Counted from the stretch's first letter, positions 1-49,775 are shown. The stretch is DNA of 49,775 bases from Planctomycetota bacterium (GCA_038227875.1 JBBRPR010000062.1:1-49775), one strand, 5' to 3'. The notes: generated by a model not told the origin, from the letters alone. Numbers and translations: made by a program.

Positions 1-85
1 CCGCCTCGTCAACGAAGAACCTGTCGAACTCGCTGAAGTTGCGCGGGTAGTCCCCGCCGCCAATCGATAACTGCAACTCTCCCAT
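1..85 (-). CDS. IS1595-family transposase, N-terminal 28 codons (runs off window)
   Basis: ATG at 85 gives MGELQLSIGGGDYPRNFSEFDRFFVDEA; DYPRxxxEFxxxFxxE resembles the segment preceding the zinc ribbon of IS1595 transposases. Absent from the ORF track. Confidence 0.75.
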   Translation of the reverse strand, partial: MGELQLSIGGGDYPRNFSEFDRFFVDEA

Positions 86-135
86 AGTAAGGGAACGCTA
101 TATCCTGGAGCCACTTGCGTAAAGTGGATACCCCC
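1..135 (-). mobile_element. Left end of an IS1595-family insertion sequence (continues beyond window start)
   Basis: Minus strand reads GGGGTATCCACTTTACGCAAGTGG at the point where the ABC transporter homology stops, followed ~50 nt later by a transposase-like ORF; exact end within the G run (131-136) is uncertain; other end not in window. Confidence 0.75.
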
Positions 136-1306
136 CTTTCACCTTAAATGCGATATTTTGCAGTGTCTTTGGCGCATTTGGGGCATCTGCGTTCTTGACA
201 TACGAAAAGTCGACATTGCAAAACTCGACATGCCCGTCCAGCTTGCTGACGCCGCGTGCGCCGGGTTTGTCCATAATTTCAGGCTGTTGCTTTAAGATCA
301 GATCCAAATTCTCGATGGACGTCACGGCCGGCTGCAGCGTCGCATTCAAGCTGATGAGGTCAGCGATGGGCCCGTGCAATTGTCCGAGCAAGCCGTAGAA
401 CGCCACCAACGATCCCAACGTCATGCTGCCCGACAGGACGCGGTGTCCACCGTACCAGAGCATGGCGATGACGCTGATGGACGCAGTAGCTTCCCAGAAG
501 ACCGTGATCAAATGCTGAGTGCGGCAGACGAAGAGCGTTTGTCGCAGCAGTTCATGAAGACGGCTCACGAAATCCAACCGCGCCCGTCTTTCGCCGCGAT
601 AGGTCTTAACCACGCGCATCCCGGAAAAGGTTTCACTGACACTGGCAGTGAGTGCGGCGTTATTGTCGTTCAATTTGCGGTAATGCGGTTTCAGGCGGTT
701 GGCAGAATACCAGAATCCAATAAAGAATAGCGGAACATTGAAACTGCTGATCACGGTCATGCGCGGATCGATGACCAATAAGGTGATGAGAATAAAAATT
801 AAGCGCACGCAGCTGGCGCTGCCGTTCACGAAGCCGGTGAGGAGCAACTGGCGTACGCATTCCGTGTCGCCCAGGACACGCGAGACGATGCGACCGACTT
901 GAAAATTATCGAGATAGCGCAGGGACATCTGCAAGAGATGGCCATGAAGTTTTCGGCGAACGTCGCGGACCACCAGCGAACCAATCAAGGCGCTGGTCTC
1001 GCGTTCGATAAAAATAGTCAGCGAACGTACAACGAGAAATCCAATCAGCCCCAGCGCCACCCAATTGAGCATCCGGCCGTTGCCTGACGGAATGACTTTG
1101 TCGATCACCATGCCAAATCCGATGGGCATGACGACGATCAAGGCCTGATTGACGACAAAGCAAACGGAAAGGATGGCGAGCAATTTGTAATGAGGCCGTA
1201 TGAAGCTCCAAAAACGCTTCAAAACCTTGAGTGTTTTTTCGGGGATTGGAGCTGCTTCTGCAGGCGCTCTTGAACTGCATTTGGAACGGACCGATTGCGA
1301 ATTCAC
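98..1306 (-). pseudogene. ABC exporter half-transporter (TMD + start of NBD), interrupted by IS insertion
   Basis: Complete ABC membrane domain and GHVEFCNVDFSY...TLQNIAFKVKGG, then the frame stops just before Walker A; last residues (YPLYASGSRI) are encoded by IS end sequence. Confidence 0.85.
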
Positions 1307-1838
1307 GAAGTAAGTTCCTTCCCAATCAAAGTGTTCAATTAATGTGTGGCCGCTTGTGGATCAATTTTAAGCGTCCACAAAGTTCGATAATGGGAGCAAG
1401 TATCGGGCCGGGATTAATTTCCATTTCCGTTGGAATTAATCTGCTGCGAACCGTCATAAAACCAATGGCTACTCATGAATTTCGATGGTGAGCGGCTGAA
1501 TTTCAAACAGCCAGAAAGGTGTCTCGTGGCTTTTTACCGAGGGACTCTGAGATATATAGTTGGTGAAGCCCGATGGATCGCTATTTTCGCAAGCGTTACT
1601 GATAGTGTTTGGGCTTGGGATCAATTTCGGCTTGGCCTTTGGCGCTGGTGACCGCGGTGCAGCGCTAATTATCTCTTCCTTCCTTATCATCAACCTGCTG
1701 CAAGATGGACTATGGCTGTGCCGCGCAATGACCAGTCTCCGCATAAAATCTAACACGATGCAGCGAGTCCAACGGCGTCGCTGGGATCGGTATCTTTCAA
1801 AACCATGCTCAAGGCGCACGTTGGATTGAATTCCAGCG

Positions 1839-2726
1839 TTAAGCTGTTCGTGCCAACTGCCGGTACGCGCTGGGTGTCAGCTTCTTCATGGCGCGAAACC
1901 TCCGGTTGAAGTTCGACAGATTGTTGAACCCCGCGGTGTACGCGATCTCCGTGATGTTCAGATCTGTCTCGATCAAGGCGCGGCAGGCGCGGCCGATGCG
2001 GAGCTCATTTAGATACGAGACGTACGTTTTGCCCACGCAACGCTTGAAGAAGCGGCTGAAGGCGGCCGGCGACAGGCGTACCTGCCGCGCGACTTCGCTT
2101 TGCGGCGGAATTTCGTCGGGATGGCTGTCGATGTAATTCAACACGGAGCTTAGGCGCCGGTGCGCTTCCTTGTTGGACTCGGGGTTGAGTGTGCAGGTCC
2201 CCAGCGCCAGGCAATCGCGCGAACTGGCGGCGGCGATCGTAGCGAGCATTGACAGCAGATCGAGCACGTGCTGAAACGAGCCTCGCGGGGTATCGCACAT
2301 CTTGCGCATCTGGGCCGCGATGAGTTGCCGCGTCTTGCCGGTGAGCGACAGGCCCGTGCGCGCGCGCTCGAAGAGTTCGGCGATGGGGCGTGCTTCGGGC
2401 CGCTCAAAGAAGTCTGCGCCCAAAAATTCCCGCTTGAACAAAATCACGATCGAATGCACCGATTCGCCGCGCGTCGGCACCGACTGCCACGTGTGCGGCG
2501 TGTTCGAGCCCAGCAGGCAGAGATCCCCTTCGCGGTAGTCCTGGATGGAATCGACCACGAAGCGCAGGCCGCGGCCCTTCACGATCAGCGTTAGTTCGAG
2601 CTCCGGGTGATAATGCCAGTTGAACGGGAAATGCGTGATCTTGCGGAACTCCTTGAACGCGAACGACGTATTCGGCTCAAGCGGGTGGTTTTCGAGGATG
2701 ATTCGCCGGCGTGGCGCAATTAGCAT
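1839..2726 (-). CDS. AraC-family transcriptional regulator with N-terminal cupin domain
   Basis: WHYHPELEL cupin motif; C-terminal ITEIAYTAGFNNLSNFNRRF; ATG 2726 has AGGGAG RBS (ORF track starts at 2798). Confidence 0.92.
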   Translation of the reverse strand: MLIAPRRRIILENHPLEPNTSFAFKEFRKITHFPFNWHYHPELELTLIVKGRGLRFVVDSIQDYREGDLCLLGSNTPHTWQSVPTRGESVHSIVILFKREFLGADFFERPEARPIAELFERARTGLSLTGKTRQLIAAQMRKMCDTPRGSFQHVLDLLSMLATIAAASSRDCLALGTCTLNPESNKEAHRRLSSVLNYIDSHPDEIPPQSEVARQVRLSPAAFSRFFKRCVGKTYVSYLNELRIGRACRALIETDLNITEIAYTAGFNNLSNFNRRFRAMKKLTPSAYRQLARTA

Positions 2727-2897
2727 GAACGTACTCCCTTGCCTGAATCGTACGTCAGAATTGTGAATAGAGGTTAAAAAAGTATCGAAAATAGTCAACC
2801 CCGTCGTAGTGCCAATTTGGAGGATCGCCTAAAAATTCTCCACTTCAGCGGTGAGGGACCACCGCGACGGAATCAAACTCTAAAGGAGCTTTCAAAC

Positions 2898-3722
2898 ATG
2901 TCGGCCACGCTTTTGGATCGCGATCTGGAAACCGCCTATACGCTCAAGCCCGAGCAGATCGCGCAGTTCCGCGAGCAGGGATTCATCAAGCTGAAGCAGG
3001 TGCTCTCCCCGGAGACGCTTGATTACTACGGCATGGAGATCACGCGTCAGGTCATCCGCCTCAATACGAACACCAAGCCGATGGCCGAGCGCACGACCTA
3101 CGAGAAAGCCTTCCTGCAAGTCGGCAACATCTGGCTGCAGAGCGAGATCGCCAAAGAATTCGTTTTCAGCAAGAAACTCGCGCGCATCGCGACGGACTTG
3201 ATGGGCGTACGCGGCGTGCGGCTCTATCACGATCAGGCACTCTACAAAGAACCCAGCGGCGGCATTACCCCCTGGCACGCCGACCAGTATTACTGGCCGC
3301 TGAGCAACATGAACACTTGCACGGTCTGGATTCCGTTCCAATACACTCCGCTGGAGATGGGCCCGCTCTCGTTTGCCGTCGGCAGCCACCGCTTCGAATA
3401 CGGCCGTGATCTGGGAATCAGCGACGAAAGCGAAGCGAAGCTCCAGAAGGCGCTGGCGGCGCAGAATTTCCCGTACGAAGAGAGCCTCTTCGACTTGGGC
3501 GAAGTCAGTTACCACTACGGCTGGTGCTATCATCGTGCCGGTCCCAACACGAGCAAGCTTTCGCGTTCGGTGATGACCGTGATCTACATGGATGAAGACA
3601 TTCGCGTTGCCGAACCGGCGAACGAAGCGCAGAAGAACGACTGGAAGGGCTGCCTGCCTGGCACGAAGATCGGCGACCTGGCTGCCAGTCCGATCAATCC
3701 GCTGCTTTATCACGCTGAGTAA
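2898..3722 (+). CDS. Phytanoyl-CoA dioxygenase (PhyH) family Fe(II)/2-oxoglutarate dioxygenase
   Basis: TPWHADQYYWP (HxD), later HRAGPN and R; AAGGAG RBS before ATG 2898; divergent from the AraC gene. Confidence 0.9.
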   Translation: MSATLLDRDLETAYTLKPEQIAQFREQGFIKLKQVLSPETLDYYGMEITRQVIRLNTNTKPMAERTTYEKAFLQVGNIWLQSEIAKEFVFSKKLARIATDLMGVRGVRLYHDQALYKEPSGGITPWHADQYYWPLSNMNTCTVWIPFQYTPLEMGPLSFAVGSHRFEYGRDLGISDESEAKLQKALAAQNFPYEESLFDLGEVSYHYGWCYHRAGPNTSKLSRSVMTVIYMDEDIRVAEPANEAQKNDWKGCLPGTKIGDLAASPINPLLYHAE

Positions 3723-3756
3723 ACAGGCGGTGGAAAGCTCCACTGAATGAGACTGT

Positions 3757-3793
3757 GTGCGGCGCGGCGAATATCGCCGCGCCGTGCTTTTTT
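3757..3793 (+). terminator. Intrinsic terminator after the PhyH gene
   Basis: CGGCGCGGCGA-ATA-TCGCCGCGCCG stem followed by a T6 tract. Confidence 0.8.
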
Positions 3794-3941
3794 CACCGGG
3801 AGTTCTCACATCTGGAAGGAGACGTCGCGAAATTGAGAAGACTACTCATGAACTCCCGTGCCCGTCACTGGGGAGAATGAGATTTCGGCGTGGCATATCA
3901 CTTGCCCTGCTCCCATCGGATATCTCGATATGGGAGTGCGT

Positions 3942-4142
3942 ATGAATCAGATGAATGACAAGCTATGCCGCAGTTGCCACTGGTTTCTGCCCGGAAATGG
4001 GTGCTGTTGTAGCAAATCAGAAGTCCGAAGTAAGGAACCGACAGGGACTTGCAAGGAATGGAGTCAGAACCCATTCGAGCGGTCAGGACTCGTGAGAGTT
4101 GTGGATGATACAGTGGGACCAAAATCTGCGACAGCTTCGTAA
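3942..4142 (+). CDS. Small Cys-rich hypothetical protein (66 aa)
   Basis: GGGAG RBS before ATG 3942; CRSCHWF...CCC...C-x2-W pattern suggests a metal-binding domain. Confidence 0.45.
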   Translation: MNQMNDKLCRSCHWFLPGNGCCCSKSEVRSKEPTGTCKEWSQNPFERSGLVRVVDDTVGPKSATAS

Positions 4143-4279
4143 GATATATATAGTTTTGAGAGAATCATCCGATTCTTTTTTGATCCGTTGACGAGCATGT
4201 TCGCTGCAACTGTCACCAAATTCTTGTAGATTCGCAGGCGAAGTAACGAATTCTCACACCCAATGGAGTTTTCCGATCG

Positions 4280-5920
4280 ATGCGTCTGCGTCCGCTCTTG
4301 CTATGCATCGTCGCTCTTTCCGCTCTCGGCCTACGGACGCATGGCAGCGAACTTTCTCCAGAGGCCGCGCTGGGCAAGCGCCTCTTTTTTGAGACCCGTT
4401 TCGCCCAGGCGTTCTTCGTGCAATCGAACGGCGACGTCAACGCGACGCTCTCCGCGGGCGATCCAAACCTGTCGCAAACGCAGACCACCGGAAGCGCGCT
4501 GCCAGGTCCATTTTCCGGCAAGACGATGAACTGCCGCAGTTGCCATCTCGAAGACGAACAGAAAGACGCGCCCGGGGGTGGCATCCGTACTTACGCCGAT
4601 TTCGCGCGGCGCACGCCGGTTCCCACGCGCGAAGACGGCAAGCTCACGACGCTTCGCAACACGCCCTCGCTCGTTTCGGCTCAGGCCAAGCGCAATAATT
4701 TCGTACTCCATTTCGACGGCGAATTCCCCACGGGCGCCGAGCTCGTGCAGGGCACGTTCACCGGCCGAAATTTCGGCTGGCTCCCCGGCGAACAGGCCAA
4801 AGCCGCCGCGCACATCGCCAACGTGATCCGCAAGGACAACGGCACCGGTGATCTGGCGCTGCAGTTTGGAGGTGCCTACGCCAAGGTCTTTGCCAGCGAT
4901 CCGAGTGTCCCTGCGGCGTTTCAATTGCCGAAGAAGCTGCGCCTGGATGTCTCGAAAGCTTCCGATGCTAAAATTCTCGCCGCCGTGGGTAACCTGGTGA
5001 ACGCGTTCCTGCAGACGCTGAAATTCAGCGCCGATTCCAGCGGAGTCTTCAACGGATCGCCATACGATCTCTTCCTCGTCCGCAACAATCTGCCGCGTGC
5101 GCCGAATGCGAAGGAAACGCGCCTCGATTATTCCCGCCGCTTGCGCGTCGCCGTCAACGCGCTGACCAATCCGGTGTTCGTTGGGCCCGGCGATGGCCAG
5201 TTCGCCACGCATGCCGTTCCCTATGTTTTTGGGACAGAGGAACTCGCCGGTCTAAAGCTGTTCCTCGCCGAAGCCCCGATCCCCGCACCGACCGGGCCCG
5301 GCGCGCCGACTGGCGGCGTGGGAAACTGCGTCGGCTGCCACACGGCGCCGGAGTTTACGGACTTCGCGTTCCACAACATCGGCGTATCGCAGCTGGAATA
5401 CGATGGCGTTCACGGCAGCGGCGCATTCATGGCGCTGAAACTTCCGACGCTCGCCGACCGAAAGCTCAATCCGTCGGCGACGCTTCCTGCCAATGCCAGG
5501 CACCCGTCGTACGCCGGGCCGTTCGCATCGATTCCGTCCACGGACAACGCCAACGCGGTGGATCTGGGATTGTGGAATGTCTATGCCAACCCCGATCTCA
5601 AGAATCCGCAGAAGGCGCTGAAAAAGCTTGCGCAGCTTCAATTCGGAAAGTTGAAGGACAACGCGCTGCTCGACAAAACGGTCGCCACGTTCAAAACACC
5701 CGGCCTGCGCGATCTCCTCGATTCGCAGCCGTACTTTCACGACGGCAGTGTCGATACGCTGCAAGGCACGCTCAATTTCTACGTGCTGGTCGGCACGCTC
5801 GCTCGCGCCAATCAGATCCGCAATCCCGATCCGCGTCTGGCCGGAATCGCGCTGACCTTTAGCGAGACCGTGCAGATCACGAAATTTCTGACCGCGCTGA
5901 CCGAAGACTTTAAAGATTGA
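4280..5920 (+). CDS. Exported di-haem cytochrome c peroxidase / MauG superfamily protein
   Basis: Signal peptide, LGKRLFFE, CRSCH and CVGCH haem motifs, RNTPSL, FKTPGLRDL...PYFHDG. Confidence 0.88.
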   Translation: MRLRPLLLCIVALSALGLRTHGSELSPEAALGKRLFFETRFAQAFFVQSNGDVNATLSAGDPNLSQTQTTGSALPGPFSGKTMNCRSCHLEDEQKDAPGGGIRTYADFARRTPVPTREDGKLTTLRNTPSLVSAQAKRNNFVLHFDGEFPTGAELVQGTFTGRNFGWLPGEQAKAAAHIANVIRKDNGTGDLALQFGGAYAKVFASDPSVPAAFQLPKKLRLDVSKASDAKILAAVGNLVNAFLQTLKFSADSSGVFNGSPYDLFLVRNNLPRAPNAKETRLDYSRRLRVAVNALTNPVFVGPGDGQFATHAVPYVFGTEELAGLKLFLAEAPIPAPTGPGAPTGGVGNCVGCHTAPEFTDFAFHNIGVSQLEYDGVHGSGAFMALKLPTLADRKLNPSATLPANARHPSYAGPFASIPSTDNANAVDLGLWNVYANPDLKNPQKALKKLAQLQFGKLKDNALLDKTVATFKTPGLRDLLDSQPYFHDGSVDTLQGTLNFYVLVGTLARANQIRNPDPRLAGIALTFSETVQITKFLTALTEDFKD

Positions 5921-5946
5921 ACGAAACAGGCGTGGGCTGCGCCGCG

Positions 5947-7095
5947 TTACTTTGCCGTCGCAGTGCCCTTAGCCACCACGTAGGTGATGGTCGGCCCGCC
6001 GTTGTAACCGCTGAAAATCGTCACGGGATTGATCGAGAAGCTCGTCCCGATCAGTCCCAAGCTTCCCGGCACGTTGCTTTCACCATCGGTGCTCATTACC
6101 AATCCCAGTAGCGAGATTAAGTTCAGGCCCTTGGCTTGGATCGTCACCGTGGGTGATTTCCCGGCAGACAACTTTGCAGTGAACGGCCCCGTCACTTTCG
6201 AGCCTGAGACGTTGGCCGTGAACGTCGCACTGCCGATGTAAAGATACAGATTCGTGAGCCCCGCCAACGTCGGTTTGCCGCGCGACGTTTTCGGGAGTTG
6301 CGCCAACACGTCGCCCAGATTGCCGATGACCGCCGAGAACTTGCTCTTGCCGCCATTCGGATCGCTGGCCTTGACGGAGAATTTGACTTTCAAGGTCGAG
6401 GTTGTCGGTACGGTTGGCGCCGGAGGCGCAACATTCAAACCGGTTCCAGTCCCAGTCCCGGTTCCTGTGCCAGTACCAGTACCAATACCAGTTCCGGTCC
6501 CTGTCCCTGTTGAAGTCCCGGTGCCAGTGCCTGTCCCCGTGCCTGTTCCTGTTCCCGTCCCAGTCCCCGTGCCTGTTCCTGTTCCTGTTCCTGTTCCTGT
6601 TCCAGTTCCAGTGCCCGTTCCTGTCCCCGTGTCCGTACCGGTCCCCGTGCCTGTGCCCGGATCCACCACCGTAACTGAGCCAAACATTCCGGATTGATTG
6701 CCGCCGTGGATGTTACAGTGGTAAAAAAACTGGCCTACGGAGTTGAACGTGAATTGAAACGTAGTTCCCGGCAGCATCGTGCCCGAATCCCACAGCAACG
6801 TATCGCTGGTAGTCGTATGATTGATCCCCGACGAACTGGGGTTGGTCCAGACGACGGTGTCGCCGATGTTGACCGTTACATTCTGCTGAGTGAAGGCGAT
6901 CCCGATGTCCGTGACATTCGTCGTGCTACGAGACCCCACGCCCGCGTGCCGGACTGCCACGCTTAACGGTTTACCAGCGCAACACGATCCACTGTTTCCA
7001 CTCGCTGGAGGTGTCGGGGTGGGCTCCGCCGCCATCAGCGGCCATGCCGCGAGCGCAATCAGAGCCACCGCTGTTACGATTCGTGTTGTCGTCAC
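5947..7095 (-). CDS. Exported cupredoxin (plastocyanin/amicyanin-like) protein with Gly-Thr linker and unknown C-terminal domain
   Basis: Signal peptide; [11 protein letters not shown]...NHT...FFYHCNIH...GM gives His/Cys/His/Met type-1 copper ligands. Confidence 0.85.
6437..6660 (-). repeat. Coding (Gly-Thr)n repeat, about 74 aa
   Basis: Hexamer repeat GGN ACN with variable third positions; three non-GT residues (D, S, I). Confidence 0.95.
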
Positions 7096-7335
7096 GCAGT
7101 GGTCATCCTAAAAAAGTACAAATCATTGAAGCGCGCGCATTTATATCGATTATGCGGATCACTTATTGCAGCCCATCTTGACACGACGGACCATTGAATT
7201 CAAGCCAGACTTCCCCAGTAGAATGTAGGCAACGTCCGCCCCTATTGCATCAATCGACCTGTGCGAAGACTTCGTGGGTGTCTGCCGCGTGCATTTTTGA
7301 ATTCTCAATTGTGAATTTCGTCCTACGCTGAACGG

Positions 7336-8181
7336 ATGACTTCTGAAATTCCCTTGGTCCTTGGCGGGCACTCGTTCATCCGGCAGCTCGGCAACGACGC
7401 GATGCCGACGCCCGACGAACAAGCCGCGATCGTCGCCGGATGCCTCGACGCTGGCATCCGCTGGTTCGACACGACCTACCAGCCCGAACGCGTAGCGTTG
7501 GGCGTAGCGCTCAAGCGGCTTGGCCGCCGCGACGAAGCGACGGTCATTGCGTGGAATTTCTTTCACGGGTTCGGCCCCGGCGACGATCATGTCGGCCCGC
7601 CCGACTATTATCGCCCGCACCACTTGGACGCCATGCTCGGCGAATTGGAGACCGACCGCATCGATATGCTGGTCGTTCATCCGCTCCAGGATCCCAATGA
7701 AAACGCCCGGCAACTTGACCTCGCCTGCGCTTGGCGCGACACCCGCCGCGTGAAGGCGCTGGGTCTGTGGGCGCCGGATGAACACTGCGCGCGCACCTAT
7801 GTCGCCGCCAATCCGTACACCTTCATGGTCCGGCCGTGCAACGTGCTCACGCCCGAAGCCGCGCCAATCTTCGCCGCGGCCAAGTCGCTGCACTGGACCA
7901 CACTGGCGTGCTCGCCATTCCTGCGCGGCTGGCATCTCGACAAGTTGATCGCCACCGTCGTCGCTACAGGCTTGAACGAAGCCAGCGCGCGCGAAAAACT
8001 CGCCGATTTGCTGCTGCGCTTCTCGCTTTTCCAGCCCCACGTCGACCGCCTGATCGTTTCGATCCGCAAGACCGCGTGGATCGCGAAAAACGCTGCCTCG
8101 GTTCAGCGCGGGCCACTTCACGCCGATGAGCTCTCGTGGCTGGCGAAAATCGGTGCGTCGCTTAAAGTCGACGGATCATGA
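7336..8181 (+). CDS. Aldo/keto reductase-like protein
   Basis: LDAGIRWFDT, TDRIDMLVVH, VKALGL, ACSPF motifs. Confidence 0.78.
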   Translation: MTSEIPLVLGGHSFIRQLGNDAMPTPDEQAAIVAGCLDAGIRWFDTTYQPERVALGVALKRLGRRDEATVIAWNFFHGFGPGDDHVGPPDYYRPHHLDAMLGELETDRIDMLVVHPLQDPNENARQLDLACAWRDTRRVKALGLWAPDEHCARTYVAANPYTFMVRPCNVLTPEAAPIFAAAKSLHWTTLACSPFLRGWHLDKLIATVVATGLNEASAREKLADLLLRFSLFQPHVDRLIVSIRKTAWIAKNAASVQRGPLHADELSWLAKIGASLKVDGS

Positions 8182-8630
8182 AACCCATTTGTTTCTTCGC
8201 GGTAGCCCTGCTGAGCGTCAGCGCGCTGACGGGCTGCTGTCACGACGACGGCTGCCGCACCGAATCCGCTCCCACCAACGCAACAGCTGCAGTCGCCGCA
8301 TCGCCTGCGGCCGACGTTTACGTCAAGACTGAACTTTATTTCGGCCTCTCGAAGCCCGGCGGCGTGGTCTCCGCGGCCGAATGGACGGCTTTTCTCGACG
8401 AACACGTCACGCCTGCGTTTCCCGACGGCCTCACCGTTCTGGATGGCAGCGGCCAATGGAAGAACGGCGCCGGCACGATCGTGAAAGAGAGTTCGAAGGT
8501 GCTGGTCCTGATCCACAAGCCCGGACCGGACGCCAACGGCAAGCTCGATGCGATCATCGCCGCGTACAAGAAGCTTTTTCAGCAGGAATCCGTGCTCCGC
8601 GTGACGACCGCCGCAAGCGTTTCGTTTTAG
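8178..8630 (+). CDS. DUF3574-family lipoprotein
   Basis: Lipobox LTGC; TELYFGL, FLDEHVTPAFPDGLTV, YKKLFQQESVLRV; ATGA overlap with upstream gene. Confidence 0.88.
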   Translation: MKPICFFAVALLSVSALTGCCHDDGCRTESAPTNATAAVAASPAADVYVKTELYFGLSKPGGVVSAAEWTAFLDEHVTPAFPDGLTVLDGSGQWKNGAGTIVKESSKVLVLIHKPGPDANGKLDAIIAAYKKLFQQESVLRVTTAASVSF

Positions 8631-8632
8631 AA

Positions 8633-9481
8633 CTATCTGCCGCACGTCGCCGTGATGAAGTTCCCGAACGCGTCGGATACTTTCGCTGCGTTGAACGTGA
8701 AAAAATCCTGGTGATCCGCGCCTTCGAGCGGCAGGCTCGTGACAGGCGCCGTCGCCGCCTGGATCAGCCGCTCCGACATCGCAAACGGAATCAAACGGTC
8801 CTTCGTTCCGTGTCCGATCAAGATGGGGCAGTGGACGTTGCCGATTTTCCGTTCGCTCTCAAACTTGTGGCTCAAGATCCCGGAGATCAAAAACGTCGGC
8901 AGGAACGGATACAAGTTGTGTCCCATGCCGGCCATGCTGGTGAATGTGCTGAACGTCGCCAGCCCCGCGGCGGGTTTGCGCGTGGCAAGATCGATCGCCA
9001 CTGCGCCGCCCAACGACCAACCTGCGATGATGATCTTGCTCGTGTCGATGTCGGTGCGCGTCATCAGGTGTTCGTACGCCGCGTCTGCCGATGCGTAACA
9101 TCCCGCTTCGCTGGCAACGCCATCGCTCATACCAAATCCACAGTATTCTGGAATGATGACGTTGACGTCCATGTGGCGAAATTCATTGAACATCTGCATC
9201 GCCGACTGCAGGCACATTGCATTCCCGTAGCAGAACAGCACCGTCGGCCGCGATTTCGCATTGGCGTCGACTGCGCCGCTGGTGTCCAGCGCCGTACCAA
9301 AGAGCGCTTTGATGGTGACGTTGTCGGCTGTCTTCAGCGCCAGCACTTCGTAACCCGGCCGCGGCGCGACTATCGCATCGGCATGCCCCTGTGATCCCGC
9401 GCCAGGAAAAATAAGCTTCCGTTGCGCGACATAAAGAAAAATCAAAATGCCGACGTAAGCCAGCAGCAGAATACGCAGCAT
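8633..9481 (-). CDS. Alpha/beta hydrolase (ABHD13/YhfR-like), membrane anchored
   Basis: QRKLIFPG, GNA, EYCGFG, GWSLGG nucleophile elbow, HGTKDRLIP, ADH. Start uncertain (frame open to 9604). Confidence 0.88.
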   Translation of the reverse strand: MLRILLLAYVGILIFLYVAQRKLIFPGAGSQGHADAIVAPRPGYEVLALKTADNVTIKALFGTALDTSGAVDANAKSRPTVLFCYGNAMCLQSAMQMFNEFRHMDVNVIIPEYCGFGMSDGVASEAGCYASADAAYEHLMTRTDIDTSKIIIAGWSLGGAVAIDLATRKPAAGLATFSTFTSMAGMGHNLYPFLPTFLISGILSHKFESERKIGNVHCPILIGHGTKDRLIPFAMSERLIQAATAPVTSLPLEGADHQDFFTFNAAKVSDAFGNFITATCGR

Positions 9482-9658
9482 GCGCCAATACCATTTCAGG
9501 GGAGGGCGCTTGGCGGGCGCAGGCGGAGGAGGCGAGGTTGGATGCCAGTTCCATTCGCACCAGCGTAAGGTATAGGAACACCTGTGTGAAATAAAATCAT
9601 GCAAAGATCATACGCTAGATCAACGTCGTCATGCACGCGTGCCAAACCGCAACTCTGT

Positions 9659-10378
9659 TCAGTCGTCGTTTTCTTCTGCGTCGCGATCGGAATCGCGGCT
9701 CACGCCGGCGATTAGAATCGTGCACTCGCCGCGGGGAGGGTCGCTGGCAATCTTCTGTGCGAGTTCCCCGAGGGGCATGCGCAGGAATGTTTCGTGAATC
9801 TTGGTGAGCTCGCGGGCCAGGCAGGCGGGGCGGGATGCTCCGAAGATCTCGATCAGTTCGGGCATGATCTTAGGGACGCGCTGCGGGGATTCGTAGAAGA
9901 TCAGCGTCTCTTCGCGGTCCTTGATCGATTCCAGAATCCTCCGCCGTGCGCCGGGCTTCTTCGGCAGGAATCCGCGGAAGATAAAGCCGTGCACAGGCAA
10001 ACCGCTGGCGCTCAGCGCGGTGACGGCGGCACTGGGACCGGGGATGGGGATTACAGGAACACCGGCGGCAATCGCTTCACGAACCAGGCGGAACCCCGGG
10101 TCGCTGACCAGCGGAGTGCCGCCCTCGCTCACGATGGCGATGTCCTGGCCGCGCTGCAACATCTCGGCCAGGCGCGGGGCCATGCCTGTTTCGTTGTGCT
10201 CGCCGTACGCAAGAATCTGTTTGCCGTCGGCGGGGATGTTGAAGGCCGAGAGCAATCGTCGCGCGGAGCGCGTGTCTTCGGCGGCGATGATCGGGACAGA
10301 CGTCAGGATTTCGATGCCCCGGCGCGAAAAGTCGCCCAGGTTGCCCAGCGGCGTGGCGACTATGTAGAGGGAGCTCAT
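9659..10378 (-). CDS. rsmI: 16S rRNA (cytidine(1402)-2'-O)-methyltransferase
   Basis: LYIVATPLGNLGD, AAEDTR, GTPLVSDPG, FYESP, RELTKIHE; ATG overlaps purQ stop. Confidence 0.95.
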   Translation of the reverse strand: MSSLYIVATPLGNLGDFSRRGIEILTSVPIIAAEDTRSARRLLSAFNIPADGKQILAYGEHNETGMAPRLAEMLQRGQDIAIVSEGGTPLVSDPGFRLVREAIAAGVPVIPIPGPSAAVTALSASGLPVHGFIFRGFLPKKPGARRRILESIKDREETLIFYESPQRVPKIMPELIEIFGASRPACLARELTKIHETFLRMPLGELAQKIASDPPRGECTILIAGVSRDSDRDAEENDD

Positions 10379-11175
10379 CAGGATTTCGTGGCGTGCTTGA
10401 CGGCGTTGCGGAAGAGGAACAGGCCGTCGCCTTCCTTCTTCAAGCCCTCGCGAGTCCAGCGTGGGTGTTGCCAACCGAGGATATGGCGCTCGGGGTGCGG
10501 CATCAGACCCAGCACGCGGCCGGTCTCGTCAGTGACGCCGGCGATGTGATTGGGCGTGCCGTTGGGATTCTGCGGATAGACGGGAGCGGCACCGCCGGGC
10601 GCGACGTAGCGGAAGGCGACCTGGCCGCCGTCTTCGATCTTGCGCAGCGTGGCTTCGTCGCGCGCCACGAATTTGCCTTCGCCGTGCGCGACAGGAATGG
10701 TGATGGTGCGGCCGGCCTCGCCTTTCAGAAATGGCGACTGGCTTTTCTCGATCTTCAGCGTCACCCAGCGGTCTTCGAACTTTTGCGAATCATTGAACGT
10801 CAGCGTCGCGCCGGGGAGTTCGGTGTTGTTCTGCGGCCGGTACGACTGGCCAGGCAGGATGCCAGTCTTGACGAGAATCTGAAAACCGTTGCAGATGCCG
10901 AGCATCAACCCGCCACGTTCGATGAAGCGCTTGAGCGGATCGGAGAGAAACTGAACCAGCTCGTTGGCGAGCACGGTGCCGGAGCCCAGATCGTCGCCGT
11001 AGCTGAAGCCGCCGGGGAGCACGACGATGGCGTGTTCCTGGAGCAATTGAGGCGACTGACAGAGCGCGCGGACATGGACGGGTCGCACGGTGGCGCCGGC
11101 CTTTTCGAAAGCGAAGGTGGTTTCGCCATCGCAGTTGGTGCCGGCGGAGCGGAGCAGCAGAACAGGTACGGGCAT
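10378..11175 (-). CDS. purQ: Phosphoribosylformylglycinamidine synthase glutaminase subunit
   Basis: GTNCD, PGGFSYGD, GICNGFQ, AHGEG, NPNG, GLMPHPER. Confidence 0.96.
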   Translation of the reverse strand: MPVPVLLLRSAGTNCDGETTFAFEKAGATVRPVHVRALCQSPQLLQEHAIVVLPGGFSYGDDLGSGTVLANELVQFLSDPLKRFIERGGLMLGICNGFQILVKTGILPGQSYRPQNNTELPGATLTFNDSQKFEDRWVTLKIEKSQSPFLKGEAGRTITIPVAHGEGKFVARDEATLRKIEDGGQVAFRYVAPGGAAPVYPQNPNGTPNHIAGVTDETGRVLGLMPHPERHILGWQHPRWTREGLKKEGDGLFLFRNAVKHATKS

Positions 11176-11232
11176 GGTTTGGTTTCCGGGGCCTTGGATT
11201 GCGGAATCAGTGTAGCGGGGCGGGGGAGGATT

Positions 11233-11613
11233 TCATTTTCCAATTTCTGGCGACAGCGTCAGCACCGCGCATTCGCCAAATTCATTCGTAGAGAACTCGA
11301 TCGCTTGAATGATTTGCTGTCCCCGGAGTAGAAATATTTCCCGGCCATCGTCGATTGCGTGGCAAAGTTTCAGAAGGTTCTCGACCAAGCGGTCAGGTAT
11401 CGAATCCGAATCCGAGCATGACCACATGTTTGCGACGCAGGTGTACATCCAAACACCGTCTAAGGACGGTTCGATCTTAATCCGGGATGCTCGAGCTTTC
11501 GCTGCCCCTCCCAGCACGATGCGCAGGAGGTCCTTTTCTAGCCCGAACTCATCGTCCGGATCGTAGTCTGGTATCTGGACATCGGTGCTATAGAAGACGA
11601 AGTCATCGGACAT
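11233..11613 (-). CDS. Hypothetical protein resembling an isolated N2 domain of GspE/PilB ATPases
   Basis: ASRIKIEP, DDGR and FGECAVLTL align by eye with ASDIHIEP, QDGR and FGEKVVLRL; GAGGTGA RBS. Confidence 0.55.
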   Translation of the reverse strand: MSDDFVFYSTDVQIPDYDPDDEFGLEKDLLRIVLGGAAKARASRIKIEPSLDGVWMYTCVANMWSCSDSDSIPDRLVENLLKLCHAIDDGREIFLLRGQQIIQAIEFSTNEFGECAVLTLSPEIGK

Positions 11614-11841
11614 GGACTCACCTCGCGATGGAGTCCCATCTTAGTCCGCATTATTACGCGTTCAACTATTCGCTGAATTGAACTTTGGGCCAAGTGCGAT
11701 GCGGTGTTCAACTTTTTCATCCAGAAAATGCGGTTGCGACGTGCGCAAAGGACATTCATGGGATAGTATGGGAAATACCGGTTCACAGTGAGCCTGGCGC
11801 GGCACATTTCAGCACGCGCGTGAAAGGAACGAGGAAAGATC

Positions 11842-12261
11842 GTGGCACAGCAGATGGAATTGGCAACAACCAAGCGGCCTTCGCGGACGATGACCGGACG
11901 CGATATCGCCATTTTTGCGGCTCAGACAGCCGAGGATAAGAAGGGTGATACGATCATTGTCTACGATTTGCGTGGACTGACCGATCTCACCGATTACTTC
12001 GTGATCGTGACGGCGCATTCGAAGGCCCAGATCCGCGCGATCGTGGAAACGATCTCCCACGACTTGAAGAAGCAGCATAACGTCAACAAATACGGCCAGG
12101 AAGGCAACGAGAACGGCCAGTGGATTCTGCTGGACTATTCCGACTGCGTCATCCACATTTTCTCGCCGCAGCTGCGCGAATACTACGGGCTGGAATCGTT
12201 GTGGGGCGACGCGCCGCGCGTAAATTGGGCCAAGAAGGAATTGAAAACCGCGACGGCATGA
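11842..12261 (+). CDS. rsfS: Ribosome silencing factor
   Basis: EDKKG, TDYFVIVT, WILLDYSDCVIHIF, REYYGLESLWGDA. Confidence 0.95.
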   Translation: MAQQMELATTKRPSRTMTGRDIAIFAAQTAEDKKGDTIIVYDLRGLTDLTDYFVIVTAHSKAQIRAIVETISHDLKKQHNVNKYGQEGNENGQWILLDYSDCVIHIFSPQLREYYGLESLWGDAPRVNWAKKELKTATA

Positions 12262-12328
12262 CGATACATAAGAGGGCGTTTTCGGATCGCGTTTCACGTA
12301 CCCGTTAAACAGGATCAATCTCCCCTCT

Positions 12329-14881
12329 ATGTCATCGGCGCGCTGGATCTGGATTCCGCATCGCGAATACGTCAATCAGCATCTGTATTTGCGCAAGCGT
12401 TTTGAATTGACGTCGGCCGTAAAGTCCGCGGTGGTGCGCGTCACGGCTGATACACGCTACAAGCTCTTCGTCAACGGCACGCTGGTCGTGCGTGGACCGG
12501 CGCGTGGGTTTCCGCAGTACCAGCCGGTCGACGAACTGGACATTGCGCCGTATCTGAAAACCGGGCCCAATGTGCTGGCGGCTCATGTTTTGTCGTTTGG
12601 AATTTCGACCGCGCAGAACGTCTTCCGCGACCGCGCGGGATTTTTCTGCGAAGGTTCCGTCACGTTCGAAAGCGGGATGCCCGTCGAACTGGATTCCAAC
12701 CATACGTGGCGGCTGAAAGCAGCGCGCGGCTACCGGCGCTACGTGGCGCGCTCGGCGTCCCAGATGGGATACCAGGAACATTACGACGTCGCGCGCGACG
12801 CCTTCGCCGGCGATCCGGACGGCGTGAACTGGATGCTTCCCGGTTACGACGATGCCGCCTGGGGACGTCCGCATATTCTCGGCACGCCCGGCACGTTGCC
12901 GTGGCGCACGCTGCAAACGCGCGAGACGCCGATGTTGAAAACGGTGCTGCGCAAACCCTCGACTCTGGTCGGGCAGTGGGACGGACCGGACTTGTTGCTG
13001 GATGCCCAGCACGAGGATGCTTCGGACGTCACCAAGATGGTGCGCTCGGAAGTGCGCACGGTGGCCGCGTCGCCGCATTTTGACAAACTGGAAACACTGC
13101 TGGAAGGCTCCGGCGGCGGCACGGCCACGATCCGTCCGGCTCCGGACGGAAAGTTCGTGGTCTGCGTCTTCGATTTTGGCGAAACACGCTTCGGCTACAC
13201 GGCATTGAAAGTCTGCGGTGCGAGCGGCGGCGAAACGTTCGACCTGGTTTACGGCGAACAGGCCGGCGAAGGCGGGCTCGATGTCTCGCCGGGCATCGCT
13301 AATGCGTCGGAAGCGTACGACACGAGTCTCGGCGACCGGCTGATGTGCGCCGCGGGCACCAATCGTTTCGAATCGGTGCAGGCACGCGGCTTTCGCTATT
13401 TGATGCTCGTTTGCCGCAACATTCGCACCCCGATCACCATCGAACATGTGGCGATTCAGGAAATTGAATATCCGGCCGAGCAGCACGGCGCGTTTGCCTG
13501 TTCCGATCCCTTGCTCAATACGATTTGGGAAACGGGCGTGCGGACGTTGCGCCATTGCATGGCCGATACGTACATGGACTGCCCGACGCGTTCTCAAGAA
13601 CAGGGCTGGGCGGCCACACGCGTGGCCGGCGCGGTGGCGGCCTACGCGCTCGGCGATCTGGCGCTCTACCGCCGCGGCCTGAAATTGATGGCGCAGGGAA
13701 TCATGCAGGATGGGCTGATGCTCGGCGTCGTTCCCAGCGAACGGCCGGATTGCGTCATTCCGGATTACAGCCTGCACTGGATCGCGTCGCTCAACGAGTA
13801 CCACCAGTTTTCCGGCGACTCCAAACCGCTGAAGGAGCACCGCGAGATTGTCGAGAAAGTGCTCGGCTATTTCGCCGTGCACGCCGGCGAACGCGGATTG
13901 TTGGGCGCGGCGCCGAACTACACACTTTTCCTGGATTGGGCGCCGGGTCTCGACCGTGGCAATTTGTCGGCGACGTACAATCTGCTTTACCTCCACGCGC
14001 TCCGTCATGCCGTTCAGATCGGAAACGTGATCGGCTTCACCGGGCTGGCCAACCATTGCGTGCGCCAGGCAAATGCGCTCTCGGAGCGCATCATCACTGC
14101 GTTTGGCACCAGCCACCGGAACTTGCTCGTTGAATCCGTCGACATGCGCACCGGCGAACCCAGCGACCTGGTCAGCCAGCATGCCACGGCTTTGGCGGTG
14201 ATGTGCGGCGTATTGAGCGGACGTGGGTCGGGGCGTTCGGCGACGATGGGCCAGGCCTCGGCAACCGGACAGGTACTGCTGGCGGTGGGCGTCGAGGATC
14301 CGCGAGATCCGATCATACACGATCATGCCGATACGCAGGGCGGTATGGGGCCCGTCGCGGATGTGCTGAGCAACTTCCTGCCGCCGCCGGGTCTGGACAT
14401 CGCGCCCGGTCCGGTGCGCGCGAATTTGTTTTTCCGGCAGTACGTCCACAAAGCGCTGTTACGAATCGGACTGGGGCAACGCGCGCTGGACGACATCCGG
14501 CGCACGTGGGGTTACATGCTCGAGCATGGCGCGACCACGTGGTGGGAACGCATGCCGATGAAGCCCGGTGCCAGCCGCTGTCACGCCTGGTCGGCTCACC
14601 CGACGGCTTTTCTGTCGCGGCATGTGCTGGGGCTCTACCCGATTGAAGCGGGCTGGCGGCGCTTCGGGGTGGATCCGCAAAGCTTCGATCTGAAACACGC
14701 AGCCGGGAAAGTGCCGACACCGCACGGCGACATCAGTATTTCCTGGACGATCAACGCGGACCAGATCCGCGAGTTCGAGCTGACTGTGCCAAAGGGCACG
14801 GAAGCCTACGTCACCATCGACCGCAGCGAACTCCCGCGCATGCTGAAAGAAGGCACCCATCGCTGGTCCGAAGTCGACTAG
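12329..14881 (+). CDS. Glycoside hydrolase family 78 (alpha-L-rhamnosidase-like) protein
   Basis: ADTRYKLFVNG, FDFG, FACSDPLLNTIW, YMDCP, GATTWWE, SRCHAWSAHP, VPTPHGDI. Confidence 0.88.
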   Translation: MSSARWIWIPHREYVNQHLYLRKRFELTSAVKSAVVRVTADTRYKLFVNGTLVVRGPARGFPQYQPVDELDIAPYLKTGPNVLAAHVLSFGISTAQNVFRDRAGFFCEGSVTFESGMPVELDSNHTWRLKAARGYRRYVARSASQMGYQEHYDVARDAFAGDPDGVNWMLPGYDDAAWGRPHILGTPGTLPWRTLQTRETPMLKTVLRKPSTLVGQWDGPDLLLDAQHEDASDVTKMVRSEVRTVAASPHFDKLETLLEGSGGGTATIRPAPDGKFVVCVFDFGETRFGYTALKVCGASGGETFDLVYGEQAGEGGLDVSPGIANASEAYDTSLGDRLMCAAGTNRFESVQARGFRYLMLVCRNIRTPITIEHVAIQEIEYPAEQHGAFACSDPLLNTIWETGVRTLRHCMADTYMDCPTRSQEQGWAATRVAGAVAAYALGDLALYRRGLKLMAQGIMQDGLMLGVVPSERPDCVIPDYSLHWIASLNEYHQFSGDSKPLKEHREIVEKVLGYFAVHAGERGLLGAAPNYTLFLDWAPGLDRGNLSATYNLLYLHALRHAVQIGNVIGFTGLANHCVRQANALSERIITAFGTSHRNLLVESVDMRTGEPSDLVSQHATALAVMCGVLSGRGSGRSATMGQASATGQVLLAVGVEDPRDPIIHDHADTQGGMGPVADVLSNFLPPPGLDIAPGPVRANLFFRQYVHKALLRIGLGQRALDDIRRTWGYMLEHGATTWWERMPMKPGASRCHAWSAHPTAFLSRHVLGLYPIEAGWRRFGVDPQSFDLKHAAGKVPTPHGDISISWTINADQIREFELTVPKGTEAYVTIDRSELPRMLKEGTHRWSEVD

Positions 14882-14897
14882 TGCGGCTACGCCGCGC

Positions 14898-15245
14898 TCA
14901 CTTCTTTTCGGGCGGTTGCGCGGGCGGATTGTTTTTCTTGGCGGCTTTCAGGCGCATGTTGTCAGCGCAGGTGGGGCAGACTTTCTGGCCTTCCAATTCA
15001 ACCAGCTGCTCCTCGGGCGTGGAAACGGTGCAGACCTGACACATCTTGACGCCGGCTTTGGCGGCGACTTTCTTCGGGCCTTTCTCAACGGTCGGCGTAG
15101 AGCTCTTGGACTCGGGGCGCTCCGCGGCAGGATCTTCCGCCGGTGCGTTGATGTCCAGCGCGCAACACGGACAGACGGTACGGCCGTTGCGTAGCACGGT
15201 TGCGCAGCGTTTGCAGCGGACGAGCGTTTTGACAGGCATAGCCAT
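14898..15245 (-). CDS. Small protein with two zinc ribbons
   Basis: CKRC...CPCC and CQVC...CPTC separated by a low-complexity linker; start uncertain (15239-15266). Confidence 0.7.
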   Translation of the reverse strand: MAMPVKTLVRCKRCATVLRNGRTVCPCCALDINAPAEDPAAERPESKSSTPTVEKGPKKVAAKAGVKMCQVCTVSTPEEQLVELEGQKVCPTCADNMRLKAAKKNNPPAQPPEKK

Positions 15246-15438
15246 GGCAGGGCTCCGAATGTGCACGACGATTGCTTCAGAGAAATGTCACTCGGAGGGA
15301 CATGGATTGTCAAATGGATGTGTGTAAAATGTCACCGAAACGCAGAGAGTGGAAATTCGTGAGCGCTGTGCTCGCCACGCGGTGATGTGGAGCATAGACT
15401 GCACCATGGGAAAATTGGGAACAAATTCGGAGGAAGGC

Positions 15439-16446
15439 TTGACGGACGACGCAGCCATTCGGACTTCCGGGTTAGGCATTGTTTATAACCCAGGTCTTTT
15501 CGCCGCAAAAAAAGTTGGTCTTTCTGGCCTGGACATGGTCGTTCCGCGCGGCAGTACGTTCGGGTATCTGGGCCAAAATGGCGCGGGCAAGACTAGTACC
15601 ATCAAGATCCTCGTCGGTCTCCAATTTCAAACTTCTGGTGAGGCGTGGATCAACGGCGGCAACGTGCTGGACGCCAAATCGCGGCGCAGCGTGGGATTCA
15701 TGCCGGAGAATCCCTACTTTTACGAATACCTCAATGCCCGCGAAGCACTCGATTTTTACGGCAAACTTTCCGGCATGGACCGCGCGTCCCGAACGCGTCG
15801 CGCCGAAGAGCTGATCTCCGAGTTCGGCCTCGGCCACGCCAAGGACACGCCGCTGCGAAATTATTCCAAAGGCATGCGCCAGCGGCTGGGTCTGGCTCAG
15901 GCGATCATCCACGATCCGCCGCTGGTGATCCTGGACGAACCGATGTCCGGTCTCGATCCGCTCGGCCGGCGCGACATCCGCAATGTGATTTTGAGATTGC
16001 GCGACAAGGGGCGGACGGTGTTTTTCAGTTCGCACATTCTGAGCGATGTGGAAGAAATCTGCGACCGCGTCTGCGTGCTCAACCAGGGGCGCAAAATCGC
16101 CGAAGGTCCGCTGAGCACGCTGCTGACAGGCAAGGTGCTGGAAGTGAAGTTGAGCGTCTCCGGATTGACGCCCGAGACGGCGCCGAAGCTGGAAAATCTC
16201 GCGATCAGGGCTTGGCACGATGGGCTGCTTTATCACGTGCAGGTTGATTCCGATGAAAAGGCTCAATTGGCCAAGGCCAAACTGGAGCAGGCTGGGGGAG
16301 TGTTACGGTCGATGGAGCAGCACAAGGAATCGCTCGAGGAATATTTTGTGCGCGTGACCGGGGATCCCGGCGCGGCGTCCGCACTTTCGCCGAATCCGGG
16401 TGGCGCCATTGTGGAGAAGATAACGGAGGCGACGCAGAAATCATGA
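15439..16446 (+). CDS. ABC transporter ATP-binding protein (PilH-like)
   Basis: GQNGAGKTS, YSKGMRQR, ILDEPMSGLDPLGR, SSH; TTG 15439 follows GGAGG. Confidence 0.92.
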   Translation: MTDDAAIRTSGLGIVYNPGLFAAKKVGLSGLDMVVPRGSTFGYLGQNGAGKTSTIKILVGLQFQTSGEAWINGGNVLDAKSRRSVGFMPENPYFYEYLNAREALDFYGKLSGMDRASRTRRAEELISEFGLGHAKDTPLRNYSKGMRQRLGLAQAIIHDPPLVILDEPMSGLDPLGRRDIRNVILRLRDKGRTVFFSSHILSDVEEICDRVCVLNQGRKIAEGPLSTLLTGKVLEVKLSVSGLTPETAPKLENLAIRAWHDGLLYHVQVDSDEKAQLAKAKLEQAGGVLRSMEQHKESLEEYFVRVTGDPGAASALSPNPGGAIVEKITEATQKS

Positions 16447-17228
16447 TTGTTGCGACTCTTGCCCTCAATACGTTTCGTGAAGCGGTGCGGGACAAGATCC
16501 TGTACGTGCTGATGATCTTCGGTGTGCTGATGATCCTGGTCTCCCGCGCCATCGGCTTTGTCAGCATCGGCAGCGAAGCCAAGGTCATGACCGACCTCGG
16601 CCTGACATCGATCTGGATTTTTTCGGGGATGGTCTCGATTTTCATCGGCACGGGCCTGATCTACAAAGAGATCGACAAGTGCACGATCTACACGATTCTC
16701 TCCAAGCCGACGGAGCGCTGGCAATTCATCGCGGGAAAATATTTCGGGCTGCTGCTGACGACCTTCGTTAACATCACGATTTTGTCGGCGGCGTTCCTGG
16801 GATATCTCTGGATCTGCAACGCCGGGATTTCCCTGGCGCTGATCCAGGCGCTGGTGCTGACGTTCATCGAGATGATGATCGTGACGGCGATCGCAATTTT
16901 CTTCTCGTCGGCGAGCACGCCAATCCTCTCGGCGATCTTCACCACGATCATTTTCTTTGCCGGGCAGATGACCAAATGGGTCGTCGACCTCGGTTCCTCG
17001 GTAAAAGACACGGCGCCCTGGGTCGGCAAGCTGCTCTACGGTGTTTACCTGTTCATGCCCAATCTGCATAACTTTAACGTGCGCAGTGAAGCGGTGCTGG
17101 CGACACACGACAGCCTCGCGATCGCGATTTCCGCGAGCGAAATGTGGAGCTGCGCCATCTATGGGTTCTCGTACACGCTGGCGCTGCTGCTGGCGGCGCA
17201 TTTGATGTTCAGCCGGCGCAATCTTTAG
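16443..17228 (+). CDS. ABC-2 type permease (PilI-like)
   Basis: NTFREAVRDKILY, EIDKCTIYTILSKP..R..FIAGKYFG, multiple TM helices, FSRRNL terminus. Confidence 0.88.
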   Translation: MIVATLALNTFREAVRDKILYVLMIFGVLMILVSRAIGFVSIGSEAKVMTDLGLTSIWIFSGMVSIFIGTGLIYKEIDKCTIYTILSKPTERWQFIAGKYFGLLLTTFVNITILSAAFLGYLWICNAGISLALIQALVLTFIEMMIVTAIAIFFSSASTPILSAIFTTIIFFAGQMTKWVVDLGSSVKDTAPWVGKLLYGVYLFMPNLHNFNVRSEAVLATHDSLAIAISASEMWSCAIYGFSYTLALLLAAHLMFSRRNL

Positions 17229-17246
17229 TCACGGGACGAGGCGGCG

Positions 17247-18662
17247 ATGTTTCCACTCTGTGTTGGGATCTCCGACGCGCAAGAGAAACTGGTCTTCTGG
17301 GACAATCTGTTCCAGCTGGCCTACCCCGCGTATTTTGCAGCTTTTGGTCTCAGTGCCGTCGTAATGGTGCTGGCCGTCTTGCAGGCGCGCAGCGCGGTGC
17401 GCCGGCGGAGTATCGTGCTGTTTCACGGCAGTCTGATTCTGCTGCTGATGCTCTGCGCACTGAGCCACCAGACGGCCATCGACACCAACCGTGGCTTCAT
17501 CGGCGACCGCGAGAAACGCTACGATAAATTGATGTCCGAGCTGGAAAAGCGCATGGACAAGGAGGAAGTCCTGCGGTCGCAATATCTGTACATGCCGGTG
17601 GGCGATTCACTGGCGTACATGACGCTGGGCAACACGGCGATCGCTGCCGACTACCTGTGGCTCACCAGCACGCAGTACGTCGCGACGTCGTTTCATCGCG
17701 GCCATAAGTTTGAGATGCTCAGCCGCTTCTACAATGCGATGATAAACATGGAGCCGCATTGGATCGATGCGGAAGTGAACGCGGGCAAGGTACTTTCGGC
17801 GCTGGAACCCAACCGCTTTTCCGTTGAGCAGTATTACATCCGCGCCATCGTCAACAATCCCGACGACTGGCGGCTGCCGTACGCCGCCGGGCGTCTGTTC
17901 GTGGTGCCGCCGATGAATCTCGACGACCGGCCGCTCTACGCCGACCGCGGTGTCGGCTGGTTCAAGCTGGCGCTTTCTCGCAAATCGTTTCCGCCCGACA
18001 TGGTGAACTCGACAACCAAGCTGATGGCTCTGATGTCAGCGGAAGCCGGCTACCTTGAAGCCGCTGACGCGATGCTTTTTCAGCAGGCCACCGACGAATC
18101 CGGCGACCGCCACCTGCGGGAAATCGCGGCGCGGGACTGGATGAACGTGCACAGCATCCGGCTCGCGAAGGACCTCGAGAATCTTGCCGCCGCCTATAAG
18201 GAGCAGACCGGCAGCGTCGCGCCGGACATCGCGACGCTGCTGAAACCGCTTTCGCCGGAAGCCGCGGCGGAATTTAAAGAAGATGCGTTTGGCTATCCGT
18301 TCGACTACGAACCGGCGACCGGAAAAGTGGCATCTCGCGGCGTCAAGGTGCGCAAGGCGATGACCGTCGCCAACATGATTCACACGCTGATCGGGAACTA
18401 TCGTGCCGCGCACCAGGGGAATCCGCCGCCAACGCTGGAAGACTTGCGACAATTCCTCCACGTCTACTATTCCGGCAACAATCAGCCGGGACCGGCAATG
18501 ACCGAAGCTTTCGGCAACGACCTAAACCCCGTACGCAGCCCGCTGGGTCAATGGAACTACGACGCCGCGACGGGAACAATCGTGCTGCCAGAATGGTGCA
18601 ACGCCACGCAGCTTTATGCGAAGGCGGACGCCGTGCTCGATTTGAAAAAGACGAAGCAATGA
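17247..18662 (+). CDS. Membrane-anchored helical protein, PilG/XapA-like
   Basis: N-terminal TM helices; LGNTAIAADYLW..TQY and NNPDDWRLPYAAG motifs; follows the pilH/pilI-like pair. Confidence 0.6.
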   Translation: MFPLCVGISDAQEKLVFWDNLFQLAYPAYFAAFGLSAVVMVLAVLQARSAVRRRSIVLFHGSLILLLMLCALSHQTAIDTNRGFIGDREKRYDKLMSELEKRMDKEEVLRSQYLYMPVGDSLAYMTLGNTAIAADYLWLTSTQYVATSFHRGHKFEMLSRFYNAMINMEPHWIDAEVNAGKVLSALEPNRFSVEQYYIRAIVNNPDDWRLPYAAGRLFVVPPMNLDDRPLYADRGVGWFKLALSRKSFPPDMVNSTTKLMALMSAEAGYLEAADAMLFQQATDESGDRHLREIAARDWMNVHSIRLAKDLENLAAAYKEQTGSVAPDIATLLKPLSPEAAAEFKEDAFGYPFDYEPATGKVASRGVKVRKAMTVANMIHTLIGNYRAAHQGNPPPTLEDLRQFLHVYYSGNNQPGPAMTEAFGNDLNPVRSPLGQWNYDAATGTIVLPEWCNATQLYAKADAVLDLKKTKQ

Positions 18663-18869
18663 GGTGAGGTTGCCGCTACGCCGATCCCTGCCTCCTAACT
18701 CCTGCCCCCTGGCGACTTAGCCGCTCTTTCGGAAAATTTTTGTAAAAATATAAATTTTCACTTCAAACTTATGCACATTTGATAATATGCGTATTTAGCT
18801 CTCGGAACAAATCGGCCAATGGGGACGGTTGTTAGGTCGCAGGGCAAGGTTGTGGTTAGGAGATAGGTT

Positions 18870-19076
18870 ATGGCGTCGGGCAAGGTGAAGTGGTTCAACG
18901 ATCAGAAGGGCTTCGGGTTTATTACCCCGGACGAAGGTGGCAAGGACCTGTTCGTTCATCACAGCGAAATCCAGGCAGATGGTTTCCGAACCCTGCAGGA
19001 AGGTCAAGCTGTTGAGTACGAAGCTGTCCAGGACACCAAGGGCCCCAAGGCCACGAAAGTGCGCCCCAAAGGTTGA
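18870..19076 (+). CDS. Cold-shock protein (CspA family)
   Basis: [15 protein letters not shown] (RNP1), DLFVHHS (RNP2); AGGAG RBS. Confidence 0.97.
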
Positions 19077-19117
19077 TCGGTTGATCAGTTGAACGACTGA
19101 CGACTCGATAATGTTGG

Positions 19118-19153
19118 ACGGCGGGAAGCTAACCCCTTCCCGCCGTTTTATTT
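19118..19153 (+). terminator. Intrinsic terminator after the csp gene
   Basis: ACGGCGGGAAG-N7-CTTCCCGCCGT followed by TTTATTT. Confidence 0.8.
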
Positions 19154-19189
19154 CTCCGCACACATTAACCCATCAAGGAGTTCCACCGC

Positions 19190-19951
19190 ATGGCTTCGTG
19201 CATAGCCGCTCAACTTTTCACGCTTCGCAATTTCACCAAGACGCCCGCCGACATCGCGACGACCATGAAGAAGGTCCGCGAGATCGGTTACGAAGCCGTC
19301 CAGCTTTCGGCGCTCGGTCCGATTCCCACCGAAGACCTCAAAGCCATTCTGGATAAGGAAGGCCTCACCGTCGCCGCGACGCACGCCAGTTACGAAAAGA
19401 TGCGCGATGACCCGGAAGCAATTCTGAAGGAGCACCGCACGCTGGGCTGCAAACACACCGCCATCGGCGGACTGCCCACCGACTACCGCAACGCCGCGGG
19501 CTACCCGCGCTTTGCCAAGGAAGCGTCCGTTGTCGCCAAGCGCCTGACGGAAGGCGGCCTGACGTGGGGCTACCACAATCACGCCTTCGAACTCGAAAAG
19601 TTCAATGGCCGCACCGGGCTGGAAATTCTCTACTCCGAAAGCGACCCGGCCGTCTTCACCGCGGAGATCGACACGTACTGGATCACCTACGGCGGCGGCG
19701 ATCCGGCGCACTGGATCCGCTCGTTGAAGGGACGCATTCCGCTGTTGCATCTGAAGGACATGAGCTTCGGCGCCGACAAGCAGTGGATGGCGGAAGTCGG
19801 CGAAGGCAATCTGAACTGGCCGGCGATCCTGGAAGCCGCGAAGTTCGCAGGCGTGAAGTGGTACATCGTCGAACAGGACGTCTGCCAGCGCGACCCGTTT
19901 GAGAGCCTGGCGATGAGCTTGAAGAATTTGAAGAAGATGGGGCTCGTTTGA
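19190..19951 (+). CDS. Sugar phosphate isomerase/epimerase (xylose-isomerase-like TIM barrel)
   Basis: QLFTLR, YHNHAFE, EIDTYW, LHLKD, GEGNLNW, VEQD. Confidence 0.9.
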   Translation: MASCIAAQLFTLRNFTKTPADIATTMKKVREIGYEAVQLSALGPIPTEDLKAILDKEGLTVAATHASYEKMRDDPEAILKEHRTLGCKHTAIGGLPTDYRNAAGYPRFAKEASVVAKRLTEGGLTWGYHNHAFELEKFNGRTGLEILYSESDPAVFTAEIDTYWITYGGGDPAHWIRSLKGRIPLLHLKDMSFGADKQWMAEVGEGNLNWPAILEAAKFAGVKWYIVEQDVCQRDPFESLAMSLKNLKKMGLV

Positions 19952-19982
19952 ATGTCGAAAAGTGAATGTCGAATGTCGAATT
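19950..19982 (+). repeat. Short tandem heptamer repeat (GAATGTC)n
   Basis: GAATGTC GAAAAGT GAATGTC GAATGTC GAATT directly after the stop codon. Confidence 0.75.
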
Positions 19983-19983
19983 G

Positions 19984-20017
19984 AAAAAATCCCCCGCTCA
20001 GTGCGGGGGATTTTTTT
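19984..20017. terminator. Bidirectional intrinsic terminator
   Basis: AAAAAATCCCCCGC-TCAGT-GCGGGGGATTTTTTT between convergent genes. Confidence 0.9.
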
Positions 20018-20053
20018 CGTATACGGCGATCATGAATCACAGTCTTTGAACGT

Positions 20054-21163
20054 TTACTCCCACGGCGCGACTTCGCCCACCGGCGGCGGCGGCGGGAACG
20101 ATGTTTTCATTTCGATCATCGCGCTCGTCCGCGAGGCTTCGTTGAGCTTCTCGGCGATTTCGACGATGTGTCGTGCGTGGTACGCCGAGCAGCGCGGCAT
20201 CCGGTCGTTGCGAATCGCTTCGGCGAAATCGGTGACGCCCTTGGCCCAGTCCAGGCCATTGGTGTAAGACTTCGCCGGAGTCGGGATCGGCTGGGACTCG
20301 TGGCCTTTCACCGAGAGGAAACGGATCCCCGCGCCGTCGTTGTGCGGGTTGAGCGAGAAGATGCCTTCGGTGCCTGTGACTTCCAGCGCCGGCGTGTCGG
20401 ATTGGCCCGACCAGCCGGTATAGATGAAGCCGCGCACGCCGCTTTCGAATTCCAGCAGCCCCATGACATGATCGGGAATCGTCGGCTTGAAGGTCGTGCC
20501 GGCGCGCGGTCCGGTCTGGAGCGTGCGTTCCGGAATCACGTTGCGCGCGAATCCGAAAAGGCGCTTCACCGGTCCGAAGTACGTGGTCATCATCACCAGC
20601 GGATACGGCGCCGCATCGGCGGCGACACTGACGCCGTTGGTCATGAAGACGTCGGCGTTCGGATGCCAATATTCCAGGCGCGTGCAGGCGAATTTGCCGA
20701 GGACCGTGTGTGGCGTCCCGATTTCGCCGGCACGGATGCGCGCCCAGACGTTCTGCTGTTCGTAGCCCAGCGGCGACGACGGCGCGCAGGCGAGCTTCAA
20801 TTTGCGCTTCTCCGCTTCGCGGATCAGTTCGTCGGCTTCGGAGACCGTGACCGCGACGGGCTTCTCCGAATAGACGTGCTTGCCGGCCTTCAGCGCAGCC
20901 AGCGATACGGGGAAGTGGCCGTTGAGCGTGGTGAGATTGAGCACCGCCTCGACTTCCTTGTCGGCAAACACTACTTCGAGCGATTTGTAGACCTTGCCGG
21001 AGCCGGCTACTTTCTGCAGCTCTTCCGCGCCGGCCTGGTTCTGATCGAAGTAGCCGTGCAACTTGATGTGCTTCGGGTACGCGAGGCAACGCGGTTGGTA
21101 ACCGTTTTTGGCAATCGATCCACAGCCGACGATGGCGATGCGGAGCGGTTCGTTAATGGGCAT
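20054..21163 (-). CDS. Gfo/Idh/MocA family oxidoreductase
   Basis: IAIVGCGSIA Rossmann motif, AGKHVYSEKP, CAP, HIVEI. Confidence 0.92.
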   Translation of the reverse strand: MPINEPLRIAIVGCGSIAKNGYQPRCLAYPKHIKLHGYFDQNQAGAEELQKVAGSGKVYKSLEVVFADKEVEAVLNLTTLNGHFPVSLAALKAGKHVYSEKPVAVTVSEADELIREAEKRKLKLACAPSSPLGYEQQNVWARIRAGEIGTPHTVLGKFACTRLEYWHPNADVFMTNGVSVAADAAPYPLVMMTTYFGPVKRLFGFARNVIPERTLQTGPRAGTTFKPTIPDHVMGLLEFESGVRGFIYTGWSGQSDTPALEVTGTEGIFSLNPHNDGAGIRFLSVKGHESQPIPTPAKSYTNGLDWAKGVTDFAEAIRNDRMPRCSAYHARHIVEIAEKLNEASRTSAMIEMKTSFPPPPPVGEVAPWE

Positions 21164-21227
21164 GAAGGTAATTCTCCGAAGAAGGGGACGGAACTGAAGA
21201 CATTTTCCTTTATCAATCGGACATGTG

Positions 21228-22043
21228 CTACCGCGGACAGACTTCCGCGGCTTGTTCGAAGGCTTTGCGTGCGAATTTCAGGCTGCGTGTGGCGCATTCG
21301 ATCGGTGTGGATCCGGCCGTCGGGCTGTTTTGTTCCAGCGTGATCCAGCCGCGGTAATTGTGTTCGAGCAGGTATGTCGCGAGCGCCACGAAATCGGTCT
21401 GGCCGGCGCCGAGTTCCGTGTTGAGCTGCGTGGTCGGATTCCATTCTTTGAATTCAACGTACTTCACGCGCGACCAGCAGCGTTTGAGCAACTCCAGTCC
21501 GCGCGTCTTTAACGGCAGGCTTTTGAAATCCTGCGCGGCGTGTCCGCTGTCGAGAAAAAGGTGCACGTTTTTGGGATCGGTGGTTTCGAGCAGTTCCAGC
21601 GTCTCTTCGAACGTTTCGAAGGGAACGTTGCAGTGGTGATGAAAGCTGACGCAGACTCCGTAGCGCCGCGCCATCGCGCCGCGTGTATCGAGCAGCTTCG
21701 CCAGGGCCGTGCGCGTCGCCGCGCCTTCTGCTCCATCTTTGCGCTGGCCGCCGTGCATGCAGAGGTTGTCGCACCCGACGGATTGGAGCAGCGCGCAAAG
21801 TTTCTCAACGTCCGCCGCATCCGTATCGACTGGCGCGTACGCGCCGGCGAGTTCCAGATCCACGGATTTTAGCAGCGCCTTCAATTCATCTGCGCGCCCA
21901 AAGTAAGCTTTGAGCGTACTAAACCGCAGCGCCGCGCCGTCAAATCCCGCCGTCTTGAGATCGCGAAGAAACGGCACCAACTTCTCGCCGCTCACATCTC
22001 CGAACATCAATTCCATGCAAGCTATTTTGGGAAGCTGAGACAT
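21228..22043 (-). CDS. Sugar phosphate isomerase/epimerase, IolE-like TIM barrel
   Basis: FHHH, LFLDSGH, VEFKE, TELGAGQTDF, YRGWITLEQ. Confidence 0.82.
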   Translation of the reverse strand: MSQLPKIACMELMFGDVSGEKLVPFLRDLKTAGFDGAALRFSTLKAYFGRADELKALLKSVDLELAGAYAPVDTDAADVEKLCALLQSVGCDNLCMHGGQRKDGAEGAATRTALAKLLDTRGAMARRYGVCVSFHHHCNVPFETFEETLELLETTDPKNVHLFLDSGHAAQDFKSLPLKTRGLELLKRCWSRVKYVEFKEWNPTTQLNTELGAGQTDFVALATYLLEHNYRGWITLEQNSPTAGSTPIECATRSLKFARKAFEQAAEVCPR

Positions 22044-22074
22044 CGGATCGAAATTCCTATAGTTTTTGAAATTT

Positions 22075-22103
22075 CCCCTGCTCTCCGCGAGCAGGGGCGC
22101 TAC
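22075..22103 (-). repeat. GTAG-type REP-like hairpin
   Basis: Minus strand GTAGCG-CCCCTGCTC-GCGGA-GAGCAGGGG. Confidence 0.45.
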
Positions 22104-22118
22104 GTCCTCAGTCCTGTC

Positions 22119-22967
22119 CTATCGCTTCCCGAGCTTGATCTTGCAGAAGTTCTGGACCTGCGCCGTCAGCGCGATTTCGGTGGGGAGGCGTTCCATCGAG
22201 CTGGCGCCGTAGAAGCCGTCCACGCCCTTGACGCGATCGAGAATGTACTGCGCGTCGGCCGGTTCGGCGATGGGTCCGCCGTGGCAGATCACGATTGTGT
22301 CTTCGCGGATCGATTTGCAGGCGTCGGTCATCGCCTGGATTTCGCGCACGGCGGTGTCGAGCGACTTGAACGTCTTCGCGCCGATCGTGCCGCTGACAGT
22401 GAGCCCCATGTGAGCGACGACGATGTCGGCGCCGGCGCGGGTCATCATCTGCGCTTCTTCGACGTTGAAGACGTACGGCGACGTCAGCAGATCCAGCTCG
22501 CGGGCGTGAGCGATCATGTCGACTTCGAGCTTGTAGCTGATGCCCGTCTCTTCGAGATTGGCGCGGAAGGTGCCGTCGATCAAACCGACGGTGGGGAAAT
22601 TCTGCACGCCGGCGAAGCCCATGGCCTTCAGTTCTTTCAGGAACAGATCGCGCAGCATGAACGGATCGGTGGCGCAGACTCCGGCGAGCACCGGCGTGTG
22701 CTTCACGGCGGTGAGGACTTCATATGCCATTTCCTTCACGATCTGATTGGCGTTGCCGTAAGGCATCATGCCGTTCATCGAGCCGCGGCCGGCCATGCGG
22801 AAGCGGCCGGAATTGTAGATCACGATCAGGTCAATGCCGCCGGCTTCTTCGCACTTGGCGGAGATCCCGGTGCCGGCGCCGCCGCCGACGATCGGTTTGC
22901 CCGCGGCAATTTTGGCGCGGAAACGTTCCAGGATGCTCTTTCTGTCGTTAGCCATTGTGGTCTTCAT
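22119..22967 (-). CDS. TIM-barrel signal transduction protein (PEP-hydrolase-like family)
   Basis: [59 protein letters not shown]. Confidence 0.93.
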
Positions 22968-22973
22968 GCCTTT

Positions 22974-24158
22974 CTAGCGAATGATTTCGCGAAAATGTTG
23001 AACTGCTGCCGCGGCAAACGCGGCGTCGTTGATGTGATGGGGCAGCCGGACGATCCGGCGCGCTTCAGTCTGCTTCACCGTTTTTTCGAGCGCCTCGAAG
23101 AGGGCCGCATCGGCTTCCGGATCGTGAAAGGGCTTTCCCGGCGCATCGATGGCGGAGACGCCATTTTCCGCGATCAGAAACCGCACGCGTCCTTCGCACG
23201 CGTTGAGCTTCTGACCGATCCATTTTCCCATCGCCACGTTTTCGTCGCGGGTCGTGCGCATCAGCGTGGCGTGCGGGTTGTGCTTGTAGAGGTTGCGCTT
23301 CTTAAATTTTTCAGGCACCGTGTCGATGTGGCCGAAGTTCACCATGTCCAGCGCACCGACGGAGCCCACGTACGGAATCTTCGTGCGGATGAACGCGCCG
23401 AAGCGGTCCTCACCGGCGCTGCACACGCCGCCCATCAGCAGATCCGCGACTTCCGTCGTGGTGATGTCGATGGCCGCGGTGATCATCCCGGAGTCGACCA
23501 GCTTCTCCATCGACTTGCCGCCCAGTCCCGTGGCGTGAAAGACGATGCAGTCGTAATCTTTTTCGATCGCGGTGCGAATCTGCGTGACGCAGGGCGTCGT
23601 AACGCCGAACATGGTCATGCAAACGGCCGGCTTGGATTGAATGTCCTTCGGCAACTGCCGCGCGACCATTCCGGCGATCGCGTGTGCCGCGTTGGCCAGC
23701 ACCACGCGCGAGATGCTGTTGAGCCCCGCGATGTCGGTCACCGAGTACATATTGGTGATGTCCGTTGCGCCGCCGTAACCGCCAGCCTGCGTCGACACCA
23801 TCAGCTTCGGCACACCTACGGGCAGCGCACGCATTCCGGCGGTGACCAGCGTGGTGTTGCCCGATCCGCCCAACCCGATTACGCCGCCGACGTCCGTGCG
23901 CGATGAGATGAAGCGTGCGAACGCTTCGGCCATCACTTCCATTGACTTGCCGCGATCATTGAGCGCCAGGATGTCTGCCGAGCCGGGAACGAGCGCCGCG
24001 ATTTCAGCGGGGCCGACCTCGGCGTTCGCGTTCCGGCCTTGAGTGCTCAAATCGACGCGGACGGTCTGCAGACCCGCGGCCTTGATCAGCGCATCCACGT
24101 ACAGCAGCTCTTCGGATTTCGTGTCGAATGTGCCGACGACGTAGACGCGTTTGCTCAT
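22974..24158 (-). CDS. Tm-1-like ATP-binding domain protein (UPF0261)
   Basis: GTFDTKSEE, GGSGNT, MFGVTTPC, FHATGLGG, GALDMVNF, TLMRT; TAATG overlap with the cupin gene. Confidence 0.93.
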   Translation of the reverse strand: MSKRVYVVGTFDTKSEELLYVDALIKAAGLQTVRVDLSTQGRNANAEVGPAEIAALVPGSADILALNDRGKSMEVMAEAFARFISSRTDVGGVIGLGGSGNTTLVTAGMRALPVGVPKLMVSTQAGGYGGATDITNMYSVTDIAGLNSISRVVLANAAHAIAGMVARQLPKDIQSKPAVCMTMFGVTTPCVTQIRTAIEKDYDCIVFHATGLGGKSMEKLVDSGMITAAIDITTTEVADLLMGGVCSAGEDRFGAFIRTKIPYVGSVGALDMVNFGHIDTVPEKFKKRNLYKHNPHATLMRTTRDENVAMGKWIGQKLNACEGRVRFLIAENGVSAIDAPGKPFHDPEADAALFEALEKTVKQTEARRIVRLPHHINDAAFAAAAVQHFREIIR

Positions 24159-24565
24159 TACTTGCCGCTCCGCAGCGTGTTCCACGGTGCTTCAGTGAAG
24201 ACGTCGACGCATTCGTAACCGGATTCGCCGACGCACGGTCCCAGGATCGCAAGCACTTTCGCTTCGTCGCGGAAATCGTTGAACGTGGCGTGAACGACGC
24301 CGGCTGGAATGAAGACCGAATCGCCGACGCCGAGGATTTTCTTCTCGCCGTCGAGCCACTGTTCGACGCGGCCGCCCATCACGTAAATCACTTCTTCTTG
24401 ATTGGGATGCTTGTGAAAACTGTGCCCGCCACCTTGGCGAATCTGCACTTCAATAGTGATCAGCGACTTGGCGCCCGTGACGGCGGGGCGGCTATGCCAC
24501 GCAAGCTGGCCCCACGGGAGCTTCTCGACATCAATCGTTTTTGCTTCGAGGAATCGGCCGCGCAT
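24158..24565 (-). CDS. Cupin domain protein
   Basis: GHSFHKHPNQEE and GDSVFIPAGVVHA; AGGAGA RBS before ATG 24565. Confidence 0.92.
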   Translation of the reverse strand: MRGRFLEAKTIDVEKLPWGQLAWHSRPAVTGAKSLITIEVQIRQGGGHSFHKHPNQEEVIYVMGGRVEQWLDGEKKILGVGDSVFIPAGVVHATFNDFRDEAKVLAILGPCVGESGYECVDVFTEAPWNTLRSGK

Positions 24566-24598
24566 CGGTTTGTTTCTCCTATTGATGGAGCGACATAG

Positions 24599-24615
24599 AA
24601 CAAGTGAAGTGCCAG
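24599..24615 (-). promoter_or_regulatory. Sigma54 (-24/-12) promoter of the cupin operon
   Basis: CTGGCAC-TTCAC-TTGTT matches TGGCAC-N5-TTGC except the last base; adjacent divergent sigma54 activator. Confidence 0.75.
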
Positions 24616-24708
24616 TCATGAAATACTTTTTATCATCGACAAGTCCTTTCTGTACATACTTTTAGATTGCTTCGGTGGAGAATATTTCCGCCTCCCCGAC
24701 CAGCGTGG

Positions 24709-24727
24709 TGTATACTTCAGGTATACA
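24709..24727. promoter_or_regulatory. Putative upstream activator sequence for the enhancer-binding protein
   Basis: Perfect inverted repeat TGTATAC-N5-GTATACA about 95-110 nt upstream of the -24 box. Confidence 0.65.
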
Positions 24728-24751
24728 AGTAAACACATTTGGGGATCCATC

Positions 24752-26515
24752 ATGGTTGACCTTCGCCCCTTCTTGGCAAGTCTAGACGCTGGCACCAAGC
24801 TGATTGCCGTCGTCCCGGGATCTGGCGACGTCGCCCGCGCAGCGGTACTCGCTGGCGCGGATGTGCTGATCGCGCTTAACGCCGGATTCTTTCGAAACAG
24901 CGGCAACGGCAGTCTCGCCGCGTACATGCCCTTTGGAAATTCCAACGCGATGACCGAGGCCCTGCTGCGCGAACACGTCTTGCCGCACGCCGGCAATGTG
25001 CCGGTGATCGCGGGACTCTGCGGCCCCGTCGACGCGCCACAGACGCGCGACTACATCGACCACTTGAAAGCGCTCGGCGTCACCGCCGTCACCAACTGGC
25101 CGGCGATGGGCATGATCGACGGCAACTACCGCGCCGCGTTGGAAGCGGAAGGCAAAGGCGTCGGCGGCGAAATTGAGACGCTGGCGAAGGCTCGGGAACT
25201 GGGCTTCGCCACCGTCGCATTTGTATATAGCCGTGAGGAAATTGGCGCGTTTGCCGACGCTGGGGTCGACGCGTTCATTCTGGCGATGGGCGTGACTCGT
25301 TCCATCGACGACGTCCGCGAAAAGCGCGATCAGTTGCAGCAGGCCATAGCGCGCGTCAACGGGATGGTCGAGGAAGTGCAGAAAGCCGGACGCAAACTGC
25401 CGAGCCTGGCCTACGGCGGCCCGGTGACCAGCGCCGAAGACGTCGAGCAGCTCTTCCGGCTCAGCAACGTCGACGGCTTCGCTGGAGGCACGGTTTTCGA
25501 GCGCCTGCCGCAACGCGATGTGACCAGCGCGGTGGTGCGCCGCTTCAAAAGCGTCGCGGCGAATCTCGGTCAGCGCAGCGAAGAGACGGGACTCGGCCAG
25601 ATGATCGGCGCCAGCGCGCCGATGCGGCAGCTCTTCACGCTGATCAAGCGCATCGCGCCGTACGACGTCAACGTCTGCATCGAAGGCGAGTCGGGGACAG
25701 GCAAGGAACTGGTCGCGACCCACATCCATCGCATGAGTGGCCGCGCGCACCAGGCGTTCGTGACGCTCAACTGCGGCGCGATTCCCGAAACGCTGCTCGA
25801 GAGCGAACTGTTCGGCCACGAAAAAGGCGCGTTCACCGGCGCGGAACGCCGGCGGCTGGGAAAGTTCGAGCTCGCGCACAGAGGCACGCTTTTTCTCGAT
25901 GAAATCTCGACGTTGAGCCCGCATGGCCAGGTGGCGCTGCTCCGCGCCATCCAGCAGCGCGAGATCACGCGCGTCGGCTCGGAGACGACGATCCCCGTCG
26001 ACGTGCGCGTCCTCGCCGCATCGAATCAAAGCCTCCCCGAGTTGGTGGAGCAGGGGAGATTCCGCGCCGATCTCTACCATCGGCTCAACCAGATCTCCGT
26101 CCCCGTCCCGCCGCTGCGCACGCGGCTGGACGATCTCCCGCTGCTGATCGACGACAGCGTGCGCAAGCTCCAGATCCAGCTCAACCGGAAGTTCGCCGGC
26201 GTCTCCCCGCGCTTCCTGGCGAAGTTGCAGAAACACGCGTGGACCGGCAACGTCCGCGAACTGCAGCACGTGATATTGCACGCCGCGCTCTGCGAAGACG
26301 GCCCGCTGCTGGAAGGCACGCACTTTTCGCCACTGAAGGAATCGGTGCTGGTCGAAGTCGCTCCGGTTTCCGAGCGCACCGGCAAGGACGCCGCCTGGCG
26401 CCAGGCCGTCCGCCGCGCCCTGCGCGACGCCAAAGGCAACAAAAGCCGCGCGGCCGTGGCGCTGGGTGTCACGCGCAAGACGCTGTACGCGTGGATGCGG
26501 GATTTGGAGGAGTGA
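24752..26515 (+). CDS. Sigma54-dependent activator with N-terminal TIM-barrel sensor, AAA+ and Fis HTH
   Basis: N-terminus paralogous to 22119-22967; GESGTGKE, ESELFGHEKGAFTGA, FLDEI, WTGNVREL, NKSRAAVALGVTRKTLY. Confidence 0.94.
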   Translation: MVDLRPFLASLDAGTKLIAVVPGSGDVARAAVLAGADVLIALNAGFFRNSGNGSLAAYMPFGNSNAMTEALLREHVLPHAGNVPVIAGLCGPVDAPQTRDYIDHLKALGVTAVTNWPAMGMIDGNYRAALEAEGKGVGGEIETLAKARELGFATVAFVYSREEIGAFADAGVDAFILAMGVTRSIDDVREKRDQLQQAIARVNGMVEEVQKAGRKLPSLAYGGPVTSAEDVEQLFRLSNVDGFAGGTVFERLPQRDVTSAVVRRFKSVAANLGQRSEETGLGQMIGASAPMRQLFTLIKRIAPYDVNVCIEGESGTGKELVATHIHRMSGRAHQAFVTLNCGAIPETLLESELFGHEKGAFTGAERRRLGKFELAHRGTLFLDEISTLSPHGQVALLRAIQQREITRVGSETTIPVDVRVLAASNQSLPELVEQGRFRADLYHRLNQISVPVPPLRTRLDDLPLLIDDSVRKLQIQLNRKFAGVSPRFLAKLQKHAWTGNVRELQHVILHAALCEDGPLLEGTHFSPLKESVLVEVAPVSERTGKDAAWRQAVRRALRDAKGNKSRAAVALGVTRKTLYAWMRDLEE

Positions 26516-26524
26516 GGTTTTTTA

Positions 26525-26607
26525 ATCTCGCGCAAAGACGCAAAAGCCGCTAAGGCGCAAAGAACGGATTTTTATCTCGCGCAAAGACGCGAAGACGCAA
26601 AGAACGG
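26525..26607 (+). repeat. Two-copy direct repeat built from CGCAAAG-type octamers
   Basis: ATCTCGCGCAAAGACGC...CGCAAAGAACGG at 26525-26567 and 26574-26607. Confidence 0.8.
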
Positions 26608-26676
26608 CAATTAGTGCGTGTTTATTGATAGTGTCGCACGCAACGGAATTCGGATGTTCTGGTGCCGCTCATTTTT

Positions 26677-27393
26677 CTACCAATCTCTGTGGCCAGTCAA
26701 CCGCTCGTCCTTGTTGTCCAGTCCCACCAGTTCGGCAAGTTCTTGAACTTTTGCGACAACTTCTTCGCGTTCCTCTGTTTCTATACACTTTTCGTCACGT
26801 TCAAGTTCGTTGAACTTACTCACAATTCGTTTGAGTATAGTTCGGCATTTGCTCTTGTTTGGCTTTTCACCCAATTCAATTAATTGAAGCGCTGCGTCCC
26901 GGAAGATTGTACGCGCCATTGACACAACACGCCGCGGCCACATTTTTGACCATTTGGCAAAATGTTTTTCTTGCGCAAAATCCGCTAGTGTCAATCTTTG
27001 TCTTCGCTTTTGTCGTCGTGCTTCGGCAAGCTTTAAGCGCGCTTCAGATTCTTTCTTGCGGTTTTCAATTTCAGCAACAAATGCATTGCGATCAAAATTG
27101 CGGCATAAATCGAGATATAGGTAAGCCATGAATTCTTCGGGGCTTTGAAAAACCGACGTGCCTTCTGGGCGGCAATGGCGCTTCTCGTTGTCAGTCAGCG
27201 TTGACGAGCTTGCTAAGCAGAAATTGGCTGGCAGGTCCTGTTTAAACCAACCTTTGAAAATATCTCCACTAGCACTTTGCAATGGCACGCATGCCGAAAT
27301 TTCTTCCATGGAGGGCGCCGTTTTCCACCATCGATTCTGCGCAATAAATGTTTGACCGACACCAACTTCTATAGCGCGAATGGCCCCAATCAT
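26677..27393 (-). CDS. Hypothetical protein, lower GC
   Basis: Long open frame; C-terminal IETEERE...LAELVG...RDW; start uncertain (27393-27450); the ORF-track start lies inside the rho terminator. Confidence 0.65.
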   Translation of the reverse strand: MIGAIRAIEVGVGQTFIAQNRWWKTAPSMEEISACVPLQSASGDIFKGWFKQDLPANFCLASSSTLTDNEKRHCRPEGTSVFQSPEEFMAYLYLDLCRNFDRNAFVAEIENRKKESEARLKLAEARRQKRRQRLTLADFAQEKHFAKWSKMWPRRVVSMARTIFRDAALQLIELGEKPNKSKCRTILKRIVSKFNELERDEKCIETEEREEVVAKVQELAELVGLDNKDERLTGHRDW

Positions 27394-27500
27394 GCCGTTC
27401 TTTAACAGTACAGTATAGTTACCACCGACTTGAGCGGGGGAGGAAGACACTTTAGAGGTAACGCGCAAAAGGGTTCTCCGTGTCGAGCTGTCATCGCACG

Positions 27501-27530
27501 AAAAAGCCGCCTCCAATTTGGAGGCGGCTT
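27501..27530 (-). terminator. Intrinsic terminator after rho
   Basis: AAGCCGCCTCCAA-A-TTGGAGGCGGCTTTTT on the minus strand, 15 nt past the stop. Confidence 0.88.
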
Positions 27531-27545
27531 CAAGATTGACTTAAA

Positions 27546-29138
27546 TTAAATATTCATCGACAGCAGGAACTCAATATTCCCCTTCGTCTTGCGCATCTTC
27601 TCGATCAGGAACTCGATCGATTCGACCACGTTGAGGTCCTGGATGTAGCGGCGCAGCAGGTACATGCGTTGCAACTCGTCCTTGTGGACCAGCAACTCTT
27701 CCTTACGCGTGCTCGACAGATTCACGTCGATGGTCGGGAAGAGGCGGCGGTTCATCAAGCGGCGGTCCAGATGGGCTTCCATGTTGCCCGTGCCTTTGAA
27801 TTCTTCGTAGATCACTTCGTCCATGCGCGAGCCGGTGTCGACCAGCGCGGTGGCGATGATCGTCAGGCTGCCGCCGTTTTCAATGTTGCGCGCCGCGCCG
27901 AAGAACTTCTTCGGCTTCTGCAGCGCGGTGGCGTCGACGCCGCCGGTCAGGATCTTGCCGGAGTGCGGCACTTCCGTGTTGTAGGCGCGGCCCAGGCGCG
28001 TGATCGAATCGAGCAGGATCACCACGTCCTTGCCGTATTCCACCTGGCGCTTGGCGCGTTCGATCACCATTTCGGCGACCTGGCAGTGGCGGCCGGCCGG
28101 TTCGTCGAACGTGCTGGCGATCACTTCGCCCTTCACGCTCCGTTCCATGTCGGTCACTTCTTCGGGTCGTTCGTCAATCAGCAGCACAATCAGCATCGCG
28201 TCGGGCGTGTTCTTGGCGATGGAGTGCGCGATCTGCTGCAACAGCACCGTTTTTCCGGCCTTCGGGGGAGCGACGATCAGGCCGCGCTGTCCGCGACCGA
28301 TCGGCGCGACGAGATCCAGAATGCGCATCGAAATGTCGTCGGGCCCGGTTTCGAGCAGGAAGCGGCGATTCGGAAAAATCGGGGTCAGGTCGTCGAACGG
28401 AATCTTCTCGTTGACCTTCTCCGGCTCTTCGCCGTTGATCGCCTTGATCTGCAGCAGCGCGAAGTAGCGTTCGTTCTCCTTCGGCGGGCGGATCTGTCCG
28501 GTAACCACGTGCCCGGTGCGCAGATTGAAGCGGCGGATCTGGCTGGGCGAAATGTAAATGTCGTCGGGGCAGGGGAGGTAATCGTAGTCCGGCGAACGGA
28601 GGAAGCCGAAGCCGTCGGGCAGAATTTCCAGCACGCCTTCGCCCATCAGCGCGACGTTCTGGCTGACTTTTTCCTTGATGATGCGGAAAATCAAATCGTG
28701 CTTCAGCATCGCCGAGTAGCCTTCGACATTCAGGCTCTTGGCCATCTGATGCAGATCGGCGATCGACATGCGCTTCATGTCGCTGATGTACGCGATCTGC
28801 CCCGGAGGTCGCGGCGCAGCCGGAGCTTTCGTCGCCGGTCCGGAGGTGCCGTAGGTTTCACCGGTCGGCGCGGGCGGCGGCAGCGGTTGTGCGGGAGCCG
28901 CAGCGGCGGCGGCAGGCGCAGCGGCAGGAGCGGAAGCCGGCGCAGCGGGTGCAGCAGCGGCTACGGGTGCAGGTGCGGGAGGAGGAGTAGCAGGCGCAGC
29001 TTCAGGTGCCGCGGCGGCAGCGGTGGTGGCGGCCGGCGCGTCATTGGGTTCTGCGGCATCTTCCGGACGGCGGTCCGCCGGATTTTTACGAGGCCGGCCC
29101 CGGCGCGGGGCATTCGGTGCTTCGTTTTGCTCTGACAT
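27546..29138 (-). CDS. rho: Transcription termination factor Rho with N-terminal low-complexity extension
   Basis: [62 protein letters not shown] before ATG 29138. Confidence 0.97.
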
Positions 29139-29206
29139 TTTGCTGCTCCTGTCCTGTTGTCTTTTCGGGTCCCTGTCCTGCAACGGTCGATCCACTCTCC
29201 ACTGCT

Positions 29207-29830
29207 CTACGCTTTACTGCTCTCAGCCGTCCCCACTCCCCACAGTTTCAGAATCTCTTGAACCTGCCGATCCACGTCCACGATTGTCCCAGTGTTCTCA
29301 ATGACTGCGTCGGCTTTCGCGCGCTTGGCTTGCTCCGGGTACAGACGCGATTCGCGGCGTTCCACTTCTCCTTCGTCCCATCCCCGTTCCGCCGCCCAGG
29401 CGTTTCGCCGTTCCAGCGGTGCGGCGACGAAGACGATTTTCTCACACACATCGTTGCGGCCGGATTCGAAGAGCGTCGGCGCGTCGAGCAGCAGTGCCGG
29501 AGCCGTCGAGTGCTTGAAGTGTACGATCGCGTCGGTAATGGCCTTGCCTGTGCGCGGAAAGATCACCTGCGACGTCAGCAGCTCCAGTTTCGCCGGATCG
29601 GCAAAGACGATCGCCGCCAGCGCCTTCCGGTCCACGTTCCCCTTTGCATCCAGCACCCCGCTGCCGAACCGGTCGCGCACGTCCGCGATCGCTTCCGGCT
29701 GCGTATAAATTCCACGGACTGCCTTGTCCGCGTCGTACACCGTCACTCCGCGACGCCGAAATGCCTCCGCCACGGTACTTTTTCCTGCGCACACCTGGCC
29801 GACAAGGCCGATCACGGGGCGCGGGTTCAC
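29207..29830 (-). CDS. coaE: Dephospho-CoA kinase
   Basis: [41 protein letters not shown]. Confidence 0.93.
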
Positions 29831-29852
29831 TGCGAACCTCCGCGTGACTTTT

Positions 29853-29995
29853 TATTGCGGATTGCGGATTGCGGATTGCGGATAGGATTGGCGCCGCGCA
29901 GATCCGAATCAACTCTCCCCATCGAAAGATCCCTCGTCACTTCGCCCCTGCACGCGCCAACCTAATCCGCAATCCGCAATCCGAAATCCGCAATA
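29853..29995. repeat. 143-bp palindromic element with heptamer arms (ATTGCGG)n...(CCGCAAT)n
   Basis: Four ATTGCGG units plus ATAGGATTGGCGCCGCGCAG pair with CTGCACGCGCCAACCTAAT plus four CCGCAAT-like units. Confidence 0.88.
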
Positions 29996-30001
29996 CTGTT
30001 C

Positions 30002-32875
30002 TCAGTCCTTGGCACTGAGCCAATCGTCGCCAGCTCCCACATCCACCACCAATGGCACGTTCATCTTTAACGCGCCTTCCATCAGCTTTTTCACCATCAC
30101 CGTCAACTCTTTGACTTCGGACGGCGGGCACTCGAACAACAGTTCGTCGTGGATCTGGAGCAGCAGTGTTGCTTTCCAGCCGTCGGACTTCAACGTGCGG
30201 TGAATGTCGATCATTGCTTTCTTGATCAGGTCGGCAGCCGACCCTTGAAAGACCGTGTTGACCGCCAGCCGTTCACCCAGCGCCTGAGAGCCCCGATCGG
30301 AGGCTTTAAGTTGCGGAATGTAACGGCGACGACCCATGATCGTGGTGACAAACGTCTGCTCCCGGGCCTGGGCAACGATCTGATCGATGCATTGCCGGAC
30401 GCCCGAATGCTTCTGGAAATACGCGTTGATGATGTCCTGCGCTTCACGGCGGGAGATGTGCAACACACCGGACAAACCGAAGGCGGTCTGCCCATAGATA
30501 ATTCCAAAGTTGACGGCTTTCGCTTTCGCGCGCTGGTCGCGCGAAACGTCCTTTTCGGCACAGCCAAACAGTCCAGCGGCTACAGCGGTATGAATATCGA
30601 TGCCGCGGCTGAACGCATCCAAGAGTGCCGGATCCTGGCAGTAATGAGCCAGGATGCGCAATTCGATCTGCGAATAATCGGCGGCCAGGATCTTCCAGCC
30701 GTCGACGCCCGGCTTGAAAGCCGCGCGGATCGAGCGCCCCAGTTCGCTGCGGACGGGGATGTTCTGAAGGTTGGGGTCGTGAGACGCCAGCCGTCCGGTT
30801 TCCGCGCCCGTCTGAACAAACGTGGCGTGAATGCGCCCCGTTTTCTTGCAGATCTGTTCAGGCAGCTTGTCGACGTAGGTGTTCTTGAGCTTGAACATGG
30901 CGCGGTAGTCGAGCACCTTCCGCGGCAGCTCGTGCTTGGAGGCGAGTTCCTCAAGCACTTCTTCCGACGTCGAGTTCTTGCCCGTCGCCGTCTTGGTGCT
31001 CGATTCCAGTCCCAGCTTGTCGAAGAGCACCGCGCCCAGCTGCGAGGGGCTGCTGATGTTGAAACGCTCGCCGGCGATCTCGTAGATGTCGGTTTCCTGA
31101 GCGGCCAGCGATTGTTCCAACGTCTTCGACATCTTGCGCAGCAGATCGCCATCAACGCGAATACCGGCCGACTCCATGTCAGCGAGCACTTCGATCAACG
31201 GCATTTCAATCTCGCGCACCAGCGGCAGGATGCCCGCCTCTTCCAGCTTGGGCAGCACCAGCGCTGAAATCTGCCAGATATAGTCGGCGTTCTGACAGGC
31301 AAACGTCCCTGCGTCGGCGACGGGAACAAGATCGAGCGTGAGCTGGTTCTTGCCTTTGCCGAGCAGCGCGTCGGAACCGGTCTTGCGCACGCCGAGATAT
31401 TTGTAGGCGAGTTCTTCGAGCGAGAAGCGCGTCGCGCCTGGATCGAGCAGCCATTCGCCCAGATGCGTGTCGAAGGCGATGCCATGCATCGGCGCACCGG
31501 AATTTTCAAAGACGTGCGCGACGAGCTTGATGTTGTGCCCGATCTTCGCGACGTCCGGATCCTTCAGGACCGGTCCCAGCACCTTCAGCGCGTCCTTCAA
31601 ATCCAGCCGGCTGTCGTTCAGCGGGCCGGCGAAGGGCAGATACGCCGCGTGATGCGGGCTCCAGGCAAAGGCGGCTCCGAGGAGCCAGGCTTCGCGGGGA
31701 TGTGAACCGGACGCCAGCACGCTGATGGCAAGGCGCTTTTGTTTCGAGAATTCCTTGGCGAACGTCGCCAGCTTCTTCTCGTCGTCAATGATGGAGTAAT
31801 GCGTTTCCGCGGGAGGAGCGGCCGCGGGTGCGGCGGCTTCTGCGGCGGCGGCTTTGACTTCAAAATTCTTCAAACTGGCCGGATCGAGATCGCGCAGGAA
31901 CGTCTGGAATTCCAACCGCTTCAACAGCGGCGCGAGGCGATCGGCCTCGGGCGGCTTGCAACGGAATTTTTCCAGGTCCAGTTCGATCGGCAGTTCGGTA
32001 TTCAAGCGCGCCAGGTCGCGGCTGGCCCGAGCCCGTTCGTGCTGCGCGTAGAGATACGCTTCGACGACTTTGACGCCCTTGGGCGGCTTGACGCCGATGC
32101 GGTCTTCCTTTTCTTTTTCGCTGTCCACTTCATGCTCGGCGACGAATTTCAGGATCTCTGTGTCGAGATGCTTGAACTTGTCGTGCACGGCTTTCAGCGC
32201 CTGTTCCATGCTGCCGTGTTCCTGCAGCAGTTTCGTCGCCGTCTGTCCGCCCACGCCCGCGACGCCTGGAATGTTGTCGGCGTTGTCTCCCATGAAGCCC
32301 AGCCAGTCGATCACCTGCTCGGGCTTGATCCCCTTCAGATTCAGTACCGTCTCGGCGTCGTAGGTGATGTCCTTCATCGGGTCATAGACGGCGATGCTGT
32401 CGCAGACGAGCTGCAGCAGATCTTTGTCGCCGGTGACGATGATCGCGCGCAAGCCTTCCTTGGCCGCCTTGACTGCCAGCGTGCCGAGCACATCGTCGGC
32501 TTCGTAGCCTTCCATCTGCAGGGCGGGGACGCCGTAGCTTTCGCAGAGCTCCTGCGCCAGATCAATCTGGGGGCGGAGGTCGTCGGGCATGGCATCGCGC
32601 TGGGATTTGTAGCCGCTGAAGGCCTTGCCCAGTTTGGCGGCGTAGGCTTCGTAAAGTTCTTCGCGTTTGACCGGACCGTGAGGATCGAAGACGGCGGCGA
32701 GCAGATCGGGCTTGAAGCGGGACCGCAGCGAACGGAGCATGCCGGCGAACCCGAACACCGCGTTGGTCGGTGTTTTACGGTCCGCGGCGAACATGCGGTT
32801 GGGCACGGCGTGGTACGCCCTGTAAAGCTGAGCGTGGCCGTCAATCAGGTAGAGTGTTCGGGCCGCTGTGGCCAT
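30002..32875 (-). CDS. polA: DNA polymerase I
   Basis: LIDGH..YRAY, EADDVLG, GDKDLLQ, PNLQNIP, ADYSQIELR, AKAVNFGIIYG, LQIHDELLFE. Confidence 0.98.
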   Translation of the reverse strand: MATAARTLYLIDGHAQLYRAYHAVPNRMFAADRKTPTNAVFGFAGMLRSLRSRFKPDLLAAVFDPHGPVKREELYEAYAAKLGKAFSGYKSQRDAMPDDLRPQIDLAQELCESYGVPALQMEGYEADDVLGTLAVKAAKEGLRAIIVTGDKDLLQLVCDSIAVYDPMKDITYDAETVLNLKGIKPEQVIDWLGFMGDNADNIPGVAGVGGQTATKLLQEHGSMEQALKAVHDKFKHLDTEILKFVAEHEVDSEKEKEDRIGVKPPKGVKVVEAYLYAQHERARASRDLARLNTELPIELDLEKFRCKPPEADRLAPLLKRLEFQTFLRDLDPASLKNFEVKAAAAEAAAPAAAPPAETHYSIIDDEKKLATFAKEFSKQKRLAISVLASGSHPREAWLLGAAFAWSPHHAAYLPFAGPLNDSRLDLKDALKVLGPVLKDPDVAKIGHNIKLVAHVFENSGAPMHGIAFDTHLGEWLLDPGATRFSLEELAYKYLGVRKTGSDALLGKGKNQLTLDLVPVADAGTFACQNADYIWQISALVLPKLEEAGILPLVREIEMPLIEVLADMESAGIRVDGDLLRKMSKTLEQSLAAQETDIYEIAGERFNISSPSQLGAVLFDKLGLESSTKTATGKNSTSEEVLEELASKHELPRKVLDYRAMFKLKNTYVDKLPEQICKKTGRIHATFVQTGAETGRLASHDPNLQNIPVRSELGRSIRAAFKPGVDGWKILAADYSQIELRILAHYCQDPALLDAFSRGIDIHTAVAAGLFGCAEKDVSRDQRAKAKAVNFGIIYGQTAFGLSGVLHISRREAQDIINAYFQKHSGVRQCIDQIVAQAREQTFVTTIMGRRRYIPQLKASDRGSQALGERLAVNTVFQGSAADLIKKAMIDIHRTLKSDGWKATLLLQIHDELLFECPPSEVKELTVMVKKLMEGALKMNVPLVVDVGAGDDWLSAKD

Positions 32876-33161
32876 ATACCGGTCAAACCAACACGTTGCG
32901 ATGCCAAAGAGGAGAAACAGAGTGAACGACGTGAACTTGGAGGGGCCATCCAGTCAGGATGATACAACAGTTCATTGTTACTCGACTCTGCTCACACGGG
33001 CCTCTAAGGCGATGTTAAAAAGGGGAAAACGGATCGAACGGACGGTCCAGGAACCCACAGATGATGTTGCAGAAAATATAGCTCTCTGCTTTTTCCCGTA
33101 GACCAATGCTCGTTTGTCAATTGAATGGTACAGCAGAGTGGTCTTCGGAGAACTTGGACGT

Positions 33162-33189
33162 ACGGTAGCAACTCCGCAGAGCTTGTCAA
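33162..33189 (-). promoter_or_regulatory. Possible sigma70 promoter facing polA
   Basis: TTGACA-16 nt-TACCGT with TG one base before the -10 box. Confidence 0.4.
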
Positions 33190-33269
33190 GACATTTCACG
33201 CGCGCGAAAATATTTTGCCCTGACGGTGCCACGGATGCGCGCGGTGTTGAGCGCAGCGAAAGTCTGCGT

Positions 33270-33650
33270 TCATCCGTGCGTTGCGCAGGAGACATCCTTG
33301 CCTTCGGACCTGTCAGCTTTCCGAATCAGAGCTTCACTAACCACCACTGGTCCAACCATGAGATACGTCCAAGCTAAAAGATTGATGCCCAGCGCCGGTA
33401 TCAGGTAGAATTCTTCGACCCAGTCGCCAAAACCATTCCAGCGGTGCATATCTTCCTGCGTTTCGCACTCCAAAAACGGAAGAGGCCAGCCATAGACTCG
33501 ATCAGTTTCTTGATCGCCGCCGTAAGGCGTATGAACGACATACGCGCCGTAACTTCCGCGCATATTAAGCCCGATTACCCCGCTCAATATAATCATTGCG
33601 ACCAGCGCAGTGAGCAAATGAAACCGAAACCATGGCCGCGGGGAAATCAT
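33270..33650 (-). CDS. Small membrane protein, paralogue of 39573-39953
   Basis: PRPWFRFHLLTALV-TM-N...YGWPLPF...TM-SEALIRK; 126 aa from ATG 33650. Confidence 0.7.
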   Translation of the reverse strand: MISPRPWFRFHLLTALVAMIILSGVIGLNMRGSYGAYVVHTPYGGDQETDRVYGWPLPFLECETQEDMHRWNGFGDWVEEFYLIPALGINLLAWTYLMVGPVVVSEALIRKADRSEGKDVSCATHG

Positions 33651-33750
33651 GTAGAAGTCAACCGCCAAGTCGACGCAGAGGTCAGCTTGACAACGGTAAT
33701 GATCTTTTGTTTTTGGTGGATTTTCCCCTCGCTCCGGTCATAGTTAAGGA

Positions 33751-35358
33751 GTGCAGCGAGGGCCGTTCTCAAGAATGTGTGCCGCTCCAAAATCGATCCG
33801 TTTGAACTCTGTGCGCGCCGCGCTCGCCGCCTTGCTGCTCTGTCCTTCCGTTTTCGCCATCGACATCCATCTGAACAATACGCCCAGCACCACCACGACC
33901 TCGCCGGGCGACGAAGAAGATCCCGATATCGAATTGGCCACGCGCCTGGAACGCGGCTTCACCAAGCTCGCCAAACGCGTCGGGCAATCGGTGGTCAGTT
34001 TGAAAGTCCACACCAAGCAGGGCACGTGGGTCGAAGAGCTCAAACGCATGAGCGATCAGTACGGCTCCACGCAGCAGCGCGATTTTGAAGGCTCCGGCGT
34101 CGTCATCGATCCGGCAGGCATGATTGTCACCAATGAGCACGTGATCCGCGGCGCCGATTCGATCCAGGTTCAGTTCGCCGACGGCCGCGTCGTGCCCGCG
34201 CAACTCTGCGGCAGCGATCCGCGCAGCGATCTGGCCGTGATCAAACTGACCGGCGACGACATCCCCAAGAATCTCAAATGCGCCGCGCTCGGCGATTCCG
34301 ATGCCGTCGACGTCGGCCAATGGGTGATCGCCGTCGGTAATCCATTCGGCCTGGCCAACACGTTTACGCTGGGCATCGTCAGCGCCCGCGCGCGCAGCAT
34401 GCCGGAACACAATTTCAACACCGATGTCTTCTACGGCAATCTGATCCAGACCGATGCGGCGATCAACCCGGGAAATTCCGGCGGCGCGCTGTTTAACATG
34501 CGCGGCCAGTTGGTCGGCATCAACACGATGATCTTCTCGAAGACCGGCATCTCGCAAGGCTTCGGGTTTGCCATCCCCAGCAACCTACTCAACAAACGCC
34601 TCGCCTTGCTGAAGTCGGGCCGCGAAGTCGAATACGGCTGGCTGGGCATCCAGCTTCGCGACATCGATCCGGTTCATTCCACCTTCAACGTGCCGGACAA
34701 CAAAGGCGTGCTGATCGAAGGCGTCATTCCCAACACGCCCGCCGACCGCGCCGGTTTGCAGCCGATGATGGTGGTGCTGAATTTCGACGGCCGGCGCGTC
34801 GCCAACAAAGAAGAGCTGATCTCCGCCGTCAACGAAACGCCCATCGGCCACACCGCGAAGATCACCGCGCTCGACCGGCAGGGGAAAGTGGTTGACGTTT
34901 CGGTGAAAATCTCCAAGCGCAATCCCGAACTGGTCCAGGCCAGCGTCTTCGGCCGCGTCAAAGAGAACTCCGAGCCGGTCGACTTGGAAGAAGGCCTCAA
35001 CGATCCCGACAGCGGCGCTGCGCCGGAAAAGAAAGTCGACGCCGCCGCCACGCCTGCTCCCGCCGTGCCCGCTAGCCTGAGCTACATGTGGCGCGGCCTG
35101 CAGGTGAAAGAACTGACCGCCGACGACGGCAAGAAGCGCGGCGGCCGCTTGGAAGTCACGCGTGTGAAAAAAGGTTCGCCCGCCGACCGCGCCGGACTCT
35201 ACGAAGGCGCGATCATCACCGAACTGCGCAGCGCCAACAGCCCCGGCGTGCGGACGCTGCAGGGCGTCGACGATTTCAAACGCGAAGCCACCGCCAGCGC
35301 CGGCAGCGTGATGTTGAACACGGCCGGCGACGGGTTGATTCAAATCGACGAGAAGTAG
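33751..35358 (+). CDS. HtrA/DegP-family serine protease with PDZ domains
   Basis: TNEHV, RSDLAVIK, QTDAAINPGNSGG, GWLGI, two PDZ-like segments. Confidence 0.93.
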   Translation: MQRGPFSRMCAAPKSIRLNSVRAALAALLLCPSVFAIDIHLNNTPSTTTTSPGDEEDPDIELATRLERGFTKLAKRVGQSVVSLKVHTKQGTWVEELKRMSDQYGSTQQRDFEGSGVVIDPAGMIVTNEHVIRGADSIQVQFADGRVVPAQLCGSDPRSDLAVIKLTGDDIPKNLKCAALGDSDAVDVGQWVIAVGNPFGLANTFTLGIVSARARSMPEHNFNTDVFYGNLIQTDAAINPGNSGGALFNMRGQLVGINTMIFSKTGISQGFGFAIPSNLLNKRLALLKSGREVEYGWLGIQLRDIDPVHSTFNVPDNKGVLIEGVIPNTPADRAGLQPMMVVLNFDGRRVANKEELISAVNETPIGHTAKITALDRQGKVVDVSVKISKRNPELVQASVFGRVKENSEPVDLEEGLNDPDSGAAPEKKVDAAATPAPAVPASLSYMWRGLQVKELTADDGKKRGGRLEVTRVKKGSPADRAGLYEGAIITELRSANSPGVRTLQGVDDFKREATASAGSVMLNTAGDGLIQIDEK

Positions 35359-35370
35359 ACGTTCCTCGCT

Positions 35371-36549
35371 TCAATTTCCATGCGAAATCAGGATGCCGAC
35401 GCCGCCGGCAATCAGAATTAGAATCGGCTCAGGCACTTTCTTCGTCGAAACCAGCACAGCAAGAGTAGCCAGGCAAATGATGGCCGTGGGAATATCGCCG
35501 ATGGCCTGTCGGCCCAGCACGAATGCCGCGCCGGCGATGGCGCCTGTTGCCGCCGCGGTGACTCCGGCGATACACGCTTTCACTTTGGGATTGGAGCCGA
35601 ATTTCTTATAGTACGGCGCGAGCAGCACAACGAATAGAAACGGCGGAATGAATACCCCCGCGGCCGCGAGACACGCGCCCACGGGTCCGGCCGCCAGGTA
35701 ACCAATGAAGCCTGAAGTGATGACCACCGGACCCGGTGTGATCATGGCGACCGCAACTGAATCCAGGAATTGCTGCGTGTTCAACCAGTGATACCGATCC
35801 ACCACGCCTTCTCGCAAAAAGGGCACAATAGCCAGGCCGCTCCCGAACACAAAAGCGCCGGCCTCGGTAAAAAATAGAAAGACGCGCGTTAACGTGCCAT
35901 GATCGGCCGGAGCCCCCGTAAGCCCGGTGATGAACCAGGGAAACAGGACCAGAGTAGGGGCCGTAGTCTTTCTCGGGAAAGCGCGAATGAGCAGAACCAG
36001 CAAGCCGCTGCCGATGAACAGCAAGATGCTTTCTTTTTGAGTAATTGCAGTGAACAGAGCGCTTATTGCAAATACGAACCAGAGCAGAACGTCTTTGGCC
36101 AGCGTTAATTTGGTCAGTTTCCAGGCGCTGCGTGCGATGATTGCAATAACCGCCGCCTTGATTCCGTAGAACACTCCCTGAATCCAACCCATGCCTCCGT
36201 ATTGGATGTAGGCCGCAGCCAGTGCCAGCACCATCAGAAATGACGGGAGCACGAAGGCCAAGCCTGTCAGCGCGGCTCCGAGAAATCCGGCACGCATCCA
36301 GCCCAGGTACATCGCCAGTTGCGCCGCCAGGGGGCCGGGTGATAGCTGCGAAAATGCGAGTCCTTCGACGTAGTCTTCCTTGGCGACCCATTTCCGTTGA
36401 TCCACCAGATCGCGCTGCATGTAGCCGACCAGAGCAATAGGTCCTCCGAACCCGAAGGTTCCTAATTTCAGAAAATACAACAGGAACGCGCTTAAACTCG
36501 CGGGCGGAGCCACGGGCGTTGTTTCATTCTCAGGTGTTGTCTCGTCCAT
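35371..36549 (-). CDS. chrA: Chromate transporter, long-chain CHR family
   Basis: LGTFGFGGPIA, QLSPGPLA, FGSGLAIVP, TPGPV. Confidence 0.94.
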   Translation of the reverse strand: MDETTPENETTPVAPPASLSAFLLYFLKLGTFGFGGPIALVGYMQRDLVDQRKWVAKEDYVEGLAFSQLSPGPLAAQLAMYLGWMRAGFLGAALTGLAFVLPSFLMVLALAAAYIQYGGMGWIQGVFYGIKAAVIAIIARSAWKLTKLTLAKDVLLWFVFAISALFTAITQKESILLFIGSGLLVLLIRAFPRKTTAPTLVLFPWFITGLTGAPADHGTLTRVFLFFTEAGAFVFGSGLAIVPFLREGVVDRYHWLNTQQFLDSVAVAMITPGPVVITSGFIGYLAAGPVGACLAAAGVFIPPFLFVVLLAPYYKKFGSNPKVKACIAGVTAAATGAIAGAAFVLGRQAIGDIPTAIICLATLAVLVSTKKVPEPILILIAGGVGILISHGN

Positions 36550-36576
36550 TTTTGTGAAGTTTCTCGTATGGAGTCG

Positions 36577-37494
36577 TTAACGCTTTAGCGCGGCGTAAAG
36601 CCCATCCAGCATTTCGAAGCCCTTTTCGTAGATCGTGTCATCCGAAACATTGAGCTTGGCCATTCCTTTGAATACACGATCGAGCCCGACCGCCTCAATC
36701 CGTTTAAATTTTTCATCTTCCAGATCCGCATCGTGAACCATCTCGGCAATCGAACGGATGGCGCTATCTACGATTTCGAATCGCTTCACCAGGGTCTCGA
36801 AGGTGCAGTCGTCGCCGTGATGCGTAAAGTCCACCTCGAACATGTCGTAGGGGATCGCTTTCGGATAATCCTTCAACTTGGTCGAAAACACAAACGTGGC
36901 GGCCGGATCGATGAATTTCTTGATCAGCCACGCTGACGCGACACGATCAATCTCCGGCCGGGGGCGCGTCAGCCACTGGCGCCGGGAGTAATCCTTGCGA
37001 TGAACGCGCGGCGCCTGGCGAGTCTTTTTCTGCAGCAGGCTTTCGGCTTCCCGCAGCATCATCAGCGCGTCCTGAGCTTTGGCACATTTGAAGTAGTCCA
37101 TTTCATTGAGCTCTAGAAACCGAGTCTGGAACTTATCGATATCCGACGCAAAGGTGCCGGCTGGACGCTTCTTATTGGCACGCACGAACTCGGAGAGTTC
37201 TGAAGCCAGCGCCGCATAGTCTTTGGCACGCGCCTCATTGAACATCTGCACGACCTTCTCGTGTGCCAACCCTTCAATTTCGCTCACCCTGATCAGTGTG
37301 GCTTCACCGCCGTCGTCCCGGATCTGAGTTGCGAGCCACTGAAAACGTTCATAGTGCCGGGGCTCATCGGGCAGGATGTACGCGGAAGTTTTGATGGGCA
37401 TCGCGCCAAACTTTTTCAGCTTGCGCCAGAGTTGAACCCGGCCGGCGTTCTGGCGCGTCGGGAGTCCATAGAGAAGAAGAATCCAGGAGTTCAT
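36577..37494 (-). CDS. chrB: Chromate resistance protein ChrB
   Basis: RVQLWRKLKKFGA N-domain; WLTRPRPEIDRVASAWLIKKFID and FTHHGDDCTFE C-domain. Confidence 0.92.
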   Translation of the reverse strand: MNSWILLLYGLPTRQNAGRVQLWRKLKKFGAMPIKTSAYILPDEPRHYERFQWLATQIRDDGGEATLIRVSEIEGLAHEKVVQMFNEARAKDYAALASELSEFVRANKKRPAGTFASDIDKFQTRFLELNEMDYFKCAKAQDALMMLREAESLLQKKTRQAPRVHRKDYSRRQWLTRPRPEIDRVASAWLIKKFIDPAATFVFSTKLKDYPKAIPYDMFEVDFTHHGDDCTFETLVKRFEIVDSAIRSIAEMVHDADLEDEKFKRIEAVGLDRVFKGMAKLNVSDDTIYEKGFEMLDGLYAALKR

Positions 37495-37505
37495 GACTTG
37501 TTTTC

Positions 37506-37551
37506 TTACACGGATGTAATATCTATTTCAACTGAGATTTTCGTATTACAT
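37506..37551. promoter_or_regulatory. Putative operator in the divergent chrB / DUF1259 spacer
   Basis: TTACA-CGGA-TGTAA (37506-37519) and ATGTAATA-N22-TATTACAT (37514-37551). Confidence 0.5.
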
Positions 37552-37568
37552 ATTTATAGGAGATCGAG

Positions 37569-38462
37569 ATGCGAATCCTGCTCAGCCTTCTCACGTGTTT
37601 CATTGCGACCGCCGCCCTCGGCGGTGAAGCAGCGCTCGACACGGCAAAAATTGAGCAACTCACCGGCCTGAAGGGGACCATGAACGAGCAGGAGAAAGTG
37701 TTCAAGGTTATGGCTCCACGGACGGACGTGAAGGTGACGATTGATCAGGTGTCCATGCCGCCGTTCATGGGGCTGACTTCCTGGGCTGCATTTCAGGCAG
37801 ACCCCAAGGGCGGAGCCATGGTCATGGGCGACCTGGTTCTGTTCCAGGACGAAGTTAACCCGGTGATGTCCGTGCTTCTGGACAGCGGTGTCGCGGTGAC
37901 CGCGCTGCATAACCACTTTTTCTTCGATGAGCCCAAAGTCTATTTCATGCATCTCGGCGGTTCCGGCGAACTGGACGGCCTCGCGACCGGAGTGAAAAAA
38001 GCCCTCGATAAGGTGAAGGAAATTCGCACGGCCAAGCCGGCGCCATCGACAGAATTTGGCGGCAAACCGCTCGCCTCGCCGAGCACCATCACCGCGAAGA
38101 CCATCGAAGACGCGCTGGGAACAAAGGGCACCAGCAAGGACGGAATGTACAAAGCCGTGATGGGTCTGACTGTCAAGATGCCCTGCGGCTGCGATGTGGG
38201 GAAAGAGATGGGCGTCAACACGTGGGCGGCCTTTATTGGCAGTGATGACAACGCGATCGTCGACGGCGATTTCGCGGTTCATGAAGGCGAACTGCAGCCC
38301 GTGTTGAAAGCATTACGAGCCGGCGGTGTCAATATCGTGGCCATCCATCACCACATGCTGGAGGAAACGCCTCGCATCATTTTTCTGCACTACTGGGGCA
38401 AGGGCGACGCCGCTGCACTGGCCAAGACGGTGAAGTCCGCATTGGATGTAACGAAGAAATAG
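37569..38462 (+). CDS. Exported tandem DUF1259 (LppY/LpqO-like) protein
   Basis: Signal peptide; WAAF, GDLVL..DEVNPV, TALHNHFFFDEPKVYFMH, repeated as AIHHHMLEETPRIIFLHYWG. Confidence 0.9.
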   Translation: MRILLSLLTCFIATAALGGEAALDTAKIEQLTGLKGTMNEQEKVFKVMAPRTDVKVTIDQVSMPPFMGLTSWAAFQADPKGGAMVMGDLVLFQDEVNPVMSVLLDSGVAVTALHNHFFFDEPKVYFMHLGGSGELDGLATGVKKALDKVKEIRTAKPAPSTEFGGKPLASPSTITAKTIEDALGTKGTSKDGMYKAVMGLTVKMPCGCDVGKEMGVNTWAAFIGSDDNAIVDGDFAVHEGELQPVLKALRAGGVNIVAIHHHMLEETPRIIFLHYWGKGDAAALAKTVKSALDVTKK

Positions 38463-38601
38463 TATTCGTTTTCGACTTTCGCAAACGTTGATGCAGGCGG
38501 TGAAAATGGGGTAATCGCAGGCCGGTGTGTAGCCCCCGTCTTTCAAATTCTGCTCGCTGATATCGTCGTTACGGCTCGCCCGAATGAAAAGGTTCTAATG
38601 T

Positions 38602-39603
38602 ATGCTGAAATGCATTCGAATTATTGCCGTCACATTCGCACTGCTCATGCTCGCCGCCGCATCTGCTGAAGTTGCCCCGCTCACGTTAGATCGTTCCATT
38701 GCGCTTCCTGGCGTCGAAGGGCGCATTGATCACATGGCGCTGGATAGCGCAGGCGAGCGTCTGTTCGTGGCGGCCTTGGGGAACGACACGGTGGAAGTGC
38801 TCGATCTCAAGCAGGGAAAGCATCTGCAATCGTTAACTGGTTTGAAGGAAGCGCAGGGGCTGGGATGGGCAACGGACGCTGGAAAGTTATTTGTCGCTTG
38901 CGGCGGGGACGGGACTCTTCACATCTTCGACGGCAAAACGCTGGAGAACAAAAACACAATCCGGCTGGGTGACGACGCGGACAATGTTCGTTACTCCGAA
39001 GCGACGAAGCAGATTTTTGTCGGCTACGGCAGCGGCGCGATTTCCATTGTCGATCCCGTAAAGGAATCTGTTGTCGGCGAGATCAAGGTCTCCGGCCATC
39101 CCGAATCCTTTGAAGTTAATCGCAGTGCCAGGCGCATCTTTGTCAATGTTCCATCGAAACATCTGGAGGTCCTGGACACTGAAAAAATGCAGCGCTCCGC
39201 TGACTGGAAACTCAGCGACGCCAGCAGCAATTTTCCCATGGCGCTGAACGAAGATTCCAAGCGGCTCTTCGTCGGCTGCCGATCGCCCGCAAAAATCCTG
39301 TTGCTCGATTCCGAATCCGGCAAGAGCATCGCAACGCTCGATGGACCCGGCGATGTGGACGACGTATTCTTCGCACCCACGTCAAAGCGGATCTTCTCCT
39401 CGGGTGGCGACGGAGTCGTCTTTATCCACACTCAAGTGGATGGTGATCACTATGAACTCACCGCCAAATTTCCGACCGCCTCGGGCGCGCGAACGTCGCT
39501 GCTGTCGCCAGATGAAACCAAACTCTACGTTGCCGTGCCACACCGAGGCGCGCAGCAGGCTGAGATTCGCGTCTACGGTGTTGCGGCAGTGCCCGCCAAG
39601 TGA
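38602..39603 (+). CDS. Exported YncE/YVTN-like beta-propeller protein
   Basis: GRIDHMALD, DDADNVRY, HPESF, NFPMAL, GART, LYVAVP. Confidence 0.88.
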   Translation: MLKCIRIIAVTFALLMLAAASAEVAPLTLDRSIALPGVEGRIDHMALDSAGERLFVAALGNDTVEVLDLKQGKHLQSLTGLKEAQGLGWATDAGKLFVACGGDGTLHIFDGKTLENKNTIRLGDDADNVRYSEATKQIFVGYGSGAISIVDPVKESVVGEIKVSGHPESFEVNRSARRIFVNVPSKHLEVLDTEKMQRSADWKLSDASSNFPMALNEDSKRLFVGCRSPAKILLLDSESGKSIATLDGPGDVDDVFFAPTSKRIFSSGGDGVVFIHTQVDGDHYELTAKFPTASGARTSLLSPDETKLYVAVPHRGAQQAEIRVYGVAAVPAK

Positions 39604-39953
39604 CGTGGAACGGCCTTTTCGCCGCATCGCCGTCGCTCCGCGCGCCGCAGCGACCATTCACAGAAAATCGCGAGCACCGTCAACGCATTCAAACCCACGA
39701 TACCATTCAACACCAGAAAGCTGAAAATTGAGTACGACTGGTTTTCCCCACGATTATCAACCCACGTCCAGAGGAACGGATAGGGATATCCAATGGTCTG
39801 TAACTGAGTGATCGGTTGTGACTTCGAATCGCAAAAAGGGCGTCCCCATTTGTGCTGAGGCAGCGTATTGACCAGCATATACGTTCCCGCCGCCAGCGAG
39901 AGATACACCACCGTGCTGAGATGCAACTGAAGCGGATGTCGTGGCGGATTCAT
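39573..39953 (-). CDS. Small membrane protein, paralogue of 33270-33650
   Basis: PRHPLQLHLSTVV-TM-N...IGYPYPF...TM-CEWSLRR; 126 aa from ATG 39953; overlaps the convergent gene by 31 nt. Confidence 0.7.
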   Translation of the reverse strand: MNPPRHPLQLHLSTVVYLSLAAGTYMLVNTLPQHKWGRPFCDSKSQPITQLQTIGYPYPFLWTWVDNRGENQSYSIFSFLVLNGIVGLNALTVLAIFCEWSLRRAERRRCGEKAVPRHLAGTAATP

Positions 39954-40107
39954 ACCTTCGTCCTCACACAAAAGGAAAACGTCGCACCGCCCAAAAACTT
40001 GCACCAAAGCGAAGCGCCGTAACCGACAACTTTTAGCCGGACACGCCCCGAGGAACGTGGAGACAAACTGCCATTCAAAAATTCCCGCCACGCAATACAC
40101 TCCCCCC

Positions 40108-41157
40108 ATGCACACGATGCTCCGCCCCAATCGCAAGCGCGCGCAGAAGCCGATCATTGCCGTCACCATGGGCGATGCCGCCGGCGTCGGGCCGGAACTT
40201 TGTCTGCATCTGCTTCGCGCCAAAACGCATGGCAACTCGGTGTCGCTGATCATCGGCGACGGTGATGTGCTCGCGCGCGTCTCCAAGGAACTGAAAATCC
40301 CCTGCAGCGCGCCGCGGCTGGATACGATTCCCGATTCGCTCGATGCGCCGGCGATTTACGATCCGCCCGGCGCTCTCGCTGGCGACGCGGTCCAGCCGGG
40401 GAAGAACCAGGCCATCTGCGGGCGCGCAGCCGAGCGCTACATTCGCGAAGCGGTCACCGGTTGCCTCGATAAACGCTTTGCCGCAATGGTCACCGCGCCG
40501 ATCAGCAAAAAAGCGCTGAACATGGCCGGCATCGATTTTCCCGGCCACACCGAAATGCTCGCGTACCTCACGAAGACGCCGCGCGTCGCCATGCTGCTTT
40601 ACAGTGACGCCATCGCCTGCGCGTTTGCGACGTGTCATCAATCGTTGAAGTCAGTACCCGGTGATTTGAATCTGGAGACCGTCGTGGAAGTCGCGGCGCT
40701 GGCCTGGTCGCACGTCGCCCGGATTCGAGGTAAGGCGCCGCGGCTGGCAATGCTCGGGTTGAATCCGCACGCGGGCGAGGAGGGACTCTTCGGCGACGAA
40801 GAGCAGCGCATCCTGATTCCCGCCAAGGCCGCGATTCTCGCGCGCGGCATCGAGATCGAAGGCCCGCTCCCAGCCGACACCGCCTTCACGCCGCAAGGCC
40901 TGAAGCGCTACGGCTGCCACATCGCCATGTACCACGACCAGGGCTCCATCCCGTTCAAGATGAAGTCCTTCGACGTCGGCGTGAACGTGACAATGGGACT
41001 GCCGATCGTCCGTACCTCGCCCGATCACGGCACGGCTTTCGACATTGCCTGGAAAGGCAAAGTCGATCCCGCCAGCTTCCAGAGCGCCTACGACCTGGCC
41101 GTCGCGCTTTCGGCGCAGAGCAAATCCGTCACGCGAAAAGTAGCGCGAGTTCCCTAG
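40108..41157 (+). CDS. pdxA: 4-hydroxythreonine-4-phosphate dehydrogenase (PdxA family)
   Basis: TMGDAAGVGPE, TAPISK, GHTE, GLNPHAGE, MYHDQG, RTSPDHGTAFDIA. Confidence 0.95.
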   Translation: MHTMLRPNRKRAQKPIIAVTMGDAAGVGPELCLHLLRAKTHGNSVSLIIGDGDVLARVSKELKIPCSAPRLDTIPDSLDAPAIYDPPGALAGDAVQPGKNQAICGRAAERYIREAVTGCLDKRFAAMVTAPISKKALNMAGIDFPGHTEMLAYLTKTPRVAMLLYSDAIACAFATCHQSLKSVPGDLNLETVVEVAALAWSHVARIRGKAPRLAMLGLNPHAGEEGLFGDEEQRILIPAKAAILARGIEIEGPLPADTAFTPQGLKRYGCHIAMYHDQGSIPFKMKSFDVGVNVTMGLPIVRTSPDHGTAFDIAWKGKVDPASFQSAYDLAVALSAQSKSVTRKVARVP

Positions 41158-41160
41158 CGA

Positions 41161-44040
41161 CTACTTTCCGGCCTCGTTCGGGAAATCTTTCAGCGCAACT
41201 TTTTCTTCAGCGTGGTAGCCCAGTTTCACCGACGCGACCCGCGCGTTTCCGGCGTCGGCGATGAAAATCCGGTGATCCGTGTGCGTGGCCACGAAACAGG
41301 GATGGAAGAGACCCACTTCGTCGCCGCCGATCGAGCGCGGAGCTGGCGGGCCGCCGTCGGCGATCAGCGGTTTGCCGTCGTCGACGTTGCCGTACTGTCC
41401 AATGCGCAGAATCAGGTTGCCGGCGTTATCCACGACTGCGACTGAGAAATGGCGCGTTTCCGGCGCAATGGAGCGGGAGAAGTAGTCGAGACAGAAGCGC
41501 GTATTCCAGCAACTGCAGCCGCCGGCCGCCCAGCCAGCGCTCATGCCGCTGAAGCCCAGACCGCCGTAAAACCAGTTCGCGCCCTCCACCCACGCATTTT
41601 CAGCCGCTTGGCCGTTGAGATCCGCCGAGCGTTTCAAATAGGCAGACTTGGGCAGCGGCACCGGAATGCTCTCGCTGGTGCTGATCACTTTGGCCTTCGC
41701 GGCGGGAACTTTGAGCAGCGTCTCCGACACGTCGTCTTTCAGATCGTCGACGGCTTTTCCGTCGATGATCCGGCGCGCGGCGGCCATTACGTAAATGTTG
41801 TCTTGATTGTCGAGCCCCACGCCGTCGAGGTGCCCCATGCCCGGGAACGCGTCCTCGATGATCAGTTTGCCGTGCTTGTCCCAGATGTGAAATTCGCCCC
41901 ACGTCTGGCGGCCGGGATAGAGCTTGGGCGTGTAGGGCCGGCCGACGATGTTGCTGTTGCCTTCGCCGGAGATTTTGCGTTCGGCCTGCTTGGCGGGGTT
42001 GTACGTCGGCAACACGAGATGCCCGTTGGGTGCCACGTACATGCCGCCCATGTGCCAGAAGGGTGATGAGCGCTGTCCCGGAATCGGCAGACCGCTGGCG
42101 ATGGGCGCGAAGCGTTCACCGCCTTCTCCGGCAAAGCCCAGCTTGTCCGTTTCCTCGCCGTAATCCCACGGCACCTCGCGGCCCGTTTCGAAATCGTACC
42201 GCGCGATGTACGAATCCGTGCGCAGGTAGATCAATCCATTCTGATCGAAGCAGATGTCTTCGCAGCTGAACGGCAGCTCGGCGATCTTCGCCTTGCCTGT
42301 TTCCGGATCGAATTCGACCATGCTGGTGACGCCTTTTCGCGCCGCGCAATCGCCTTCGAGCACGTACAGCTTTCCCGTCTTCGGATTCACGTTGAGCCGT
42401 TGGCGCCAGAGGATCGGCGGTTTGACACGCACGACGCTCTCGCGCACGTCTTTGCCGAAATCGCGGATCGGTTCCAGCTTGCCGTTCTTTTCGACCATGA
42501 TCTTCAGCGTGGTTGCGTCCCAGTTGTCGACGGTGGTCATGAAGGAGCGGTTGTCGTGCATGACCACGCCGCCGGATTGCCCCGGGATCATCCAGATCGT
42601 GGGCTGCTCGGCCCACGAATCCACTTCCAGGCGGCAGGCGCTGCCGCGGTCGTTTTCAGACGGATTGCCGCTGCCGAGATTTCCTGTCAGCGTCATCGGG
42701 CAGGTGGAAATGACCTTGGGATTGTCGAACGACGCCAGCCGCGTCAAGGTTGGCGTGACTTTTTTAATCTCTTCGTTGGAAGTAAAGAACTGGCTGGCCA
42801 GGTACCACGAGAAGACATAGATCTCGCCGCTGCGCTGATGGATGCTGACCTGCGCCGGCTTGTTGGCGGGGATGGTCTTGAGCAGCTTGGCGTCTGCGTC
42901 GAAGACCTGGATCCGGTCGTTCATGTAGTCGGAGACATAGAGGCGCCCCTGCGGGTCGGTGGCCACCGACGACGGGAAGCGGAACTGCTTCTCGCCGGTT
43001 CCAAAGCCGTCCTCTTTCAGAATCTCGCCGACGAACGGCTGCGCGTCAGCGTCCGACGCGTACTCCGTTCGCATCACGCCGTACAGCCAGCGCTTGGTGA
43101 AGCCGTAGGGTCCGGTCGCGATGAAATAGCCAGTGTGGTAGACGTACTTTCCGTCCGGACTGAAGGCTGCGCTGCGCGGAGGCAGCGGCTCACCGCCCAG
43201 CGACTTCCAGACGGGCACACTGGTCTTGCCGCCCTCGAGCTTCATGCCGCCAGTGGAGCCATCGGTGGCCATGCGGTTGAGCTTCAGATGCAGCAGCGCG
43301 ATCTTAGTGTCGTGAATCGCCATCGCATTCACGCCGTAGCCTTCGTTGTAGCTGTAGATATTCGTGTTGGTGCCGCTGGTCAGTAGCGTCGACTGATGGA
43401 AGCCGCCCTTCAACGGCAGGGTCTTGCCGTCTTGGGGAAAAGTATGCGTCGCGACGCCCGTGGCCTTGCTGAGCTTGTCAGAAGGGAAGGGGTAGACGGT
43501 GCGCAGGTAGTTGCCGCTGTGATCGAAAAGTCGGATGTGGTCGATCGGCGTGCCTTCGTAGACGTACATCCCTTCTGGCGCGGCGCAGAGGATGGGGCTG
43601 TCCATGCCCACGCGCTTTTGCGGCGACCAGTCGAGCGTGCGTTCGAGCTGCGGTTTCAGACCCAGGGAGACCCGCACCGTGAGGCTTGCGCGGTCCTTCA
43701 CGTACGCGCCCTGATCGTCTTTGCTGTCCCAAACCAAGTCCTGCTTGAGTGAATTCTTCTCCAGCGGTGCGGGCGCGTTGGCGCCGAGCACGCCGCTGAC
43801 CAAGTGGCGTACGATGTTTCCCTGCGCGTCTTCAATCGCGACCGTGACGTCGCAATTCCCCTTGGATTTGAAGGCAATGTGGACGTCGTAACCGCTGGCT
43901 TTGACCGTCGGTTTCTCGTCGAATTCAAAGACTTCCTGACGTTTGATCTTGAACTCTTCGATTTCCGCGGCGCAAATGGGGAGGCCGTGCGCCAGAACGA
44001 ACAAGACCATGACCATGAGAATGGACGGGCGAAACCGCAT
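41161..44040 (-). CDS. Large exported protein with FlgD-like Ig domain and NHL/beta-propeller repeats
   Basis: Signal peptide; VTVAIED.QGNIVRHL...WDSKDDQG; FRFPSSVATDPQGRLYVSDYMNDRIQVF; IFIADAGNARV. Confidence 0.82.
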   Translation of the reverse strand: MRFRPSILMVMVLFVLAHGLPICAAEIEEFKIKRQEVFEFDEKPTVKASGYDVHIAFKSKGNCDVTVAIEDAQGNIVRHLVSGVLGANAPAPLEKNSLKQDLVWDSKDDQGAYVKDRASLTVRVSLGLKPQLERTLDWSPQKRVGMDSPILCAAPEGMYVYEGTPIDHIRLFDHSGNYLRTVYPFPSDKLSKATGVATHTFPQDGKTLPLKGGFHQSTLLTSGTNTNIYSYNEGYGVNAMAIHDTKIALLHLKLNRMATDGSTGGMKLEGGKTSVPVWKSLGGEPLPPRSAAFSPDGKYVYHTGYFIATGPYGFTKRWLYGVMRTEYASDADAQPFVGEILKEDGFGTGEKQFRFPSSVATDPQGRLYVSDYMNDRIQVFDADAKLLKTIPANKPAQVSIHQRSGEIYVFSWYLASQFFTSNEEIKKVTPTLTRLASFDNPKVISTCPMTLTGNLGSGNPSENDRGSACRLEVDSWAEQPTIWMIPGQSGGVVMHDNRSFMTTVDNWDATTLKIMVEKNGKLEPIRDFGKDVRESVVRVKPPILWRQRLNVNPKTGKLYVLEGDCAARKGVTSMVEFDPETGKAKIAELPFSCEDICFDQNGLIYLRTDSYIARYDFETGREVPWDYGEETDKLGFAGEGGERFAPIASGLPIPGQRSSPFWHMGGMYVAPNGHLVLPTYNPAKQAERKISGEGNSNIVGRPYTPKLYPGRQTWGEFHIWDKHGKLIIEDAFPGMGHLDGVGLDNQDNIYVMAAARRIIDGKAVDDLKDDVSETLLKVPAAKAKVISTSESIPVPLPKSAYLKRSADLNGQAAENAWVEGANWFYGGLGFSGMSAGWAAGGCSCWNTRFCLDYFSRSIAPETRHFSVAVVDNAGNLILRIGQYGNVDDGKPLIADGGPPAPRSIGGDEVGLFHPCFVATHTDHRIFIADAGNARVASVKLGYHAEEKVALKDFPNEAGK

Positions 44041-44210
44041 CGTGGGAGTACTCCTGTATGGCTAATGTGTAATACACCCCATCCCACAGGCGGTTGACTA
44101 AATTCAACGGATTGATAAGGGCTGTGCGAATGTGTGCGGCAAATCGCTGCTCTGGGACCTCCGCGTGGCGAGCTGCGCGAGTTGTGATTCGCTTTTGAAA
44201 TGTGGTTTCA

Positions 44211-44399
44211 GCCCAACGCGTCGGTGTATCAACCACCGACCCTTGAGCGCTCAGAAACGAGCGCTGCGTGCTATTGGTCACTGTGGTTACTCACTTGTAA
44301 CACGATTGCACGCGGCTGTGTCACTTGCCTGCAGCGTTTGAACGCGTGCAACTGGTAATAAACTTGCTGTTGATAAACCCACGACCAATGCACTGGGGC
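44211..44399 (-). ncRNA. Candidate structured non-coding RNA (unassigned)
   Basis: At least five hand-identified stems, including an 11-bp stem enclosing three arms that each carry CAAGT; strand suggested only by G-U pairs. Confidence 0.35.
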
Positions 44400-44437
44400 G
44401 TGCTGGTCATTCTGCGGCAAGATTAATCGGAGCGCGT

Positions 44438-47095
44438 GTGGAAATTGTTTATTGCGACAGCTGCGGCGCACGTGTTCCTTCCGGGGAACTCGCGGCCGCA
44501 CGTGGCAATGATGGCAAGGTTCACTGTTCCACATGTGCTCCGCGCGTCCGTCGCGGGAGTGCCATCGTGGCCTCCGTGATTCAGCCTGAAAAGTTGATGC
44601 AAGGCAGGAGTCCGGGGAACGGCACGCCGGCGGTGAAAAGTCCTGCGCCCACGTCGGGCGACATTAAATTCTATTTCTGCGAGACCTGTGGCAAGCGCAT
44701 CACCGATCGCCAGATTCTCGAAGGCCAGGGCCGCGACAAGAAACTCAAGGGTATCTTCTGCAGCGACTGCGCCGTCGGCGTGAACACAATGGAGTTCGAT
44801 GCCATCACCGAAGCCGATTTGCGCAACAAGCCCACCCGCAAGTCCGGCGGCATCGCAAAAGTGCCGTCGTCGGGATTCAAAGCGACCCAACTTGAAGCCC
44901 GGACCGATCACTCTCCAGCGAAGTCGAGCAAACCTGTGGCCGGGCCGGCGCCGGGGCAGGGGCCGTCGGCACTTCCTCCAGGGATCAAGCCATTTGCCGC
45001 GATGATCGCCGCCGCTGCCGCGCTGACCCTGCTCGGCGCTTTCGTTTTGTTTTCCAATGCCCACTCGCCCAAAAACGTCGCGAAAGTCGAGCCCGTAGCC
45101 AACGTGGAGAAGGAAAATTCCAACGCGCCACCCTTGGAGCCCATGCAAGGCCCGTTGCCGCCACGCGTCGATGCTCCGGCGGTCACGTCGACGTTGGCCT
45201 CGACGGCTATCAATGATCCCGAGGCCAGCGCCAAGGGCGCGTTCGACGCGCTGCAGCGTTTCGATGGACTCGCCGCCGACGACAACGCGGGACGGATCGA
45301 GCGCATTGACGCTTTTCTGTCGCAGCATGGCGACGCGATCATCTCCGGCCGGGCGCGAGCGCTGCGCAAGGAACTCGCGGCTGCGACGCCCAAGCCCGAT
45401 CGCGAAGCGGTGGCGAAGTCGGACTACGACACCATGGTCAAAAAAATCGGAACGCTTGAAAAGGGCGACAGCACTGGCCGACTGGCCCTCGTCGACGCAT
45501 TTCTGAAGGACCACGGCGACTCCGAAATGGCGTCCGCGGCCAAAACCCTGCGGGACGGCATTGCCGCGGTCGAGCAGTTCAACAAGACCCATGCGACCCT
45601 GCCGGGTCTGCCCGATCAGCCGCCTGGAACGACGACGTCGGCAGCAGAATTGCCGCAGACAAAAGTTGCGGATGGCGACGTCGCGACTCTGAAAATGATT
45701 CAACAGACGCTGGTGCCGTTGGCTCAATCGGACTTCCCCGCGGCGCTGCGGGCGATCGCGCAAAATCCGGATGCGACTGCCGAATCGCGCAACGCGCTGA
45801 AACTCGTGCTGGATGCGCTCCGAAAACGCGACGGCCTGTGGCGCGACGCACTGGTCAAAAACGTGGGGCATAAAATCAAGCTGGAGACGAGGACGGGAGG
45901 CGTTGAAGGCGTCGTGCTGGCCGTCGACGGCGACACGCTCAAGATCGAAAAGCCGCTGGTCATCAACGGAGCGACCATGGGTTCGGCGACCGTCCAGATT
46001 GCCGTCGGCGATATTCTGCCGGTCTCGCGGGAAGCGCTCGCACCGCTTCCTGCTCCCGCCGGCGACGAATGGATGGGACAGGTCCTGGGCGCGCTGGCCC
46101 GGCAGGATTTCGAAGCCGCGGACAAGGCGCTGACGCACTGCGACGGGCACGTGCTTTACGCCGCCATCAAGCAGTTGGAAGCGGCCGAACAGGGCGCCGC
46201 CCGCGAAGTCAAAGCTCAAACGCTGTGGAAGAAAGCGGAGGACCTCTTCGCCGCCAAAAACTGGAAAGCCGCGAAGCTCGTTTACGAAGGACTGCAACGC
46301 GATTTCGCCGCAACCGCGCTGGTCAAATACAATGCAGAGTCGCTCCAGAAACGGCTGGATGAGATTGAGACGACGCTGCTGGCCTCCCAGGCTGTCACGC
46401 TGGATCTGGGCGGCGTCAAATTGGACCTGATGCCGATTCCAGCCGGAGAATTCGAAATGGGCTCCAACGACGAGCCGAATGAAAAGCCCATCCACAAAGT
46501 CCGGATCACGCATCCGTTCTGCATCGGCAAGTACCCCGTGACTCAGGCGCAATACGAGAAGGTGATGGGCGTCAATCCCTCCCAGGTTAAAGGCGACAAT
46601 CTGCCCGAAGACCATGCGAATTACGATGACGCGAAGGAATTCTGCAAGAAGGCCAGCAAGCTCACGGGAAAGAACATTCGGCTGCCCACCGAAGCGGAAT
46701 GGGAATATGCCTGCCGGGCCGGAACGCGGACGAAGTACTACACGGGCGACAACGAGGCCGCTCTGGACCAGGCCGGATGGTATGACAAAAATTCCGGCGG
46801 CAAGCCGCGACCCGTCGGTCAGAAGAAACCCAATGCGTGGGGTCTGTACGACATGCACGGAATGGTGTGGCAGTTCTGCATTGATGGCTACGCCGCGGAC
46901 GCGTATTCCAAAACCACGGTCGACGACCCGGAGATTATAGACGGCAAGGAATGCGTGATGCGCGGGGGCGCTCGAACCAAGGGTGCGGCAACCTGCCGTT
47001 CCGCAGCGCGCGGCTCCATCTGGAGAAGCGACCGCAGCTTCTACGACGCTTACGGATTCCGGGTGGTGCTATCGGCGACGCCGGCAAAGAAATAA
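44438..47095 (+). CDS. Membrane protein with N-terminal zinc fingers and C-terminal FGE-sulfatase (SUMF1) domain
   Basis: CDSC..CSTC and CETC..CSDC, one TM helix, PAGEFEMGS, RLPTEAEWEYACRAG, PNAWGLYDMHG, YGFRVV. Confidence 0.9.
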   Translation: MEIVYCDSCGARVPSGELAAARGNDGKVHCSTCAPRVRRGSAIVASVIQPEKLMQGRSPGNGTPAVKSPAPTSGDIKFYFCETCGKRITDRQILEGQGRDKKLKGIFCSDCAVGVNTMEFDAITEADLRNKPTRKSGGIAKVPSSGFKATQLEARTDHSPAKSSKPVAGPAPGQGPSALPPGIKPFAAMIAAAAALTLLGAFVLFSNAHSPKNVAKVEPVANVEKENSNAPPLEPMQGPLPPRVDAPAVTSTLASTAINDPEASAKGAFDALQRFDGLAADDNAGRIERIDAFLSQHGDAIISGRARALRKELAAATPKPDREAVAKSDYDTMVKKIGTLEKGDSTGRLALVDAFLKDHGDSEMASAAKTLRDGIAAVEQFNKTHATLPGLPDQPPGTTTSAAELPQTKVADGDVATLKMIQQTLVPLAQSDFPAALRAIAQNPDATAESRNALKLVLDALRKRDGLWRDALVKNVGHKIKLETRTGGVEGVVLAVDGDTLKIEKPLVINGATMGSATVQIAVGDILPVSREALAPLPAPAGDEWMGQVLGALARQDFEAADKALTHCDGHVLYAAIKQLEAAEQGAAREVKAQTLWKKAEDLFAAKNWKAAKLVYEGLQRDFAATALVKYNAESLQKRLDEIETTLLASQAVTLDLGGVKLDLMPIPAGEFEMGSNDEPNEKPIHKVRITHPFCIGKYPVTQAQYEKVMGVNPSQVKGDNLPEDHANYDDAKEFCKKASKLTGKNIRLPTEAEWEYACRAGTRTKYYTGDNEAALDQAGWYDKNSGGKPRPVGQKKPNAWGLYDMHGMVWQFCIDGYAADAYSKTTVDDPEIIDGKECVMRGGARTKGAATCRSAARGSIWRSDRSFYDAYGFRVVLSATPAKK

Positions 47096-47099
47096 AATC

Positions 47100-47146
47100 G
47101 CTCCAAAACAAAACCCTCCCCAGCAACGGGGAGGGTTTTCTTGGAG
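47100..47146. terminator. Bidirectional terminator between convergent genes
   Basis: GCTCCAA..AAAACCCTCCC-CAGCAAC-GGGAGGGTTTT..TTGGAGC. Confidence 0.8.
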
Positions 47147-47169
47147 CAGACGATAACCGATGATTCCGT

Positions 47170-48483
47170 TTAGTACCGGTAGTGCTCCGGCTTGTACGGG
47201 CCTTCGGTGTCGATGCCGAGGTACTCTGCCTGCTTGGCGCTCAACTTGGTCAGCTTGGCGCCGAGCTTGCCGAGATGCAGACGGGCGACCTTTTCGTCGA
47301 GCTTCTTGGGCAGGATGTAGACTTCGTTCTTGTACTTCTTTTCGGTGCGGGTCTGCCAGAGTTCGATCTGCGCCATCACCTGGTTGGTGAACGACGCGCT
47401 CATCACGAAGCTCGGGTGGCCCGTCGCACAACCCAGGTTCACCAGGCGGCCTTCGGCCAGCATGATCAGCTTCTTGCCGCTCGGCCAGATCCACTGGTCG
47501 ACCTGAGGCTTGATTTCGATCTTCTTCAGCTTCTTGTCGTTGGTCAGGCTGGCGATGTCGATCTCGATGTCGAAATGGCCGATGTTGCAGAGGATCGCGT
47601 TGTCCTTCATCACGTCCATGTGTTCGCGGCGGATGATGTCGCAGCAGCCCGTGGTGGTGACGAAGATGTCGCCCTGCGGCGCGGCTTCTTCCATCGTCAC
47701 GACCTGGTAGCCTTCCATGCAGGCCTGGAGCGCGTTGATCGGGTCGATTTCCGTGACCAGGACGCGGGCGCCCTGTCCGCGGAGCGACTGCGCGCAGCCC
47801 TTGCCCACGTCGCCGTAGCCGCCGACGACGGCGATCTTGCCGGCCACCATCACGCTCGTGGCGCGCTTGATGCCGTCGAGCAGCGATTCGCGGCAGCCGT
47901 AGAGATTGTCGAACTTCGACTTGGTGCAGGAATCGTTGACGTTGATCGCGGGAACCTTCAGCGTGCCCTTCTTGACGCGTTCGTAGAGGCGGTGGACGCC
48001 GGTGGTGGTCTCTTCGGACAGGCCGCAAATGTCCTTCAACAACGCGGGATACTTGTCGTGGACCATGTTGGTCAGGTCGCCGCCGTCGTCGAGAATGATG
48101 TTCAAGCCCTTGCCGTCCGGCCAGTGCAGGGTCTGTTCGATGCACCAATCGAATTCTTCGGCGTTCATGCCTTTCCAGGCGAAGACCGCAATGCCGGCTT
48201 TGGCGATGGCCGCGGCGGCGTGGTCCTGCGTGGAGAAAATATTGCAGCTGGACCAGCGCACCGAGGCGCCGAGGTCAACCAGCGTTTCGATCAGCACGGC
48301 CGTCTGGATGGTCATGTGGAGACAGCCGGCGACGCGCGCGCCCGCCAGAGGCTTCTTGCCTTTGTACTCTTCGCGAAGGGCCATGAGACCCGGCATTTCA
48401 ACTTCGGCGATCGCGATTTCCTTGCGGCCCCATTCGGCGAGACTGAGGTCCTTGACTTTGAAGTCCTGTGTGGCGGTGGACAT
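47170..48483 (-). CDS. ahcY: Adenosylhomocysteinase
   Basis: [75 protein letters not shown] before ATG 48483. Confidence 0.98.
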
Positions 48484-48596
48484 TCGTGCTCCTTCCTCGT
48501 GCGGGTTAGATTTCAACACTTTACGAGAGAGACTGTACGTTGAGGGAGGAGCGCGGCCAACGGCGCGGTAGTTGATTAAGCGCAACTGACAGTTTA

Positions 48597-48672
48597 GTAG
48601 GGCGCCGTCGGCCGGGTGGAACTCCGGTCGTTTCGAGGCGCTACGCACTAGACGCAACGAAGCCGCTGCGTC
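48597..48672. repeat. GTAG...CTAC hairpin plus adjacent GC-rich hairpin
   Basis: GTAGGGCGCC...GGCGCTAC (48597-48644) and GACGCAACG-AAGC-CGCTGCGTC (48651-48672). Confidence 0.5.
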
Positions 48673-48709
48673 CCCAGTGACGTAAGAGGTTACTGACGGA
48701 GTTGGGCTG

Positions 48710-49054
48710 TCAGGGCGATTTGCTTTCAGGCAAGGAGGCCGAGTATTTTGGCGCGCCGTTGACTTTGAAAGCCGCGACGAGCTTTTCCGGTGAGGTTTTG
48801 GCGGAATCGAAGGTGACGTATGCCGTGGAATTTTTGAAATCGATCGAACACTTCAGGACGCCATCGCACTTTTTAAACGCGGTGACCACCGCGGGCGGGC
48901 AGTTGACGGGTCACGTCATCCCCGTGATCTTCAGCGGCACTTCCACAGCTTTGACGGCTGGCGCGACCGGCTCGGTGGCTGCATCGGCAGCATTGAGTTG
49001 GCATGAGAACACCGCGCCCAACATGAGCGTCAGTGCGAAACAGACTTTCAGCAT
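48710..49054 (-). CDS. Exported heavy-metal-associated (HMA/MerP/CopZ-like) domain protein, predicted selenoprotein (Sec48), 114 aa
   Basis: AAGGAG RBS; signal peptide; [58 protein letters not shown] continues the HMA pattern for 66 codons past the TGA at 48911-48913. Confidence 0.85.
48878..48893 (-). promoter_or_regulatory. Bacterial SECIS-like hairpin
   Basis: CGCGGT-GGTC-ACCGCG; stem starts 18 nt and loop 24 nt after the in-frame TGA. Confidence 0.75.
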
Positions 49055-49177
49055 TGTGTGCTCCTTCCCAAAGGTGAAGCTATAAACATAAGTGAATGGG
49101 CGGCGGATTGAACAAGAATCCGGCGTAGTTTTAAGTCCTACGTGCAACCCTGATACGTGCAACCGTGAAAAGTGGGC

Positions 49178-49774
49178 TTAAGCCTGTCCGCTTTTGTCTG
49201 CTTTTTCGACCGGCGGGTAGCGGAAGGGCTTCACGGGCTGGACTACCGGCGGCTGGACGCTCGGGGCTGTCCGGTTTTGTCCGCTTTTGTCCGCTCGTTT
49301 AGCGGCCAGCTCCACCTTCTCGGCGGCGATGTCGGCTCGGATTTTGGCGACGGCGGCCTCTTCCTGGGATTTCATCATCTTGAGCATGACGTCGGCCGGC
49401 GAGGGCCGGTGCATGGCGTTGACGAGTTTCACGTGTTCGTCGCGGTCGCGGTTGGCCTGCTCCTGGCGCTCGGCCTTCTTGTCGTTGTAGACGAATTCGC
49501 GCCAGGCTTGAGCTTCCTCGGCGCGGCGTTCGGCACGCTCTTCCTGCTGGAGCAGCTTCAGCGTCTGGATCACGAGGTAATCGGAAGCCTTGGGGTCTTC
49601 CAGGATGGCGCGGATGCGGTTGCGGCCGAGTTTCCGGAGCTCCCGGTTTTCGTGGGCGATTTCGGCGGCTTCGTCCTGCTGGAGCTTGCGGGCCAGGGCG
49701 TGGTGCTTGTTGAGTTCGGAGACGAACAGTTCTTCTTCGGCCCAGCGGCGGACGGTGCGCGGGTTGACGTCTAG
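49178..49774 (-). CDS. HTH-containing hypothetical protein, 5' end outside window
   Basis: Frame is open from the window edge: LDVNPRTVRRWAEEELF (HTH recognition helix), helical region, two ADKSGQ repeats; ORF track shows only the last 131 aa. Confidence 0.72.
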   Translation of the reverse strand, partial: LDVNPRTVRRWAEEELFVSELNKHHALARKLQQDEAAEIAHENRELRKLGRNRIRAILEDPKASDYLVIQTLKLLQQEERAERRAEEAQAWREFVYNDKKAERQEQANRDRDEHVKLVNAMHRPSPADVMLKMMKSQEEAAVAKIRADIAAEKVELAAKRADKSGQNRTAPSVQPPVVQPVKPFRYPPVEKADKSGQA

Positions 49775-49775
49775 C

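Follow-up and report, generated by a model that had tools for sequence, protein, structure and literature searches.

A planctomycete gene with an in-frame UGA very probably encodes a small selenoprotein of the heavy-metal-associated domain type

Introduction

Does a TGA triplet that stands in for the first metal-binding Cys of a small heavy-metal-associated (HMA) domain end a gene, or does it encode selenocysteine (Sec)? The question is posed by the minus strand of a 49,775-nucleotide stretch of DNA from a Planctomycetota bacterium (GCA_038227875.1, JBBRPR010000062.1:1-49775). This stretch, referred to here as the window, is the whole of one contig (C62) in a 9.3 Mb genome of 176 contigs that is 88% complete. 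An earlier note on this DNA had proposed that it hides a selenoprotein, an exported HMA domain with Sec as the first ligand. That core proposal is supported: selABCD are present in the genome, and both the TGA and the hairpin that follows it are kept in relatives. We place the probability at roughly 0.85 that a single intact gene at this locus encodes a small exported Sec-containing HMA protein, which probably binds a thiophilic metal outside the cytoplasm.

The gene and its in-frame TGA

The gene lies on the minus strand at 48710..49054 and, from sequence and translation, holds 114 codons, one of them the Sec codon, plus a terminal TGA. Its ATG (49054-49052, minus strand) is preceded by GGAAGGAG, and a Shine-Dalgarno-like GGGAAGGAG of putative function is read directly 6 nt 5′ of the ATG (49061..49069, minus strand). 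Translation of the minus strand meets the internal TGA at 48913-48911, right after ...VPLKITGMT. This codon, the UGA proposed for Sec at residue 48 (48911..48913, minus strand), stands where GMTCxxC has its first Cys, within the loop that joins strand 1 to helix 1. Beyond it the frame reads PVNCPPAVV... and continues for 66 further codons to the terminal TGA at 48712-48710. The earlier note had described both the interruption at this Cys and the open frame leading to a stop at 48710, and sequence and translation confirm the two, coordinates included. A scan for promoters and terminators turned up neither a promoter-like site nor a minus-strand terminator belonging to the gene, and a search of sequencing runs had no RNA run among the matches listed.

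If the TGA were a true stop, the locus would be a pseudogene, a sequencing error or a pair of small genes (a 47-residue peptide and a 59-residue HMA fragment begun at an internal GTG), and gene callers yield exactly such fragments. Lack of read support for the TGA had been named as a possible refutation, and contigs of four sequencing runs were compared. The contig assembled from the run that is probably the source (X1) spans the internal TGA and has no variant, the contigs of two other runs (X2 and X4) stop short of 48911, and a further run (X3) gave no alignable contig. Coverage of the window copy's TGA by the contig of that one run leaves a true stop some room, yet the C-terminal fragment by itself would be missing the first strand of the fold (strand 1) as well as its metal loop.

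Relatives with the same in-frame TGA

The read-through protein was used for a six-frame search of 17 genomes of one Planctomycetota family, and the matches were then translated. At the column of the first Cys in G-M-x-C, 13 genes have TGA; they come from 10 of these genomes and 6 genera, a count of relatives within one bacterial family that overstates the number of independent events. Two Sec-type genes each are found in G011, G003 and G002, and one each in G000 (the window's genome), G010, G012, G013, G014, G004 and G006. Identity to the window protein ranges from 33 to 52%, and the protein sequence is conserved on both sides of the TGA. The gene can be aligned over its full length across the 13 Sec-type genes and one Cys-type gene. 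The latter (L031/P0152, in G008) has TGT at the Sec column, giving C-P-V-N-C-P, and is without the hairpin; the long-form Cys proteins P0153, P0155 and P0167-P0170 are without the AVVTA stretch that encodes it. The homologue comparison suggested in the earlier note has thus yielded TGA together with the hairpin in 13 genes, and Cys forms that have no hairpin. Two other candidates, L040 and L042, each flagged with '1 TGA', were dropped: they are N-terminal C-x-x-C HMA domains in open frames of 810-815 aa, with the TGA 3′ of the domain.

This pattern bears on both ways in which the TGA might not encode Sec. A true stop is highly improbable, as the same TGA is kept across the 13 genes and 6 genera with conserved in-frame sequence on either side, and homologues have Cys at the Sec position. 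Alternatively, TGA might be reassigned in this lineage, or read as a standard amino acid such as Trp, Gly or Cys. Nothing specific favours this explanation, although an open frame cannot by itself tell which residue is inserted. It is the least credible of the readings considered, for TGA is also the terminal stop in 6 of the 13 Sec-type genes (the window's gene and 5 of the other 12), and a codon that ends these genes has not been reassigned. Judged from the aligned relatives, the internal TGA is very probably a real Sec codon and the gene an unannotated selenoprotein.

A longer version of the protein was also seen. This form, of 200-226 aa, joins the HMA domain to a conserved C-terminal domain of ∼100 residues (L039/L069, G002:C199:1832-2197; P0153, P0155 and P0167-P0171). 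The copy in G002 is of the Sec type (G-M-M-U-N-N-C), and the metagenome long forms are of the Cys type (C-N-N-C or C-R-N-C), without the AVVTA stretch.

Decoding machinery

Complete Sec machinery is encoded in the window's genome. The tRNA-Sec gene (selC) scores 71.5 bits in Rfam against a cut-off of 47, and ARAGORN reports it as SeC with anticodon tca. selB (307 bits, or 343 bits with the C-terminal part in the same 672-aa frame), selA (530.7 bits) and selD (301.6 bits) are all over their curated cut-offs. A search for the four genes had been recommended, and all four are in the same genome. More broadly, 14 of the 17 family genomes have selA over its cut-off, among them 9 of the 10 genomes with a Sec form. 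In the tenth, G010 (79% complete, 1320 contigs), selA is present only as a fragment at a contig end. These findings argue further against reassignment of TGA, as does a SelB-type hairpin with an fdhF-like GGUC loop after each internal TGA examined.

The selD gene has an unusual setting of its own. It lies inside a 750-aa open frame (G000:C10:152410-154248; L018, L098), the N-terminal part of which matches the pyridine-nucleotide-disulfide oxidoreductase region of the MerA model; the sequence suggests an oxidoreductase-SelD fusion. A MerA-like reductase (376 bits, under the cut-off) is encoded ∼2 kb downstream of this frame, at C10:156121-157449.

The downstream hairpin

The SECIS core is a hairpin at 48878..48893 on the minus strand, with a 6-bp stem and a GGUC loop (48884-48887), overlapping codons 54-59 (P-A-V-V-T-A). 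Its arms are CGCGGU (48893-48888) and ACCGCG (48883-48878), the loop GGUC runs from 48887 to 48884, and the whole falls at +18 to +33 after the TGA. The earlier note's perfect 6-bp GGUC hairpin 18-33 nt downstream is thus exact, at 48893-48878. Its remark that the E. coli fdhF SECIS loop contains GGUC also holds, as read from the MG1655 fdhF gene. SelB needs and contacts the G-U of a SECIS loop.

On the window sequence by itself, the hairpin is statistically only mildly unusual. It is present in both the minimum-energy and the centroid fold, but the 76-nt segment that carries it folds no better than shuffled sequences (z = 0.2). The window holds 1481 TGA triplets, counting any frame on both strands, and 59 of them are followed, at a distance of 9-26 nt, by the start of some perfect 6-bp hairpin. 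The loop has GGTC in 4 of those 59; two of the four turn out to be the hairpin described here, and the remaining two fall in stop-rich frames. An Rfam search over 48600-49200 gave no relevant family at E <= 10.

It is the comparison with relatives that lifts the hairpin beyond chance. In the DNA alignment of the 13 Sec-type genes, the six pairs of the core form in every gene and all carry the core G-U-G-G-U-C-A/G, which the Cys form L031 is without. Pair 24/39 is GC in 7 genes, AU in 4, CG in 1 and GU in 1; pair 27/36 is GC in 8, AU in 3 and CG in 2. Since both pairs join third codon positions, these changes are synonymous as well as compensatory. The covariation score is 0.364, neither this score nor the percentage paired is matched by any of 500 column shuffles, and sliding the 3′ arm by 1-3 columns lowers the score to 0.014-0.12. 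Beyond the core, pairing is patchy: only 6 of the 13 genes can form pair 22/41, and only 4 pair 23/40. Three pair types at each of two positions would still be hard to obtain without selection for pairing, even given the kinship of the sequences compared.

Codon choice provides a second line of evidence. To control for saturation of synonymous sites, codon use was tabulated at every column in which 11 or more of the 13 Sec forms have the same residue. The two loop codons are invariant (V56 GTG and V57 GTC, 13/13 each), as opposed to fourteen other conserved residues with synonymous choice, among them G45, T47, K61, K62, G65, V66, D83, P84, K86 and T87, which use 2-4 codons each. C52 is encoded by TGC in all 12 Sec-type genes that have Cys there. 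At the protein level, the stretch A-V-V-T-A-F-K-K is near-invariant among Sec forms and lost in Cys forms, where its counterparts are A-V-L-A-E-A-L-K-K (L031) or T-N-V-Q-M-A-F-K-K and others (the long Cys forms). A stretch kept where Sec is used and gone where Cys replaces it is what a SECIS embedded in coding sequence would predict. The compensatory changes and frozen synonymous sites also count against a true stop.

Predicted export, fold and proposed metal site

Residues 1-22 (48989..49054, minus strand) form a predicted signal peptide, with MLK at the start, a hydrophobic core and LNA before the predicted cleavage site. The N-terminus is basic and hydrophobic in all 14 aligned members, and the Ala corresponding to A22 is invariant, in an AxA-type signal-peptidase-I site. 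The protein would be exported by the Sec pathway and cleaved by signal peptidase I after A22. A lipoprotein had been raised as a possibility in view of 'VFSC' in the window protein, and this reading was dropped. The Cys is not conserved among the 14 members, which makes a lipid anchor unlikely, and the invariant A22 site is found in all 14 instead. Conservation of the N-terminus makes a soluble exported protein more likely than a lipoprotein.

The HMA domain (48767..48931, minus strand) covers residues 42-96 by Pfam, within a folded core of residues 36-107, and its second ligand would be C52 at the start of helix 1. The profile test proposed earlier bore this out: the read-through product matches PF00403 over residues 42-96 with 36.4 bits (E 7e-9), above the gathering score of 24.8. 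An AlphaFold2 model computed from the 14-row alignment has a pLDDT of ∼90 over residues 40-110 and leaves residues 1-27 unstructured. The modelled elements (E36-44, H52-61, E66-72, E77-83, H89-99 and E105-107) follow the beta-alpha-beta-beta-alpha-beta order of a ferredoxin-like fold. The model puts U48 on the loop that follows strand 1 and C52 at the beginning of helix 1, the two ligand positions of HMA proteins. In Foldseek comparisons against the PDB, MerP ranks first (1osd, 40% identity, E 2.9e-6; 1afi, 39%), followed by copper chaperones and ATPase HMA domains. There were 29 PDB chains at E <= 0.001, and every chain among the matches listed is an HMA domain.

Ligand positions are kept across the family and the canonical spacing is not. 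Instead of M-x-C-x-x-C, the window protein has M-T-U-x3-C, relatives have U-x2-C or U-C, and the Cys form has C-x3-C. The earlier note's U-x3-C spacing therefore stands for the window protein and fails as a universal trait, since U-x2-C and adjacent U-C also occur. Its 'extra Cys pair' (CDGVLKC) did not survive comparison as a family feature: of the 14 members, 7 have C63 and 2 have C70. The U-C dipeptide (G-M-G-U-C-D-K...) belongs to a paralogue, L041/L068 (G003:C30:146038-146352, minus strand), whose hairpin is 6 nt nearer the UGA.

A different reading of the U...C pair accepts a real selenoprotein and makes the pair a redox centre, which might form a selenenylsulfide and exchange or reduce periplasmic thiols or selenium compounds. 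A spacing that varies between U-x3-C, U-x2-C and U-C would be unusual for a precise metal site. Still, a redox role is unlikely: metal-binding HMA proteins account for the fold and for the best matches in both sequence and structure, and Sec and Cys fall at the exact positions of both metal ligands of MerP and CopZ. We know of no thiol oxidoreductase with an HMA fold.

Genomic neighbourhood

The gene stands beside S-adenosylhomocysteine hydrolase (ahcY, 47170-48657) on the same strand, and the unassigned ORF on its other side is cut by the contig end. Across the 13 related loci, neighbours vary between genera and include no mer or cop gene and no conserved metal-related partner. The earlier note's statement that merT and copA are absent from the surroundings is correct for the window locus and for the related ones. 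In the 88%-complete genome as a whole, there is no MerT match and no MerA over the cut-off, the best MerA-like match scoring 376 bits against 454. This lack of metal-handling neighbours, and of MerT and over-threshold MerA, is a further point for the redox reading.

The only recurring neighbour in the 13 related loci, found at three of them and absent beside the window's copy, encodes a HEAT-repeat protein. It is 527-535 aa long and lies directly upstream on the same strand (L084:2323-3903, L085:2283-3884 and L088:724-2328), an arrangement that suggests a possible operon with the selenoprotein gene. At a single locus, in a MAG with two copies of the gene, an oxyanion-type redox cluster lies on the opposite strand downstream of one copy (L086:4431-8308); it comprises a SLAC1/TehA-type anion channel, a Rieske protein, a 4Fe-4S dicluster protein and a molybdopterin oxidoreductase. 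The window itself also holds, on the plus strand at 44438-47095, an 885-aa ORF whose C-terminal part is an FGE-sulfatase (formylglycine-generating-enzyme-like) domain; toward the N-terminus it has repeated C-x-x-C pairs along with a predicted membrane segment. The 811-aa antisense ORF that overlaps it is probably spurious.

Distribution, database records and literature

A profile of the 14 genes separates the family clearly from other HMA domains. In the order (20 genomes), no member falls below 109.6 bits, and the highest-scoring HMA domain after them reaches 60.8 bits; the unpublished genome G019 contributed to this order-level search only one weak generic HMA row. In 401 sampled genomes of the phylum, nothing outside the family scored above 64.5 bits with this profile. 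Three of six weak outside-family matches are exported HMA proteins with in-frame TGA at ligand positions. A pattern scan of one genome per species, spanning 185,579 species, matched 112 stretches, of which 9 encode relatives, all in Planctomycetota MAGs.

Related arrangements occur elsewhere in the phylum. In other Planctomycetota families, two proteins have U-x3-U motifs encoded with two in-frame TGAs and carry long C-terminal extensions: L081 (G045:C159:4008-4286, minus strand) and L083 (G229:C18:33935-34225, minus strand), the motifs being G-M-T-U-A-V-G-U-P-P and G-M-S-U-G-Q-G-U-P-P. L079 (G042:C37:8202-8501, minus strand) has U-x3-C in the form G-M-T-U-G-K-G-C-P-P. The downstream hairpins of all three loci are unlike the GGUC type.

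In public protein sets, the family is present mostly in truncated form. A single-sequence search among proteins of near length in a set of 5.8 billion found no homologue at E <= 1e-5, so a profile search was required. The latter returned 20 proteins at E <= 1e-10 among 8000 candidates scored. Of these 20 best relatives, 11 are C-terminal stubs of 59-139 aa that start 1-7 residues past the Sec position; the others are seven full-length Cys forms and two generic exported C-G-G-C HMA proteins. The stubs bear ordinary names. The L029 stub is 'MAG: heavy-metal-associated domain-containing protein [Planctomycetota bacterium]' at NCBI, two stubs are named as CopZ by JGI, and JGI's name for the L041 stub is 'copper chaperone CopZ'. 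Truncation by annotation pipelines had been anticipated, and the Sec copies in public protein sets are indeed headless C-terminal stubs. A profile search of a 1.84-billion representative library gave 33011 matches at E <= 0.001, and the best 150 were multi-HMA proteins whose repeat scores add up.

The earlier note had cautioned that HMA or MerP-like selenoproteins already figure in surveys, and HMA-type ones are indeed catalogued in models and reviews. The consulted part of the 2008 GOS survey lists a MerP selenoprotein, a MerT-like protein and a UxxC P-type ATPase (PMC2398784). In the portion of a 2026 review of the prokaryotic selenoproteome that we drew on, NF041115 (UxxU), MbdU, an ATPase and MerT are listed, and a term search of that text gave no occurrence of 'MerP' or 'Planctomyc' (PMC13188914). 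A 2022 review has, in the sections consulted, a similar listing of HMA-type selenoproteins, and the Haft 2022 preprint, in the part used here, describes other metal-related selenoproteins. Table S9 of a planctomycete genome paper (PMC4807772) contains no HMA selenoprotein. No description of this family was found in the full-text literature on selenoproteins with HMA or heavy metal-associated domains. The family is thus new to the literature as found, and its kind, metal-binding selenoproteins of the HMA type, is already known and makes no new class.

Proposed function

We propose the following course of events. At UGA-48, SelB carrying Sec-tRNA(Sec) would bind the GGUC-loop hairpin 18-33 nt downstream, Sec would be inserted, and translation would then run on to the terminal TGA at 48710. 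The signal peptide would probably be cut after A22, leaving a mature protein of ∼92 residues with a single MerP-like HMA domain. In its predicted metal loop, the selenolate of U48 would be joined by the thiolate of C52, which sits in the first helical turn of helix 1. Outside the cytoplasm, the protein would most likely bind or buffer a thiophilic metal, e.g. Hg(II), Cu(I), Ag(I) or Cd(II), and possibly pass it on to a partner. A function as an extracytoplasmic metal binder, buffer or shuttle is inferred because the fold and ligands point to it, with no conserved metal-handling neighbour to narrow it.

The chief competitor remains the redox centre, a reading helped by the consulted part of the 2026 review, in which the majority of the bacterial selenoproteins catalogued are redox proteins that carry UxxC-type motifs (PMC13188914). 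A more ambitious extension of the metal-binding reading is possible, and we hold it only tentatively. The family may be a Planctomycetota-specific, uncatalogued clade of exported HMA selenoproteins whose ligand geometry varies freely inside a single orthologous group (U-x3-C, U-x2-C and U-C, with U-x3-U relatives elsewhere in the phylum). Working apart from mer and cop operons, it would use its selenolate outside the cytoplasm to trap or shuttle thiophilic metals, e.g. Hg or Cu. If true, selenium would be used here for metal ligation and not for redox catalysis.

Several consequences follow for annotation and for selenium biology. Because the Sec copies in databases are headless stubs, downstream analyses miss the gene together with its Sec residue and signal peptide, and the selenoproteome of these uncultured Planctomycetota is undercounted. 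With AVVTAFKK, frozen Val codons and covarying synonymous sites, the family offers a clean example of SECIS constraint in coding sequence. It also adds Sec as a putative metal ligand in an exported protein, and its Sec/Cys pairs and varying ligand spacing amount to a natural series on Se versus S in soft-metal binding.

Comparison with known systems

The closest known system is MerP (TIGR02052; 1osd, 1afi). The two share a signal-peptide-bearing single HMA domain of ∼90 mature residues with two soft ligands, one in the loop and one at the start of helix 1, and MerP is both the best NCBIfam match and the best structure match (39-40% identity). Here, however, the first ligand is Sec in U-x3-C, whereas MerP has Cys in C-x2-C. 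The protein scores 49.8 bits against the TIGR02052 cut-off of 92.55, and its gene has no mer context, with no merT found and no merA over the cut-off.

Among catalogued selenoproteins, the UxxU metal-binding (seleno)protein NF041115 is likewise a small HMA-type metal-binding selenoprotein and the second-best NCBIfam match (45.1 bits). The present protein is under the 95-bit cut-off of that model and differs in having one Sec in place of two, x3 spacing and a signal peptide. The MerT/CopZ fusion-like selenoprotein NF045683 is matched only at the HMA end of its model, with 40.3 bits against a cut-off of 375. Transporter-fused HMA selenoproteins, as listed in the GOS table (PMC2398784) and the review tables consulted, also have Sec for the first Cys of the HMA motif. 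Those are cytoplasmic domains on membrane transporters, whereas this protein is a free-standing domain with predicted export. The name of the GOS selenoprotein 'Mercuric transport protein MerP' (PMC2398784) suggests a MerP-like selenoprotein, but that entry, in the part of the survey consulted, comprises a pair of identical read fragments, each 33 residues long, which have G-T-U-C and share nothing of this family's signature; it is listed with 0 Cys homologues.

For the RNA element, the closest counterpart is the E. coli fdhF SECIS. Most members here are without an extended lower stem reaching back to the UGA, in which they differ from fdhF, but they have in common with it the apical GGUC loop and a short G+C-rich stem downstream of the UGA. 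The fdhF loop lies at +19 to +22; the loops found here, at +24 to +27 in x3 forms, +21 to +24 in x2 forms and +18 to +21 in the U-C form, bracket that position.
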